Position numbers and translations under genes: made by a program. A stretch of DNA of 64,000 bases from Arenimonas sp. (GTDB taxonomy: Bacteria; Pseudomonadota; Gammaproteobacteria; Xanthomonadales; Xanthomonadaceae): contig JANPOU010000069.1 of the NCBI GenBank assembly GCA_031428155.1, positions 25,419 to 89,418 of the forward strand. Direction: 5' to 3'. Shown here piece after piece: positions 1 to 64,000 of this stretch. Each line of letters opens with the position of its first letter. The stretch's first letter is position 1. A model generated the notes under the pieces. It did no database searches and was not told the origin of the DNA. It worked only from the letters and a program-made list of their open reading frames with translations.

Positions 1-119
1 TCATACAAGATTTTGCCGTCTCGCGAAACGATGACGCTGGTTATTTTCTTGAATTCGCCACTAGCAACTGACGAAGTGATGGCCTCAAACTTAGGGGACG
101 GAGGTACCTCCGTCCCTAA
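1..119 (-). pseudogene. 5'-truncated serine hydrolase (beta-lactamase/AmpC-like family) fragment running off the left edge
   Basis: Minus frame reads LGTEVPPSPKFEAITSSVASGEFKKITSVIVSRDGKILY, resembling the 'SVLVxRxGKLxYE' N-terminal strand of class C-like serine hydrolases. In-frame TAA at 122-120 and no ATG/GTG before the conserved segment. Confidence 0.45.
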
Positions 120-120
120 T
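94..120. repeat. REP-like palindromic repeat, copy 1 (GGGGACGGAGGTACCTCCGTCCCTAAT)
   Basis: Perfect 22-bp palindrome GGGACGGAGGTACCTCCGTCCC at 95-116; identical 27-mer at 3363-3389. Confidence 0.9.
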
Positions 121-126
121 TAGAAC

Positions 127-960
127 TTAGATACTCAGTTTTTCAGCATGAAACCTCAAATGCTCCTCAATAAACGTCTGAATAAACCAATAGCTGTGAT
201 CATACTCAGCATGTTGCCGCAGTGTTAGTTTATGGCCGCTAGAATTGCATGCTGCTTTGAATAATTCCGGTTTCAATTGCTCGTCCAGAAATTTATCGGC
301 CAAGCCTTGATCAATTAAAATTTCGCCATTAAAGCGCGAATGCTTCAACAATTCGCAGGCATCATAATTTGCCCATTCGCTTTCGTCGCGCAGATATTTT
401 GAGAAGGCTTTCCGGCCCCACGAAACTTTAGATGGCGCCACAATCGGTGCGAATGCTGATACCGACCGAAACAACTCAGGATTTTTGAGTGCCAGCGTTA
501 GCGCGCCGTGCCCGCCCATTGAATGCCCACTAATACCCATGCGCGAGGTGTCGGCGGGGAAGTGTTCGGCCAACAGTTGTGGCAATTCCTGCGCCACATA
601 ATCGGCCATATTGAATTGCGCGCAATACGGTTCTGCGCTGGCATTCAAATAAAATCCGGCGCCTTCGCCGAAATCCCAGTCGGCTGTGATGCCATCAATG
701 CCGGTGTTGCGCGGGCTGGTGTCGGGCGAAATGAGCATCAAGCCCAGTTCTGCCGCCACGCGTTGAGCGCCGGCTTTCAGCATGAAGGTTTCTTCGGTGC
801 AGGTTAGTCCGGCTAGAAAAATCAATACCGGTACGCGGCGGTGTTTCGCCTGCGCGGGCGTGAATACCGAAAAGCGCATCTGTCCGTTATTGGCGTTGGA
901 ATAGTGTTGATATACACCTTGTGTGCCGCCGAAGCAATGTTGCTGTGAAAGAATTTGCAT
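127..960 (-). CDS. fghA: S-formylglutathione hydrolase
   Basis: LAGLTCTEE, GEGAGFY, GHSMGG nucleophile elbow, YDHSY; adjacent to frmA. Confidence 0.95.
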   Translation of the reverse strand: MQILSQQHCFGGTQGVYQHYSNANNGQMRFSVFTPAQAKHRRVPVLIFLAGLTCTEETFMLKAGAQRVAAELGLMLISPDTSPRNTGIDGITADWDFGEGAGFYLNASAEPYCAQFNMADYVAQELPQLLAEHFPADTSRMGISGHSMGGHGALTLALKNPELFRSVSAFAPIVAPSKVSWGRKAFSKYLRDESEWANYDACELLKHSRFNGEILIDQGLADKFLDEQLKPELFKAACNSSGHKLTLRQHAEYDHSYWFIQTFIEEHLRFHAEKLSI

Positions 961-964
961 GCGA

Positions 965-2098
<1,134 letters not shown>

Positions 2099-2139
2099 TT
2101 AATTTACAGTAAATATAAGAATTTCGGGAGCAGAGAGCT

Positions 2140-3336
2140 TTATTCAAATCGAGTACGACGTTTCAGCAGTAATCCTAGCAATGCCAACATCGAAAAGCCG
2201 GCGCCGGCATAAAAAGTTGTTGATGAACCGGCTTGCTGCCACAGCAAGCCAGCCAAGCTGCTGGCAATCAACAGCGCCACGCCGCTGACTAAATTAAAAA
2301 ATCCATACGCAGTGCCACGCAAATCAGCAGGCGCCGTATCTGCCACCATTTTAGACAACAAGCCCTGGCTCATACTCATGTGAACACCCCACAGCATCAC
2401 GCCGGCTAATAGCGCAAGCCAATGCGTGCTGAGTGCCAGAACGATATCGGCGATAATCAATACACCAAGTGAGCCGATCAATAATTGATGCGAACCGATT
2501 CGATCGGATAGTTTGCCAAACGGATAGGCCGCGCCGGCATAAACAAGATTCATTGCCACCATAACCAGCGGCACAAGTGCCAGCGGCACACCAACCTGTT
2601 GTGCTTTCAAAACCAAAAACGCTTCAGAAAAACGTGCCAAGGTGAATATTGCGCCAATGATAACAACCCACCAGTAGGAGGCATTTAAACGCGCAAGGTT
2701 TTTGCGTTGGATGGGATTTTCTCCAGCCTGTGTTAGATTTGTTGCAGGCTCTTTTACGCCGATAACCAATAACAGCACTGCCAATACCGCAGGAATAACC
2801 GCCACCCAAAATATCGCGCGAAAATCGTTGGCCCACAACAGCATCAAAGCCACACCTAGCAGTGGCCCAATAAACGCACCCACCGTATCCAGCGATTGCC
2901 GTAGGCCAAATGCAGCGCCCCGCAGATGCGCGGGGGTTATGTCGGCAATCAAGGCGTCGCGCGGTGTGCCACGAATACCTTTGCCGATGCGATCGAGAAA
3001 ACGTGCCGCGATAATGGCGTTCAAGCCGGTGGCGAGTGCAAACAACGGTTTGCAAAGCGCGCCAAGCGAATAGCCGAACACCGTTAAAAGTTTGCGCTTG
3101 CCTAGGTAGTCGCTAAGCATCCCAGAAAATACTTTAACAATCAGCGCGGTTGCTTCAGAAATACCTTCAATCACACCAATGGCAAAGACACTCGCGCCTA
3201 ATACCGTCAGCATAAATAAGGGCAGTAAGCTGTGAATCATCTCCGATGAAATATCCATCAGCATACTCACAAAACCGAGTACCCAAATGCTAGCGGGAAT
3301 TTGCTTTAAGGTACTTTTCGATGCCGAAGCAGGCAT
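2140..3336 (-). CDS. MFS transporter
   Basis: About 12 TM segments, GMLSDYLGKRK motif A, DRIGKGIRGTPRDALI. Confidence 0.9.
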   Translation of the reverse strand: MPASASKSTLKQIPASIWVLGFVSMLMDISSEMIHSLLPLFMLTVLGASVFAIGVIEGISEATALIVKVFSGMLSDYLGKRKLLTVFGYSLGALCKPLFALATGLNAIIAARFLDRIGKGIRGTPRDALIADITPAHLRGAAFGLRQSLDTVGAFIGPLLGVALMLLWANDFRAIFWVAVIPAVLAVLLLVIGVKEPATNLTQAGENPIQRKNLARLNASYWWVVIIGAIFTLARFSEAFLVLKAQQVGVPLALVPLVMVAMNLVYAGAAYPFGKLSDRIGSHQLLIGSLGVLIIADIVLALSTHWLALLAGVMLWGVHMSMSQGLLSKMVADTAPADLRGTAYGFFNLVSGVALLIASSLAGLLWQQAGSSTTFYAGAGFSMLALLGLLLKRRTRFE

Positions 3337-3350
3337 GCCCTATGATACGG

Positions 3351-3467
3351 CTAATTGCTTTCGGGGACGGAGGTACCTCCGTCCCTAATATTTGGCCAGA
3401 ACTGCAATGCCATTAATGCAGCGATTAAAATCCATACCAATGCAATCCATAAAATATTTTTACTCAT
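3351..3467 (-). CDS. Putative 38-aa single-TM/signal-peptide-like small ORF (MSKNILWIALVWILIAALMALQFWPNIRDGGTSVPESN)
   Basis: Translated by hand: ATG 3467-3465 to TAG 3353-3351; hydrophobic core; weak AGGTGAG upstream; reads through repeat copy 2. Confidence 0.4.
   Translation of the reverse strand: MSKNILWIALVWILIAALMALQFWPNIRDGGTSVPESN
3363..3389. repeat. REP-like palindromic repeat, copy 2
   Basis: Identical to 94-120, same orientation. Confidence 0.9.
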
Positions 3468-3511
3468 TGGTCTAGTTTTACTCACCTGACGTTTAGTCAA
3501 TGATCAAATTA

Positions 3512-5980
3512 TTATGCAACCTTCTTCACCACTTTCTTAACTGCTTTTTTCACAGCCTTCTTAGTTGCTTTTTTCTTCGCAGCTTTCTTAGCCACTTTTT
3601 TAGCAGGTGCTTTTTTTACAGCGGCATTTTTTGCGGTAGGTGCTTTTTTGGTAGCGGCTTTCTTCACCACTTTCTTAGCGCGGCCGAATTTTCGTACCGG
3701 TTTGCCGACTGCCAATAAGGCTTCGCATTCTTCTTGTGTTAAAGAAATTGGATCGCGGTCTTTGGGGATTTTTCCATTGAATGCGCCATCAGTGATGTAT
3801 GCGCCGAAGCGGCCGTTCAGCACTTGGATGTCGGTGCCTTCAAAGGTTTTGATGAAACGGTTTGCCAAGTATTCGCGGCGGCCAAGTACTAATTCTATGG
3901 CTTTGTCTAAACCAATTTCATACGGATCGATTTCTTTCGGAATCGAGGCGAAGGTATCGCCATGTTTCACATACGGGCCGAATTGGCCGATGGCAACGCT
4001 TAGCGGTTTGTCTTCCAATTCACCCAATACTTTTGGCAGCTCGAATAGTTTCAGGGTTTCTGGCAATTGAATAGTAAAAATGCTTTGCTCTGGGCGCAAT
4101 GAGGCGAACTTCGGTTTTTCCTCGTCGTCTTTGCTGCCAATCTGCGCGAACGAACCGTATTTACCCATGCGCACCGACACTGGCTTGCCGCTTACAGGGT
4201 CAATACCTAACTCGCGCTGGCCAGTGCCTTCCGAGCGGTTTACTTCATCGGTTTTTTCGTCAAGGGTGGCTTTAAATTCTTTCCAGAATTTTTCCATCAA
4301 CACTGTCCACGGTTCTTCGCCGCGCGACACCGAATCGAGTTCGTCTTCAAGCTTAGCGGTGAAGTCGAAATCGACATAACGTTCGAAATGGGTAGTCAGA
4401 AATTTATTGATTAAACGACCAACATCGGTTGGCCTAAATGCGCGGCTTTCTAGCAAAGCATAGGCTTTGTAAATTAGCGTTTGGATAATGCTGGAATACG
4501 TGGATGGGCGACCAATGCCATATTCTTCTAAAGTTTTCACCAAGCTCGCTTCGGTGTAGCGCGGCGGTGGTTTGGTGAAATGTTGTTCACTTAAAATTTC
4601 ATTCAAGACAACAGATTGGCCTTCTTGTAAGGCTGGTAATTTGGTATTGGCTTCATCGTCATCATTGTCTTTTTGGTCTTTGCTTTCTTCATAAACCAGC
4701 AAAAAGCCTGGATCTACAACCGTGGTGCCGGTGGCACGGAAGCCGTTTTGGCTACCAGCAGCCAGTTCAACACTCACTGTATTTAGCGTAGCCGGAATCA
4801 TTTGGCAGGCAACAGCGCGCTTCCAAATCAATTCATACAATTTACGTTCGTCATCGCTTAAAAATTTGCCAATATCGGCTGGCGTCCGTAGTGCATACGT
4901 TGGCCTAATCGCTTCATGCGCTTCTTGGGCATTCTTCGATTTTGATTTGTAGACATTCGGTTCTTTAGGCAGATTGTGCGCACCGAAGCCTTTGCTGATG
5001 GCATCGCGTAACTGCTCAAGTGCTTCACCAGATAAATGCGTGGAATCGGTACGCATATAGCTAATCAAGCCCACGGTGCCCTCGCTACCAATGGCAATAC
5101 CTTCATATAGCTTTTGCGCTACTTGCATGGTTTTCTTGGTGGTGAAGCCAAGCTTACGCGCTGCTTCTTGTTGCAACGTAGAGGTGATGAATGGCGGCGA
5201 AGGGCGGCGCTTGCGTTCCTTGCGATTAACCTCTGTCACTTTCAAGGCAGAGCCAGCAGCGGACTTTAAGCGCGCATGCGCGGCCTTGGCATCGGTTTCG
5301 TTGCCAATGCTGAACTGTTCAAACTTCTCGCCATCCAAGCGCACACAACGCGCACTGAATGCCTGGCCTTTTTCCTGCAATTGCGCGGTAAAAGACCAAT
5401 GTTCGCGTGTGATGAACGCTTCAATCTCATCTTCGCGTTCGCAAATCAAACGTAATGCTGGTGATTGGACGCGCCCAGCTGACAGGCCATTTTTGATTTT
5501 GCGCCACAATACCGGCGATAAATTAAAACCAACGAGGTGATCAAGTGCGCGGCGTGCTTGATACGCGTCAACCAGATTGCCGGCAATTTGTCGTGGATGT
5601 TCAACCGCGTGTGTAATCGCTTTTGGGGTGATTTCAGTGAATACTACGCGATGCAAAGCTTTGCCTTGCAATAAATTTTGTTCGCGCAAGATTTCACCAA
5701 TATGCCAAGCAATCGCCTCACCTTCACGATCCGGATCGGAGGCCAGATAAATAGCCTCAGCGCCCTTGGCGGCTTTGGTGATGGCATCCACATACTTCTG
5801 GTTCTTTTCCTGAATCTCATAGCGCATGGCGAAACCATCATCGACATTCACTGCACCGTCTTTGCCGGGCAAATCGCGGACATGGCCATAGGATGCCAAG
5901 ACGAGGAAGTCTTTACCTAAATACTTATTGATCGTTTTGGCTTTGGCCGGCGATTCAACAATCAGTAAATTTTTTGCCAT
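3512..5980 (-). CDS. topA: DNA topoisomerase I with C-terminal repeats and Lys/Ala-rich tail
   Basis: LIVESPAKAKTI Toprim, DPDREGE, SAGRVQS, ISYMRTDS catalytic Tyr, GIGRPSTY. Confidence 0.97.
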   Translation of the reverse strand: MAKNLLIVESPAKAKTINKYLGKDFLVLASYGHVRDLPGKDGAVNVDDGFAMRYEIQEKNQKYVDAITKAAKGAEAIYLASDPDREGEAIAWHIGEILREQNLLQGKALHRVVFTEITPKAITHAVEHPRQIAGNLVDAYQARRALDHLVGFNLSPVLWRKIKNGLSAGRVQSPALRLICEREDEIEAFITREHWSFTAQLQEKGQAFSARCVRLDGEKFEQFSIGNETDAKAAHARLKSAAGSALKVTEVNRKERKRRPSPPFITSTLQQEAARKLGFTTKKTMQVAQKLYEGIAIGSEGTVGLISYMRTDSTHLSGEALEQLRDAISKGFGAHNLPKEPNVYKSKSKNAQEAHEAIRPTYALRTPADIGKFLSDDERKLYELIWKRAVACQMIPATLNTVSVELAAGSQNGFRATGTTVVDPGFLLVYEESKDQKDNDDDEANTKLPALQEGQSVVLNEILSEQHFTKPPPRYTEASLVKTLEEYGIGRPSTYSSIIQTLIYKAYALLESRAFRPTDVGRLINKFLTTHFERYVDFDFTAKLEDELDSVSRGEEPWTVLMEKFWKEFKATLDEKTDEVNRSEGTGQRELGIDPVSGKPVSVRMGKYGSFAQIGSKDDEEKPKFASLRPEQSIFTIQLPETLKLFELPKVLGELEDKPLSVAIGQFGPYVKHGDTFASIPKEIDPYEIGLDKAIELVLGRREYLANRFIKTFEGTDIQVLNGRFGAYITDGAFNGKIPKDRDPISLTQEECEALLAVGKPVRKFGRAKKVVKKAATKKAPTAKNAAVKKAPAKKVAKKAAKKKATKKAVKKAVKKVVKKVA

Positions 5981-6094
5981 TTACCACTCCATAAAACATT
6001 AAATACAAAGTCGAAACCCGCGCGTGGCGGGCTGGTTCTTTTTTTATTAAGGCACTAAGTCAGGGGGTGCTGTCAAGTGCTGGGCTGAAATGGC

Positions 6095-6568
6095 TTAATG
6101 CAAGGACTCGGGCTCATCGATAAAAATCTGACTTTCCATCCATGCAAAAGCCGCTTCAGAGCCGGGCTGGTTGAACAAAACCATCAACACTACCCATTTC
6201 AAATCATCGAGCTCAATATCTTCTTGATCCAAAGCCATGGCGCGATCAATCACTAGTTCCCGTTGCTCGGCGGACACTACGCCTTGCTGCTCCAGAAACA
6301 TCAAAAAACCGCGCGCTTCAACATCAAAGCGTTCCAGCTCAATGCTGGAAAAAAACCGCATCGGGCCTTTTGTGCCAGAAGTTTGCGAGTCTGGCCGATC
6401 TTGCGCCAAAGTTTCCAGCCAATCAAAGGCTTTACTAACCTCAGTGGCAGAGAACCCAGCTTGAATCAGGTTGTTTTGCAGAGTGTCGGGGTCTTGGACC
6501 AAGTCAGGTTGGTCATATATGTAGTGTTCAAAAAGGTAGAGTAAAACATTCAATATCGATTCTTTCAT
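6095..6568 (-). CDS. smg: Smg / DUF494 family protein
   Basis: VLLYLFE, AGF...[20 protein letters not shown]; between dprA and topA. Confidence 0.92.
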
Positions 6569-6591
6569 TACCCTCTCGCTAACGATGCTGC

Positions 6592-7686
6592 TTAGACACT
6601 TCTATGGTAGCGGCCGAATTGGTTTTCAACCCACCCTGATAACTCCATGCCTACCAAAATGGACGAGATATCGGCGGCTGTCAATCCTGTGCGCACACAA
6701 ATCGTATCTATGGCCACGGTGTCGTGCCCAAGTGCTTGCCAAACCTGTTGTTGTTGAGCGTTCAGCTGCTCCTTGCTAGGCGAGCAAAGTGCCCGTGCTT
6801 GGGTTCTTTGCGCAAGATTTGGATCGAATGTTTGCTGATTATAGCTACTACTTGCCAAGATATGGCTGACTTCTTCGGGTTGTTCAACAAGGTATGCGCC
6901 TTCGCGAATCAGCTGGTGGCAACCAAATGCCATCGGGTTATGAATAGAGCCCGGAACGGCCATCACTTCTTTGCCAAGCTCCGCGGCTAATCGGGCAGTA
7001 ATCAATGCGCCAGAACGAATGGCGGCTTCAATCACCAAGGTGCCCTGGCTTAATCCTGCAATAAGCCGATTACGCGCTGGAAAGTGGCTGCGAAGCGCGG
7101 GAACGCCAGGCGGATGTTCAGTAATCACCGCGCCGTTTTCAACAATGCGTTCGTATAAATCTTGATTACTGCTTGGAAAAGCCAAATCAGGGCCGGTCGC
7201 TAAGGCCGCAATGGTTTGCCCGGTGCTTAATGCGCCGTGATGTGCCGAAGCATCAATGCCACGCGCAAGGCCACTGGTGACGGTAAAACCGCTGGCCGCT
7301 AAATGCTGTGCGAAATAATGGGCGCATTCCAAACCGCTGGCACTGGGCTGTCTAGAGCCAACAATGCCCACTTGCCGATGCCAAAGCAACTCTTTGCTGC
7401 CACGTACAAATAAAAATGGTGGCGGAGATGCCACATGCCGAAGTGTGGCAGGGTAGTCCTCATGGTGCCAGGCAATCATATGGCAGTTGGGTAGTTGCAA
7501 CCAGCTGAGGCCGCGTTCAATCAGTTTGCTTTGCGTTTTCAGCCCAAGGCTTAGCGCACGGTTGTTCTGGCTAAGTGCGCGCCAGGCCTCCGTTGGGCAT
7601 AAGTAATGACTTAGCGCTTCACGGATTTGGCCTGATTTAGCAGGCGAAAGAAGTAAGTTGAAACAGGCTTGGGTATGGTTTGTCAT
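6592..7686 (-). CDS. dprA: DNA-protecting protein DprA
   Basis: [42 protein letters not shown]. Confidence 0.95.
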
Positions 7687-7698
7687 GCCTTAAAGTTT

Positions 7699-7720
7699 AT
7701 CGGCTCCCGAAGGAGCCGAT
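7699..7720 (-). terminator. Hairpin with cUUCGg loop after LysM gene (no clear U-tract)
   Basis: ATCGGCTCC-TTCG-GGAGCCGAT on the minus strand. Confidence 0.55.
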
Positions 7721-7733
7721 TGTCAGAAAAGCT

Positions 7734-8864
7734 TTATTTTGCGTTAGGATCTTTCAGTATATCGCCGGCATGAATAGGCTTAGCATTGAGCATCACAATG
7801 GCATAGCTAACATTCTCAAATGTGCGGAACACCATAATTTGGCCAACAAATTCAGAGGGCATTGTCACTTTGTTTTGATAGGCCGACAAATCGTTATACT
7901 TTGTTATGCGATCAGGAACCACTTCACCAGGCGACCAAACCGAGTACGTGCTGCCGTTCACAACACCTTGTTTGCTGCCAATTGGAAGCGCAACGATACT
8001 GCGTCCGCCAGCCACTAAGCCATCACGAACTGCCATAACGTGGTAATCGTTGTTGCCAACATTTGGGCCAGCAGATGGGAAGTAGTAAGGGTCATAGCCG
8101 CTTTTTGCCGCGGGTGCTACGCGATCGCCGGCTTTGATTTCACGGCTTGCATCATCCACGCGAACCACCGCAATGCCACGTTTAATGCCGGTAACGTGGC
8201 CGCTAGCAACACGCATAAGCTCAGTGCCAATATAGTCTTTCGAGGAAGGCGAGGTAAGCGTGCCATTCCAGAAAGACTCGCCATCAACATACAAGCGATC
8301 GCCACGTTCGTCTAAATCCGACATGGCGGTGCGTTGGTAGCTGCCTTTGTAGCTGCGTGAAAAATGCGTGGTAGCACGGAAGATTTCAACTTGCTCGCCA
8401 ATGGCAACGCCTTGCAAGTTATTGACGTACACCACATGCTCTTCAGTACCCAGCAAATGACCTTCTTCGCTGCTTAGCACGTACGGTAAATTCTTAAATG
8501 AACTCACTACGCGTAAATCTTTCAGATAGGTTCGGCCGTAAGCATCAACATCAATCGCTCCAACTGGAGACTGATTGGTATTCGGCGCTTGATTAATGGT
8601 AAGCACAGGCTTGCCGTTGACATAAGTTAAACGGATTACATCACCTGGATAAATCCAATGCGGGTCTTTTACCTGTGGATTCTTTTGCCAGATCTGTGGC
8701 CAAAGCCACGGCTTCTCCAGAAAGCGCGCTGAAATATCCCAGAGCGTATCGCCTTTAACCACAACGTATTGCGTTGGGTGTCCAGTGCGTAAAATGTCAG
8801 AAACAGCGGGTTGGGCCAAAAGTAAACTGACACCAACAGTTAAGGCTACCAATAATTTTCTCAT
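7734..8864 (-). CDS. LysM peptidoglycan-binding protein (TsaP-like)
   Basis: Signal peptide; YVVVKGDTLWDIS...PWLWPQIW...PHWIYPGD; usual position between def and dprA. Confidence 0.88.
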   Translation of the reverse strand: MRKLLVALTVGVSLLLAQPAVSDILRTGHPTQYVVVKGDTLWDISARFLEKPWLWPQIWQKNPQVKDPHWIYPGDVIRLTYVNGKPVLTINQAPNTNQSPVGAIDVDAYGRTYLKDLRVVSSFKNLPYVLSSEEGHLLGTEEHVVYVNNLQGVAIGEQVEIFRATTHFSRSYKGSYQRTAMSDLDERGDRLYVDGESFWNGTLTSPSSKDYIGTELMRVASGHVTGIKRGIAVVRVDDASREIKAGDRVAPAAKSGYDPYYFPSAGPNVGNNDYHVMAVRDGLVAGGRSIVALPIGSKQGVVNGSTYSVWSPGEVVPDRITKYNDLSAYQNKVTMPSEFVGQIMVFRTFENVSYAIVMLNAKPIHAGDILKDPNAK

Positions 8865-8977
8865 GTTGAATCCCCTAACACCTTAATTATTAGTAACAAT
8901 ATAGCCGAAAAAACACTAAATTTTGCAACACAGCGTAAAATACTCCAAGTACGTCACAAATTTATAGGTAATTGATC

Positions 8978-9490
8978 ATGAACATTCTCCCCATCCTTGA
9001 GTATCCCGATAAGCGTCTGCGAACCATTGCAAGCCCCGTTGATGCGGCTGATTTGCCGATGGGGAGCTTAATAGATGATATGTTCCACACCATGTATGAA
9101 GCGCCGGGTATTGGCTTGGCTGCAACGCAAGTGGATGTGCATAAACAACTGATAATATTGGATATATCTGAAGATAAAAGCCAGCCTATGGTGTTTGTTA
9201 ACCCGCAGATTATCGCCAAAGATGGCAGTCAGGTGTACCAAGAAGGCTGTTTGTCGTTGCCAGGTATTTATGCCGATGTGAAGCGTTTCAACCAAATTAC
9301 CGTGCAAGCTTTAGACAGAAATGGCAAGCAATTCGTGCTTGAGGCCGATGGCCTGCTGGCCGTGTGTATTCAACATGAAATGGATCATTTGGCCGGAAAA
9401 GTTTTTGTTGATCATCTATCGCCATTGAAACGCGCTTTAGCCGAAAAGAAACTCGCTAAGCAACGCAAACTCAATACTGAAGACGCTTAA
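8978..9490 (+). CDS. def: Peptide deformylase
   Basis: [20 protein letters not shown]; ATG 8978 preferred over TTG 8972. Confidence 0.97.
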
Positions 9491-10414
9491 ATGACATTGC
9501 GCATTATTTTTGCCGGTACGCCGGAGTTTGCTGTGCCGTGTTTGCGAGCAGCAGCTTCGCGCGGTGAAGTGGTTGCTGTTTATACACAGCCTGATCGGCC
9601 AGCTGGCCGAGGTCGCCTTGCGCACGCTTCAGCGGTGAAAGTAGCGGCACTTGAATTAGGCCTGCCAGTTTATCAACCAGAAAATTTCAAAAGCGCAGAA
9701 GCACTAGAAATATTGCAAAGCCATCAGGCCGATTTAATGCTGGTAGTGGCTTATGGTTTAATTTTGCCGATGGCGGTATTGAACACGCCACGTTTGGGCT
9801 GCTGGAATGTGCATGCATCCTTGCTGCCGCGTTGGCGTGGTGCAGCACCTATTCAGCGTGCGCTTGAAGCCGGCGATGAAAAATCTGGTGTGTGTTTAAT
9901 GCAAATGGAAAAAGGCTTAGATACCGGCCCGCTATTGCTGCAAATGCATATGCCTATTGCTGCAAATGAAACTGGCGGCTCTTTGCACGACAAACTCTCG
10001 CATTTGGGTGCCGAAGTACTTTCCGATGGTTTAAAGCTGGCCCGTGTGGGTATGCAATTTCAAGCTGTACCTCAAATTGATGCTGGCATGACTTACGCCA
10101 AGAAAATTGAAAAGAACGAAGCCATTTTAAACTGGCAGCAAAGTGCAAAACAACTCGCTGATAAAATTCGCGCTTTTAACCCATGGCCAATCGCGGAAAC
10201 ACAATTAAATGGCGAGCGCGTACGAATTTATCAAGCACGTGTTCTTGATCTTGAAAATCTTTCGCATTCACCAGGCAGCATTATTTCTTCGAGCAAAGAC
10301 GGCATTGATATTGCCTGTGGGCAAGGCGTATTGCGCTTGCTGAGCGTGCAACGTGACGGTGGCCGCGTGGTGTCGGCGGCCGATTATCTCAACGCTCGGC
10401 CCTTGTTACATTGA
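9491..10414 (+). CDS. fmt: Methionyl-tRNA formyltransferase
   Basis: [35 protein letters not shown]. Confidence 0.97.
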
Positions 10415-11715
10415 ATCATCCAGGCGCTAGTGTTCGGGCCAGCGCTGCGCGTGTGATCACGCAAGTGTTGGCGCAGGGGCGTTCGCTTAAAGCGGAACTG
10501 GGCTTGGCGCGCAATGATTTTGACGACAGCCGCGATAAAGCCTTGCTCGAAGCGATGTGTTTATCGGTGATTCGGCACAGACGCAGTTTGGAGTTTGCCC
10601 TAAACAAATTTTTGCAGAAAAGTTTGCAACGCCAAGACCCTCTTTGCCATAGCGTGATTTTGGTGGGCTTGGCACAGTTACATATTTTAAAGCTTTCCGA
10701 GCATGCTGCAGTTTCTGCAACTGTTGAGGCAGCACGGTTATTAGGCAAACAATCACGCGCGGCCTTAGTGAATGCTGTTTTGCGGCGCAGTTTGCGCGAA
10801 GGCTTAGCTATCAGTACCGATTTCGGTATTGCGAATAATCATCCCGACTGGCTTGTGAAACAGCTACAAAGCGACTGGCCTGAAAATTGGCAGGCCATTA
10901 TTGAAGCCAATAATCTGCAAGCACCGCTGTGGCTGCGAGTTAATAGCAAGAAAATATCACGTGCTAAATATGCCGAACAGCTCATTGAAAACGGTATCTT
11001 GTTTACCGTTTCAGAATTGTTTGAACAAGCGCTCAGCATTGATCAAGCAAGCTCACCAACACGCTTGCCAGGTTGGCATGAAGGCTTGATTGCCGTGCAG
11101 GATCTTTCCGCACAATTAACCACCTTGGCGCTAAATCTTAAGCCGGGTATGGATGTGTTGGATATGTGTGCTGCGCCGGGTGGTAAGTCAGCGCAGTTGG
11201 CTGAAGTGGATGGTGTGCGTTTGGTGTTGTTGGATAAAGAAGCGGTGCGTTTAAAAAAAGTGCATGATTTGTTTGAACGCTTGCAGCTTGATACAACACA
11301 GGTTCAAACATTGGCCGCTGATGCAAGCCTTGCCTTGCCGGAACAAATACCGCAGTTATACGATGCCATCCTATTGGATGCGCCGTGTTCGGCGACCGGC
11401 ATTATTCGCCGCCAGCCAGACGTAAAATGGCATCGGCAAGCCAAAGATATTGATCAATTGAATACATTGCAATGGCGCTTATTAAAAAATGCTTGGCGCC
11501 ATCTCAAGCCCGGTGGTCGGCTTTTATACAGCACATGCTCGGTACTTAAAGCTGAAAATGAATTGCTAATCGCATCATTTCTAAAGCAACACAGTGACGC
11601 GCGTGCTATCGCTTTGGGTACAAGATTCGGCATAGCAAGCGGTGCTGGCTGGCAACGCTTTCCCGGTGAAAATGGCAGTGATGGGTTTTTTTATGCGTTG
11701 CTTGAGAAGCTGTAA
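10411..11715 (+). CDS. rsmB: 16S rRNA m5C967 methyltransferase
   Basis: NusB-like N-terminus, [22 protein letters not shown]; TTG start overlapping fmt stop. Confidence 0.95.
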
Positions 11716-11737
11716 AGCTAAAATAGTTCAGATGCAG

Positions 11738-13087
11738 TCAGTACTTTAATCCGCTTACTTGAAAAGGAATGTTGGCATGGCCTGCGTGGCCCTTGCCGTC
11801 ATAAACATAGACGAACAGACGAAAATTCCCCACTATTGTGGGCGCTTTGAATTGAATGTGGCCATTACCTAAGTCGGTTATCTCGGAAGTAATGATAGCG
11901 GGGGCGTCTTCATAATCACCGCCAACACTTTTCGCGCTACTTTCTTGCATTACAAGCCAACGAAAAGTGAGCGAGTCTTGGTCAGCATCAAGTGCGTGGA
12001 TGCGCGCATTATAGATTTTCCCTGCATCTAACTTAACGTTACTATTCGCTTGGCGCGAGTCAATCTGCAATTCAGAAATGGCGGGGCTTTGATTTGCAGG
12101 CCTAGTTCCAGTCCAAAGTTGATGCATGGTATCAACAGATGCGGTGGACTCACCCGATTCTAGAAATAAACTATACCAAGTAGGCGTACGTTCTTGTTTT
12201 TGACCCCAAAGAAAAACATACGAACCTAGGCATTGTCTTTGATCATTCAGAATATAGTTCCTATAGCGTTCACCAAGCAGATAGGCTTTTTGTGAGCTGT
12301 TATCCTCGATTGGCGCGCCCCAGTCGGTGACGGCAATTTCCCAATGTCCGGTCGGGCCCCATTCGGTCACCAGGTATGGCCCGGTCCAGTTGCTCTGGCG
12401 CAGGATTTCCGGAAGCCTGGCTATGTCGCCATACAGCTGGATGCCGATCAGATCGAGAGAGCCGGCACGGGATTTTAGTTGCGCGGCCAGTTCTGGATTA
12501 AAGCCGGCCAAGTTCGTCATGGTCGGATGGTTCGGATCAAGCTGATGAATCATTTCTGAAATCTGATTGACCGCGTCCCAGACTTTGGGATTGTCGGCGC
12601 CCAGATTGAGTTCATTGCCTATCGCCCACATCAGCAGAGCAGGGTGATCCTTGTAAAGCAGGATCTCGGTTTTGATACGTTCAAGCTGGAGTGCAACCTG
12701 CAGGGGATCGTCATAATCGAATCCGCCGCGCTCGCCTGCAACATGCAAGCCCATGGTGACATACAGGCCATTGGCCTGCGCACGGTCCAACACAGCTTGG
12801 CCGGTTTCCAGGCCGTTATCGGTGCGCCAAGTGCGGAATGAATTACCACCCTGTCGAGCAAGAGCTTCTTGGTTACCGAATTCAAGGCCGGCACCTTTGA
12901 CGTAAAACGGCTTGCCATCAACAAGCAATTGATAGCTGTTGCCGGCTTTAAGTACGCGTACATTGCTTGGACCTGGCTGCGCGCCAAGTAATCTGTCTTG
13001 CTCGGCGTGCACATGCCCTGCGGTCAGGTAAACGAGTAGAGTGGCTAAGATAAATCCCTGCACTCGTCTGTCCTGTCTAAATGTCAA
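11738..13087 (-). CDS. Secreted clan GH-A glycoside hydrolase, probably GH158-like endo-beta-1,3-glucanase
   Basis: Signal peptide; WAIGNE (E159, acid/base) and VTEWG (E242, nucleophile); beta-rich C-terminal Ig-like domain; context with GH3, GluP and TBDR. Confidence 0.7.
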   Translation of the reverse strand: MTFRQDRRVQGFILATLLVYLTAGHVHAEQDRLLGAQPGPSNVRVLKAGNSYQLLVDGKPFYVKGAGLEFGNQEALARQGGNSFRTWRTDNGLETGQAVLDRAQANGLYVTMGLHVAGERGGFDYDDPLQVALQLERIKTEILLYKDHPALLMWAIGNELNLGADNPKVWDAVNQISEMIHQLDPNHPTMTNLAGFNPELAAQLKSRAGSLDLIGIQLYGDIARLPEILRQSNWTGPYLVTEWGPTGHWEIAVTDWGAPIEDNSSQKAYLLGERYRNYILNDQRQCLGSYVFLWGQKQERTPTWYSLFLESGESTASVDTMHQLWTGTRPANQSPAISELQIDSRQANSNVKLDAGKIYNARIHALDADQDSLTFRWLVMQESSAKSVGGDYEDAPAIITSEITDLGNGHIQFKAPTIVGNFRLFVYVYDGKGHAGHANIPFQVSGLKY

Positions 13088-13096
13088 AGCTTAGGT

Positions 13097-14425
13097 TCAA
13101 TGTGAACCTCGAGCGAGCCCCTCGGTATCCGTGGCTTGGTAAAGACCAGCATATTTCAAGCCGTAAAACAGAATAAAAATATAGCAGACCATCGGCACGA
13201 AAAACGACAGGTGTAGGCCAATGCGGTCAGCCAGGAAGCCCTGCATAAATGGCACTAGCGCACCACCAACAATTGCCATGCACAGGATGCCGGAACCTTG
13301 GCCAGTGAATTTACCTAACTGATGCAGCGCCATGCTGAAGATGGTAGGGAACATGATGGAGTTGAAAAGACCAACACCAAGAATGGCCCACATCGCAATG
13401 TATCCTTGGCCGAAGATAGCAGTCAGGATGAGGGCGATGGAACAGATGGCGTTGAACGCTAAAGTTTTGCCTGGGCTAACGTAGCGCATCACTGCGAAGC
13501 CGATGAAGCGGCCCAACATAGCAAATCCCCAGTAGTAGCTAACATATGGCGCGGCATCAGCGGGCGTCATGCCGGCGATGTTCTTTTCACCAAGAAAGTT
13601 AATCAGGAAGCTGCCGATGCTGACCTCTGCCCCAACATACAGAAAAATTCCGATAGCCCCGAGTGTTAGGTTGCGGTGCGCGAGGATAGTGCGAATGCCA
13701 CTTTTCGCGGAGGTTTCCGATGTGTCGTCAGCGTGGCTTATTTTCGGCAGGCGCGCGAATGCAAACAAGATGGCGAGCAGTAGCAGAGCTCCGGCCAGAA
13801 ACAGATAAGGCCCTTGCACAGTCGCCGCTTCCTTGGCACGATACAGCGCTTGTTCGGCTGCAGACATAGCGCTGATATCGGTAGCACTCAATAGCACAGT
13901 GCTCGACAGAATCAATGCGCCACCAAATAAAGGCCCAATGGTGGTGCCGAGTGAATTGAAGGCCTGGGTTAGCGTTAATCGGCTGGATGCCGTCTTTGGA
14001 TCACCTAATATGGTTACGAACGGATTGGCTGAGACCTGCAATATAGTGATGCCGGAGGCGAGCACGAAGAAGGCGAACAGAAAAAGCCCGTAACCACCTT
14101 GTGATGCCGGGTAGAACAAAGCGCAGCCGGCTGCAGCAATGACCAGGCCGGTGACGGCGCCGCTCTGATAGCCGATTCTGCGAATGAGCGCACCAGCCGG
14201 TAGTGAAACAATAAAGTACGCGCCGAAGAAGCAAAACTGCACCAGCATGGCCTGCACGTAGTTCAGCGTGTAAATCGACTTAAGATGGGGAATCAACACG
14301 TCATTAAGTGATGTCAGAAGCCCCCACATGAAAAACAGGCTAGTGATAATGATTAGCGCACCGTTATGACTGTTTGTGCGGTTTGGCGTTATCGATCCTG
14401 TTGCTGTCGTTGGAATGTGTTCCAT
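13097..14425 (-). CDS. gluP: Glucose/galactose MFS transporter (FucP/GluP family)
   Basis: [37 protein letters not shown]. Confidence 0.9.
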
Positions 14426-14540
14426 GTGGATGGTTCCTTGAATTTGTGGGTCTGTCCGTTCCCAATATATTTCGGAAATGGAGTTTATAAACTATTGCAT
14501 ATGAAAAAGCTTAGGGCATTTGTCGATAATCTACAGTATA

Positions 14541-14554
14541 TGTTAGCGTTGTCA
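14541..14554. promoter_or_regulatory. Putative LacI-family operator (gluP side)
   Basis: TGTTAGCGTTGTCA (reverse complement TGACAACGCTAACA), similar to the site at 14718-14731; central CG typical of LacI operators. Confidence 0.65.
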
Positions 14555-14716
14555 TTATCAAACCGATTTAATTATAATTGTAACTAGAAAACATTAAATT
14601 ATATAACTACATAATAAATATAGATAAAATATTACAAAGCAGTGAAATTTTTTCGATGAAAGCCATGCCAAAGACGTATTCCCATTAGTAAATAATCTGT
14701 TATAGAGCAAATACTC

Positions 14717-14745
14717 TTGACAACGTTATCATAAGTCAGTAAATT
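14717..14745 (+). promoter_or_regulatory. Sigma70 promoter of the TBDR-GH3-lacI operon overlapped by LacI operator TGACAACGTTATCA (14718-14731)
   Basis: TTGACA (14717-22), 17 bp, TAAATT (14740-45); near-palindromic operator covers the -35. Confidence 0.75.
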
Positions 14746-14805
14746 TTCCTACAGCTGGCACTAAAATGATCAGACCAGCGCAAAATCTATCAAGAGGGTG
14801 AGTGT

Positions 14806-17553
14806 ATGAAAAAAAATTATAGAAACCAGTTAAGTGCTGCCATCGTGATGGCTATCAGCTTGGCATCCATACAGCAAGCGTCTGCGCAATCGCAAACTGC
14901 GCCTGCTGATGAAACTGCAAACAAAGTGGCACAAGCAAAGAAAGAAGCCGATGCCAAAGTGCTTGATACCGTAACGGTTACTGCCACTAAATTTGAAACC
15001 ACCCTAATGGAAACCCCGCTTGCGGTTTCAGCATTCACTCAGGACACATTAGATAAACAGGGCATACAAGATGTGCGCGATCTTGGCGCGTTGGTGCCGA
15101 ACATGCAAGTCGGTTTCTCACCATCGGATTCCGGTGTACAGGTCAGCATACGTGGTATTACGTCGAATAATTTCACCGAACTTGGCGACCCGACTGTGGG
15201 TATTCATATTGACGGTAGCTATACTCCGCGCCCGCAAACTGGTCTATCGTTGATGCATGACGTGGAAAGGGTTGAAGTGTTGCGCGGCCCGCAAGGCACC
15301 TTGTTTGGTCGTAACTCAACAGCCGGTGCTATCAATATTATTTCTGCGCGGCCGGATTTCAGCGGTGCGTATGGCAATGCCGAAATTGAATACGGTAATT
15401 ACAATCACAAACTTTTACGTGGCGTATTCAATGTGCCTGTGAATGATTGGATTGCATTTCGCGGCTCAGTTATGATCGACAAAACCGATAGCTATATTGA
15501 CCAAACCATGGACACCTTCGACCTGAATTGGGATACCAATGGCGATGGCATTTTCAATGGCCCGAATGATGTGCCGGCCGATGGTATTGTGAATACTGAT
15601 CAGCGTCGTAATCACCCGGTTGAAGATTCTGATGCCTATGGAAACTCTAATCGTTGGGCCGCACGACTGAGTTTGCTGTTGAAGCCCAGTGAAAATACCG
15701 ATTGGTTGCTAAGCTTTGATCGGTATCGTGATCAGGGTGCAGGCACAATCAATTTAAAAGATTGTGAGAAAGCCAAGGGCACATTCTTTGAGTGCGACCA
15801 ACCGCAATTTTCAGCCAGCATTAACGTGCCGGGTGTATTAAATATGACGGTTGACACCTGGCGCTCACAGTTTAAATGGGATGTGTCGGACAAAATAACT
15901 GTTGAGCATCGCATTGCTTATGCCTCTGAAACACGACACCAAGAATACGACGGTGACGGCGGCTCCTTCACCGATCCGGATCATCCGGCCTACGGCATCA
16001 ACCGCATCTGCTGCGGCACCAATTTCGGTTTTCTGATCAGGGATTCGCAGGCCATCATCGACGCCGGCTTCGCGCCATATGCGTTGATGCCTTTCGAGGA
16101 CCTACAGCTAACCACACGTTATTCGAACTACGATTCACTAACCAGCGAACTACAAGTTAAATCTAAAGGCGACGGTCCGCTGCGCTGGGTAGTCGGTGCA
16201 TTCTACCTCAAAGAAGAGAATGACATCCGTTTCGACGTTGAAATTCCGTTCTGCTGCTCGGCCGGCATTCCGTTGGCGCAATCCTTTGTACAGCCCGATC
16301 GTCAGGTTGAGTCGAAAGCCTTATTCGGGCAGCTCGATTATCAGGCGACTGATAAGCTGAACTTAACCGCCGGCTACCGCTACAGTTGGGATAAAAAAAG
16401 CGACAACGGCGGCTCTAACCATGAAACCATCGGGTATTGGGTCAATCCGGGCCAGTTCGATCCGACCAACTCGTTCTGGATGGAAAGCTGGGGTCTGATC
16501 GGCATTGCCCCGTATTGGTCGACTTCGGGTGTGCTTTACCAAGCCGGCAACCTGACCGACGCCATGGGCTCATTGGCCGAAGATTTCGTTGACCGGGTGC
16601 CGGGCACCGACAACACCTTCGCGGCCGAATGGAGCAAGGGCACATGGCGCCTCGGCGCTGATTATCAATTGAACGATAGTGTGTTCTTGTACGCTTACGC
16701 GGCTACCGGCTACAAAGCTGGCGGTTTTGGCGACAAAGTCAATGTGTGTGATTGCGCAGGTGGATTGACCGCATTCGCTTATGAGCCTGAAGAAAATACT
16801 ACTTTGGAGGCCGGTTTCAAGGCGCGTCTGGCGGATGGTAAGCTGAACCTGCTCGGCAATGTGTTCTTCACCAAGTATGACAATATGCAACGTACCACCT
16901 GGGCTGTTGTCGGTAAATCGCAGAGTAGCAACCGTGATATTGGCACCTTGTTGACCACCAACATTGCCGAGGCTGAAGTGAAGGGTGTAGAAATTGAATT
17001 TGATTGGCTACCATGGCAGGGCGGCCGCATTTTCGGTTGGTTCTCTTACCTTGATGCCACCATCACCAAGTTTCCCGGTGCTGAAGATGGCTGGTTCTGC
17101 TTCGAGCGCGCCTATCTCGGTTTAAGCGAGTGTGCGCCTGAAGATCCAAGTCAGGTTCGTCCGGATAACACGCTACGCCGTCCAACCGACTTCACCGGCA
17201 ATAAGTTGCCATGGTCGCCGGAATTCTCAACTACCCTGACCATGGAGCATACATTTAAGTTTGGTAACGACTTCCTACTGGTGCCTAATGTGTCGATGCA
17301 CTGGCAGAGCGAAATGTTCTTTGCCGACAACAATTTCGACGAAGGTCCGTTCCATAGTGGTCAGGAGGCTTTTACAACTTTCAATGCATCGATACGTCTG
17401 ACCAATACCATGCAGGCTTGGAGTACCGAATTGTATGTGTATAATTTGACTGATGAGTTAGTGCGTAGCTGGTCTGATCCAGGTCCGGGCTACATGAAAG
17501 CGAGCTTCTTCGCACCAAGAACCTACGGAGTCAAATTCCGCAAGGATTTCTGA
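14806..17553 (+). CDS. TonB-dependent receptor (oligosaccharide uptake), cysteine-rich
   Basis: Signal peptide, TonB box DTVTVTA, plug ERVEVLRGPQGTLFGRN, C-terminal PRTYGVKFRKDF. Confidence 0.95.
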   Translation: MKKNYRNQLSAAIVMAISLASIQQASAQSQTAPADETANKVAQAKKEADAKVLDTVTVTATKFETTLMETPLAVSAFTQDTLDKQGIQDVRDLGALVPNMQVGFSPSDSGVQVSIRGITSNNFTELGDPTVGIHIDGSYTPRPQTGLSLMHDVERVEVLRGPQGTLFGRNSTAGAINIISARPDFSGAYGNAEIEYGNYNHKLLRGVFNVPVNDWIAFRGSVMIDKTDSYIDQTMDTFDLNWDTNGDGIFNGPNDVPADGIVNTDQRRNHPVEDSDAYGNSNRWAARLSLLLKPSENTDWLLSFDRYRDQGAGTINLKDCEKAKGTFFECDQPQFSASINVPGVLNMTVDTWRSQFKWDVSDKITVEHRIAYASETRHQEYDGDGGSFTDPDHPAYGINRICCGTNFGFLIRDSQAIIDAGFAPYALMPFEDLQLTTRYSNYDSLTSELQVKSKGDGPLRWVVGAFYLKEENDIRFDVEIPFCCSAGIPLAQSFVQPDRQVESKALFGQLDYQATDKLNLTAGYRYSWDKKSDNGGSNHETIGYWVNPGQFDPTNSFWMESWGLIGIAPYWSTSGVLYQAGNLTDAMGSLAEDFVDRVPGTDNTFAAEWSKGTWRLGADYQLNDSVFLYAYAATGYKAGGFGDKVNVCDCAGGLTAFAYEPEENTTLEAGFKARLADGKLNLLGNVFFTKYDNMQRTTWAVVGKSQSSNRDIGTLLTTNIAEAEVKGVEIEFDWLPWQGGRIFGWFSYLDATITKFPGAEDGWFCFERAYLGLSECAPEDPSQVRPDNTLRRPTDFTGNKLPWSPEFSTTLTMEHTFKFGNDFLLVPNVSMHWQSEMFFADNNFDEGPFHSGQEAFTTFNASIRLTNTMQAWSTELYVYNLTDELVRSWSDPGPGYMKASFFAPRTYGVKFRKDF

Positions 17554-17570
17554 TAACGCCATAGTAAAAT

Positions 17571-17595
17571 AATCGGCCACGTCATGTGGCCGATT
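17571..17595 (+). terminator. Intergenic stem-loop between TBDR and GH3
   Basis: AATCGGCCAC-GTCAT-GTGGCCGATT, 10-bp stem. Confidence 0.55.
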
Positions 17596-17616
17596 TCAAC
17601 TGGACAGGATTTTTTT

Positions 17617-20127
17617 ATGCGATTTCATCGATATATCCCTGTGCTTGCTCTCACGGCAGCATTTACGGTTTCCGGCGCCGAACCGGCCGCTGTCTATTGG
17701 CAGCCGATAGCCAACCCTGTTCCCGAGGATGCAGCGCTGAATGCGCGCGTAGAGAGCTTGCTCTCGCAAATGAACTTGGAGCAGAAAGTCGGTCAGATGA
17801 TACAGGCTGAGATTCGCTCGGTCACACCGGCAGATGTCCGTAAATACGGACTCGGTTCAATATTGAACGGTGGTGGCTCGTTCCCGAAAGGCAATAAGCA
17901 GGCAGCAGTAAAAGATTGGCTTTCGTTAGCCGATGCGTATTTTGATGCATCAAAAAATACAGCCACCGTCGGCCCAGCATCTGTCCCGGTTCTATGGGGA
18001 ACCGATGCCGTGCATGGTCACAGCAATGTATATGGCGCCACCTTATTTCCGCACAACATCGCACTCGGCGCTACGCGCAATAAGTCTTTGGTGGAAGCTA
18101 TCGGTGTGGCGACTGCCAAAGAGGTTGCCGCCACCGGAATCGACTGGGCATTTGCGCCCACGATAGCAGTTGCCAGCGATTTCCGATGGGGCCGAACTTA
18201 CGAAAGCTTTTCTGAAGATCCGGCCGTGGTTCAGGAACTCGGCGCCAGTCTGGTGCGTGGTCTGCAAGGTCCAGCTGGGCAGCAGGGATTTCTGGCGTCG
18301 GGACGTGTGCTCGCCACCGCCAAACACTTCATCGGTGATGGCGCTACAGTTGGTGGTGTTGACCAAGGCGACGTGCGTGTTTCTGAGCAGGAGCTTGCCG
18401 CTGTGCATGGTGCAGGCTACCGAGGCGCGTTGGGCGCTGGCGCGCAGACCGTGATGGTTTCGTTCAACAGCTGGCAGGGTCTCAAACTGCACGGGCATCG
18501 CTACCTGTTGACTGATGTGCTTAAAGGCAAGCTCGGTTTTGACGGCCTCGTGGTCAGCGACTGGAACGGCATCGGTCAGGTGTCTGGATGCTCAAACGCG
18601 GCCTGCGTGCCTGCGGTGTTGGCTGGCATCGATATGTTCATGGTGCCAGAAGACTGGAAGGCATTTCATGCCAACCTCATTGCCGCTGTTGGCCGTGGTG
18701 AGGTGCCGATGACGCGCATTGATGATGCGGTTAGAAGAATCCTAAGGGTAAAAGCGCGTTCTGGCTTGCTGGATGCCCCGCGCCCATCGCAACGCAAATC
18801 GGCAGCTGAAGCCACCATCGGATCTGCCGCGCATAGGGCTTTAGCTCGGCAAGCGGTACGTGAATCCTTGGTTTTATTGAAAAATAAGGCCGGCATTTTG
18901 CCATTGAAACCAGGCATGAACGTCTTGGTCGCCGGTACTGGCGCCGATGATATTGGTCGCCAATCCGGCGGCTGGACCCTAACCTGGCAGGGTACCGGCA
19001 ACAACAACGCCGATTTCCCGGGCGCAACCTCCATTTACAAAGGCATTGCCGAAAGCCTGAAAGGCAACGGTGCGGTGGAATACAGTGCAAGCGGCGAATT
19101 CAAGAAGCGGCCGGATGTGGCCATCGTGGTGATCGGCGAGGAACCGTATGCTGAAGGCCAAGGTGATCGCAGCGATCTCAACTTGTCCAAGGCGCGCCCT
19201 GCTGAACTGGCCCTGCTCAAGCGCCTCAAAGCCGAGGGCATTCCTGTCGTCACACTACTGTTGACTGGCCGTCCACTGTGGACTAATCCTGAGCTGAATA
19301 GCTCAGACGCGTTTGTGGTCGCGTGGTTGCCCGGTTCCGAAGGAGCTGGCATAGCCGATGTGCTGTTTCGTGCGGCAGATGGCTCGGTTGCACACAAGAT
19401 GACCGGTCGTTTGCCATTTCGTTGGCCTGCGGACCCCAGCCAAGCCCAGGCTGACCGCACGGCAAATGCGCCCAGCCCGCTGTTTCCGCTCGGCTATGGC
19501 CTCAACTATAGCGATGCAGATACGCTCAGCGACAATCTGCCGGTGCCCTTGGCGAGGCCAGAAGACGCCAAGATTAGCGATATGAAAATGTTTGAACGCG
19601 GCCCTGTCGCACCTTGGCGTCTGTCTATCGGCGATAAAGCAGGCTGGGTTCTGCCGGTTACTGGCAGTAGCACACGTTCCGCCGGAGGAGCTATTTTGCT
19701 GAGTTCTTTCGATCGCATCGTCCAGGAAGATTCCCGCCGTGCGGAATGGAGCGGTTCTGGTATTGGTCAGGTATTCCTGCACACTTCACCTGCACAAGAT
19801 CTTACTGCTCTGCAGGCGGCCGGTGGCGCCTTGGTGCTTGATATGTTGCTTTCATCTCGTCCAACACAGCCGGTTGAACTGCGCATGGACTGTGGGTATC
19901 CATGCGGAGCCAAAGGCGACATCACCGAAATCCTGAAACGTGCACCGCTTGACACCTGGTTTTCGCTGAGCATGGATCTAAATTGCTTCGCAAATGCCGG
20001 TGCCGATCTGAAACGCATAGACACCGGCATGTTGATCGCTACTGGCGGCAAACTGTCACTCAGCTTTACCGGTGTACGGATTGTTCCTGGCGCGGCGGAA
20101 AAATCAGTCATCAAGTGTGGTAAATAG
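17617..20127 (+). CDS. GH3 exo-1,3/1,4-beta-glucanase / beta-glucosidase (ExoP-like, extra C-terminal domain)
   Basis: DAVHG, FPHNIALGA, WGRTYES, TAKHFIGDG, VSDWNG nucleophile, GEEPYAEG; C-terminal MDCGYPC domain; ATG 17617 has an RBS. Confidence 0.9.
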   Translation: MRFHRYIPVLALTAAFTVSGAEPAAVYWQPIANPVPEDAALNARVESLLSQMNLEQKVGQMIQAEIRSVTPADVRKYGLGSILNGGGSFPKGNKQAAVKDWLSLADAYFDASKNTATVGPASVPVLWGTDAVHGHSNVYGATLFPHNIALGATRNKSLVEAIGVATAKEVAATGIDWAFAPTIAVASDFRWGRTYESFSEDPAVVQELGASLVRGLQGPAGQQGFLASGRVLATAKHFIGDGATVGGVDQGDVRVSEQELAAVHGAGYRGALGAGAQTVMVSFNSWQGLKLHGHRYLLTDVLKGKLGFDGLVVSDWNGIGQVSGCSNAACVPAVLAGIDMFMVPEDWKAFHANLIAAVGRGEVPMTRIDDAVRRILRVKARSGLLDAPRPSQRKSAAEATIGSAAHRALARQAVRESLVLLKNKAGILPLKPGMNVLVAGTGADDIGRQSGGWTLTWQGTGNNNADFPGATSIYKGIAESLKGNGAVEYSASGEFKKRPDVAIVVIGEEPYAEGQGDRSDLNLSKARPAELALLKRLKAEGIPVVTLLLTGRPLWTNPELNSSDAFVVAWLPGSEGAGIADVLFRAADGSVAHKMTGRLPFRWPADPSQAQADRTANAPSPLFPLGYGLNYSDADTLSDNLPVPLARPEDAKISDMKMFERGPVAPWRLSIGDKAGWVLPVTGSSTRSAGGAILLSSFDRIVQEDSRRAEWSGSGIGQVFLHTSPAQDLTALQAAGGALVLDMLLSSRPTQPVELRMDCGYPCGAKGDITEILKRAPLDTWFSLSMDLNCFANAGADLKRIDTGMLIATGGKLSLSFTGVRIVPGAAEKSVIKCGK

Positions 20128-20167
20128 ATTGAAAACAAGAAAGAGCCCCAATAAGAGTCGGCCCGCA

Positions 20168-21229
20168 ATGGTCGACAAAGAATCTGAAACGGCAACTATG
20201 CCGGTTGGCGGGATGCTGCTTCCGAAACAGGCTCGCGCGAATATCGAGCATGTGGCTGCATTGGCAGACGTATCGATCAAAACCGTGTCACGGGTTTTTA
20301 ACAATGAGCCCAATGTGGCACCAGCAACTCGTGTGCGTGTGCAAGCGGCCATCGCTACACTTGGCTACATTCCGAATCATTCGGCGCGTAGTTTAGCGGC
20401 ACGTAACTCCCAAACATTAGGGCTAATGTACGACAATCCGAGTCCAAACTATATTCAACAAGTTCAGCGCGGCGCCTTGCAGTCCTGCCAAGAAGCGGGT
20501 TACGACTTGCTGTTGCACCCTAGTCCATATGGCAACAAGGCGATTGGTGATGAAATCATCAGCCTACATCGGCGAGGTCGTATTGATGGGGTAATTCTTA
20601 CCCCACCGTTGTCTGATATGCTTGAATTGACAGATGCCTTAGCTGCTGCTGCGGTGCCGACTGCACTTGTCTCTCCCGCCAATCTACGTGTTGATATGTT
20701 GCAGGTAGTTACCGATGACCGAGCCATAAGCATCGCGATGACGCGCACATTATTTGCGTTGGGACATCGACGCATTGCATTCATCGCGGGCCATCCGGAT
20801 CATCGTGCCGTAGGTCTGCGACTTGAGGGTTACAAATCGGCCTTGCTCGATTTGGGTCTGCCATTGCGGGATGAATACATCGCGCAAGGTTACAACACGT
20901 TTGAATCCGGCGAAGCCGCTTGTGCGGCTCTACTAACACTTCCAGAGCCGCCAACAGCGATTTTTGCAGCGAATGATGACATGGCGGCTGGCGTGATGCG
21001 CACGGCCTTGAAATTCGGCGTGTCGATTCCAAGTGATCTGTCTGTGGTCGGTTTCGATGATATACCTCTGGCAAACCAAGTGTGGCCTGCATTAAGCACT
21101 GTACGCCAGCCGATTGAAGCGATGTCGGCGAAAGCGGTGCAACTACTCATCGCACATTTACGGGGTGAGCCAAATATTCCTGTGAATGTCATGATTAAAT
21201 CCGAACTAGTACTGCGCGGAACAACCTAA
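20168..21229 (+). CDS. LacI-family transcriptional regulator
   Basis: IEHVAALADVSIKTVSRVFN HTH, YIPNHSARSL hinge, PTAIFAANDDMA, DLSVVGFDD; start uncertain (20168 or 20198). Confidence 0.93.
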   Translation: MVDKESETATMPVGGMLLPKQARANIEHVAALADVSIKTVSRVFNNEPNVAPATRVRVQAAIATLGYIPNHSARSLAARNSQTLGLMYDNPSPNYIQQVQRGALQSCQEAGYDLLLHPSPYGNKAIGDEIISLHRRGRIDGVILTPPLSDMLELTDALAAAAVPTALVSPANLRVDMLQVVTDDRAISIAMTRTLFALGHRRIAFIAGHPDHRAVGLRLEGYKSALLDLGLPLRDEYIAQGYNTFESGEAACAALLTLPEPPTAIFAANDDMAAGVMRTALKFGVSIPSDLSVVGFDDIPLANQVWPALSTVRQPIEAMSAKAVQLLIAHLRGEPNIPVNVMIKSELVLRGTT

Positions 21230-21340
21230 TCGCATTTTACGTTGACTTGGCGGGCTATTCCTTTGCAAATCTTTGCTCTGCTCCTTGCCGATTTGGTAAA
21301 GTAAGAAGGTATTATAGACGACGCTTTTCTGGCAATCACC

Positions 21341-23092
21341 TTGGCAATGGATTCCACTATGCACCAAAAAAATGCGACTGACCGAATGCAGATTAATGCA
21401 CTCAAGCCTTCAACGCTGATCTGGTTTTTTGTACTGGCATTTATTGTTTTGTTCGCAGGCTATGGCTTGCGCGACCCTTGGCCTGCCGATGAACCGCGTT
21501 TTGTATTAGTAGCAAAACAAATGGTGGAAAGTGGCAACTGGCTGTTTCCGCATCGTGGCATCGAGTTATATCCTGATAAGCCGCCGGTTTTTTTCTGGAT
21601 ACTTTCAATCTGCTATTACTTAATTGGCAGTTGGCGCTGGAGTTTTCTGCTGCCATCGCTGCTGGCGGGCATGCTGACTTTATGGCTTACCTTTGATTTA
21701 GGCAAGCGCCTTTGGACACCGCGAAGCGGATTATGGGCGGCATTAGCGGTGTTAGTTTCCGTGCAGTTTGTGTACCAATTCAAGCGCGCGCAAATTGATC
21801 CGGTATTAGTGGCAATGACCACCGCCGCTTTTTACTGCATTGCACGGCATCTATTGCTTGGGCCAAACTGGAAGCTTTTATACGCAGGATTTTTTCTTGC
21901 AGGGCTTGGTGTAATTACCAAAGGCGTAGGTTTTTTACCCTTGCTGTGTTTATTGCCGCTTATGCTGTATAGGCGTGCGGGTTTTCAGCCCTTAAGCGCA
22001 AAACAAGTCGGCGATGCAAAGCGTTGGCTGCTGGCCATGCTGACGTTTTTCGGCGCGATAGCACTTTGGTTTGTTCCGGTAGTCTATTTGGGCCTGACTT
22101 CAGACAACCCTGAGCATCGGCAATACCTTGAGAATATTTTATTCAAGCAAACCGCCGAGCGTTATGCCAATCCTTGGCATCACCATGAGCCATTTTATTA
22201 TTTTATTGAAATTATCGGCTTATTTTGGCTGCCATTTTCATTAAGCTTTTTCTGGCTAGTAAAACCTTGGCGTGAGGCAATGAAAGCGCGTGATCTTAAG
22301 GTGTGCTTGCCCTTATTTTGGGGTATTTTGGTGGTGCTGTTTTTTAGTATTAGCTCAGGCAAGCGCGATATGTATATTCTGCCGGCACTGCCGGCATTTG
22401 CGTTGGCTGCGGCACCTTTTTTACAACAAATTTCTGAGCGTATTGGCTTTCGCCGTTGCCTACTGGCATTTATCTTGCTACTTGGCTTGTTGTTATTTGG
22501 GCTTGGGCTATCTGCCTATTTAGGCAAAGCCGCCTTTGCGCAGAAAATAATTATTGAGCGAGGGTTGGGCTCAGAAGTGCAATGGCTTTGGTGGATGTTG
22601 ATGGTCTGCGGTGTCATTGCATTGGCTGCAGGATTCTGGGCAACAACGCATAAAATATTGCAAGCAACCGCAATCAGTTTGCTGGCGCTTTGGTTAGGCT
22701 ATGGTTTTGTAGTTCACCCAGTACTTGACCGTTCAAGCTCATCACGGGATTTAATGGTCAGAGCGCGTGTGCAAGCTGGACCGGACACTGAAATTGGTTT
22801 GGTGGCATGGAAAGAACAAAATCTTTTGCAAGCGCAAGGCAAGGTTGTTGAATTTGGTTTTTTACAGCCCGAAACAACGCAGCTGGCCAGTGGCATGCAG
22901 TGGCTACAGCTTAGCCCGCAATCACGATGGCTACTCATTAGTCAGCACGCCAAGTTTGATTGTATTAAGTTCAGCGCTCCTGATGCGATTGATTTGGAAA
23001 AAGCCAATCGAAGAGCCTGGTGGCTGGTTAATGCTAAAGCTGTTTCTGCTTGTGATGCGAATACTTTATTTCAGCAATCCATCACGCCCTAG
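21341..23092 (+). CDS. ArnT-like membrane glycosyltransferase (GT83/PMT family)
   Basis: PADEPRF, YPDKPP, KGVG, GKRDMYILP; multi-TM; true start may be a downstream ATG. Confidence 0.85.
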   Translation: MAMDSTMHQKNATDRMQINALKPSTLIWFFVLAFIVLFAGYGLRDPWPADEPRFVLVAKQMVESGNWLFPHRGIELYPDKPPVFFWILSICYYLIGSWRWSFLLPSLLAGMLTLWLTFDLGKRLWTPRSGLWAALAVLVSVQFVYQFKRAQIDPVLVAMTTAAFYCIARHLLLGPNWKLLYAGFFLAGLGVITKGVGFLPLLCLLPLMLYRRAGFQPLSAKQVGDAKRWLLAMLTFFGAIALWFVPVVYLGLTSDNPEHRQYLENILFKQTAERYANPWHHHEPFYYFIEIIGLFWLPFSLSFFWLVKPWREAMKARDLKVCLPLFWGILVVLFFSISSGKRDMYILPALPAFALAAAPFLQQISERIGFRRCLLAFILLLGLLLFGLGLSAYLGKAAFAQKIIIERGLGSEVQWLWWMLMVCGVIALAAGFWATTHKILQATAISLLALWLGYGFVVHPVLDRSSSSRDLMVRARVQAGPDTEIGLVAWKEQNLLQAQGKVVEFGFLQPETTQLASGMQWLQLSPQSRWLLISQHAKFDCIKFSAPDAIDLEKANRRAWWLVNAKAVSACDANTLFQQSITP

Positions 23093-23136
23093 CAAAGACT
23101 CCGCTATCATGTGCAGAACGGGACCAGGGTAATTCA

Positions 23137-24516
23137 ATGAAGATTTTAATCTTAGGCGCAGGGCAAGTTGGTAGTTCAGTAGCTGCCGCGCTCTCGGTGG
23201 AAGAGCAAAACCAGATTACGATGGTTGACAGCGATCTGAATCGATTGCGCGAACTGACTGAAAAACTGGATATCCGAACCGTGCATGGCCATGCATCGTT
23301 ACCGAGTGTGTTGAGCCAAGCCGGTATTGAAGATGTTGATTTATTAGTCGCGGTCACCTCGTCCGATGAAGTCAATATTATTGCCTGCCAAATTGCTGCT
23401 CAACAAACTAAAGCGCCAACCCGCGTGGCACGATTGCGCGAACAAGAATACCTAGCGCTCGCTAAGCAAGGTCTTGGTGGTGAAGCTGCAGTGACTGCCG
23501 CTATTAGCCCTGAGCAATTAGTTTGTGAGCATGTAGAACGCTTGATTGCGACCCCAGGTGCTTTGCAAGTGCTCGATTTTGCCGGTGGCCGGGCACAATT
23601 AGTGGCTGTGCGTGCGCTGCATGGCGGGGCATTGGTAGGCCATGAAATTCGTGAACTACGCAGGCATCTGCCACAAGGTATGGATGTGCGGGTGGCGGCG
23701 ATATTCCGCAAAGGCCAAGCCGTTAAGCCAGATGGCATCACGGTGATTGAAGCCGGTGACGAAGTGTTTTTCTTGGCCCCGCAAGGAGCCATCAAGGCCA
23801 TGATGAGTGAGCTGCGCTCAGCCGATAAACGTTTAACCAAGCGCATCTTTATTTCGGGCGGTGGTGGCATTGGGCGGCGTTTAGCTAAATCGTTGGAGAA
23901 ACGCTATTCGGTAAAAATTCTTGAACGTTCACGAGATCGCGCACGCGATATTGCCGAAGATTTATTGAATACCATTGTGTTGGTTGGCGATTGCGCCGAT
24001 GAAGATTTGCTACGCGAAGAAAATATTGATCAGACCGATGTGTATTGCGCACTGACCAATGACGATGAAGCCAATATTCTCTCGGCGATGTTGGCTAAGC
24101 GTTTGGGTTGCCCGCGCGTGGTGGCCTTGATTAATCGTGCATCGTATGCTGAATTAGTTGAAGGCAGTACCATTGATATTGCCATCAGTCCGCAATCGGT
24201 TACGCTCAGCGCCTTGCTTTCACATATTCGCGAAGGCGCACCAGAGCGCGTGTATTCATTGCGGCGCGGCGCTGCTGAAGCGATTGAAGTCGTGGTGCGC
24301 GGAGATCGGCGTACGTCAAAAGTTATCGGCCGAGAGCTGGACGATCTGGAGCTGCCAGAATCAACCACTATTGGCGGCATTGTGCGCGGCGATAAATTAC
24401 TAATCGCGCATCATGATGTGATGATTGAACAGGGCGATCATGTTATTTTATTTGTGACCAATAAACGTGATTTGCCTGCCGTGATTACCTTATTCAAAGA
24501 AGTAGATTGGCATTGA
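23137..24516 (+). CDS. trkA: Trk potassium uptake NAD-binding subunit
   Basis: ILGAGQVG and GGGGIG Rossmann motifs in two RCK domains. Confidence 0.95.
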   Translation: MKILILGAGQVGSSVAAALSVEEQNQITMVDSDLNRLRELTEKLDIRTVHGHASLPSVLSQAGIEDVDLLVAVTSSDEVNIIACQIAAQQTKAPTRVARLREQEYLALAKQGLGGEAAVTAAISPEQLVCEHVERLIATPGALQVLDFAGGRAQLVAVRALHGGALVGHEIRELRRHLPQGMDVRVAAIFRKGQAVKPDGITVIEAGDEVFFLAPQGAIKAMMSELRSADKRLTKRIFISGGGGIGRRLAKSLEKRYSVKILERSRDRARDIAEDLLNTIVLVGDCADEDLLREENIDQTDVYCALTNDDEANILSAMLAKRLGCPRVVALINRASYAELVEGSTIDIAISPQSVTLSALLSHIREGAPERVYSLRRGAAEAIEVVVRGDRRTSKVIGRELDDLELPESTTIGGIVRGDKLLIAHHDVMIEQGDHVILFVTNKRDLPAVITLFKEVDWH

Positions 24517-25967
24517 ACACGCGATTAAAAGCCATCTTGCGAGTATTCGGCGCTGTAACGGCCCTGTCGTCATTAATTATTCTGCCATCGCTATTGCTGG
24601 CAATATTTTTGAATGAAGCAACGCTCATCCCCTTTATTGAGGCGATGCTGCCACCCTTGTTGGCGGGTAGTTTGCTTTGGTTTACATTTCGCCACAATAC
24701 CTATGAATTGCGTTTGCGTGATGGCTTTTTAATCACTGGCGGTATTTGGTTTATTGCCAGTTTAGTGACCGCCATTCCATTTTATAAAGCTTTGCCCGAT
24801 GTGTCCTTCACCGATGCCGTATTTGAATCGGTATCTGGCTTAACCACCACCGGTGCCACTATTCTAACGGGCTTGGATTACATGCCCAGAAGCTTGCTAT
24901 TTTATCGCGCCAGTTTAAATTTTTTCGGCGGTATGGGCATCGTGATTTTGGCGGTTGCGGTATTGCCTATGCTTAAAATTGGCGGCATGCATTTATTCAA
25001 AGCCGAAAGCACTGGCCCAATGAAAGATAACAAACTCACTCCGCGTATTGCCGAAACAGCACGCACTTTATGGATGGTTTATCTGGGCTTGAATGTTGCC
25101 TGCGCCTTGGCTTATTGGTTTGGCGGCATGAATTTTTTTGATGCGGTAACGCATGCTTTGTCTACAATTGCTACCGGCGGTTTCTCTACACATGATGCGA
25201 GCTTCGGCTATTGGGATAGTGAGTTGCTGGACATTATCGCTACGGTATTTATGATGCTTGGCGGTATCAGTTTCAGTATGCATTGGTATGCATGGCGCGC
25301 AGCTACTGTTAATCATTATCAGGCCAACAGTGAGCTGCGTGCGTATATTGCGATTATTGCGGTGTTTAGCCTGATTGTTGCGCTCTATCTTTTAGCATGG
25401 GGTACGTTCAATAGCTTCGCTCAAGCCTTGCGATACGGCGCGTTTCAAGTGGTATCGAGCATTACCACCACCGGTTTCGTTACTACCGGCTTCGCACACT
25501 GGCCAGGCATGTTGCCCTTGCTGCTTATTATGCTTGGCTTTATCGGAGGTTGTTCCGGTTCAACTGCCGGCGGCATGAAAGTAGCGCGTGTGCAAATGGT
25601 GGTGCGTCAAGGATTGCGTGAACTCAAGCAGCTGGTGCATCCGAAAGCCCAGTTTTTGGTGACCATGGGCGGAAAGCGAGTATCGGAAAGTGTCGTGATT
25701 TCAGTCGCCGGTTTCTGTGCGTTGTACATCACGGTGTATCTGATGATGCTTTTGTTACTTGCAGCCGATGGCGTAGATATTGAAACAGCGTTCTCCTCGG
25801 TTGCCGCCTGCCTAAATAACATGGGCCCAGCATTAGGAAAGTCCGCGCATCATTACCAAGCCATGAGCGACTTCTCTTCGTGGGTACTAAGCTTCGCGAT
25901 GATTGTTGGGCGCCTAGAAATTTTCACCATCTTGGTTTTATTCACGCCGCAGTTTTGGCAGGAATAA
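24507..25967 (+). CDS. trkH: Trk potassium uptake membrane subunit
   Basis: FESVSGLTTTG, TGGFS, GGCSGSTAGGMK, GRLEIF. Confidence 0.95.
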   Translation: MALNTRLKAILRVFGAVTALSSLIILPSLLLAIFLNEATLIPFIEAMLPPLLAGSLLWFTFRHNTYELRLRDGFLITGGIWFIASLVTAIPFYKALPDVSFTDAVFESVSGLTTTGATILTGLDYMPRSLLFYRASLNFFGGMGIVILAVAVLPMLKIGGMHLFKAESTGPMKDNKLTPRIAETARTLWMVYLGLNVACALAYWFGGMNFFDAVTHALSTIATGGFSTHDASFGYWDSELLDIIATVFMMLGGISFSMHWYAWRAATVNHYQANSELRAYIAIIAVFSLIVALYLLAWGTFNSFAQALRYGAFQVVSSITTTGFVTTGFAHWPGMLPLLLIMLGFIGGCSGSTAGGMKVARVQMVVRQGLRELKQLVHPKAQFLVTMGGKRVSESVVISVAGFCALYITVYLMMLLLLAADGVDIETAFSSVAACLNNMGPALGKSAHHYQAMSDFSSWVLSFAMIVGRLEIFTILVLFTPQFWQE

Positions 25968-25987
25968 TTTTTTCGTAGGCGCGCAAT

Positions 25988-27481
25988 TTACCGTGCAATC
26001 CTCGCCGAAATAGTTTGATGAAGACGCACTGCTTCATCGAATGGCAGATAACGTACTGCCAACGGTGGCTCGAACGCTCCAGCATTGACGGTATCGCAGA
26101 ACACTGTGGCCATGCCGTTTCGGCGATCGAATGGCGATTGCTTCAAATACACGGCTTGCACCTTTCGCACTTCGGAGAATCGCCAATGTTTGTTTAGCCA
26201 GCCTTCGCGCACAGCAATTAGTCCATTGGCTTGTGAATAACCCGCATATTTCGCCCATGTTTTTGCCTGTGCATATAGAACGGGAAGCAATAGTAAACTC
26301 AATAAACCATACCAACCAAGCTTGTATATGCAGAGTGCGATAACAGGCAGCATCAATAGCGCTGGTGTTTTGAATTTGCGTCGCCAAGCGTGCGGGTGCA
26401 ATGCTTGCCAGTCTTGAATTGGCCAGCTGCAATTGGGCAACACTGTATGAATGATTTGCTCGATACTTTGTTCATCAGCAATCGGTGCCAGCTGCCATTG
26501 CGATTCCAAATTTTCCGATTTGACACCGCCCGCAGCAGCATCAATACGTAAGGCGAAGCGTGAAAATCTACGTTGCAGCCAGCCTTGCTGCAGGGTCCAA
26601 GCTTGTATTCTGGTGCGCGGCAATGAGCCATGAAAACGGTTGAGCAAGCCACGTTCAATCGACAGGCGATGATTATCGCTACTAAGGATGAAGCCGTGAT
26701 AATGCAAGATGGCCTGCAGCATGGAAATGATGCGTAATAAAACGAATGCGACCATTAGTAAACTGAGGCCGCCAATGATATAAGACACCGTGCTGTTTTG
26801 GCTTAGCTCTGAGCTATGGTCCCAAAGCCAGCCGCTGGCTTCGCGGAACAGTTTCTGTGGCATTTGCCAGTTCATTTGCATCAAGCCGCCCACACCTGCT
26901 GCAACAAGAATCATGCCTTTGTTGGATATAAGTCCAAGTTTCAATACTTCGCGACTTGGCAAGCTCAATAGAATGTGGCTTGAATCTGTTTGCAGTTCAA
27001 TTCTATGTGCAGCAGCGGAAGGGTTTTCTTGGCTACGAATGATGCGCTGCAATTGCTGAGCTTGGGCAAAGCCGAGCACGCGCATACGACCTTCTTCTTT
27101 CTCGCCGCCGCCAGTTTCAAGTCGCACTTCAGCAACGCCCATTAAACGGTGCAATAAACCTTGATTTAAGGTGACATTTTGGATGCGCGTAAACACGATA
27201 TCGCGCACTGTTTTATGCAACAGGCCTGAGCGGATAACAATGCGATCACTACCAATTCGGTAGCGAAACGTGATGTAGCGAGCTACTGCTAATGGCACCA
27301 TAAAGCCAATGACCACTAAACCCCAAAGCTCGTAATCGTTTCCTTTTCCAGTGAACAATAAAATAATGATGGGCAGCAAGAATTGTTTGAGGACATTCAG
27401 CAGTTCAAACAACCACGACAGTGGATGCAGGCGTAATTCGTCTACCTGTATATCGGCAATCTCAGAGTGCGTTGTCGTCAC
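25988..27481 (-). CDS. Membrane protein with bacterial PH domains (YdbT-like)
   Basis: RLHPLS N-terminus, RIQNV, repeated bPH_2 motifs, QSPFDRR; GTG 27481 is the likely start. Confidence 0.8.
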   Translation of the reverse strand: MTTTHSEIADIQVDELRLHPLSWLFELLNVLKQFLLPIIILLFTGKGNDYELWGLVVIGFMVPLAVARYITFRYRIGSDRIVIRSGLLHKTVRDIVFTRIQNVTLNQGLLHRLMGVAEVRLETGGGEKEEGRMRVLGFAQAQQLQRIIRSQENPSAAAHRIELQTDSSHILLSLPSREVLKLGLISNKGMILVAAGVGGLMQMNWQMPQKLFREASGWLWDHSSELSQNSTVSYIIGGLSLLMVAFVLLRIISMLQAILHYHGFILSSDNHRLSIERGLLNRFHGSLPRTRIQAWTLQQGWLQRRFSRFALRIDAAAGGVKSENLESQWQLAPIADEQSIEQIIHTVLPNCSWPIQDWQALHPHAWRRKFKTPALLMLPVIALCIYKLGWYGLLSLLLLPVLYAQAKTWAKYAGYSQANGLIAVREGWLNKHWRFSEVRKVQAVYLKQSPFDRRNGMATVFCDTVNAGAFEPPLAVRYLPFDEAVRLHQTISARIAR

Positions 27482-27959
27482 GGCGTATTTCCGGTATGAG
27501 CGCATCACGAAGCATGATGGCATCTTCTAAACTAAAGCCGCCTTGCTTTAAAGCATGGCTTTGTGTGCCAGCCGTGTGAATCACTAAAGTAGCAAGATTG
27601 CGTGTGCGTTCCATTGGGCCATTGTGAATATCGAGATGCTGAACCCGTGAGCGAGGCACGAAGATTTCTTTCTGCCACCATTTGCCTTTTCGAACACGGA
27701 AGCCATCATCATCCAGCCGCCAGCGTGTGTAAAACCAACGGTTATAGCCAAACAAATAACCCATACACAAAAACAGCAATAAAACTGGCAATACTACGCA
27801 TAAGCCCCACCATCCGGGCATTAAATTCATAGACAGAATAGTTACAGGAATAATCGGAATCAGGAAGGGCAGCATACCGAAAACCAGCATTAGGTTTTTA
27901 GCTGAAGGTTCAAGTGTCTGCCATTCTGCATCTTGGATATTGTGGATTGATTCATTCAT
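27462..27959 (-). CDS. Membrane protein with PH domain (YdbS-like)
   Basis: 2 TM segments then VPRSRVQHLDIHNGP...LVIHTAG. Confidence 0.82.
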   Translation of the reverse strand: MNESIHNIQDAEWQTLEPSAKNLMLVFGMLPFLIPIIPVTILSMNLMPGWWGLCVVLPVLLLFLCMGYLFGYNRWFYTRWRLDDDGFRVRKGKWWQKEIFVPRSRVQHLDIHNGPMERTRNLATLVIHTAGTQSHALKQGGFSLEDAIMLRDALIPEIRRDDNAL

Positions 27960-28849
27960 TGATAAGGTTTTTTCTCAGAAGGTTCTGCTTGAATACTAAA
28001 GCGTTTGTAGGTCCATTGATATTGCCGAAAGTCACGCTCGGCGATGCGCTGCACATGTTGATTCATTATGCCTAGTGCTTTAAGCAAATCATCATCTTGC
28101 AGTTCGGTTGTTTCTGCCTCGAAATACAGATCAAAGCCCTGTTTGGTTCGTTCGGTAAAAGCAAATACTACCGGCGCAGCAGAGCGTTTCGAGAGCTTGG
28201 CGATTAAGCTTAAGGTTAATGCTTGTTTATTGAAAAATGGCGCAAACTCGCCACCGCCCATTTTTGGCTGTTGGTCGGGTGTTATGCCGACCGTTTCACC
28301 TTTTTGCAATGCGCGCAATAACGGCCGCATGGCGCTTGCTTCAGCCGGAACCAAGCTCACATTCGGGCCGCCGCGGGCTAAATGCAGGAAATAATCGCCA
28401 TATGCTTGCTTTGGCACGCGATACACCAAGCTAAATGGCGCGCGTGCTGCTAGAAATTTAAGCAATAGTTCCCAGTTGCCGTAATGTGGTGCTGCAATCA
28501 GTACGCCTTTTCCTTTGGCTAGTGCGGCTTGCAAATTCTCAATGCCATGAATCGTGCCAATCAGCTTCAGTGCGCTAGGCCTTGGCCGAGTCCAAATTGC
28601 TAGCGTTTCAAACAGCGTTTGCCCGGAAGAGCGCATAATTCCCCGTATTTTTTGTTCTTTGCTTTCGGCTGTATCGTTCGGGTAAATCAAATGCATATTA
28701 CAGCGCGCCACATGCGTTTCACGGCTATTGCTGTGGTATGCCAGCCAGCCAACAAGGCTGCCTAACGCTCTCAAAATAGCCAGTGGCAATAAGCCCAGCA
28801 TTTTGGCGAGCAAAAACAGTATTCGTCCGAAAATAGGCGGGTTAGTCAT
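27956..28849 (-). CDS. Lipid A lauroyl/late acyltransferase (LpxL/HtrB family)
   Basis: PHYGNWE, PDQQP, FAPFF, QYQWTYKRF; ATG 28849 preferred. Confidence 0.88.
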   Translation of the reverse strand: MTNPPIFGRILFLLAKMLGLLPLAILRALGSLVGWLAYHSNSRETHVARCNMHLIYPNDTAESKEQKIRGIMRSSGQTLFETLAIWTRPRPSALKLIGTIHGIENLQAALAKGKGVLIAAPHYGNWELLLKFLAARAPFSLVYRVPKQAYGDYFLHLARGGPNVSLVPAEASAMRPLLRALQKGETVGITPDQQPKMGGGEFAPFFNKQALTLSLIAKLSKRSAAPVVFAFTERTKQGFDLYFEAETTELQDDDLLKALGIMNQHVQRIAERDFRQYQWTYKRFSIQAEPSEKKPYQ

Positions 28850-28888
28850 GGCCTCAGTGTACTGGATTTGTCGTTTTGTGAATATTAA

Positions 28889-28917
28889 GGAACTTTTTGA
28901 ATAAGTTATTTGTCTAA
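28889..28917 (+). promoter_or_regulatory. Putative sigmaE (RpoE/AlgU) promoter for dtd-rpoD
   Basis: GGAACTT (28889-95), 16 bp, GTCTAA (28912-17). Confidence 0.65.
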
Positions 28918-28953
28918 CTGTTACGCAACGATAAACATTGGGTTTACGCTTAC

Positions 28954-29391
28954 ATGATTGGCTTAATTCAGCGAGTGAAATACGCAAGCGTGGAAGTAGC
29001 AGGCTTGGTTGTTGGTGCTATTGGGCCAGGTTTATTGGTGTTTGTGGCCGTGCAGCCCGAGGATTCCGAGCAGTCCATTGAGCGTATGGCAGACCGCTTA
29101 TTAGGTTATCGAGTGTTTGAAGATGCAGACGGCAAGATGAATTTATCGGTGCAAGCGGTGCAGGGCGGCGTGTTGTTGGTTAGTCAGTTCACCTTGGCTG
29201 CCGATACCAACACAGGCATGCGACCAAGTTTTACCAGTGCAGCAAAACCAGAGCAGGCTTTGCAAGGCTTTGAGGCTTTAGTAAATGCAGTAAAACAAAA
29301 ATATGGGCAGGTAGCAACTGGCCAATTCGGCGCCAATATGCAAATTAGCTTGTTGAATGACGGCCCAGTAACTTTTTGGCTTGAAACATAA
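28954..29391 (+). CDS. dtd: D-aminoacyl-tRNA deacylase
   Basis: IQRV, VSQFTL, RPSF, NDGPVT. Confidence 0.96.
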   Translation: MIGLIQRVKYASVEVAGLVVGAIGPGLLVFVAVQPEDSEQSIERMADRLLGYRVFEDADGKMNLSVQAVQGGVLLVSQFTLAADTNTGMRPSFTSAAKPEQALQGFEALVNAVKQKYGQVATGQFGANMQISLLNDGPVTFWLET

Positions 29392-29449
29392 ATAGTAGTT
29401 AAATCATAGATATAAACTTAAATTGCAATAAACTTAAACCATTGGAACC

Positions 29450-29458
29450 TGTTATAAT
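29450..29458 (+). promoter_or_regulatory. Extended -10 promoter element upstream of rpoD
   Basis: TG-T-TATAAT ending 35 bp before the ATG. Confidence 0.6.
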
Positions 29459-29493
29459 AGTCGGTTCCCCCAACCGTAGCCCCTCGAGCATTT

Positions 29494-31329
29494 ATGAGCA
29501 CAGTACGCAACGTTAAATCGGAAATTGAAGAATTAATTGCCAAAGGCATGGATCAGGGATACTTGACTTTAGCAGACGTGAACGACCATTTACCGGAAGA
29601 TCTGATTGATCCCGATGAATTGGAAAACATCATCAGCATGATCAACGATATGGGTATCGTTGTGCATGAATCTGCGCCAGATATTGAAACATTGATGTTG
29701 TCGGGTCGAACTGGCGGCAGCAGCGTTGATGCGGTGGCCGCTGAAGAAGCCGTTGCCGTGCTGTCTTCGCTAGAGAATGAAGCCGGCCGTACCACCGACC
29801 CTGTTCGCATGTATATGCGCGAAATGGGTTCGGTTGATTTGCTGACTCGCGAAGGCGAAATTGTCATTGCAAAGCGCATTGAATTGGGCTTAAGCAAGCT
29901 GCACACCGGCTTAGCAAATTTCCCTTGGATTACTCAACAGATTCTGTCCGATTACGATGAACATAAAGCGGGTCGTAAGCGCTTGTCTGAAGTGGTTGTT
30001 GGCTTTCTGGATTTGGAAGATGCTGATGCTGGCTTGCCGCCCGTGATAGAAGAAGTGGTGGTGGTTGAAGATGACAGCGCCGATGGCGAAACAGCGGTTG
30101 TTGATACCGGCCCAGATCCATTAGAAGTAGCGCGGCGCATGGAGTTACTCTCCGATTTATTGAGTAAATTCATTAAGTCTGCTGAAAAGAATGGCTTGGA
30201 TAATGATAAAACCCAAAAAATCCGCGTTGCTATCGCCGATGAAGTGCTGCACCTGAAATTTCCATTAGTACAAACCGATTCGTTGTTGGGCCGTTTGCGT
30301 GAGGTGATTGCTGAAATTCGCCGTCAAGAATCCGCCATTCTGAAACTGAGCGTAGACGCCGCAAAAATGCCACGCAAAGATTTCCTGAAAGCCTGGAAAG
30401 GCAGCGAAACCGATTTGAAGTGGGTTGATAGCGTCATTGCCCGTAAGCAAAAATGGTCGTCGGGTATGCGTGAGCATAAAGATGCCATTGTTGCCCAGCA
30501 AGAAAATTTGGTGGCCATCGAAAAAGAAATGTTTGCCCCGCTGCAAGAAATCAAACGCGCCAACGATGAAATGCGTTTTGGTGAAGAAATGGCACGTAAA
30601 GCCAAGAAAGAAATGGTGGAAGCCAACTTACGTTTAGTGATTTCCATCGCGAAAAAATACACTAACCGTGGTTTGCAGTTCCTCGATTTAATTCAGGAAG
30701 GCAATATCGGTTTGATGAAAGCGGTTGATAAGTTTGAATACAAACGTGGTTATAAGTTCTCCACCTATGCCACCTGGTGGATTCGCCAAGCGATTACCCG
30801 CTCGATTGCAGATCAAGCGCGTACTATCCGTATTCCAGTGCATATGATTGAAACGATCAATAAGCTCAATCGCATTTCGCGCCAAATGCTGCAGGAAATG
30901 GGCCGCGAAGCTACACCGGAAGAATTGGCTAAAGCCATGGAAATGCCGGAAGATAAAATTCGCAAAGTGATGAAAATCGCTAAAGAGCCAATTTCCTTAG
31001 CCACACCAATTGGTGACGACGAAGATTCGCATTTGGGCGATTTCATTGAAGACAGCAACATCGAATCGCCAATGGAAAATGCCACCAATATTGGCCTGCG
31101 TGAAGCCGTGAACGGTGTGTTGGCTGGCTTAACACCACGCGAGGCGAAAGTATTGCGCATGCGTTTCGGCATCGACATGAACACCGATCACACCTTGGAA
31201 GAAGTTGGCAAGCAATTCGATGTGACGCGCGAGCGAATTCGTCAGATTGAAGCCAAGGCTTTGCGTAAGCTTCGCCATCCTTCGCGCGCCGACATCATGC
31301 GCTCGTTCCTGGATTCGGATAATCAATAA
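29494..31329 (+). CDS. rpoD: RNA polymerase primary sigma factor
   Basis: [61 protein letters not shown]. Confidence 0.99.
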
Positions 31330-31379
31330 GCCAATTTGCACTTTAAATTTTTTACGGCTTCATTGATAATAGTGACATC

Positions 31380-31455
31380 GGGCCCATAGCTCAGCGGTTA
31401 GAGCAGAGGACTCATAATCCTTTGGTCCTAGGTTCAAATCCTAGTGGGCCCACCA
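31380..31455 (+). tRNA. ileX: tRNA-Ile2 (CAT anticodon, lysidine-modified)
   Basis: 76-nt cloverleaf: GGGCCCA/TGGGCCC acceptor stem, GAGGA-CTCATAA-TCCTT anticodon arm, GGTTCAAATCC, encoded CCA. Position after rpoD matches ileX; elongator Met not formally excluded. Confidence 0.88.
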
Positions 31456-31460
31456 AACCA

Positions 31461-31488
31461 AAACTCCGCTGAAAAGCGGGGTTTTTTT
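31461..31488 (+). terminator. Rho-independent terminator after the tRNA (possibly bidirectional)
   Basis: AAACTCCGCT-GAAA-AGCGGGGTTT followed by a T run. Confidence 0.8.
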
Positions 31489-31507
31489 ATGCTAACAATT
31501 CACACGC

Positions 31508-32602
31508 TCAGTGACTAATCAGCCTTGCAATAGCTGACATAGTCGGATGTTTTTCAGCAATAATCCGAAAGCAGGTTAGTAACGGTACAGCAATCAGCAA
31601 GCCCACCAAACCCCACATCCAGCCCAGCACCAGCAGCGCCAGTATGATCACCAGCGGATCGATTTCCATACTCTTGCCGAGAACCAACGGCGTGACGACT
31701 TCTGATTCCAGTGCATTTAAAATGATGTAGATTCCCGGCACACTTAGGGCCATGGCAACGCTGTCGAATTGTATAAAGCCGGCAATGGTCAGCAAGCACA
31801 CCATAATTGCCATGCCCACATAGGGCGCAAAATTAACCAAGGCCGCAATGCCGCCCCAAAGCAGCGGCTGCTCAACACCCAACAGCCATAAAGCCAGCGC
31901 AACCACAGCGCCAAAAACAAGATTCACTAATGTCACAGTAAACATATAACGAGATAACTCGTTCTGCGCACTGCGACTTGCGGTAACTATATCTTTTTTG
32001 ACGCGCAACTGCGGCGCCAGTTCAACCAATTTGCGCAGCACGCTATCGCCGCGGGTTAGAAAGATAACAGTTAACAATAGCGTGCCAAGTATGTTTAAGA
32101 GCAGGATAGGTAGCGAAAGAATCCAAGTATCGAAAATAGCTGGCTCGAGGGTGCGCACCATCTGGGTTTTCACCTTTGGTGCTACGCTCACACTTAGTTG
32201 TGCGATTTTTTCACTGGCTTTGCTGGCTTCGGCCAGTGGCTTGCGCAATTGCTTGATGACTTTTTCTATGCGCGTAATGGCTTGCGGGCTTTGGGTAATA
32301 ACCGCATTGGCAGGCTCAGCAAGGCTAGCCACTAAACTGCCGAACACGATAACGATGCTTAGCACTACGGTGATGGCCGCTATGCTGCGTGGAATGCCGA
32401 TTTGGCCAAGCCAGCGAACGGGTGTGGCTAGCATCAGGCTGAGCAAAACGGCGGTCAATATCGGCAAAATCAGCGCCTGGGTGAAGTACAGCGTGTACAT
32501 TATGGCCAGCAGCAATAGCCCTTGTATTGCACGTGTGCGTGAATGTGCACGCTGCGGTATTGGCTCAGCGCTTTGCTCATGTGGTTTATCGGTATCGTCC
32601 AT
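31508..32602 (-). CDS. AI-2E family transporter
   Basis: Multi-TM; NFAPYVG, ESEVVTPLVLG, WGLVGLLIAVP. Confidence 0.88.
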   Translation of the reverse strand: MDDTDKPHEQSAEPIPQRAHSRTRAIQGLLLLAIMYTLYFTQALILPILTAVLLSLMLATPVRWLGQIGIPRSIAAITVVLSIVIVFGSLVASLAEPANAVITQSPQAITRIEKVIKQLRKPLAEASKASEKIAQLSVSVAPKVKTQMVRTLEPAIFDTWILSLPILLLNILGTLLLTVIFLTRGDSVLRKLVELAPQLRVKKDIVTASRSAQNELSRYMFTVTLVNLVFGAVVALALWLLGVEQPLLWGGIAALVNFAPYVGMAIMVCLLTIAGFIQFDSVAMALSVPGIYIILNALESEVVTPLVLGKSMEIDPLVIILALLVLGWMWGLVGLLIAVPLLTCFRIIAEKHPTMSAIARLISH

Positions 32603-32626
32603 GTTGTTTACTCCTGTGCGCCCATA

Positions 32627-33031
32627 CTACGCTTCTGGGCTATCGGTATCTATGGTGCTAACGTTTGCTCGGGCGGCTTTAGCTAGTGCTTGGTAACGAT
32701 CACGAAATTTATCGAGCTCAGCCTCTTCCAGGTCTTCCAAATCGAGCAGGGCGTTATGTGCGCCTTGGGTGGCGCGAATTAGTTCATCAAGCTTAACTTG
32801 AATCGCTTCGGTGTCGCGGTTTTGGCTGCTTTGAATCAGAAAAACCATCAAAAAAGTGATGATGGTTGTAGCGGTGTTAATCACCAATTGCCACGTATCA
32901 CTGAAGCCGAACAGCGGGCCTGTGATAATCCACATCAGTATGGTGGCAGCGGCTAATACGAACACAATCGGCCGGCCGCAGAAACGGGCAATGGATTTGG
33001 TGAATTGGGCGTACCACGAACGAGAACTCAT
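32627..33031 (-). CDS. Low-affinity iron permease family (Fet4-like) small membrane protein
   Basis: FSDTWQLVINTATTIITFLMVFLIQSSQNRDTEAIQVKLDELIRA. Confidence 0.88.
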   Translation of the reverse strand: MSSRSWYAQFTKSIARFCGRPIVFVLAAATILMWIITGPLFGFSDTWQLVINTATTIITFLMVFLIQSSQNRDTEAIQVKLDELIRATQGAHNALLDLEDLEEAELDKFRDRYQALAKAARANVSTIDTDSPEA

Positions 33032-33097
33032 CGCTTATGCTCCTTGCTCAGTTCGGCTATCATTTAGCCTTACAGATAATCATTATGAAGAGTTACT

Positions 33098-33763
33098 ATG
33101 CTACAAAGCGTTGAACACTGCACCACAAAATTTCCGGCATGGTCAGTTATCTGGCTGCACGGCCTTGGCGCTGATGGCCATGACTTCGCGCCAATAGTAC
33201 CGGACTTGGTACGCCCCGATTGGCCCGGCATCCGTTTTGTATTCCCGCATGCGCCAATGCGCGCGGTCAGCATCAACAACGGCGCAGTGATGCGTGCTTG
33301 GTACGACATCGTTAGCATGGAGCTCGATAAGCGCGCCGATGAAGTGGGTTTGCGTGAATCGATGGCGGAATTGGATGCCTTAATCAATCGCGAACGCGAT
33401 CGTGGTGTGCCTTTGTCACGCATCATTTTGGCTGGGTTCTCACAAGGCGGCGCGGTAGTTTTAGCGCATATGTTGCGCCAGAAAACGCCGGTGGCGGGGG
33501 TTATGGCCTTGTCCTCGTATTTGCCGCTGGGCAGCAAGAATGCGGAAGAATTAAGCGAAGTGGCAAAGAATATTCCAGTATTCATGGCGCATGGCAAATC
33601 TGACCCAGTAGTTCCCTTGGGCTTGGGCGAATACAGCCGCCAGCAGTTGCAGCAGCTTGGATTCACGGTGCAGTTTAAATCGTACCCAATGCAACATAGC
33701 GTGTGTCCTGAAGAAATTCGCGCGATGGGTGATTGGCTTAGCGAGCGCTTCAGCCAGCCATGA
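33098..33763 (+). CDS. Carboxylesterase/phospholipase (alpha/beta hydrolase)
   Basis: WLHGLGADG, AWYDI, GFSQGG, HGKSDPVV. Confidence 0.9.
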   Translation: MLQSVEHCTTKFPAWSVIWLHGLGADGHDFAPIVPDLVRPDWPGIRFVFPHAPMRAVSINNGAVMRAWYDIVSMELDKRADEVGLRESMAELDALINRERDRGVPLSRIILAGFSQGGAVVLAHMLRQKTPVAGVMALSSYLPLGSKNAEELSEVAKNIPVFMAHGKSDPVVPLGLGEYSRQQLQQLGFTVQFKSYPMQHSVCPEEIRAMGDWLSERFSQP

Positions 33764-34785
33764 GCAAAACCACGCCACTATATTTGCCGGATTTCTGCCA
33801 ACTGCCGCGAATTGCCGCGGTATGCGGCGTGGCGCAAGTGGTGGTGGTATTAATTTTTCTGGCGCCTTCGCAAAATAGCTTGCTAACCGGTGCTGCATTT
33901 TTATTATCCAGCGCATTTGCACAGTGGTTAGCGCTTACTGCCGCTTTGGTTTTATGTAAATCAAGGGTGTGGGTGAATGCTTTACGGCCATATTTAGGCT
34001 ATTCAGTGGCGGCTGTGTTGCCAGCAACGGTGACAGCCTTGGCAGCCGGCTTAGTGTTTTATCTTGATCGGCAATTAGCCACCGGCTATTTCTTGGGCAT
34101 GAATATGTGGCGATTCATCAGCGGCATTGCCTTGATGGTTGGTATGCTCAGCGCCGTGCTGCTGCGCTATTTTTATGTGCGCGATCAGTGGCAATTACAA
34201 GTTCAAGCACACGCTAAAGCGTCTTTGCAAGCGTTGCAGGCGCGGATTAACCCGCATTTTTTATTCAACTCAATGAACACCATTGCCGCCTTAGTGCGTA
34301 AAGACGCCAAAACGGCTGAAACCGCCATAGAAGACTTATCGGATCTATTTCGCGCGGCCTTAGGCGATGATCAAAAAGAATCAACATTAGCCGACGAACT
34401 GCAAATTGCTAAGCAATATTTAGCGATTGAGAAATTGCGCCTTGGCGAGCGCTTGCACACCGAATGGCTGTTAGCAGATAACTTGCCCATGCATTGCAAA
34501 ATGCCGCGCTTGCTATTGCAGCCATTATTCGAAAATGCCGTGATTCATGGTGTTGCCTTATTACCGGAGGGCGGCTGTATTCAATTGAATGCAGTGAAGC
34601 ACGAACATTTCCTGCAATTCGAAATTCGTAATCCGGTGCATATGGCCAATGATCAGCCCGGCCTTGGGCACGCGCAACATTCGGTACAAGAACGCTTGCG
34701 TTTAGTGTTTGGTAATCAAGCCAGTATTTCTAGCCTAGTACATAACAATGTGTATGTGTGCACTTTGCGGGTGCCGTATGAATAA
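33760..34785 (+). CDS. algZ: LytS-type sensor histidine kinase (AlgZ/FimS)
   Basis: YLPDFC N-terminus, LQARINPHFLFNSMN, LQPLFENAVIHG; upstream of LytTR regulator and hemC. Confidence 0.85.
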   Translation: MSKTTPLYLPDFCQLPRIAAVCGVAQVVVVLIFLAPSQNSLLTGAAFLLSSAFAQWLALTAALVLCKSRVWVNALRPYLGYSVAAVLPATVTALAAGLVFYLDRQLATGYFLGMNMWRFISGIALMVGMLSAVLLRYFYVRDQWQLQVQAHAKASLQALQARINPHFLFNSMNTIAALVRKDAKTAETAIEDLSDLFRAALGDDQKESTLADELQIAKQYLAIEKLRLGERLHTEWLLADNLPMHCKMPRLLLQPLFENAVIHGVALLPEGGCIQLNAVKHEHFLQFEIRNPVHMANDQPGLGHAQHSVQERLRLVFGNQASISSLVHNNVYVCTLRVPYE

Positions 34786-35500
34786 GCCGCTAAGCGTTAT
34801 TGTGGTTGACGATGAGCCTTTGTCCGCCGAGCGCTTAGCCGATATGTTGGCCGATATTCCAAACTGCAAGGTGTTGGCAAAAGCGGCCAATGCTGAGCAA
34901 GCTTTAGGGTTGCTGGGCAGTCATTCGCCGGATGTCTTGTTCCTTGATATTTCAATGCCTGGCATTTCAGGCTTGGAGTTAGCCAAGCAACTGCAAGGCA
35001 CAAAAAATCCGCCATTTATCGTGTTTTGCACGGCCTATGATCAGCATGCTTTGCATGCCTTTGATGCACAGGCCATTGATTATTTAGTGAAGCCGGTGCG
35101 CAGAGAACGCTTGCTGGAAAGTATTGAGCGCGTTACTCGCTTAAAAAATCAAGTAGGCGACGACACCAGCAAACAATTTGTTGCCGCGCATGTGGGTGGC
35201 GTGTTGCGGCGAATTGCCTTGCAGGATATTTTGTATTTGCACGCAGAAGAAAAATACACCGTGGTATACCACCATGGCGGCGAACATATTCTAGATGAGC
35301 CGCTGAAAGAACTTGAACTGCGCTTTCCAAATCAGTTCACCCGTATTCATCGCAATTGCTTGGTGAAAGCAGAACAGTTGCTTGAAATCCGCCGTGATAT
35401 TGATGGACAAGCCTGGGCGGTGCTGAAGAATTGGCCCAAAGCACTGGAAATCAGCCGGCGTTGTGCCAGTGAATTAAAAGACACATTCAAGCACAGTTAA
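34778..35500 (+). CDS. algR: LytTR response regulator (AlgR)
   Basis: VDDEP, FLDISMPG, DYLVKP, RIHRNCLV; ATG 34778. Confidence 0.87.
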   Translation: MNKPLSVIVVDDEPLSAERLADMLADIPNCKVLAKAANAEQALGLLGSHSPDVLFLDISMPGISGLELAKQLQGTKNPPFIVFCTAYDQHALHAFDAQAIDYLVKPVRRERLLESIERVTRLKNQVGDDTSKQFVAAHVGGVLRRIALQDILYLHAEEKYTVVYHHGGEHILDEPLKELELRFPNQFTRIHRNCLVKAEQLLEIRRDIDGQAWAVLKNWPKALEISRRCASELKDTFKHS

Positions 35501-35534
35501 TGCCGAAAGCTGCGCACAATGCGATAATACCGCT

Positions 35535-36449
35535 ATGAGAATAATTCGCTTGGCAACACGTGAAAGCGCACTTGCTTTGTGGCAAACCCGCCATGTTGCA
35601 ACGCTTTTGCAAATCGCACACCCACAGCTTCGTGTTGAATTAGTACCGATGACCACCCGTGGTGATCAGTTGCTAGATGTGTCTTTGTCTAAAATCGGCG
35701 GCAAGGGCTTGTTCCTGAAAGAATTGGAAGTGGCCATGCAAGAAGGCCGCGCCGATGCAGCCGTACATTCGCTGAAAGATGTGCCGATGCAACTTGATGC
35801 GGAGTTTGAATTAGCGGCAGTGCTAAAGCGCGATAACCCATTCGATGCGTTTATATCTCCGCATTTTGCAAGCTTGGATGATTTACCTATTGGCGCAGTA
35901 GTGGGCACTTCTTCGCAACGCCGGCAGGTGCAGCTAAAACAACTTCGCCCGGATATTCAGATTAAAGATTTGCGCGGCAACATCAACACGCGTTTAGCCA
36001 AATGTGCCAATGGCGATTTTGATGCGATTATTTTGGCCTGCGCTGGCCTTGAGCGACTTGGCTTGCACGAACAGATTCGCCAGGAATTAAAACCAGATAG
36101 GTGGTGGCCCGCTGTTGCGCAAGGCGCAATTGCCGTTGAAAGTTTAAGTGCGCATCCAGAAATTAGTGCATTATTCGCCGTGCTAAATGATAAACCCACA
36201 GAATTGCGGGTGCGTGCCGAACGCGCGATGAACAAGGAACTGCATGGTTCCTGCCAGGTTCCAGTGGCTGCCTATGCCGAAATCGACGGAGAGTACATGC
36301 GGTTGACCGGATGGGTCGGCAATGCAGATAGTTTTAGATCTATTTCCGCCTCTGCCTTCGGCGTGGCGCATGAGCCCGAAGGTCTTGGCAGGGTTGTGGC
36401 CGAGAAACTGTTTGCGCGCGGTGCGGCGGAGTTGTTGAATATATCGTAG
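35535..36449 (+). CDS. hemC: Hydroxymethylbilane synthase (porphobilinogen deaminase)
   Basis: ATRESALALWQ, GGKGLFLKELE, VHSLKDVP, LRGNINTRL, GSCQVPV. Confidence 0.97.
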   Translation: MRIIRLATRESALALWQTRHVATLLQIAHPQLRVELVPMTTRGDQLLDVSLSKIGGKGLFLKELEVAMQEGRADAAVHSLKDVPMQLDAEFELAAVLKRDNPFDAFISPHFASLDDLPIGAVVGTSSQRRQVQLKQLRPDIQIKDLRGNINTRLAKCANGDFDAIILACAGLERLGLHEQIRQELKPDRWWPAVAQGAIAVESLSAHPEISALFAVLNDKPTELRVRAERAMNKELHGSCQVPVAAYAEIDGEYMRLTGWVGNADSFRSISASAFGVAHEPEGLGRVVAEKLFARGAAELLNIS

Positions 36450-36516
36450 GGGCGCAGCAAGCAGCGCCCAGAATAAATAATACGAGACATCAGGGCACGG
36501 CATGCCGTGCCCCTAC
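36446..36516. repeat. Inverted REP doublet (REPIN-like)
   Basis: GTAG-GGGCGCAGCAAGCAGCGCCC (36446-69) and, inverted, GTAG-GGGCACGGCATGCCGTGCCC (36516-36493), 23-bp AT-rich spacer. Confidence 0.8.
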
Positions 36517-36517
36517 A

Positions 36518-37408
36518 TCAATAATACAAACTCACCACATGTTTTGCTTCGGCGAAAAACAGCCAGCGCCCAATGAACACACCACTGATGCCGCTGATGG
36601 CGGCAAAGCTATACAGCCATGGCTGATTTAATGTCCAGGCCAGTAAGCAGGCGATGGACGGCAGTGCAAAGCCGAAAATAGCACATAGCTCACGCAGCCG
36701 TTCGCTGTGTTTGCGGGCCAATACATGCACCATTTCTTTGGTGATGTAATTGGCTTCGGTATGTGGGTTTTCGAATACGTGCACACCTCGTTGTTCCGGC
36801 AAACCCAAAGCGCTACTGCGCGTGATGGCCAGTGGTTTGTCGTTATTGTGCCAGTAGCGGGTCATCAGCCACAAAAGCAGCATGGCGAACAATGCCAGCA
36901 CTGGTGCAAACGTCCAAATTGCGAAAATACTGGCTAACCACAAACCGCCGGTATACAAGCTGCCGAGTAAGAAAATTGGCAATACGCTGTTGTGTTGCCA
37001 TGCCGGTACGGTTTTCAGGCAATGATAGATTTTTGCGGTGCAATATACAGTAAGCAAGCAAAAAAACATCAAGGCAATAGCTAATGTTTTTTGCAGTATG
37101 CCGTGTTGTGGCACAAAGCAAATCGCTAGTGCTGGAATAAAACACAATACTGCCGCCACGCCTTCGCGCGACAACCACGAACTGCGCCATTGCGAGAATG
37201 CTCGCCAAGCGCGTTCCTTTCGGCCAAGATGCATGGTTGAGCACAGCAATCCGCTGATCACGAACAATGTGCCGATAGCGAGCGTTAAATAATCCTTGAT
37301 GCCAAAATCACGGTTGTGGCCAAGCAGAGAACTTGCCCACCAAAACCATAAACCGTAGCCGGTGCCGGACAATGTGCTGAAAAAAATGACGGACAGGGCG
37401 GGATGCAT
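36518..37408 (-). CDS. soeC: DmsC-family membrane anchor of SoeABC
   Basis: MHPALSVIFFSTLSGTGYG, HLGRKERAWRAFSQWRSSWLSREG, RWLFFAEAKHVV. Confidence 0.85.
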   Translation of the reverse strand: MHPALSVIFFSTLSGTGYGLWFWWASSLLGHNRDFGIKDYLTLAIGTLFVISGLLCSTMHLGRKERAWRAFSQWRSSWLSREGVAAVLCFIPALAICFVPQHGILQKTLAIALMFFCLLTVYCTAKIYHCLKTVPAWQHNSVLPIFLLGSLYTGGLWLASIFAIWTFAPVLALFAMLLLWLMTRYWHNNDKPLAITRSSALGLPEQRGVHVFENPHTEANYITKEMVHVLARKHSERLRELCAIFGFALPSIACLLAWTLNQPWLYSFAAISGISGVFIGRWLFFAEAKHVVSLYY

Positions 37409-38151
37409 TAGCGGCTCAAAATTTTATCAAGCCAGCGCAACGCACTTGGCAGTTCGGCAGGGTTAAGCGTTTCATCGGTAGGTGCGGAACACACCGTTTG
37501 TTTTTTACGCGGCGGTAAATAACGATTGACCGGTTTGTAATCGAGCTCAGGCATCAATGCTTGGCCGTTGCGCTCACGCGATTTAATCGAAACCTCGGAT
37601 TCGGGATCAGCGAAATCACCGAACGAACGTGCGCGTGTTGGGCAGGCCTGCACACAAGCCGGTTGTCGTTGCGCTTCGGGAATATGTTCGTTGTAAATAC
37701 GATCCACACACAGTGTGCATTTTTTCATCACACCTTCGCTTGGCGAATATTCACGCGCCCCATATGGGCAAGCCCACGAGCACAGTTTGCAACCAATGCA
37801 TTTATCGGCATCAATCAACACGATGCCATCTTCCACGCGTTTGTAGCTCGCGCCAGTTGGGCACACCGATACGCAGGCCGGTGTTTCGCAATGCAAGCAC
37901 GAACGCGGAAAATGCAGGCTACTAGCTGGTTGCGCGCTTTCAACCAAGGCATCAAGCTCATAGCTGTGCACACGGTTGAACCACACGCCATCGGGCTCGG
38001 CGCCGTAAGGATTTTCATCCGGCAGTGGCCCAGAAATGCCGCCCACGTTCCATTCTTTGCAGGCCACCGCGCAGGCGTGGCAACCCACGCAGATGTCCAG
38101 ATCAATCAGCAAGCCGAGTTTTTTCTGAGTTTTGGCGGGCAGCATGGTCAT
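37408..38151 (-). CDS. soeB: 4Fe-4S ferredoxin subunit of SoeABC
   Basis: CVGCHACAVAC, CLHCETPACVSVCP, CIGCKLCSWACP, CTLC...CVQACP. Confidence 0.87.
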   Translation of the reverse strand: MTMLPAKTQKKLGLLIDLDICVGCHACAVACKEWNVGGISGPLPDENPYGAEPDGVWFNRVHSYELDALVESAQPASSLHFPRSCLHCETPACVSVCPTGASYKRVEDGIVLIDADKCIGCKLCSWACPYGAREYSPSEGVMKKCTLCVDRIYNEHIPEAQRQPACVQACPTRARSFGDFADPESEVSIKSRERNGQALMPELDYKPVNRYLPPRKKQTVCSAPTDETLNPAELPSALRWLDKILSR

Positions 38152-40955
38152 GCTTTTTTCCCATAGCGCAGAAGTTTGATTTTTGGTTCGTGAGTTTTTA
38201 ATGCAGTAAATTGTGGCGAACTAAAATCTTGCTTGGCGACTTTTTTAATCGCCACGCGTAAATCAAACCACGCCGCTTGCCCGGTTATAGGGTCAGCATT
38301 GGCGTAGTCTGCATTTGGTGTTAAATCGGAAATCAGTGGGTTAAGCAAAAAGCCCTGATTGCTTTCTGGCGCCTTGTTAGATAAACCCCAAGTGCCTTTG
38401 CGTTTGCCAACTGCATTCCATGTCCAAACAGTATCTTTTTGTACATTATTAGTGAGTTTAATTGGCACGGTAATACTGCTCAGGTGCGAGCTGAGCGCAA
38501 CCCAATCGCCATCGGCTAATTGATAACGCGCAGCCGTTTCTGGGTGCAAATACAAAAAATTACGTGCCATGATTTGCCGCAGCCAGGCATTTTGCGAACC
38601 CCACGAATGATACATAAACGGCGGCCGCTGCGTGATTGCATGCAGTGGAAATTCGGTTGAATCGGTTTGTGCGTGCTCGAATGGCGCATACCAAAATGGC
38701 AGTGGATCGAAGTAGGTGTTGATGCGTTTACGCTCAGCATCAGGCGGTTGATGTTCGCCGAACCCTTGCGCGGCTAAACGGAATTTTTGCAGAGTTTCAG
38801 AATACAACTGCAATACAATCGGTTCAGCCGAGCCAATGAATCCTTTGCCCTTTGCCCAATTCAAATAATCGCGATTGCCCATTTTAAAATAGCGCGCTGA
38901 TTCCGGAATCGGCGTATGCCAAAATCCGCCATGTTCAATATAGCGCTTGAGCTGCTCCGGATTTGGCGCACCTTTGCCCTCCAGTTCGCCTTGTTCGCCA
39001 CGCCAACCAGCCAACAAGCCTACACCCGGCGCACGTTCATGGCGAATGATGTAATCAGCATAATCGGCATATTGCGGCGAGCCATCGGCATGCACTAAGG
39101 CGGGTAAGCCAATGCGCGCACCTAAATCCAACAACACCGATTGAAAGCCGCGCACATCGCGGTCTGGTTGTAATACCGGATGACGAATCGCATCGGAAGC
39201 GCCATCGGCATCTGAAATTGGTCGGTCGAGCAAGCTAATGGCATCGAAGCGTTCTAAAAAGGTGGTGTCTGGCAGAATTAAATCGGCGTATGCACACATC
39301 TCACTGGAGTACGCATCGGAATAAATGATGTATGGAATTTTGTATTCACCATACGCATCTTTATCGGTTAGCCAATGCAGCGTTTCATGGGTGTTCATCG
39401 CCGAGTTCCAGCTCATATTGGCCATGAATAGCATCAACACATCAATTGGGCCATTCTTGCCCGAATGTGCATTGCGTAGCACGGTGTGCATCATGCCATG
39501 CACCGCCAGCGGATACTGCCAAGAATAGGCTTCATCCACGCGTAAGGCTTGGCCTGTATCATCCACTAATAAATCTTCCGGGCCATGAATAAAACCGAGC
39601 GGCATGGCGTTGAGTTTGCCTTCGCTATCACGTGTTTTACCGGGGCGATTTGCGGGTGGAATTGGTCGCGGAAACGGTGGCTGATACCGAAACGATCCGG
39701 GCGCATCCACAGCGCCTAGTAATAATTGCAAAAGATGCAAGGCGCGGCAGGTTTGAAAGCCGTTAGCATGCGCGCTGATGCCGCGCATCGCGTGCATCGA
39801 AACCGGCCGTGCTTTCATGCTGGCATGTTGCACGCCAGAACTGTCAGTCCAAGCAATAGGCAGCTCGAGGTTGTGATCAAACGCAGCTGTGGCCAGTTCA
39901 TTGGCAATACGGCGGATATCGTGCGCTGGCACGCCGCAGGTTTCACTAACCATTTCCGGTGAATAATCTTCGGATAAATAGCGTTGCAGAATCAGATCGA
40001 ACACTGGCTTAGCCACATGACCGCTTGGCAATAAATAGATGCCAGCAATCATCGGCGAAATATTGCTTTCATTTGCAGCAACTGTTGTATTCGTGTTGCG
40101 ATTCCAACACAGTTCCTTGCCATTTTCATCGCGCGCAATTAAGCCATGTTGTGCTGCTCCTGGCGCATCAATCACTAAATGGTGGGCATTGGTGAAGCGC
40201 ACCAAGTAATCCAAATCAACGCGCTCGGTGCGCAATAATTCGTGGATCAATGCCATCGCTAATAAGCCATCGGTGCCGGGCTTAATGCCCACCCACTCAT
40301 CGGCAATGGCACCATAGCCAGTGCGCACCGGATTGATGGCAATCACTTTTGCGCCGCGGTTTTTTAATTGCCCTAAGCCAAGCTTCAGAGGATTAGAATC
40401 GTGGTCTTCAGCCACGCCCCACAACAACAGTAATTGTGTGTGCACCCAATCGGGTTCGCCGAATTCCCAGAAGCTGCCGCCTAATGTATACAAGCCGCCA
40501 GCGGCCATATTCACCGAGCAAAAACCACCATGCGCCGCATAGTTATAAGTGCCGTATTGCTGTGCCCACCAGCCAGTTAATGCTTGTGATTGATCACGGC
40601 CGGTGAAAAACGCCAAGCGGTTTGGATCTTTAGCGCGTGCTCCGGCCAGTTTTTCGGTAGCGAGCTGCAGCGCTTCTTCCCATTCTATTTCAGCGAATTT
40701 ATTTTCACCGCGATCACCGATGCGCTTCATCGGTTTTCTCAGGCGTGCCGGCGAATAATGCTGCATGATGCCAGCAGAGCCCTTGGCGCATAAAACACCC
40801 CGATTGACGGGGTGATCTGGATTGCCTTCGATATAGCGGATTTTCTCGTCTTTAATATGCACCTGAATGCCACAACGACATGCGCACATATAGCAGGTAG
40901 TGCGTTCAACGCGTTCGCCAAGGGGTTCGTTGAGTGCTAATACCGGTTCAGTCAT
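38148..40955 (-). CDS. soeA: Molybdopterin catalytic subunit, SoeA-type sulfite dehydrogenase
   Basis: TTCYMCACRCG...LCAKG Fe-S motif, FTGRDQSQ, AAHGGFCSVNMAA, MYHSWGSQNAWLRQI; no Tat signal; ATG 40955 preferred. Confidence 0.83.
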   Translation of the reverse strand: MTEPVLALNEPLGERVERTTCYMCACRCGIQVHIKDEKIRYIEGNPDHPVNRGVLCAKGSAGIMQHYSPARLRKPMKRIGDRGENKFAEIEWEEALQLATEKLAGARAKDPNRLAFFTGRDQSQALTGWWAQQYGTYNYAAHGGFCSVNMAAGGLYTLGGSFWEFGEPDWVHTQLLLLWGVAEDHDSNPLKLGLGQLKNRGAKVIAINPVRTGYGAIADEWVGIKPGTDGLLAMALIHELLRTERVDLDYLVRFTNAHHLVIDAPGAAQHGLIARDENGKELCWNRNTNTTVAANESNISPMIAGIYLLPSGHVAKPVFDLILQRYLSEDYSPEMVSETCGVPAHDIRRIANELATAAFDHNLELPIAWTDSSGVQHASMKARPVSMHAMRGISAHANGFQTCRALHLLQLLLGAVDAPGSFRYQPPFPRPIPPANRPGKTRDSEGKLNAMPLGFIHGPEDLLVDDTGQALRVDEAYSWQYPLAVHGMMHTVLRNAHSGKNGPIDVLMLFMANMSWNSAMNTHETLHWLTDKDAYGEYKIPYIIYSDAYSSEMCAYADLILPDTTFLERFDAISLLDRPISDADGASDAIRHPVLQPDRDVRGFQSVLLDLGARIGLPALVHADGSPQYADYADYIIRHERAPGVGLLAGWRGEQGELEGKGAPNPEQLKRYIEHGGFWHTPIPESARYFKMGNRDYLNWAKGKGFIGSAEPIVLQLYSETLQKFRLAAQGFGEHQPPDAERKRINTYFDPLPFWYAPFEHAQTDSTEFPLHAITQRPPFMYHSWGSQNAWLRQIMARNFLYLHPETAARYQLADGDWVALSSHLSSITVPIKLTNNVQKDTVWTWNAVGKRKGTWGLSNKAPESNQGFLLNPLISDLTPNADYANADPITGQAAWFDLRVAIKKVAKQDFSSPQFTALKTHEPKIKLLRYGKKA

Positions 40956-41067
40956 GGCAGTATTGTGGCATAAAATGTTACATAAATACCCAATGCTGAA
41001 ATTATTCACAGCTTGCTAAATTGCACCTAACAAGCGATGCTAAAGCCATCTGCATTGAGTATATATT

Positions 41068-42033
41068 ATGGACCGCTACGACCGCATTTTTGCCTTGCAT
41101 AGTCGGCTTAAAGCCGCGCGTTACCCGATAACCGGCGCTATTTTGCAGGATGAACTGAATTGTTCACGCGCTACGTTGTATCGCGATATTGCATTCCTTC
41201 GCGATGCCTTGCACGCACCGATTGACAGCCATGATGAAGCGGGTTTTTCGTACAACAAAACAGAATCCGAGCAATTTGAATTGCCTGGGCTGTGGTTTAG
41301 CTCCGACGAATTGCATGCCTTGGTTGCCACGCAAGAATTATTGAATCGTAGCGGTTCGGATGTGCTTGGCCCGGCCTTGCAACCGCTTCGAAAACGCATT
41401 GATGGATTACTCGCGCAGCAAAGCAATGGCAAGCGCTGGCCGGTTGAGCGGGTTCGGGTGATTGGTTCCTATACCCGCAAACGCGACGAGCTGAGTTTTC
41501 GGCAAGTAGCGGGTTCGGTGCTTGAACGTAAGAGTATTCGCTTTGATTATAAGGCCCGCTCAACCGATCAATTAACTACGCGAACGGTATCGCCGCAGCG
41601 CTTAACGCATTACCGCGATAATTGGTATTTGGATGCCTATGATCATGAGCGCGATGCCTTGCGCAGTTTTTCGATTGACCGCATCAGCCATGTGCATGTG
41701 CTTGAGCAAGACGCTAAAGACATTAACGAGCATGAGCTTACCGAGCAATTAGCCGATAGCTACGGAATTTTTTCTGGCAAGGCGCGTTCCATGGCAACCA
41801 TTGTGTTCTCCGCCGAAGCCGCGCGCTGGGTATCTGACGAGCATTGGCATTCTCGCCAAGAAGGGCGTTTCTTGAGCGATGGCCGTTATGAGCTGAAAGT
41901 GCCGTATAGCAACCCGCGCGAATTACTGATGGATATTTTGCGTTATGGCGCCGATGCGCAAATTATTGATCCAGTTTCCCTGCGTGAAAAAGCAAAAATG
42001 AGCTTGCAATTGGCTTTAGCAAGTTATAACTAA
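41068..42033 (+). CDS. HTH-WYL-WCX transcriptional regulator (YafY/PafB/DriD-like)
   Basis: N-terminal wHTH (SRATLYRDIAFLR), RTVSPQRL, NWYLDAY, RSFSIDRI, C-terminal WCX (ILRYGADAQIIDP). Confidence 0.93.
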   Translation: MDRYDRIFALHSRLKAARYPITGAILQDELNCSRATLYRDIAFLRDALHAPIDSHDEAGFSYNKTESEQFELPGLWFSSDELHALVATQELLNRSGSDVLGPALQPLRKRIDGLLAQQSNGKRWPVERVRVIGSYTRKRDELSFRQVAGSVLERKSIRFDYKARSTDQLTTRTVSPQRLTHYRDNWYLDAYDHERDALRSFSIDRISHVHVLEQDAKDINEHELTEQLADSYGIFSGKARSMATIVFSAEAARWVSDEHWHSRQEGRFLSDGRYELKVPYSNPRELLMDILRYGADAQIIDPVSLREKAKMSLQLALASYN

Positions 42034-42054
42034 TCGGCGTGTTTTGAATAGAAA

Positions 42055-42612
42055 TTATTTTGAAGATGGAAGCTGCCCTGTGGTTTGTGGCACGCGTTGC
42101 AATTTGGCTGGGTCGTAGCCATACAGCCTAAATTTTTCACTCAGTTGCTTAAGTTCGGCATCGCTCATCATTTGCTTGCGTGAAAACACCCAAGCCATTG
42201 AACGGCCCGGATTGCCGATAAGCGCCCATTGGTAATCAGGCGATACCTCTAAAATCAATAACTGAGAGCGGATTAAGCCACCCCAAAAACGCACTTGCCA
42301 ATGGTTATTGTTGGTTCCAGGGTACACGCGCGCTTCAGCCTGCATTTGTTGCTCGGGCTGGTTGAAGGCTTTTCGGTAAGCAAACACATTATCAATTTTG
42401 CCATCGGGCTTTAATGCATACACATCAGCCGTGGCAACTTTACCATTTTCTGCAAAATACGGAATGTTGGCAATCACCCACCAGCGGCCCATGTAGCGCT
42501 CAAGATCTATATTCGCCTTGCTGGTTAGTGGTGGTGTTTTACCGGTATTGGCGAAACTATAGGCTGTAAGCGCTAGGCTAATAATAATAACGGCAGCGAT
42601 TAGTTTGCTCAT
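42055..42612 (-). CDS. Lipocalin family protein (Blc-like)
   Basis: DLERYMGRWWVIA, DYQWALIG, WVFSR; signal peptide without a lipobox Cys. Confidence 0.87.
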   Translation of the reverse strand: MSKLIAAVIIISLALTAYSFANTGKTPPLTSKANIDLERYMGRWWVIANIPYFAENGKVATADVYALKPDGKIDNVFAYRKAFNQPEQQMQAEARVYPGTNNNHWQVRFWGGLIRSQLLILEVSPDYQWALIGNPGRSMAWVFSRKQMMSDAELKQLSEKFRLYGYDPAKLQRVPQTTGQLPSSK

Positions 42613-42676
42613 AATATGCTCCTTTTAATAGACATAGTATGCGCGTTTGCATTTGAAGATGGCGTCAATATTTGAA

Positions 42677-42708
42677 TCTCAGGATTTGAGAAAAGCAGCG
42701 GCCATACT
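42677..42708 (+). promoter_or_regulatory. Palindromic regulator site TCTCA-N5-TGAGA plus -10 CATACT upstream of the 92-aa gene
   Basis: Palindrome 42677-42691; TGAGAA (42687-92), 10 bp, CATACT (42703-08). Confidence 0.6.
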
Positions 42709-42734
42709 TATTTCAACATCAATTAGGAGGTTCT

Positions 42735-43013
42735 ATGAACACACAGATTATCAGTCGACTTTTGTGGCAAATCCCAGTTCTGGTTTTTCTTGTGGCATGC
42801 CTAACTCCTAGTGTTTCTTGGGATTCGAGCACTTTCGGGCTTTGGCCGGTTTGGTTACTGAGTATTCCGCTTCTAGCATTCACAAGGCACGTATTGCTTA
42901 ATAACGAAAAGAAAATCGACATATATAGTATGAAAAGCGTGCAACTGCTTGTATTTAATCGGAAGAAACCAGTGGACAGAAAAGCATCGCAGAAAACTCG
43001 TCAAGCAGCGTAA
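42735..43013 (+). CDS. Small 2-TM membrane protein with basic tail ending in -QAA
   Basis: Strong RBS AGGAGG; two hydrophobic segments; tail RKKPVDRKASQKTRQAA. Confidence 0.75.
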   Translation: MNTQIISRLLWQIPVLVFLVACLTPSVSWDSSTFGLWPVWLLSIPLLAFTRHVLLNNEKKIDIYSMKSVQLLVFNRKKPVDRKASQKTRQAA

Positions 43014-43088
43014 GCAGTCAATGCAACAGTAATATCAATATGTGTGGTATTTTTTCGTTTCCCCTAATTTATATACAGGAAATGAAGT

Positions 43089-45170
43089 ATGCGTCTCTTG
43101 GCCTTAGCAATGGTTGTGGTGCTCGTAAATCCTGTTGGAGCACAAACAGTGAGTGATGACCCGTATTTATGGCTTGAAGATGTTGAGGCCAAAACGTCTT
43201 TAGATTGGGTCCGCGCCCGTAATGCTGAGAATACTCTAGCCAAGCAGCCGGACTTCGAAAAAGTACAAAGCGACCTGCTGGCAATTCTCGATTCCAACGC
43301 TCGTATTCCCTTAGTAGGCAAAATCGGTGATTACTACTACAACTTCTGGAAAGATAAACAGAACCCGCAGGGCATTTGGCGCCGCACTACGCTGGCGGAA
43401 TTCCGCAAAGATGCACCGGTATGGGATGTGTTGCTTGATATCGACGCGCTCGGCAAGGCCGAAGGCACCAACTGGGTGTGGGGAGGCGCAGAATGTCTGC
43501 GCCCGGCCTACGACCGCTGCCTGATTAACCTCTCGCGTGGTGGTGCCGACGCCACAGTGACCCGTGAGTTTGATATATCCGACCGCGCTTTCGTGAAAGG
43601 TGGCTTTGAGCGCCCCGAAGCCAAAGGTGATTTAGGCTGGATTGACATCAATACCGTGTACGTCGGCACCGACTTTGGGCCAGACTCGATGACCAGCTCG
43701 GGCTATGCCCGCATAGCCAAGCAGTGGCAGCGCGGCACGCCGATGTCAGACGCCAAAGTAATTTATGAAGGTAAGGACAGCGATATCGCAGTGACTGCCT
43801 TTCACGATGATACGCCGGGCTATGAGCGCGATTTTGTGTACCGCGGACTGACCTTCTACACCAACGAACTCTTCTTGCGCGGCAAGAACGGCGGCCTCAC
43901 CAAACTCGATCTGCCCGATGGCTCACAGAAAGGTGTGGTGCGCGAATGGCTGAGCGTAGAATTGCGCCAGCCTTGGAACATTGGTGGTAAGCAGCACAAG
44001 GCCGGTTCGTTACTGGCAATCAAGCTCGATGACTTTCTGGCCGGCAAGCGCGATTTTAGCGTGATGTTCGCACCCAGCGAAAACACCTCGCTGGCCAGTA
44101 ACGGCGCCACCAAGGACTACTTTTTCATCAACGTGCTCGAAGACGTCAAGAACCGCATCTATGTACTCACGCCAAGTAACGACAGTTGGAAACGCGAGCC
44201 GCTGGTCGGTGCACCAGCCTTCGGCACGGTCAGTATCAGCGCGGTGGACGCGGACGAGTCCAACGACTATTTCATGACTGTCACCGATTATCTGACCCCA
44301 ACTTCTCTACTGATGGGCAGCATCGGCAAAGCGCCTGAAAAACTTAAGCAGCTGCCAGCTTTCTTCGACGCCTCTGCCTACCAGATCAACCAGTACTTCG
44401 CTACAAGCAAGGACGGCACCAAGGTTCCGTACTTTATGGTGTCACGCAAGAACCTGAAGCGCGATGGCAACAATCCGACCTTGCTATACGGATATGGCGG
44501 CTTCGAGATTTCACTGACCCCGAACTATTCCGCAGGCGTGGGTAAGGCGTGGTTAGCTGATGGCGGCGTGTATGTGGTCGCTAATATCCGTGGTGGCGGC
44601 GAGTACGGTCCGCGTTGGCACCAGGCGGCGCTGCGCGAGAACCGTAACAAGGCTTATGAGGATTTTGCTGCCGTGGCTGAAGATCTGATCGCCCGCAAGA
44701 TTACTCAGCCTAAGCGCTTGGGCATGCAAGGCGGTAGCAATGGTGGCTTGCTGATGGGCAATATGATGGTAATGTATCCGCAGTTGTTCGGTGCCGTGGT
44801 CTGCCAAGTCCCGCTGCTCGATATGCAGCGTTATCACAAGCTGTTGGCTGGCGCATCATGGATGGCTGAATACGGTAATCCGGATGTGCCGAGCGATTGG
44901 GCATTCCTGAGCAAGTATTCGCCGTATCAGAATGTGCGCAAGGATGTGCAATATCCACCGGTGCTGTTCACCACATCAACCCGCGACGACCGCGTGCACC
45001 CAGGCCACGCACGCAAAATGATGGCGCGCATGAAGGAGCAGGGCCATGATGTGACCTACTACGAGAACATTGAGGGTGGTCACGGCGGTGCGGCCAATAA
45101 TGCCCAGTCGGCGTATATGTCGGCGCTTGCTTATACGTTCTTGAAACAGAAACTTTTTCCCAAGGACTGA
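43089..45170 (+). CDS. Prolyl oligopeptidase (S9A), secreted
   Basis: DDPYLWLED, YGYGGF, RGGGEYG, GGSNGG, DDRVHP, EGGHG. Confidence 0.93.
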   Translation: MRLLALAMVVVLVNPVGAQTVSDDPYLWLEDVEAKTSLDWVRARNAENTLAKQPDFEKVQSDLLAILDSNARIPLVGKIGDYYYNFWKDKQNPQGIWRRTTLAEFRKDAPVWDVLLDIDALGKAEGTNWVWGGAECLRPAYDRCLINLSRGGADATVTREFDISDRAFVKGGFERPEAKGDLGWIDINTVYVGTDFGPDSMTSSGYARIAKQWQRGTPMSDAKVIYEGKDSDIAVTAFHDDTPGYERDFVYRGLTFYTNELFLRGKNGGLTKLDLPDGSQKGVVREWLSVELRQPWNIGGKQHKAGSLLAIKLDDFLAGKRDFSVMFAPSENTSLASNGATKDYFFINVLEDVKNRIYVLTPSNDSWKREPLVGAPAFGTVSISAVDADESNDYFMTVTDYLTPTSLLMGSIGKAPEKLKQLPAFFDASAYQINQYFATSKDGTKVPYFMVSRKNLKRDGNNPTLLYGYGGFEISLTPNYSAGVGKAWLADGGVYVVANIRGGGEYGPRWHQAALRENRNKAYEDFAAVAEDLIARKITQPKRLGMQGGSNGGLLMGNMMVMYPQLFGAVVCQVPLLDMQRYHKLLAGASWMAEYGNPDVPSDWAFLSKYSPYQNVRKDVQYPPVLFTTSTRDDRVHPGHARKMMARMKEQGHDVTYYENIEGGHGGAANNAQSAYMSALAYTFLKQKLFPKD

Positions 45171-45227
45171 GCCATCAAAACCTACTTTAACGCCCTGCTA
45201 TTCGCTTCGCTTTCCTGGAGTACACTC

Positions 45228-47291
45228 GTGTCCGCTGAAAATCCGAAACCACCCGTCATCGTGAAAAAACCGCACGCAGTGACCGCACCGCATGGCGCCA
45301 CACGTAATGATGACTATTATTGGCTACGCGATGACACCCGAATGAATCCAGAAATGTTAGCGGTTTTAAACGCTGAAAACGTGTACGCCGATTCTATACT
45401 GGCCAGCTCGAAACCAACGGCTGAAACTTTATATAAAGAAATTACCGGGCGCATCAAGCAAGATGATTCTTCGGTGCCGTATTTCAAACATGGCTACTGG
45501 TATTACAGCCGTTTTGAAACCGGCAAAGATTACGCCATCATCGCGCGCCGAAAAACAAATATGGATGCACCGGAAGAAGTTTTGTTTGACCAAAATGTTA
45601 TGGCGGCCGGCAAAGGTTATTTCGCGATTGGTGAATGGGAAATTAGCCCAAATAATCAATTAGTGGCTTGGGCGGAAGATTCTGTTGGTCGTCGTCAGTA
45701 TCAATTATTCGTCAAAGACTTAGCTACCGGCAAAACATTCACAGATGTGGTGGAAAATATTGAGGCGAATATTGTTTGGGCCGATGATAATCAAACACTT
45801 TTTTATATCGAAAAAGACCCGATTACCTTGCTTAGTAAGCGCGTTAAAACACATGTGTTAGGCACGAAAAGTGCACTCGATAAACTGGTCTATGAAGAGC
45901 TAGATGACAGCTTTTACATGGGCATTTCGCGCACACGCTCCGAGCAGTTTATTTGCATTAACGTGCAAAGCACCATTAGCACTGAACAACGCTGTACACC
46001 AGCTGCCAAGCCAGAGAAGTTCACAGTGATTGCCGCGCGGCAAGCTGATTTTGAGTATTCCGCCGATCATCTGAATGGCCGCTGGATGATTCGCACCAAT
46101 TGGAATGCACCCAATTATAAATTAATGACATTGGCCGATAACGTACCCGTTGGCAATCGAGCCGATTGGCAGGAGTTTATTGCGCACCAAGATACAGTGT
46201 TTATTGAAGGCTTTGAATTATTCAAAAGCTTCATTGCTGTGGAAGATCGCTCCAACGCTTTGCTACGCATACGCACGCTGAGCAATGATGGTAAAAATGA
46301 GCTGGTTGCCTCAGATGAAGCCGCCTACACCATGGGTTTGAATGTTAATGCCAATCCAGACACGGCATGGCTTCGTTATAGCTACACCTCATTAACAACG
46401 CCAAACACGATTTATGAAGTGAATACTGAAAACGGTGAGCGAAAATTACTGAAACGTGACCCGATTTTAGGCGGCTATAATCCAGATGATTACGTGACTG
46501 AGCGGCAATGGGCAAGCGCTCGTGATGGCACAAAAATTCCGGTATCTATTGTGTATAAAAAAGGCTTCAAGAAAGACAGCAAGGCGGCACTTCTGCAGTA
46601 TGCTTACGGCAGCTATGGTTTGTCATCGGACCCACGCTTTTCAGTTGTGAATGTGAGTTTGCTCGATCGTGGCATGGTGTATGCCATTGCGCATATTCGC
46701 GGTGGCCAAGAAATGGGCCGCACTTGGTACGACAACGGCAAATTGTTCAACAAAATAAACACCTTCACCGACTTTATTGATGTGACGCGTTACTTAGTGA
46801 AAGAAGGCTATGCCAAATCAGATCGCGTTGCTGCATATGGCGGCTCGGCCGGTGGTTTGTTGATGGGTGTCATCTCAAATATGGCTCCGAAAGATTACAC
46901 TTTGATTATCTCGCAAGTACCGTTTGTTGATGTGGTGACCACCATGCTTGATGAAAGCATTCCGCTCACTACTAACGAATTTGATGAGTGGGGAAATCCG
47001 GCGCAAAAAAATTATTACGATTACATGCTGAGTTACTCACCATACGACCAAATTAAACGCCAAGCGTATCCAACGGTATTCGTGGGTACTGGCTTGTGGG
47101 ATTCGCAGGTACAGTATTTTGAACCAGCCAAATATGTAGCAAAATTACGTGATTTTAAAACTGGTAATAATCCAGTGGTGTTTCGCGTCAATATGGAAGC
47201 CGGCCATGGCGGAAAATCTGGTCGATTCCAACGCTATAAAGAAACCTCAGAACAGTTCGCCTATATGTTGGAAGTGCTTGGCGTTGAATAA
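45228..47291 (+). CDS. ptrB: Oligopeptidase B (S9A)
   Basis: DDYYWLRD, YGSYG, GGSAGG, PFVDVVTTMLD, DSQVQYFEPAK, AGHGG. Confidence 0.93.
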   Translation: MSAENPKPPVIVKKPHAVTAPHGATRNDDYYWLRDDTRMNPEMLAVLNAENVYADSILASSKPTAETLYKEITGRIKQDDSSVPYFKHGYWYYSRFETGKDYAIIARRKTNMDAPEEVLFDQNVMAAGKGYFAIGEWEISPNNQLVAWAEDSVGRRQYQLFVKDLATGKTFTDVVENIEANIVWADDNQTLFYIEKDPITLLSKRVKTHVLGTKSALDKLVYEELDDSFYMGISRTRSEQFICINVQSTISTEQRCTPAAKPEKFTVIAARQADFEYSADHLNGRWMIRTNWNAPNYKLMTLADNVPVGNRADWQEFIAHQDTVFIEGFELFKSFIAVEDRSNALLRIRTLSNDGKNELVASDEAAYTMGLNVNANPDTAWLRYSYTSLTTPNTIYEVNTENGERKLLKRDPILGGYNPDDYVTERQWASARDGTKIPVSIVYKKGFKKDSKAALLQYAYGSYGLSSDPRFSVVNVSLLDRGMVYAIAHIRGGQEMGRTWYDNGKLFNKINTFTDFIDVTRYLVKEGYAKSDRVAAYGGSAGGLLMGVISNMAPKDYTLIISQVPFVDVVTTMLDESIPLTTNEFDEWGNPAQKNYYDYMLSYSPYDQIKRQAYPTVFVGTGLWDSQVQYFEPAKYVAKLRDFKTGNNPVVFRVNMEAGHGGKSGRFQRYKETSEQFAYMLEVLGVE

Positions 47292-47311
47292 CGGCTTGCT
47301 TGGCTAGCTTA

Positions 47312-47545
47312 TTATTTGATTTGCGTGTCAACGTATGCGTCAAGTAGTTTTCGAATCATACGTTGATATTGTGTGTTGTGCTTACTTGCTTCAGTTTTGA
47401 AAAAATCAATACTTTTTTTACTCAATGCTAGAGTCACTTTGATTCCTTCTTCGCGAAACGCAAGCTCAGAAGGTGATGGCAGAAAGTCTGGCACCACGCT
47501 TGGTTTCCCCATCGGCTCATTACTGTATTTGATTTTTGCTTTCAT
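47312..47545 (-). CDS. BrnA/CopG-like antitoxin
   Basis: DFLPSP...KVTLALS...YQRMIRKLL RHH-like C-terminus; overlaps brnT; ATG 47545. Confidence 0.8.
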   Translation of the reverse strand: MKAKIKYSNEPMGKPSVVPDFLPSPSELAFREEGIKVTLALSKKSIDFFKTEASKHNTQYQRMIRKLLDAYVDTQIK

Positions 47546-47807
47546 AAAGTGCCTTTCCTTTACGCCAATAGCCAGCGCCATAAATTCGAATGACTTTATT
47601 GCGGTAGGTGAATCGCACCGTTAAGATGCCGCCATCAACTAATCCAATACAGTAAAACCGTTGTTCGCCTTGACTGTGCTCATTGTCCTGCACAATTAGT
47701 CGTTTGTAATCAGCGAACGCGAACTGTGCTTTGATGAAAGCAACACCATGCTTTAGCTGATTGATGGCATCTTTGACTTGGTCCCATTCGAAATGTGGCT
47801 CAGTCAT
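47520..47807 (-). CDS. brnT: BrnT family toxin (DUF497)
   Basis: FEWDxxK, KHGVAF, HSQGEQRF, ILTVRFTYR, IRIYGA. Confidence 0.88.
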   Translation of the reverse strand: MTEPHFEWDQVKDAINQLKHGVAFIKAQFAFADYKRLIVQDNEHSQGEQRFYCIGLVDGGILTVRFTYRNKVIRIYGAGYWRKGKALYESKNQIQ

Positions 47808-48025
47808 GGCATTAGCTTACATAAAAACCATATAAATAGCCATATATAAATATGTATAATGGTGATGGTCAAGTATCGTTAAATGGGTGAATACATGTTT
47901 TGTGCCCACTGAATAAATTTGCTGCACTAATTTAATCTGCGAAGGCGCACTATGTGAATCAGAAACTTGCTCATGTTTTGGTCAGAAAATACTGAACTCA
48001 AGTAAGAACCCGCTATACTTTCCCC

Positions 48026-48154
48026 ATGAATAAATATTCTGTAAAAATTGTATTGGCTGCCTTAGCGTTATGTTTGCTGGTTTCCGCGTGCGGCAACAAA
48101 GGCCCTTTGGTGAAGCCCGATGAAACGCCAGCAGAGGCTGAGGCTTCGCAGTAA
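48026..48154 (+). CDS. lptM: LPS translocon maturation lipoprotein LptM/YifL (42 aa; absent from the ORF track)
   Basis: MNKYSVKIVLAALALCLLVSA-CGNKGPLVKP...; lipobox plus CGxKGPL; stop overlaps dapF start (TAATG). Confidence 0.88.
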   Translation: MNKYSVKIVLAALALCLLVSACGNKGPLVKPDETPAEAEASQ

Positions 48155-48984
48155 TGTCTTGGCAATTCAGTAAAATGCATGGTGCGGGCAACGATTTTGT
48201 GGTGCTCGATTGCCGCACAAACTCAGGCTTACCTGACAGTGAATTAATTCGTTTAATGGGCGACAGGCAATTTGGCATTGGTTTTGACCAACTATTAGTC
48301 ATTGAGTCGCCACAATCGGCGCAGGCCATCGCCTCATACAGAATCATTAACCAAGACGGTAGTTTTGCCCAGCAATGCGGCAATGGCGCACGCTGTATCG
48401 CGCATTGGTTGGTTTTGCGCAAGATTGCCAATACACCCACATTTACCATGGATAGTCCGGCGGGGTTGATACAGGTTAGCCATGTTGACGGCTTTTACAC
48501 ATTAGCCATGGGCCAGCCGTTTTTTGCGCCGGATGATATACCCTTGGTGGCCGAACAAGCCAGCCTGACTTACCAGTTGCCGTTCGAGGGTCAGATTATT
48601 GAGTTTTCGGCAGTTTCCATGGGTAATCCACATGCCGTGATTCGAGTTGAAAATTGTTTTGATGCGCCGGTAGAGCGTTGGGCGAAGTTCGTTCAGGCCG
48701 CCAAGGTATTTCCAGAAGGTGTGAATGTCGGTTTTGCAGAAGTGGTTACCCGCCAACATATTCGTTTGCGTGTCTATGAGCGAGGCGTGGGTGAAACCTT
48801 GGCTTGTGGTTCTGGTGCTTGCGCAGCAGCAGTTAGTTTGATGCGTTTAGGTTTGGTTGATCGCCAGCTTGATGTGCATTTGCCCGGCGGCGTTTTGCGA
48901 ATACAGTGGGACAGTGATGATGCCGAAGTGCTTATGACTGGCCCAGCCAAATTAGTGTATGAAGGAGAATGGTGTAATGATTGA
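48154..48984 (+). CDS. dapF: Diaminopimelate epimerase
   Basis: KMHGAGNDF, QCGNGARC, SMGNPH, ERGVGETLACGSG. Confidence 0.97.
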   Translation: MSWQFSKMHGAGNDFVVLDCRTNSGLPDSELIRLMGDRQFGIGFDQLLVIESPQSAQAIASYRIINQDGSFAQQCGNGARCIAHWLVLRKIANTPTFTMDSPAGLIQVSHVDGFYTLAMGQPFFAPDDIPLVAEQASLTYQLPFEGQIIEFSAVSMGNPHAVIRVENCFDAPVERWAKFVQAAKVFPEGVNVGFAEVVTRQHIRLRVYERGVGETLACGSGACAAAVSLMRLGLVDRQLDVHLPGGVLRIQWDSDDAEVLMTGPAKLVYEGEWCND

Positions 48985-49651
48985 CGATAGGCCAGAAAAA
49001 TTGAGCGCCCATGAAGTAGCAGTATGGTTGCGCCGGCATCCAAGCTTTCTTGGGCAGTTCCCTGATTTAGCCAGCAGCTTAGTGGTACCGAAAGAGGATG
49101 GTAAAACTGCTTCGCTATCAAGTTATCAACTGGAAATATTGCGTGATAAAAACCGCGATTTGAATCATCGCTTGCATGAGCTGAATGCCAATGCGCAAGA
49201 CAATGAGAAACTCTCGCAGCATATTCATGAATTATCCTTGGCATTAATTCGGGCCAATACTTCAGCTGAAGTGGTGAAAACGCTTGCTGCCAGTTTAAAA
49301 GAAGATTTCGCCAGTGAATCGGTGCGGATTATCAATTTCTCAACACTAGTAGGCCTTTCCGCTGATTGGTACAGTTGCATAGAAGAAAACGATGCGCGGA
49401 TGATGCCGTTTGTGGATTGCTTAGCCAGTGGCGAGCCAATCTGCGGCCGTTTGAATGCCGAGAAAACCCAAGTTTTATTCGGTGCAGATCTGCAATACAC
49501 GCAATCAGTTGCCTTAATCCCAGTCAGCGGTATTGGCTTAATTGCCGTCGGCAGTGCCGACAGTCATCGCTTTTATCCGGGCATGGGCACGTTGTTTTTA
49601 CGCTGGATTGGTGAGTTGTATCAGGTTGCCATGTTGCGCTGCAAACGCTGA
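48977..49651 (+). CDS. DUF484 (YigA) family protein
   Basis: WLRRHPSF, SLSSYQLEILR, RFYPGMGTLFL; between dapF and xerC. Confidence 0.9.
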   Translation: MIDDRPEKLSAHEVAVWLRRHPSFLGQFPDLASSLVVPKEDGKTASLSSYQLEILRDKNRDLNHRLHELNANAQDNEKLSQHIHELSLALIRANTSAEVVKTLAASLKEDFASESVRIINFSTLVGLSADWYSCIEENDARMMPFVDCLASGEPICGRLNAEKTQVLFGADLQYTQSVALIPVSGIGLIAVGSADSHRFYPGMGTLFLRWIGELYQVAMLRCKR

Positions 49652-49653
49652 GT

Positions 49654-50550
49654 ATGGCCGATGTGGCTTCCGGCATTGAGCAGTTTTTACAGCATATGCG
49701 CTTTGAACGGCAGGCTTCAATACACACATTAAGCAGTTATCAACGCGATTTGGCGGCCTGGCAAGTATATTGCCAAAGCAATGCCTTGCTAGATCCCAAT
49801 GCCGCGCAATTCAGCCATGTTCAGCAGTTTATGGCGCAGGAGCACCGCCGCGGCTTAGCGCCGAAAAGTGTGCAGCGCAGGCTTTCTGCACTGCGAAGCT
49901 TGTTCAAGTATTTATTGAAACAAGGCGCCATGAGCCACAACCCAAGCCAAGGTTTGCGTGCACCGAAAGCGCCGCGTAAATTGCCGCAAGTATTAGATGT
50001 GGATGAAGCGGTGCGCTTAGTGGAGCTACCAACCGATGGCGTGCTTGGCGTTCGCGATCGTGCCATGTTGGAACTACTGTATTCGTCTGGCTTGCGGGTA
50101 TCGGAGCTTTGCTCTCTCACTTGGCGAGATCTGGATTTAGACGATTGTTTAGTAACTGTGCTCGGCAAAGGCAATAAAACACGGGTTGTGCCGGTGGGAA
50201 GCCACGCCATTAGCGCCTTGCATGCCTTGCGCAAACAAGCAGGTGCGGCAAATACCGCGCCAGTTTTTCCAGGCCGTGCTGGTGCGTTTATCAGCACGCG
50301 CGCCATTCAATTACGCATGCGCCAATTGGCGCAAAAGCAGGGTATTTGGAAACGGGTGTATCCGCATTTATTGCGCCACTCGTTTGCTAGCCATATGTTG
50401 GAATCGTCAGGCGATTTACGCAGTGTGCAGGAACTACTCGGCCACGCCGATATTGCCACCACACAAATTTACACCCACCTCGATTTTCAGCGCTTAGCCA
50501 CGGTGTACGACGCCGCGCATCCGCGCGCGAAACGGAAGAAAGAATCATGA
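49654..50550 (+). CDS. xerC: Tyrosine recombinase XerC
   Basis: RDRAMLELLYSSGLR, GKGNK, PHLLRHSFASH, VQELLGH, TTQIYTH; dapF-yigA-xerC context. Confidence 0.95.
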   Translation: MADVASGIEQFLQHMRFERQASIHTLSSYQRDLAAWQVYCQSNALLDPNAAQFSHVQQFMAQEHRRGLAPKSVQRRLSALRSLFKYLLKQGAMSHNPSQGLRAPKAPRKLPQVLDVDEAVRLVELPTDGVLGVRDRAMLELLYSSGLRVSELCSLTWRDLDLDDCLVTVLGKGNKTRVVPVGSHAISALHALRKQAGAANTAPVFPGRAGAFISTRAIQLRMRQLAQKQGIWKRVYPHLLRHSFASHMLESSGDLRSVQELLGHADIATTQIYTHLDFQRLATVYDAAHPRAKRKKES

Positions 50551-50897
50551 GCATCAAACCAACCGATATCATCTTGCACCGCGCTTCGCACAAGTTGGAA
50601 GTGGCCTTTGAAGACGGCTCGCGCTATGAATTACCCTGCGAATATTTACGGGTGGAATCGCCTTCGGCTGAAGTGCAAGGCCACAGCCCAAGCCAACGTG
50701 TGTGGATTGGCGGCAAACGCGAGGTGAACATCTCCGCTATCGAACCCATCGGCAATTACGCGGTGGTGCTGCGCTTTAATGACGGCCACGATAGCGGCAT
50801 TTATACATGGAGCTTCCTCAAAGAATTGGGCGAAGAATATGACCTGCGTTGGGCTAGGTATTTGCTGGCTTTGGAAGAACAGGGTTTAGGGCGTTAA
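50547..50897 (+). CDS. DUF971 (GBBH-like N-terminal) protein
   Basis: EYLRVESPSAEVQGH, PIGNYAV, FNDGHDSGIYTW. Confidence 0.9.
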   Translation: MSIKPTDIILHRASHKLEVAFEDGSRYELPCEYLRVESPSAEVQGHSPSQRVWIGGKREVNISAIEPIGNYAVVLRFNDGHDSGIYTWSFLKELGEEYDLRWARYLLALEEQGLGR

Positions 50898-50933
50898 ATA
50901 TAGCGGCATGTTAAGGAAGGTGTATATTAAATC

Positions 50934-51788
50934 ATGCGCTCAAAATTGGAAATCAAAATGACTAGCAAAGACAATATGTTTGTAAAGCGCTCAGAAATTC
51001 TAATTCAAGATAATAACGGAAATGATTTACATAGAGCTTTTAATATTGTTTTTTTAAAATTAAAAAATATTAAAACTGAATCAAAATATAACCTACATGA
51101 TATCGATACAGGTATTATTCTTGAAAAAAGCCCAAATGAGAGAGTAAACGTTGAGATTTCAACGATAAATAGCTTGACTGCAGATATTGACGATTCTGAT
51201 CTTTACTCCGAATTTTATGCGTTAGAGAGCACGCCTGAATTAGCGGAAGTTAGTGCAGTAAAAATTAATAAAATATCTATTAGTTTATATCAGGGTGAAC
51301 CGATAAATTATAGCCAAATCAATAGCGAAGTCTATAAAGAAGGAATCTATAATGGTGAAAGTAGTATTTATATAAAGAATTCAGAATTAACTATTTATTT
51401 AACTGTACCATTCGATAGTTTTAACCAAGCATTTGAATATATTAATAATAACAATGCGTCAGTTCAAGTAAAACTATCAATGCTGTCATTCAAACGAACG
51501 AATGAAAGCTTTAGTGGGCATCAATCGTTATATATACCAATTAGCGGGCGTTTTAATCTTCGAAATTTTGCATATCTTTCAGCTTTAACTGTATTTCATA
51601 ATCCCGCTTTAAATCAGAATGCGGTTTCGAATGCTCAAGTTAAATCTGAGGATGACAGAGTTAATTCTAAAATAATTCAGGATTTTTATAAGGTTGAAGC
51701 TCCTCAGTTCCAAGGTACGTTAAATACGTTGAAGGCTTCTATATGGATTATTATTCTTTTGTTAATAATTCAAATTCTTAAATCGTGA
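50934..51788 (+). CDS. AT-rich hypothetical protein with C-terminal hydrophobic anchor
   Basis: 284-aa ORF; ends IWIIILLLIIQILKS; no recognised motif. Confidence 0.6.
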   Translation: MRSKLEIKMTSKDNMFVKRSEILIQDNNGNDLHRAFNIVFLKLKNIKTESKYNLHDIDTGIILEKSPNERVNVEISTINSLTADIDDSDLYSEFYALESTPELAEVSAVKINKISISLYQGEPINYSQINSEVYKEGIYNGESSIYIKNSELTIYLTVPFDSFNQAFEYINNNNASVQVKLSMLSFKRTNESFSGHQSLYIPISGRFNLRNFAYLSALTVFHNPALNQNAVSNAQVKSEDDRVNSKIIQDFYKVEAPQFQGTLNTLKASIWIIILLLIIQILKS

Positions 51789-51836
51789 AAATGTATTTCG
51801 ATAAATTTATTTTTTAAAGATGCTGGATTTTTTTAA

Positions 51837-52385
51837 ATGGACGATGATGAAGACATTATTAAAATTTTAAAATCAAGGCGTAAGTACGCCTCATTTTTTG
51901 AGTGGCCTAATAAAGAATTGAAAGAAATGGGAATTGCGAAATCATTTTCTAATTCGCTGATGATGTTTTTCAATATTCGAATACTAGATTTAAAAATTAA
52001 TAGCAAAGACCCACCAGATATCATTTGTAAAGATAATGAAAATAAAAAAATTGCCTTAGAAATAACAGAGATTGTTTGTAGAAAATCCATTGAATTGAAT
52101 CAAAAAGGCAAAGATGTATATAGGCAATGGAAATTAGACGAGCTTGTAGGCTATGTTCAGAATTCACTGAAAGATAAAGATAGAAAATTATTTAATAACG
52201 GCCCATATGATAAAATTTATGTGTGCTTATTTACGGATGAATTAACACTTTCATTCTATGATTTAAAAAATAGTTTAGAGTCAATCTATTTTGGAGAATT
52301 CACGAAAATTACAGATGCATTTATGTTGTTTTCTTATGATCCAGGCATTAAACAATATCCATTGCTGAGGCTGAAAATTAACTAA
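51837..52385 (+). CDS. AT-rich hypothetical protein, possible PD-(D/E)xK nuclease fold
   Basis: KEMGI...DPPDIIC...IALEITE pattern. Confidence 0.6.
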   Translation: MDDDEDIIKILKSRRKYASFFEWPNKELKEMGIAKSFSNSLMMFFNIRILDLKINSKDPPDIICKDNENKKIALEITEIVCRKSIELNQKGKDVYRQWKLDELVGYVQNSLKDKDRKLFNNGPYDKIYVCLFTDELTLSFYDLKNSLESIYFGEFTKITDAFMLFSYDPGIKQYPLLRLKIN

Positions 52386-52457
52386 ATGACTGAATTCAGT
52401 GCACGCCATAAACCACTTGCCTAAAGTCGCTCCTGCAAGATATGAGATAATAAGCCC

Positions 52458-53204
52458 ATGAACGATAAAACCACCCATTTCGGCTTCCGCGACGTACCGG
52501 TTGAAGAGAAGAAAAAACTGGTCGGCGAGGTGTTTTCCTCGGTAGCCGCTAAGTATGATGTGATGAACGATTTGATGTCGCTCGGTGTGCATCGCCTGTG
52601 GAAGCGCTATTTCACCGGCATGTCTGGCATTAAGCGTGGTGACCGCGTGCTTGATTTGGCCGGCGGCACCGGCGATATTGCCAAACTCTTGTTGGACCGC
52701 GTTGGCGAATCCGGCGAAATCGTTATTGGCGATATCAATAAAGAAATGCTTAGCGTTGGCCGCGATCGCTTAACCGATTTGGGCTTGCTCAAAGGCCTTA
52801 GTTATGTGCAGCTGAATGCCGAGGCATTGCCGTTCCCCGATAACAGTTTCGATGCCATTACCATGGCATTTGGCTTGCGCAACGTGACCGATAAACTCAC
52901 TGCGCTGAAATCGATGCATCGTATTCTGAAAGTTGGCGGCAAGCTGATGGTATTGGAATTTTCCGAAGTACAGGCTGATTGGTTCAAGCCGATTTACGAT
53001 TTTCATTCGTTTAAAGTGCTGCCAAAGCTCGGACAGTTAATCGCTGGCGATGCGCATAGCTATCAGTATTTAGCTGAATCAATTCGCAAGCATCCCAATC
53101 AAGCAGGCTTGAAGGCCTTGATGGAAGAAGCTGGCTTCGAGCAGTGCAGTGTTAAAAATTTATCTGGCGGTATTGTAGCAATCCATAGCGGCTTTAAAAT
53201 TTAA
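52458..53204 (+). CDS. ubiE: Ubiquinone/menaquinone C-methyltransferase
   Basis: [46 protein letters not shown]. Confidence 0.97.
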
Positions 53205-53213
53205 GGAATTATC

Positions 53214-55115
53214 ATGAGTAAGTTTGTATTCGCCGCCATGCTTTGCGCGAGTTTGTTGGGCTGTAAATCAGAACAAAATATGGATGCCAAAACCGCCAAT
53301 GTCATCGACACGCGTTTCATTGCCGATCCAAATTCTTACGCCCAAACCGATAAAGTACAGATTGAACATATTCGCTTGGATTTAACCGTTAACATGCAAC
53401 AGCGCACCTTGAAAGGCAGCGCTGATCTTGCCTTGCATTGGCTTGATCCAAAAGCCACGCAACTGGTATTGGATACACGTGATTTACGTATCACTTCCAT
53501 TCAAGGCGGCAATGGTAAAAATTGGCAGAAACTGAATTACACGCTCGCTACAACAGACCCAATGTATGGTTCGGCATTGCGCATTGCCATGCCGAAGCCA
53601 TTTGAACGGGTGCGTATTTTTTACCAAACCAGCCCAGAGGCCTCCGGCTTGCAATGGTTAACGCCAGAAATGACAGCCAGCAAACAACCGTTTATGTTCA
53701 GCCAATCGCAGGCCATTCATGCGCGTTCGTGGGTGCCACTGCAAGATACACCGAGCATTCGTTTTACCTACGAAGCTAAAATTAATACCGACAGTAACTT
53801 GATGGCATTGATGAGCGCCGACAACGACCCGAAAGCCCTGCGCGATGGTGCATACCGTTTCAATATGCCGCAGAAAATTCCGTCTTATTTATTGGCTATT
53901 GCTGTTGGCGATGTGGTGTTCGCACCGATTTCTGGGCGCTCTGGGGTGTGGGCTGAACCGAGTGTTGTGGCTGCGGCCGCGAAAGAGTTTGAAGATACAG
54001 AAAAAATGATTCAAGTTGCCGAACGATTGTATGGCCCGTATCAGTGGGGCCGCTACGATATGTTGATTTTACCGGCCAGTTTCCCGTTCGGCGGCATGGA
54101 AAATCCGCGCTTAAGTTTTATTACGCCAACGGTGATTGTGGGTGATAAATCCTTGACCAGCTTGATTGCGCATGAATTGGCGCACTCTTGGTCGGGCAAT
54201 TTAGTAACCAACAGCACCTGGAAAGACATGTGGTTGAATGAAGGCTTTACCAGTTATGTTGAAAACCGTATTGTTGATGAAGTATATGGTGTTGAACAAG
54301 CTGAGATGGAAAACGTCAACAGCCAATTCGGGCTTGGCAAAGACATGCAAGAGTTAGCACCTGCTGATCAATTGCTGGCGCTCGCGCCATTAGTAAATAA
54401 AAACCCCGATGATGCGCTCAGCCAAGTGCCGTATATTAAAGGCCAATGGTTCTTGATGTTTTTGGAGCAACGTTTTGGCCGCGAAAATTTCGATGCATTT
54501 TTACGCCAGTGGTTCACCACCCATGCCTTCACTAGCACGCACAGTGAAGAGTTCGAGCGTTTCATTAGCGCTGAGTTACTTGATAAGTATCCCGGCAAGG
54601 TCAGCATTGGCGAAGTTAGGGAATGGATGCACAAACCGGGCATTCCATCTTTTGCCAAGCCTGCGCAATCCAAACGCTTTGAAGCGGTTGATCAACAACA
54701 AATGCAATGGCAGAACGGCAGTACGCCAGCTGCCGAGCTGAAAACCCAAGCATGGACTAGCCACGAGTGGGTGCGCTTTATTGAAAAAATGCCCGAGACG
54801 CTATCCGCTAAACAACTGCAAGACTTAGACGCCGCCTTTACATTTACAGGTACAGCTAATCCTGAAATTGCCATGCGCTGGTATCCACTCACCGTTCGCA
54901 GCAATTATTTAGTAGCGCGCCCTGCCATTGAAGCGTATTTGATTAAAATTGGCCGTCGTAAATTAATTATGCCAACTTATAATGCACTCGCCAATACCGA
55001 CGAAGGCCGCACGTTTGCACAAGCAGTCTTTGCCAAAGCCAAACCTGGCTATCATCCCATCACGGTTGATTCGGTTGAGCAAGCATTAGCACCTAAAGAA
55101 ACTGTGGCTCAATGA
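53214..55115 (+). CDS. M1 aminopeptidase (LTA4H-like), lipoprotein
   Basis: LLGC lipobox, GGMEN, HELAH...WLNEG, IGRRK C-terminal domain. Confidence 0.92.
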   Translation: MSKFVFAAMLCASLLGCKSEQNMDAKTANVIDTRFIADPNSYAQTDKVQIEHIRLDLTVNMQQRTLKGSADLALHWLDPKATQLVLDTRDLRITSIQGGNGKNWQKLNYTLATTDPMYGSALRIAMPKPFERVRIFYQTSPEASGLQWLTPEMTASKQPFMFSQSQAIHARSWVPLQDTPSIRFTYEAKINTDSNLMALMSADNDPKALRDGAYRFNMPQKIPSYLLAIAVGDVVFAPISGRSGVWAEPSVVAAAAKEFEDTEKMIQVAERLYGPYQWGRYDMLILPASFPFGGMENPRLSFITPTVIVGDKSLTSLIAHELAHSWSGNLVTNSTWKDMWLNEGFTSYVENRIVDEVYGVEQAEMENVNSQFGLGKDMQELAPADQLLALAPLVNKNPDDALSQVPYIKGQWFLMFLEQRFGRENFDAFLRQWFTTHAFTSTHSEEFERFISAELLDKYPGKVSIGEVREWMHKPGIPSFAKPAQSKRFEAVDQQQMQWQNGSTPAAELKTQAWTSHEWVRFIEKMPETLSAKQLQDLDAAFTFTGTANPEIAMRWYPLTVRSNYLVARPAIEAYLIKIGRRKLIMPTYNALANTDEGRTFAQAVFAKAKPGYHPITVDSVEQALAPKETVAQ

Positions 55116-56026
55116 AAAAACTTCTAATCGGCATTGGTGCTTTGCTTTTATTAAGCGTAGGCTTCGTACAATTTTTCCCAGAGCAGGCATTGCAAGCAGA
55201 GTATGCACGACAACGTTTAATGGCTGGCGCCACGTCGAAAGTAAAAACGGTTGAGGGCGAGCGTTGGTCGTATTTAGAAGCCGGGCAAGGCGAGCTGATT
55301 GTATTGGTGCACGGCTATACCGGCAGTAAAGAAAATTGGTTGCCGATTATTGGTGCTTTGTCGAAACAACATCGTGTGATCGCTGTGGATTTACCGGGAT
55401 GGGGCGAAAGCATGCCGAAAGCCGGCCAAGATTATGGTCCGCTGGCTCAGGCTGCGCGCTTGAATGCGTTCTTGAAATCGGAAAACCAGCCAACCGCGTT
55501 ATTGGTTGGGCACTCGATGGGCGGCATGATTTCTGGCCTGCTCAGTGTTGATCACCCAGAGCAAGTGCAGCGTGTGGTGTTTATGTCGTCTGCTGGCGTG
55601 GCATTCACTGAAAATGAGTTTGCACGGCAAGTGCTAAAAGGCTATAACCCATTTGCCGAGTATGAAGCAGACGCATTGCTGAACTTTATGAAAACCTATG
55701 TATTCGCCGAACCGCCATATATTCCAAAAGCATTTGTTGGTGTGATTGTGCAGCAACGTGCGGCTAAGAAAGAATTTGAGAAAACCGTGTTTAATCAAAT
55801 TCGTTTAGGCCCAGAAGCATTTTTATTGCAAAAGCGCTTACCTTTGCTGCAGCAGCCGGCAGGATTATTGTGGTGCGATCAAGATAAAATTATTGATCCG
55901 AGCGCAGCGGTAGTTTTTGCCAAAGGCTTGAAGAAAACTGAGACCGAAATCCTGAAAGGTTGCGGCCATATGCCAATGATGGAACAACCGAAACAGGTGG
56001 CGGCATTTTTGTTAAAGCTGCTGTAA
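55112..56026 (+). CDS. Alpha/beta hydrolase (lipase/esterase)
   Basis: VHGY, DLPGWG, GHSMGG, CGHMPM. Confidence 0.88.
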   Translation: MKKLLIGIGALLLLSVGFVQFFPEQALQAEYARQRLMAGATSKVKTVEGERWSYLEAGQGELIVLVHGYTGSKENWLPIIGALSKQHRVIAVDLPGWGESMPKAGQDYGPLAQAARLNAFLKSENQPTALLVGHSMGGMISGLLSVDHPEQVQRVVFMSSAGVAFTENEFARQVLKGYNPFAEYEADALLNFMKTYVFAEPPYIPKAFVGVIVQQRAAKKEFEKTVFNQIRLGPEAFLLQKRLPLLQQPAGLLWCDQDKIIDPSAAVVFAKGLKKTETEILKGCGHMPMMEQPKQVAAFLLKLL

Positions 56027-56027
56027 T

Positions 56028-56561
56028 TTACTTGCCTTGCCGTTGCAGGGCGTTTAAATCGCGAACTAGGCTATTAGAATCCAATTTTTCCATGTCTTTG
56101 GGCTGTATGGTTAAGCACGTTTGTTTTAGCGCAACACATTGCGTTAAAGCTTCTGGCGGGCTGCTTGAAAAAATAAAATAAACAGCGTGTTCCGGGCGCG
56201 GCTTGGTAGTCATAAAGCGCTCAGCAATTTCCAATACGCTGGCCATTTGGTAAATATCACCTAAACTGGCGAAATAGGCAACCGAATCTGTACGGCTAAT
56301 ATTTGTGCCCGCCAATGTGGCCATTTGCCCGCGCGCTTGGCATGGCAATTCGCCGTTGTTTAAACCAAGCCGTGTGAATTGTAATAGTAGGTAGGCTTGT
56401 TGTTTGGATGTTTTTAATTCGGATATGGAATGCGCGTGTTGCTGAAAATCTTCGGCAGAGATTTCCGGCCCGAAACTGGTATTGATATGTGCTTGCACTG
56501 GGCTGCTGAAAAAGCCGTGGATCGTGGCAATAAGTAAAAATAACAAGACACTAAAACGCAT
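56028..56561 (-). CDS. Secreted protein resembling a reduced M28 peptidase
   Basis: EISAEDF...YLLLQFTRLGL and ASVLEIAERF...PRPEHAVYFIF echo M28 segments; RBS GGAGG; no intact metal ligands. Confidence 0.5.
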   Translation of the reverse strand: MRFSVLLFLLIATIHGFFSSPVQAHINTSFGPEISAEDFQQHAHSISELKTSKQQAYLLLQFTRLGLNNGELPCQARGQMATLAGTNISRTDSVAYFASLGDIYQMASVLEIAERFMTTKPRPEHAVYFIFSSSPPEALTQCVALKQTCLTIQPKDMEKLDSNSLVRDLNALQRQGK

Positions 56562-56611
56562 GAAACCTCCATCATAGAGGTTTCATTGTAAGCGACATTA
56601 GCTATTAACAC

Positions 56612-57361
56612 TCAGAAAGTGGGCTCTTTGCCAGTGAATACGATAGGCTTCAAGGAGCTTGCTTTGTCGGCTTCGGCTTCTAAATACATAATCTTGCCGT
56701 ATTTGGCAGTACTATGCACATACAGTTCAACTTCGCGTTCAAAAATGAGATTGCCAACAACCTGCGCATTCGGGCCAATAATAATGCGTGGCACTTTCGG
56801 TTTGCCCCAATTAATGCCCCAGCCGGAAGGCTTAGCTACTTTTAGGTGTCCGGAAATAATCGTGTTTTCACCCAAAGTGATACTGCCATTGACGGTTTCT
56901 ACATTGCCAAGAACTTTAACAGCGAGCAGTTTAATGCTGCCATTGACGTTCTCAACATGTGAGTTAATGATGCTGTGAGCGCCAATTTCAATGGAGCCAT
57001 TGACTGCTTCAACGCTTTGCTCGACGCGCAAATTGCTGACGCCAATAATCGAGCCATTAACAGTCTCCACGCTGCGTGCGCTCACGCCGTTGCGTAATAC
57101 AATGGCACCGTTCACGGTGCCAACATCGCGCAATCTAGCACCGGCATCAACCGTAATTTCACCGTTGACGGTTTCCACATCTCTGGCTATGGCTTTATTT
57201 TCAACGGAAATTGACCCGTTGACGGTATCGATATCGCCATAAGTTTGGCCTGCTTTGGCAACCAAACTGCCGTTGACTTTCGACAGGTCGGGTGCATCGG
57301 AGCTGGCAAAGGCAGCAGGCAATGCTGCGGCAAGAGCAAGAGCTAAAACTAGACGGTTCAT
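56612..57361 (-). CDS. Secreted beta-strand repeat protein (DUF4097/adhesin-like)
   Basis: Signal peptide; 8 repeats of xVNG(S/E/A)(I/L) at about 17-aa spacing. Confidence 0.75.
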   Translation of the reverse strand: MNRLVLALALAAALPAAFASSDAPDLSKVNGSLVAKAGQTYGDIDTVNGSISVENKAIARDVETVNGEITVDAGARLRDVGTVNGAIVLRNGVSARSVETVNGSIIGVSNLRVEQSVEAVNGSIEIGAHSIINSHVENVNGSIKLLAVKVLGNVETVNGSITLGENTIISGHLKVAKPSGWGINWGKPKVPRIIIGPNAQVVGNLIFEREVELYVHSTAKYGKIMYLEAEADKASSLKPIVFTGKEPTF

Positions 57362-57469
57362 AAATTATCCTCAGAGTGTTATGGCATTAGTATTGCCCTG
57401 ACTGCTAAAATTGTCATGTGCCTTTAGTTGGTAGGCTTAATGGCCTACCCCAAGGCTTAGGAGAAAGGT

Positions 57470-59002
57470 GTGGCGAAGGCAAAACCGATTGTACTACTCA
57501 TTCTAGACGGCTGGGGTTATCGCGCTGAGCGCGCAGACAACGCCATTGCCTTGGCTAAGCTACCGAATTGGCACGCATTATTAGGGGATTACCCACACAG
57601 CTTAATTCATACTGAGGGTAAGTTTGTGGGCCTGCCTGAGGGGCAAATGGGCAATTCAGAAGTCGGCCATATGAATATTGGCGCAGGGCGCATTGTCTAT
57701 CAAGATTTAACCCGCATTGACGCGGCCATTGAAGATGGCTCATTTAACCTAAATCCAATATTTCTAAACACCTTTGACGCGCTTAAAGCCAATGGCAAAT
57801 GCCTGCATGTAATGGGCTTATTGTCACCTGGTGGCGTGCATTCGCATGAGCAGCATATTTTCGCTTTGCTGCGCTTGGCCAAACAGCAGGGCGTAAAACA
57901 TGTGCAAGTGCATGCTTTTCTGGATGGCCGTGATATGCCGCCACAATCGGCTGAACCAAGTTTGCGTGCTTTGCAAGATGAGTGTGCCGAGTTAGGGCAA
58001 ACACGCATTGCCACGGTGATTGGCCGTTATTATGCGATGGACCGTGACCAACGCTGGGAGCGCATGCAAACTGCCTATCAGGCGTTAACCTTCGCGCAAG
58101 CTGATTTTCATGCGATTTCTGCAACCGAAGCTTTAGCGCAAGCTTACGCGCGTGGCGAAACCGATGAGTTTGTTAAAGCAACAGTGCTTGAACATGCCCA
58201 AGCCATGCAAGATGGCGATGCAATTGTGTTTATGAATTTTCGCGCCGACCGAGCTCGGCAATTAGCCGCATGTTATGTAGACGATACGTTTACTGGTTTT
58301 GATCTAGGCAGGCGACCAGAATTGTCGCGCTTCGTGTGCTTAAGTGAATACGATGCCAAGCTTAAAACCGCTGTTGCCTATGAATCAGAAAGCTTGCGCA
58401 ATACTTTGGCTGATGTGCTGGCCGCGAAAGGTCTTCAGCAATTGCGCATTGCCGAAACCGAAAAATATGCGCACGTCACATTCTTCTTCAATGGTGGTGT
58501 TGAACAGCCGGTGGCGGGCGAGCAGCGCATGCTAATTCCTTCGCCAAAAGTAGCCACCTACGATATGCAGCCTGAAATGAGCTGCCCGGAACTTACCGAT
58601 AAACTGACGCAAGCGATTGCAAGCGGGCAGTTTGATGTGATTATTTGCAATATAGCCAATCCTGATATGGTGGGCCATACCGGCAGTTTGAGTGCCGCTA
58701 TTCAAGCAACAGAAGCAGTGGATACTGCGATAGGGAAAATACGCGAAGCGGTGCTGGAAGTTGGCGGAGAATTGTTAGTCACCGCCGATCATGGCAATGT
58801 TGAAATGATGCGCGATCCAATAACCGGTGAGCCGCACACCTCGCATACGGTTGGGCCGGTGTATTTTGTGTATGTTGGGCGTAAAGCTGAATTACATGCT
58901 GGCGGCTCTTTGCGGGATATTGCACCAACTATTCTGCACTTGCTGGATATTCCAGTACCAAGCGAAATGACTGGGCAAAGCCTTGTTGAGTTTAGTTCAT
59001 GA
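57470..59002 (+). CDS. gpmI: 2,3-bisphosphoglycerate-independent phosphoglycerate mutase
   Basis: ILDGWG, GQMGNSEVGH, GRYYAMDRD, ETEKYAHVTFF, TADHGN. Confidence 0.97.
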   Translation: MAKAKPIVLLILDGWGYRAERADNAIALAKLPNWHALLGDYPHSLIHTEGKFVGLPEGQMGNSEVGHMNIGAGRIVYQDLTRIDAAIEDGSFNLNPIFLNTFDALKANGKCLHVMGLLSPGGVHSHEQHIFALLRLAKQQGVKHVQVHAFLDGRDMPPQSAEPSLRALQDECAELGQTRIATVIGRYYAMDRDQRWERMQTAYQALTFAQADFHAISATEALAQAYARGETDEFVKATVLEHAQAMQDGDAIVFMNFRADRARQLAACYVDDTFTGFDLGRRPELSRFVCLSEYDAKLKTAVAYESESLRNTLADVLAAKGLQQLRIAETEKYAHVTFFFNGGVEQPVAGEQRMLIPSPKVATYDMQPEMSCPELTDKLTQAIASGQFDVIICNIANPDMVGHTGSLSAAIQATEAVDTAIGKIREAVLEVGGELLVTADHGNVEMMRDPITGEPHTSHTVGPVYFVYVGRKAELHAGGSLRDIAPTILHLLDIPVPSEMTGQSLVEFSS

Positions 59003-60171
59003 GGATAATTGCAGCAGTTGTTTGCCTGCTATTTGTGGCAGTTGCATTTGCACAAAACAAAGCGCCGGTGGCGAAGAACTCTGCCGATGCGGAAAAGAAA
59101 ATTGAAGCTTTGCGAAAAGAAATAAAAACGCTTAGCAAAGCGCAGCGCGAAGTGGAAGAAAAACGCAATCTAGAAGCCAAACAGCTTCGCCAGATTGATC
59201 AAAAAGTGGCGGTGAGTACTCAAAGCCTAACTAAAATTGAGGGCGCGATTGACGGCAGCGAAAAAAAACTGGATCAGCTAGAAACCGAACAGCAGCGCTT
59301 GGAGCGCAATCTGCGGGAGCAAAAAGATCAGTTGGCGTTATTAATTCGCTCAGCGTATCGCTTAGGTGATAACAGTGAATTAAAGCATTTATTGTCACAA
59401 GATAAACTCAGCGAAGCCGCACGTTGGCTGCAGTATCATCGTTATTTTGAGCAAGAGAGGCAGCTTGAAATTGCCGGATTGTCGAAAGAACTTGAACAAT
59501 TAGCGCTTGCCAGTTTGGCTGTGGAACAAGAGAAAGCCATTTTGGCTAAGCAAAAAATTCAGCAGCAAAAAACCGCGAAGGTGCTAACTAAGCAGCGCGA
59601 AGAACGTAACGTGGCGGTTATTACGCTGGATGCAAAATACAAAACTCAGCAAGCTAAAATTAAAGCCCTAGGCAAAGATGAAAAAGCCTTACGCAACTTA
59701 CTCGATAAGCTTCGCCAAGCCGCCGCAAATAGTAAAGCGCCTACGGTGGTTGGTCGGCCAAGTAACGCGAAATCTCCGCCAAGAATCACCCCAAAAAATC
59801 TGACCGGCTGGCCACTAACTGGTTCTTTATTGGCAGGCTATGGCAATGCCATGCCCGATGGCCGCAGCAGTGAAGGCTTGTTGATTGCTGCGCCGGCTGG
59901 AACATCTGTGTATTCAGTGGCTGCTGGCCGTGTGGTGTATGCCGATTGGTTGAAAGGCTACGGAATGTTGATGGTGATTGATCATGGCCGTGGCTATATG
60001 AGTTTGTATGCAAATAATGATGCGCTAATTAAAGAAGTGGGCGATGCTGTGACAGCCGGCGAACGAATTGCCACGGTGGGTTCGTCTGGCGGGCAGGGGC
60101 GAACAGCCTTGTATTTTGAAATGCGTTTGAATGGACAGCCTCAAAACCCAAATGGATGGTTGCGACCATGA
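58999..60171 (+). CDS. envC: Murein hydrolase activator EnvC
   Basis: Long coiled coil plus degenerate M23/LytM domain (LYFEMR); gpmI-envC-ctpA context. Confidence 0.9.
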   Translation: MRIIAAVVCLLFVAVAFAQNKAPVAKNSADAEKKIEALRKEIKTLSKAQREVEEKRNLEAKQLRQIDQKVAVSTQSLTKIEGAIDGSEKKLDQLETEQQRLERNLREQKDQLALLIRSAYRLGDNSELKHLLSQDKLSEAARWLQYHRYFEQERQLEIAGLSKELEQLALASLAVEQEKAILAKQKIQQQKTAKVLTKQREERNVAVITLDAKYKTQQAKIKALGKDEKALRNLLDKLRQAAANSKAPTVVGRPSNAKSPPRITPKNLTGWPLTGSLLAGYGNAMPDGRSSEGLLIAAPAGTSVYSVAAGRVVYADWLKGYGMLMVIDHGRGYMSLYANNDALIKEVGDAVTAGERIATVGSSGGQGRTALYFEMRLNGQPQNPNGWLRP

Positions 60172-61427
60172 GCAAAATTATTCTGAGCCTAAGCGCTTTT
60201 CTATTGGCCGCAAATGCTCATGCTGCGCCGCAACCTGAATTGCAAAGCAAAGCTCCGCCAGCCGAATCGAGCGTGCCGATTGCTGAAATTCAGCGTTACG
60301 CGCAAGTTTTCCAAGCCGTGCGCAACAGCTATGTGGATCAGCTGACTGACCAGCAAATTATGAACGCCGCATTGCGTGGTTTATTAGCCGACATTGATCC
60401 GCACAGCAGTTATTTATCGGCTAATCAAGCACAGCAATTTGAAGATTTAAGTGATGGCGGCTATGCCGGCATTGGCATTGAAAGCGATGAGCGCGACCCA
60501 ACCCGTATTCGTGTGGTTTCTCCGTTTGACGATACGCCCGCGCAACGTGCTGGCTTGCGTGCCGGCGATTTTATTACCGCGATTAATGGCGTGCCGGTTA
60601 ATAATGATGACGATTCTGCCAGCCCAAATCATTTGCGTGGCAAAGTGGGCACCAAAGTGGTTTTAACGATTGAACGCGTTGGCGAAAAGGCTCCTTTTGA
60701 TTTGACCATCATCCGTGAAATCATTGCGCTGCAAAGTGTCAAAGCACGTTGGTTGGAGCCTGGTTATGCGTATTTCAGAATCAGTGCATTTCAGGGCGAT
60801 ACTGGCTTGGAATTTCGCAAACAGTGGAAAAAACTGCAAGATGCTGCGCCAGCAGTTAAAGCTACTGGCGTGGTGTTAGATTTACGCAGTAACCCGGGCG
60901 GGCTGATTTCTGCGGCAGTAGATATTGCAGATGAATTTTTAGCGGATCAATTAATTGTGCGTGTTAAAGGCCGAGACGCACTTAGCAATGCCAGCTATTT
61001 TGGCAAAGCAGGACAACAATTCACAGGTGTACCAGTCTTGGTATTGGTAGATGCCGGCAGCGCCAGCGCATCAGAAATACTTGCAGGTGCTTTGCAAGAT
61101 CATAAGCGCGCCACCGTAATGGGCAGCCGCAGCTTTGGTAAGGGCTCGGTTCAGAACGTGATTTATTTAAACAACGGAGATGCATTCAAACTGACCACCG
61201 CGCGCTATTACACGCCCAATGATCGCTCCATACAAGCGCAAGGAATTGTGCCGGAGGTATTGTTAGAAGGTAATGCGAAAGCCTTATACACAGAAAAAGA
61301 TTTACCCAAACATATCAAAGCAGGTGCCACCGCCAACATCAATGCCGAAGAAGGCATTGTGTTGATGGGCGATACGTATATTGATAAAGCTTTGGCGTAT
61401 TTGAAGCAGCAAAATTCTAAGCAATAA
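60168..61427 (+). CDS. ctpA: C-terminal processing protease (S41)
   Basis: DPHS, PDZ GIG, DLRSNPGG, SASASEI, FGKGSVQ. Confidence 0.9.
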   Translation: MSKIILSLSAFLLAANAHAAPQPELQSKAPPAESSVPIAEIQRYAQVFQAVRNSYVDQLTDQQIMNAALRGLLADIDPHSSYLSANQAQQFEDLSDGGYAGIGIESDERDPTRIRVVSPFDDTPAQRAGLRAGDFITAINGVPVNNDDDSASPNHLRGKVGTKVVLTIERVGEKAPFDLTIIREIIALQSVKARWLEPGYAYFRISAFQGDTGLEFRKQWKKLQDAAPAVKATGVVLDLRSNPGGLISAAVDIADEFLADQLIVRVKGRDALSNASYFGKAGQQFTGVPVLVLVDAGSASASEILAGALQDHKRATVMGSRSFGKGSVQNVIYLNNGDAFKLTTARYYTPNDRSIQAQGIVPEVLLEGNAKALYTEKDLPKHIKAGATANINAEEGIVLMGDTYIDKALAYLKQQNSKQ

Positions 61428-61446
61428 AAAAACCGCCCGAAGGCGG
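61426..61446 (-). terminator. Rho-independent terminator for the minus-strand GlsB-family gene
   Basis: CCGCC-TTCG-GGCGG then T7 on the minus strand. Confidence 0.75.
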
Positions 61447-61478
61447 CTCTCATGAAAAATGCATTATTGTCTATTTTT

Positions 61479-61721
61479 TCAGGCTTTCTTAATCAAGCGC
61501 ACAATGAATAATAGAATCACTGCACCAATTACAGCAGTGATAAAACCACCAAACTCACCACCAATTCCTAATCCTAGTTTTGGTAATAACCAGCCACCTA
61601 ATATTGACCCCAAAATTCCAACAACAATATTGCCAATTAATCCAAAACCGCCGCCTTTCATTATCACACCAGCCAGCCAACCCACTAAAGCACCGATAAG
61701 CAGAAAAATAATCAGATCCAT
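61479..61721 (-). CDS. GlsB/YeaQ/YmgE family stress-response membrane protein
   Basis: IGALVGWLAG...GNIVVGILGS...AVIGAVILL; ATG 61721. Confidence 0.9.
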   Translation of the reverse strand: MDLIIFLLIGALVGWLAGVIMKGGGFGLIGNIVVGILGSILGGWLLPKLGLGIGGEFGGFITAVIGAVILLFIVRLIKKA

Positions 61722-61802
61722 ATCCCTCTCCTGAAAGTTATTGTTATATATGCGTTGGCTATGCCAACGGCTCACTTTAACCAATAGTAGGTAAAGAATT
61801 AG

Positions 61803-62378
61803 TTAAGCTGGCGGTGCGCTCGACGGTTTGTTAATGAACAGCCTGTGCAGTACGCGATATAGCAGCCACAGTACAATGGCAAAGGCCAGAATGGGCACAA
61901 ACAAAGCCAGTAGAGTAAGCGCAATTGCACCTATACCTTCGCCGCTAGAAACCAGCGGATTTGCTAAACCGCCAGTTGGAATACCCACCGCCGAGCGCAC
62001 AGCGCTTGAACCAAAGTGAACTATTGAAGAAACGCCGCCGCCAGCCACAATCGCTAATGTCCATTTCAGGAACGGCGAAATATCGCCAAGCGTTGATGCG
62101 GTAAGGATGGTTCCGGCTGCGGCCGCTGCTGGTGCAAGCACCACATCAAGTGCGTGATCAAGCCATGGAATGTAGTACGCGCCGACTTCTAGTATGGCGG
62201 CAACACCAAAGGCCAGCATCGCTTGCCAACTGGCTAACCACGCAAAGCTTTCGGTTAAAGGAATCAATCCGTAATGTCCAGCGGCGCTCATGCCCAAAAG
62301 TGGAATGAAAACACGCAACCCAGATGCTGCGCTTAAGCCAATGCCCACCAACACACCGATTAATGATTCCATGTGCAC
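61803..62378 (-). CDS. DUF4126 family membrane protein
   Basis: GLSAASGLRVFIPLL, YYIPWLDHALD, NPLVSSGE. Confidence 0.85.
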   Translation of the reverse strand: MHMESLIGVLVGIGLSAASGLRVFIPLLGMSAAGHYGLIPLTESFAWLASWQAMLAFGVAAILEVGAYYIPWLDHALDVVLAPAAAAAGTILTASTLGDISPFLKWTLAIVAGGGVSSIVHFGSSAVRSAVGIPTGGLANPLVSSGEGIGAIALTLLALFVPILAFAIVLWLLYRVLHRLFINKPSSAPPA

Positions 62379-62446
62379 CTCGTGCTGATTAGGATGGTTT
62401 TACTGCATACTAGCTTAATCTGAATAACGCGGTTTCACAAATTGCT

Positions 62447-63727
62447 ATGGAAAATCACAACCAATCCTTAAGCCGTAAAGACATCAAAACCTTGGGGCTT
62501 TCCGCGTTAGGCGGGGCACTGGAATACTACGACTTCATTATTTTTGTATTTTTGGCGGCCAGTATTGGGCAATTATTTTTCCCGGCAGACATGCCTGAAT
62601 GGATGAAGCAATTACAAGTATTCGGTATTTTTGCCGCCGGCTATTTATCGCGCCCAATTGGTGGCTTGCTAATGGCGCATTTCGGTGATTTAGTTGGCCG
62701 CAAACGTATGTTCACGTTCAGTTTATTTTTAATGGCGGTGCCCACATTCATCATGGGCTTATTGCCCACCTATGCCCAGATTGGCATAGCCGCACCGATC
62801 TTGTTATTACTGATGCGCATTTTGCAAGGCGCGGCAGTGGGCGGAGAAATTCCGGGTGCCTGTGTGTTTGTGTCTGAGCATGTGCCGAAAAAATTTGTTG
62901 GCCTAGCTAGCGGCACACTGTTTTCCGGCTTCACCACCGGTATTTTACTTGGCTCATTGGTGGCTATGGCAGTTAACACCTTCTTTCCTGCGCAAGCGGT
63001 GCTGGACTACGCATGGCGCTTGCCATTTTTATTAGGCGGCGTATTTGGCGTGTTCGCACTGTATTTGCGTCGTTGGCTTGAGGAAACGCCAGTGTTTATA
63101 GCCATGAAAGCAGATAAAGCACTCGCCAGCGAGTTGCCCTTAAAAAAAGTATTACGCGAACATAAAGCCGAAATCTGGCCCAGTATGTTGCTCACTTGGT
63201 TTTTAAGTGCAGGAATCGTCACGGTAACTTTGCTAACGCCTTCGATTATGCAAAGCCAGTTTCAGTATTCGGCGCATGATGCCTTGCAAGCAAACAGCAT
63301 TGCCATTGTCTGCCTAACGGCCGGCTGTATTTTCTGGGGCTGGTGGGCCGATAAAATCGGCGCGTATCGCGTGCTGATGTTGGGTTCAGCGCTGTTGGCG
63401 CTAACCAGTTTTATTTTTTACCGAAGCCTGCCCAATGATTTGAACCACACGATTTTTCTGTATAGCTTGCTGGGTTTTAGTTTAGGCTCGGTGGCGGTGG
63501 TGCCGATGATTTTAGTCGCCTTGTTTCCACCGGTTGTTCGGTATTCCGGTTTCTCGTTTTCGTATAACGTGGCGTATTCGATTTTTGGTGGCTTCACGCC
63601 TATTCTGATTTCGCTGTGGATGAAAAATGAGAAACTGGCGCCTTCGTATTATTTGCTTGGCGTGTGTGCGATGACATTTATATTAGCGATTTATCTCGCT
63701 TCAAAAAAACGTGTTACGCAGGCTTAG
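62447..63727 (+). CDS. MFS metabolite:H+ symporter (ProP-like)
   Basis: GGALEYYDF, RPIGG...GDLVGRK, GGEIPGA, LEETP. Confidence 0.9.
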   Translation: MENHNQSLSRKDIKTLGLSALGGALEYYDFIIFVFLAASIGQLFFPADMPEWMKQLQVFGIFAAGYLSRPIGGLLMAHFGDLVGRKRMFTFSLFLMAVPTFIMGLLPTYAQIGIAAPILLLLMRILQGAAVGGEIPGACVFVSEHVPKKFVGLASGTLFSGFTTGILLGSLVAMAVNTFFPAQAVLDYAWRLPFLLGGVFGVFALYLRRWLEETPVFIAMKADKALASELPLKKVLREHKAEIWPSMLLTWFLSAGIVTVTLLTPSIMQSQFQYSAHDALQANSIAIVCLTAGCIFWGWWADKIGAYRVLMLGSALLALTSFIFYRSLPNDLNHTIFLYSLLGFSLGSVAVVPMILVALFPPVVRYSGFSFSYNVAYSIFGGFTPILISLWMKNEKLAPSYYLLGVCAMTFILAIYLASKKRVTQA

Positions 63728-63729
63728 CA

Positions 63730-64000
63730 CTATAAAGCAATCGCATACAAACATAAATCGGGTTCGTTGTCGTAAAGTGCAATCATGCGCTGGTACTGGA
63801 AATTGAGCTTTTCCAAAAGTTTTCTTGATGCGGCATTCTCAACATTTACGATAGCTAACAGTTTTTGTAATTGAAATTGGTTTTTTGCAGAGTGTACAGT
63901 TGCTTGTGCCGCTTCAAAAGCATAGCCATGCCCGAAATACTCGGGTAAAAAAGAGTAGCCTAAATCGGTGTGTGGCAGATTATCGCGCTTAACCAAGCCG
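63730..64000 (-). CDS. GNAT (RimJ/RimL-like) N-acetyltransferase, 5' end outside the window
   Basis: GLVKRDNL...DLGYSFLPEYFGHGYAFEAA...NAASRKLLEKL. Confidence 0.85.
   Translation of the reverse strand, partial: GLVKRDNLPHTDLGYSFLPEYFGHGYAFEAAQATVHSAKNQFQLQKLLAIVNVENAASRKLLEKLNFQYQRMIALYDNEPDLCLYAIAL

Follow-up and report, generated by a model that had tools for sequence, protein, structure and literature searches.

Introduction

LexA-independent DNA-damage responses driven by WYL activators that sense single-stranded DNA (ssDNA) are established in Actinobacteria, in Caulobacter and, since 2025-26, in Acinetobacter. Transcription factors of the wHTH-WYL-WCX architecture dimerize. The DdaA/AciT system has been described in Acinetobacter/Moraxellaceae (Song et al. 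2025, PMC12392091; Ellison et al. 2026, PMC13010146; Naidu et al. 2021, PMC8316044), and its regulator DdaA binds CGWCA-N5-TGWCG and activates repair genes and the gene for a membrane division inhibitor, aciT (PMC12392091, PMC13010146). DriD is a homodimeric ssDNA-sensing WYL activator (PMC9186387, PMC10853764). Its site covers the place of the -35 element, which its promoters lack, and keeps a constant distance to the -10 element (PMC13004042). The DriD/DidA pathway is SOS-independent, operates alongside LexA and induces a small membrane division inhibitor (PMC4211646). A further regulator, PafBC, is activated by ssDNA and induces most damage-induced genes independently of LexA, from a -26-centred element without a -35 (PMC6789036, PMC11804915).

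In this study, we analyzed a locus of Arenimonas sp. in a stretch of 64,000 nucleotides, which as a whole is referred to as the window. A sensor-type WYL gene adjoins a small gene whose upstream box also precedes DNA repair genes, and for this reason the locus looks like a LexA-independent DNA-damage circuit similar to DdaA/AciT and DriD/DidA. We consider it fairly probable that the reading is correct as a whole, i.e., that a homodimeric, ssDNA-responsive WYL activator controls a five-gene regulon that includes a small membrane effector. In this model, a homodimeric activator of the DdaA/DriD type would bind a 15-bp box, TCTCR-N5-TGAGA, which would stand where a -35 element is expected, with exactly 11 bp between it and a weak -10 hexamer downstream. 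DNA damage would generate ssDNA, and the activator would then recruit RNA polymerase to otherwise silent promoters. The five members of the Arenimonas regulon would be the genes for the 92-aa protein, a Y-family translesion polymerase, RecC (presumably with recBD), RmuC and a 5'-nucleotidase, LexA would appear to keep little beyond lexA-recA, and the 92-aa membrane protein would serve as the effector of the module, analogous to AciT and DidA. Our literature searches found no paper describing such a circuit in Xanthomonadales.

Comparison with known systems

An earlier note on this DNA had compared the locus to DriD/DidA. DdaA/AciT (PMC12392091, PMC13010146) proved closer, and DriD/DidA comes second. 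Like the regulator examined here, for which a homodimer is presumed, DdaA (UniProt A0A7U9PMQ2, named in PMC12392091) is a gammaproteobacterial homodimeric wHTH-WYL-WCX protein; the likeness is one of shared features. Both regulators have a 15-bp palindrome with a 5-N5-5 layout and a CA-N5-TG core, a small residue instead of the first beta4 arginine of the WYL domain, relatives linked to cas genes, and a regulon (predicted in our case) of repair genes, including radical-SAM repair-type genes, together with a small membrane protein. However, the outer half-site is TCTCA here and GCTCA in other orders, compared to CGWCA of DdaA. LexA and its box are kept in Arenimonas, whereas Moraxellaceae lost LexA, and recA is without control by the WYL-associated box in the Arenimonas genome. 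AciT contains three transmembrane (TM) segments versus two predicted here, no similarity between the two proteins was detected through family databases and a profile search, and only in the present case does the effector gene adjoin the regulator gene.

Resemblance to DriD includes promoter architecture, as the box promoters of Arenimonas are also -35-less, with the operator over the -35 position and a constant spacing to the -10 element. The WYL protein is distant from DriD in sequence (E-value 1e-6 to DriD chains), DriD has a different box (CGAC-N7-GTCG), didA and driD are not neighbors, and the family databases and profile search revealed no relationship of the 92-aa protein to DidA. Among PDB sequences, the best match was PafBC (1.7e-17), followed by PafC (7.9e-13). 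PafBC differs in being a heterodimer or a fusion of two WYL proteins, whereas a single gene is present here; moreover, the PafBC element is non-palindromic, contacted by one HTH and bound only with the help of RNA polymerase, in contrast to the palindrome of Arenimonas.

The WYL regulator

The earlier note had described a complete WYL regulator, a lipocalin, a small gene and a palindrome, and all of these features were recovered in the window. The regulator gene (positions 41068..42033, plus strand) codes for a 321-aa transcription factor with the full architecture in one protein, as matched by the Pfam domains HTH_11 (residues 6-58, E-value 8e-11), WYL (residues 144-211, 8e-21) and WCX (residues 243-314, 6.5e-15). 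Pfam assignments for the neighboring genes gave soeABC-like genes, the lipocalin, the small ORF and two S9 peptidases. Orthologues of the WYL protein were detected in 99 of 101 genomes of the order Xanthomonadales and in 40 of 151 families of the class Gammaproteobacteria.

Residues R172, Y187, R199 and R205 align with the ssDNA-contacting residues R181, Y196, R208 and R214 of PafB (PMC11804915), and these four are invariant or nearly invariant among the aligned orthologues, in keeping with ssDNA as the presumed signal. The first beta4 arginine (R211 in PafB) is replaced by Ser or Ala, and a substitution of this type was reported for DdaA (PMC12392091).

The small membrane protein and the lipocalin

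The small gene (42735..43013, plus strand) encodes a 92-aa protein for which hydropathy and the family alignment (A2) predict two TM segments. It is preceded by a ribosome-binding site, AGGAGG, read directly from the sequence at 42725..42730, 4 nt ahead of the ATG. Both the ORF, divergent from the lipocalin gene, and its two hydrophobic segments (approximately aa 9-27 and 33-50) agree with the earlier description. The tail of the protein is basic (11 K/R versus 3 D/E) and ends in -AA, which possibly makes the protein short-lived. The 92-aa protein is predicted to be a damage-induced effector located in the inner membrane, with the basic tail in the cytoplasm.

No Pfam, NCBIfam or PADLOC family was assigned to this protein. 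A single-sequence search matched the genus only, and we initially considered a genus-level orphan; this was rejected when a profile built from box-associated ORFs (A2) revealed an order-wide family, with members in 41 of 101 genomes of the order and none in 149 other gammaproteobacterial families searched with the family profile. Across the order, the promoter of the small gene carries the box, and this cis-element suggests control by the damage regulator.

Our best guess, made by analogy, is that the protein is induced by damage to slow cell division or the growth of the envelope. A small membrane division inhibitor belongs to the WYL damage regulons characterized so far (DidA, PMC4211646; AciT, PMC13010146), and SulA was not found in the Arenimonas genome, which is 85% complete; both observations would fit such a role. 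A different explanation keeps the circuit as proposed but assigns another function to the 92-aa protein, e.g., a depolarizing toxin similar to TisB/DinQ, a tether of the regulator or feedback on it, or an envelope or lipid factor linked to the lipocalin. We regard this as a serious possibility, if a less favored one. Family databases and the class-wide profile detected no similarity to known division inhibitors, including AciT, DidA, SidA and SulA, and the combination of two TM segments with a strongly basic tail is compatible with these other functions. In family f7, a different small ORF, which is tail-anchored, occupies the equivalent place. In addition, the divergent pairing of small gene and lipocalin holds in several genera of family f1 even when the WYL gene is 45-50 kb away.

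The lipocalin itself (42055..42612, minus strand) matched Pfam Lipocalin_2 with an E-value of 2.6e-36 and scored 58 against the NCBIfam Blc model, for which the cut-off is 267. It has a signal-like N-terminal segment and no lipobox cysteine. The earlier note had included it in the module. We found that it adjoins the small gene only within family f1 and that its promoter has no box geometry of its own, and we treat it as a neighbor rather than an established regulon member. A conserved GTCAAT (42664..42669; TTGAC on the minus strand), present in 8 Arenimonas genomes at a variable distance of 4-9 nt from the palindrome, is probably the -35 element of the lipocalin promoter.

Operator and promoter of the small gene

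The predicted site of the WYL dimer, recognized by comparative conservation, is the palindrome TCTCA-GGATT-TGAGA at 42677..42691 (plus strand). Its arms of just 5 bp are below the seed of 6 used by the repeat finder. Exactly 11 nt past the operator lies a -10-like hexamer, CATACT (42703..42708, plus strand); no -35 element and no sigma-70 consensus promoter were found before the small gene. With transcription predicted to start near 42715, about 7 nt past the hexamer, the operator would span about -38 to -24 (centre -31). Shuffling gave an expectation of 0.11 TCTCR-N5-TGAGA sites per window, and the window contains the palindrome (matching on both strands) and one more site, inside an ORF. Genome-wide, 8 sites compare to approximately 8 expected, which is near chance in this mid-GC genome. 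As the counts are near chance, significance of the box rests on its conservation and position, not on the window alone.

The box before the small gene is kept in 9 Arenimonas genomes, with a freely varying spacer, and is present in seven families of the order (f1, f2, f3, f4, f8, f11 and f12), bearing out the palindromic site proposed in the earlier note. The TCTCA-N5-TGAGA form occurs in families f3, f4, f8 and f12, and variants (TCGCA-N5-TGAGA or TGCGA) in f2 and in other f1 genera. The arrangement TGAGA-N11-NAnnnT was found at the small gene in 16 genomes, and both the spacing and the hexamer recur at non-orthologous promoters. Conservation of exactly 11 nt at unrelated promoters points to a geometric constraint involving RNA polymerase. 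The hexamers are weak (CATACT here, CAGGCT or CAGACT in GC-rich relatives), and promoters with a weak -10 and without a -35 are therefore expected to be nearly silent without help. These features argue for activation by the protein that binds the box.

This argument bears on an unlikely variant of the model, in which the WYL protein governs an unchanged regulon by repression, in the manner of CapW/BrxR, sitting on the promoter until ssDNA releases it. Homodimeric ssDNA-sensing WYL repressors are established, and CapW/BrxR proteins share with the Arenimonas regulator the domain architecture, palindromic operators beside their own gene and, as predicted for Arenimonas, ssDNA sensing (PMC11662680). 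A palindrome at -38 to -24 could block RNA polymerase, and orthologues in other orders adjoin cas genes in the manner of defence-associated WYL repressors. However, the promoters should be nearly silent unaided, the exact N11 suggests a geometric constraint with RNA polymerase, and DdaA and DriD, the characterized regulators closest in box layout, activate their targets (PMC12392091, PMC13004042). The context differs as well, as CapW and BrxR repress adjacent CBASS or BREX operons, whereas PADLOC detected generic WYL models only and no defence system in the window. With no anti-phage system directly downstream, the WYL gene does not appear to be a defence-island regulator of this type.

Association of the box with the WYL gene

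Under the activator model, the WYL protein would be the factor that binds the box, and we examined whether the two occur together. Eighteen of 40 genomes, representing four families in which the surrounding genes differ, have the small gene with its box downstream of the WYL gene, at a distance of no more than 2 kb and in the same orientation. Arenimonas maotaiensis CGMCC 1.12726, a culturable relative, shares the arrangement of the window. The earlier note had made its proposal depend on conservation of the small gene near WYL homologs, and this association supports it. In family f7, six of seven loci have a perfect box past the WYL stop codon, and the tail-anchored ORF mentioned above comes next. 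In one metagenome-assembled genome (MAG), the box is within the WYL gene's own promoter; in the window, this promoter has no box. One genome (G038, an assembly of 280 contigs) has the small gene and box with no match to the WYL protein, and its congener G205 does have the WYL gene. The unpublished genome G082 was used for none of our conclusions.

A search near class-level orthologues for the exact box of Xanthomonadales found nothing. A relaxed search for any xxxCA-N5-TGxxx palindrome uncovered GCTCA-N5-TGAGC. Among WYL orthologues of 20 other orders, 8 have a perfect copy of it beside their own gene (up to about 110 bp past the stop codon or up to 190 bp ahead of the start), and 5 more have near variants. 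The common core beside these orthologues is CTCA-N5-TGAG. Downstream cargo is unrelated (Cas3, Cas1 and others), and presence of the box beside the regulator whatever the cargo ties one to the other.

It is quite improbable, in our view, that another regulator binds the box and that the WYL gene is its neighbor by shared ancestry, controlling, for example, the soeABC-like operon or a patatin gene. Several observations could be cited for this explanation. The soeA-like gene is divergent from the WYL gene and just 58 bp away, a patatin gene directly follows the WYL gene in some relatives, and class-wide counts of the 15-mer do not follow WYL gene presence. Genome G141, which has no WYL gene, is seemingly enriched (15 copies versus 1 for a reversed-pattern control), and 13 copies remain in a Xylella-like genome whose WYL gene is a pseudogene, most of them in coding sequence or without the -10 spacing. 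We dropped enrichment of the bare 15-mer over the reversed-pattern control as unreliable evidence, because composition alone predicts the counts in mid-GC genomes and some genomes without the WYL gene look enriched.

Against another regulator, the box accompanies the WYL gene in five families of Xanthomonadales and in at least 8 further orders where the cargo is unrelated, which cannot be explained by synteny due to common descent. The earlier note had also raised the alternative that the regulator acts at the soeA promoter. The 58-bp region between the two genes (41010..41067) contains no inverted repeat and no match to TCTCR-N5-TGAGA. We rejected regulation of soeABC by the WYL protein because the two are adjacent only within the genus, relatives have an intervening gene, and the spacer is free of repeats. 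Neighbors in GC-rich relatives were called as longest ORFs, a procedure that chose antisense frames and was used only to spot patatin and secreted-protein genes.

Predicted regulon and LexA

In the Arenimonas genome analyzed here (G000), all five perfect, correctly oriented sites are located 6-43 nt ahead of an ORF, and the five genes are the small ORF and those assigned by Pfam to an IMS Y-family polymerase, a 5'-nucleotidase, RmuC and RecC. The box and its spacing are kept before the polymerase gene in 7 more Arenimonas genomes and before recC in 3 more. In other Lysobacteraceae, the box precedes umuD, Y-family polymerase, rmuC and patatin genes, a DEAD-box helicase gene (in three genera) and two radical-SAM repair-type genes. 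Helicase promoters of Stenotrophomonas and Xanthomonas are without a clean N11/-10 arrangement. The DdaA box, CGWCA-N5-TGWCG, is not in use in the Arenimonas genome (2 forward matches versus 11 in the control).

The LexA box is different. At lexA-recA it is TTAGTAGTATTACTACTAA, which belongs to the Xanthomonad TTAG-N6-TACTA type and is unlike the WYL-associated box. No further convincing copy was found in the Arenimonas genome beyond lexA-recA, and no LexA box was detected before the small ORF or the Y-family polymerase, recC and rmuC genes. The operator of the small gene is thus shared with repair genes and distinct from the LexA box of the same genome, in line with the LexA-independence suggested by the earlier note. 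Its SOS-independent module is partly supported, in this respect and by linkage of the box to the WYL gene across families, but not in its inclusion of the lipocalin or its choice of analogue.

It is most improbable that the module serves mainly against phages or foreign DNA instead of repair: DdaA also activates CRISPR-Cas and restriction-modification genes (PMC12392091) and the box occurs ahead of cas3 or cas1 in orthologues of other orders, but the box-bearing genes of Arenimonas are repair and recombination genes plus the small ORF, and the WYL gene has no defence system beside it.

A broader reading extends the repair circuit to the whole order, including Xanthomonas and Stenotrophomonas. 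In this reading, large parts of the classical SOS regulon (RecBCD, RmuC, translesion polymerases or umuDC, repair helicases and radical-SAM repair genes) may have passed to a WYL activator of the DdaA family acting through its own box at -31, leaving LexA with approximately lexA-recA only, and the two-TM protein beside the regulator, specific to the order, may represent a new family of damage-induced division inhibitors. We find this plausible and advance it tentatively.

Our analysis predicts a further WYL-dependent damage response in the order of Xanthomonas, Stenotrophomonas, Lysobacter and Xylella, for which it specifies the operator and the geometry of the promoters and proposes a regulon and a small membrane effector. 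Occurrence of CTCA-N5-TGAG beside the WYL gene over many gammaproteobacterial orders also provides a simple way to locate the genes that these regulators control directly. If the prediction is true, published maps of the SOS regulon in the Xanthomonas group are incomplete, and induction of mutagenic polymerases in this group would depend on a regulator other than LexA.

Another palindrome, TCTCAAAATTTGAGA, was considered as a candidate operator. Its conservation between mraZ and an NRDE-family gene extends over five genomes from Stenotrophomonas, Xanthomonas and genera close to them. It was left out of the regulon, as it is without the N11/-10 arrangement and absent in Arenimonas.

Locus and gene content

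The window comes from a 2.1-Mb Arenimonas MAG (Lysobacteraceae; 85% complete). Reading of ORFs, domains and the palindrome recovered all the components listed in the earlier note: a WYL regulator gene (41068-42033, + strand; matches to HTH_11, WYL and WCX), a lipocalin gene (42055-42612, - strand; match to Lipocalin_2), a small ORF of 92 aa (42735-43013, + strand) with no family match in Pfam, NCBIfam or PADLOC, and a palindromic site. A soeABC-like molybdopterin oxidoreductase operon is divergent from the WYL gene, 58 bp upstream, and two S9 prolyl oligopeptidase genes lie downstream of the small ORF. The locus had been interpreted as a candidate DriD/DidA-like, SOS-independent module, and this interpretation was largely right: it is extended here by a defined operator, by constant promoter spacing and by a set of predicted target genes, whereas the lipocalin drops out.

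A conserved putative operator

The palindrome TCTCA-GGATT-TGAGA was read directly at 42677-42691. Exactly 11 nt past it comes the hexamer CATACT, and the ribosome-binding site (AGGAGG) and start codon (ATG) lie further on. Taken alone, the palindrome is weak (5-bp arms); it was not picked up by a repeat finder, and the genome-wide frequency of the 15-mer is approximately that predicted from composition. In an alignment of nine Arenimonas genomes, TCTCR-N5-TGAGA (the box) was retained upstream of the small ORF in 9/9, with the 5-nt spacer and flanks varying freely. Upstream sequence was also inspected at 20 of the small-gene loci found by A2, a profile built from box-associated ORFs, and the box or a near variant was present at almost all of them: TCTCR-N5-TGAGA in families f3, f4, f8 and f12 of the order Xanthomonadales, TCGCA-N5-TGAGA in other genera of family f1, and TCGCA-N5-TGCGA in one f2 genome. 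At 16 of these 20 loci, a (C/G)AnnnT hexamer was located 11 nt (N11) past the promoter-proximal half-site. No alignable -35 was seen among the small-gene upstream regions, and a consensus promoter scan gave no match before the small gene. On this comparative evidence, the palindrome at 42677-42691 is a predicted conserved operator with fixed promoter geometry. The window contains one other box match (50115-50129, - strand, within ORF 49654-50550 on the + strand), which has no -10 at N11 and is probably due to chance.

A predicted repair-type regulon

When the whole genome was scanned in an oriented way with TCTCR-N5-TGAGA-N11-NAnnnT, five perfect sites were obtained, each (5/5) with an ORF start 6-43 nt downstream. 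They precede the small ORF and genes for a Y-family DNA polymerase (Pfam IMS and IMS_C), RecC and RmuC (both by Pfam) and a 5'-nucleotidase (PF06189). The polymerase site was kept in seven more Arenimonas genomes with five different spacers, the recC site in three more genomes (N11 followed by CATGAT or CATTCT), and the rmuC site in one further genome. Genes with the 15-mer in front were also examined in Stenotrophomonas maltophilia, Lysobacter enzymogenes, a Xanthomonas, a Pseudoxanthomonas and A. maotaiensis, with genes identified by eye from N-terminal sequences rather than by family search. In these relatives the 15-mer preceded umuD, genes for a Y-family polymerase and a DEAD-box helicase (the latter with orthologues in three genera), a pair of radical-SAM repair-type genes, rmuC, and a gene for a patatin, the last likewise with N11-CATACT.

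In the Arenimonas genome, lexA and recA are in tandem, and TTAGTAGTATTACTACTAA, which we take to be the Xanthomonad-type LexA box, was found upstream of lexA. A simple pattern scan for TTAG-N6-TACTA, which weak sites could escape, detected no second convincing copy in this genome and none before the box-bearing genes. Judged by its sequence, the TCTCR-N5-TGAGA box is not the SOS box. The small gene very probably belongs to a repair-type, non-LexA regulon. SulA was not found in the genome, which is 85% complete.

Several further sites were observed. The S. maltophilia patatin gene with the box and N11-CATACT is at locus L156. An RssA-like patatin phospholipase gene directly follows the WYL gene in some relatives (L042:7975-8895 in genome G016; L046; L032), with a gene for a secreted protein of ~195 aa divergent from it; both genes are absent from the window. 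In G119, from a family outside the order, TCTCA-N5-TGAGA-type sites precede a HIRAN-domain ORF and an RmuC-like ORF (L260 and L255), and by these sites the repair-type regulon may reach slightly past the order. A site without the N11/-10 geometry, TCTCAAAAT(T/C)TGAGA, is conserved in the stretch separating mraZ from an NRDE-family gene, ~220 bp upstream of the former (L226, L227, L228), in G272, S. maltophilia and Xanthomonas, where it adjoins the DnaA-box-like TGTGGATAA. The LexA box at lexA of the Arenimonas genome (contig C25, ~12485-12600, outside the window) is common to a divergent 699-aa ORF, whose N-terminus (KAFISYSHSD...) resembles by eye a TIR domain, a possible LexA-controlled TIR protein.

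Linkage of regulator and box

A WYL orthologue was present in 99/101 genomes of the order; its soeABC, lipocalin and peptidase neighbours were found only within the genus. Profile A2 detected the small gene in 41/101 genomes. The unpublished genome G082 carries no weight in any of the conclusions. The synteny of WYL gene and small ORF that the earlier note had proposed to examine across Xanthomonadales was upheld despite neighbour turnover: of the 40 other genomes having the small gene, 18, representing four families (f1, f2, f3 and f8), carry it and its box at most 2 kb past the WYL gene and in the same orientation, and depending on the genome the WYL gene and the small gene are separated by nothing, a lipocalin or an alpha/beta hydrolase. 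No homologue of the small protein was found by profile in family f7. There, 6/7 loci (L234, L236, L233, L235, L237 and L040) have a perfect TCTCA-N5-TGAGA past the WYL stop codon, before a different small ORF; translated in full in G242, this ORF encodes a tail-anchored protein of ~70 aa whose only hydrophobic segment is C-terminal. The position may thus have acquired a small membrane effector on a separate occasion. At L234 (G216), a long (GA)n microsatellite is present just downstream of the post-WYL small ORF, past ~position 1700.

In one Lysobacteraceae MAG, the box lies within the WYL gene's own promoter. Two genomes of the order that have no intact WYL gene (Xylella-like G247, and G040) gave no match to the small gene either. 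In G247 (L187) several in-frame stops make the WYL orthologue a pseudogene (42.6% identity on reading through them), and the absence of both genes resembles joint loss from a reduced genome.

WYL orthologues were also taken from 20 other gammaproteobacterial orders (37-48% identity). Perfect GCTCA-N5-TGAGC was present beside 8 of them, ≤~110 bp past the stop or ≤190 bp before the start, against a chance expectation of ~0.006 perfect copies in the searched zones, and close variants were present beside five more. These sites share the core CTCA-N5-TGAG with the window's box, and the gene behind them varies by order (cas3, cas1, PRiA4_ORF3-like, small membrane ORFs or the regulator's own gene). 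Because the operator accompanies the regulator gene whatever the cargo, this is the strongest available computational link between the WYL orthologue group and the box; we consider it quite probable that the WYL protein controls the regulon. GCTCA-N5-TGAGC, or GGTCA or TGTCA variants, occur directly before cas3 or cas1 at L198, L204 and L210 (G074, G077 and G163), which suggests that this WYL regulator family controls CRISPR-Cas loci in these lineages.

The proteins of the module

A PDB sequence search with the WYL protein matched PafBC (1.7e-17), PafC and PafB, and, more weakly, DriD. The PafB residues required for ssDNA binding, R181, Y196, R208 and R214 (PMC11804915), align with R172, Y187, R199 and R205 of the WYL protein, which are invariant or nearly so among 16 orthologues. 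Ser202, which is Ser or Ala among orthologues, aligns with PafB R211. Judged by sequence comparison and analogy, the protein is likely to act as an activator, and ssDNA is the somewhat favoured signal.

Two hydrophobic segments were seen in the 92-aa protein, together with a short loop that carries no positive charge and a tail that is strongly basic and ends in -QAA. Many, though not all, members of its family end in -AA, which we assume may be a ClpXP-type degron. The family had 0 matches in 149 other families of the class. A role of this protein in inhibiting division is a tentative suggestion, on the doubtful side.

In several f1 genera the lipocalin gene and the small gene form a divergent pair, also where the WYL gene is 45-50 kb away, and no lipocalin occurs in the module in families f2, f3, f4, f8 and f12. 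Read in the lipocalin direction, the box has no N11/-10 arrangement. A conserved GTCAAT (42664-42669; TTGAC on the minus strand), whose distance from the box varies, probably serves as the -35 of the lipocalin gene. By these comparisons the lipocalin is a family-level neighbour and only a candidate member of the circuit.

Comparison with known systems

DdaA of Acinetobacter, a WYL activator that works as a homodimer and has the target CGWCA-N5-TGWCG, was described by Song et al. (2025, PMC12392091) and Ellison et al. (2026, PMC13010146). The genes switched on by it are recA, ssb, uvrA, radical-SAM and TIGR03915 genes, cas genes and aciT. The small membrane protein AciT, for which three TM helices are predicted (PMC8316044), is a damage-induced division inhibitor (PMC12392091, PMC13010146). 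In DdaA an alanine takes the place of the first beta4 arginine, and DdaA homologues beyond Moraxellaceae seem to regulate assorted genes adjoining their own locus (Song et al., PMC12392091). DriD promoters have no -35; the DriD site overlaps the place where that element would be, and its distance to the -10 is constant (PMC13004042). The window's module likewise has no -35 and a site at fixed distance from the -10. We found no description of such a module for the Xanthomonas-Stenotrophomonas-Lysobacter group or Xanthomonadales in the literature.

Compared with DdaA, the outer half-site bases of the box differ, LexA is retained in the genome, and the predicted small membrane effector comes from an apparently unrelated family, restricted to the order so far as the 149 other families of the class show. 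However, the 5-N5-5 box layout with its CA-N5-TG core, the beta4 substitution (Ser or Ala here), targets adjacent to the regulator and cas-linked relatives are shared, and because of these the best reading of the window's module, set beside DdaA by published description, is that it represents the DdaA/DriD kind in Xanthomonadales. After DdaA/AciT, it is no new kind of system.
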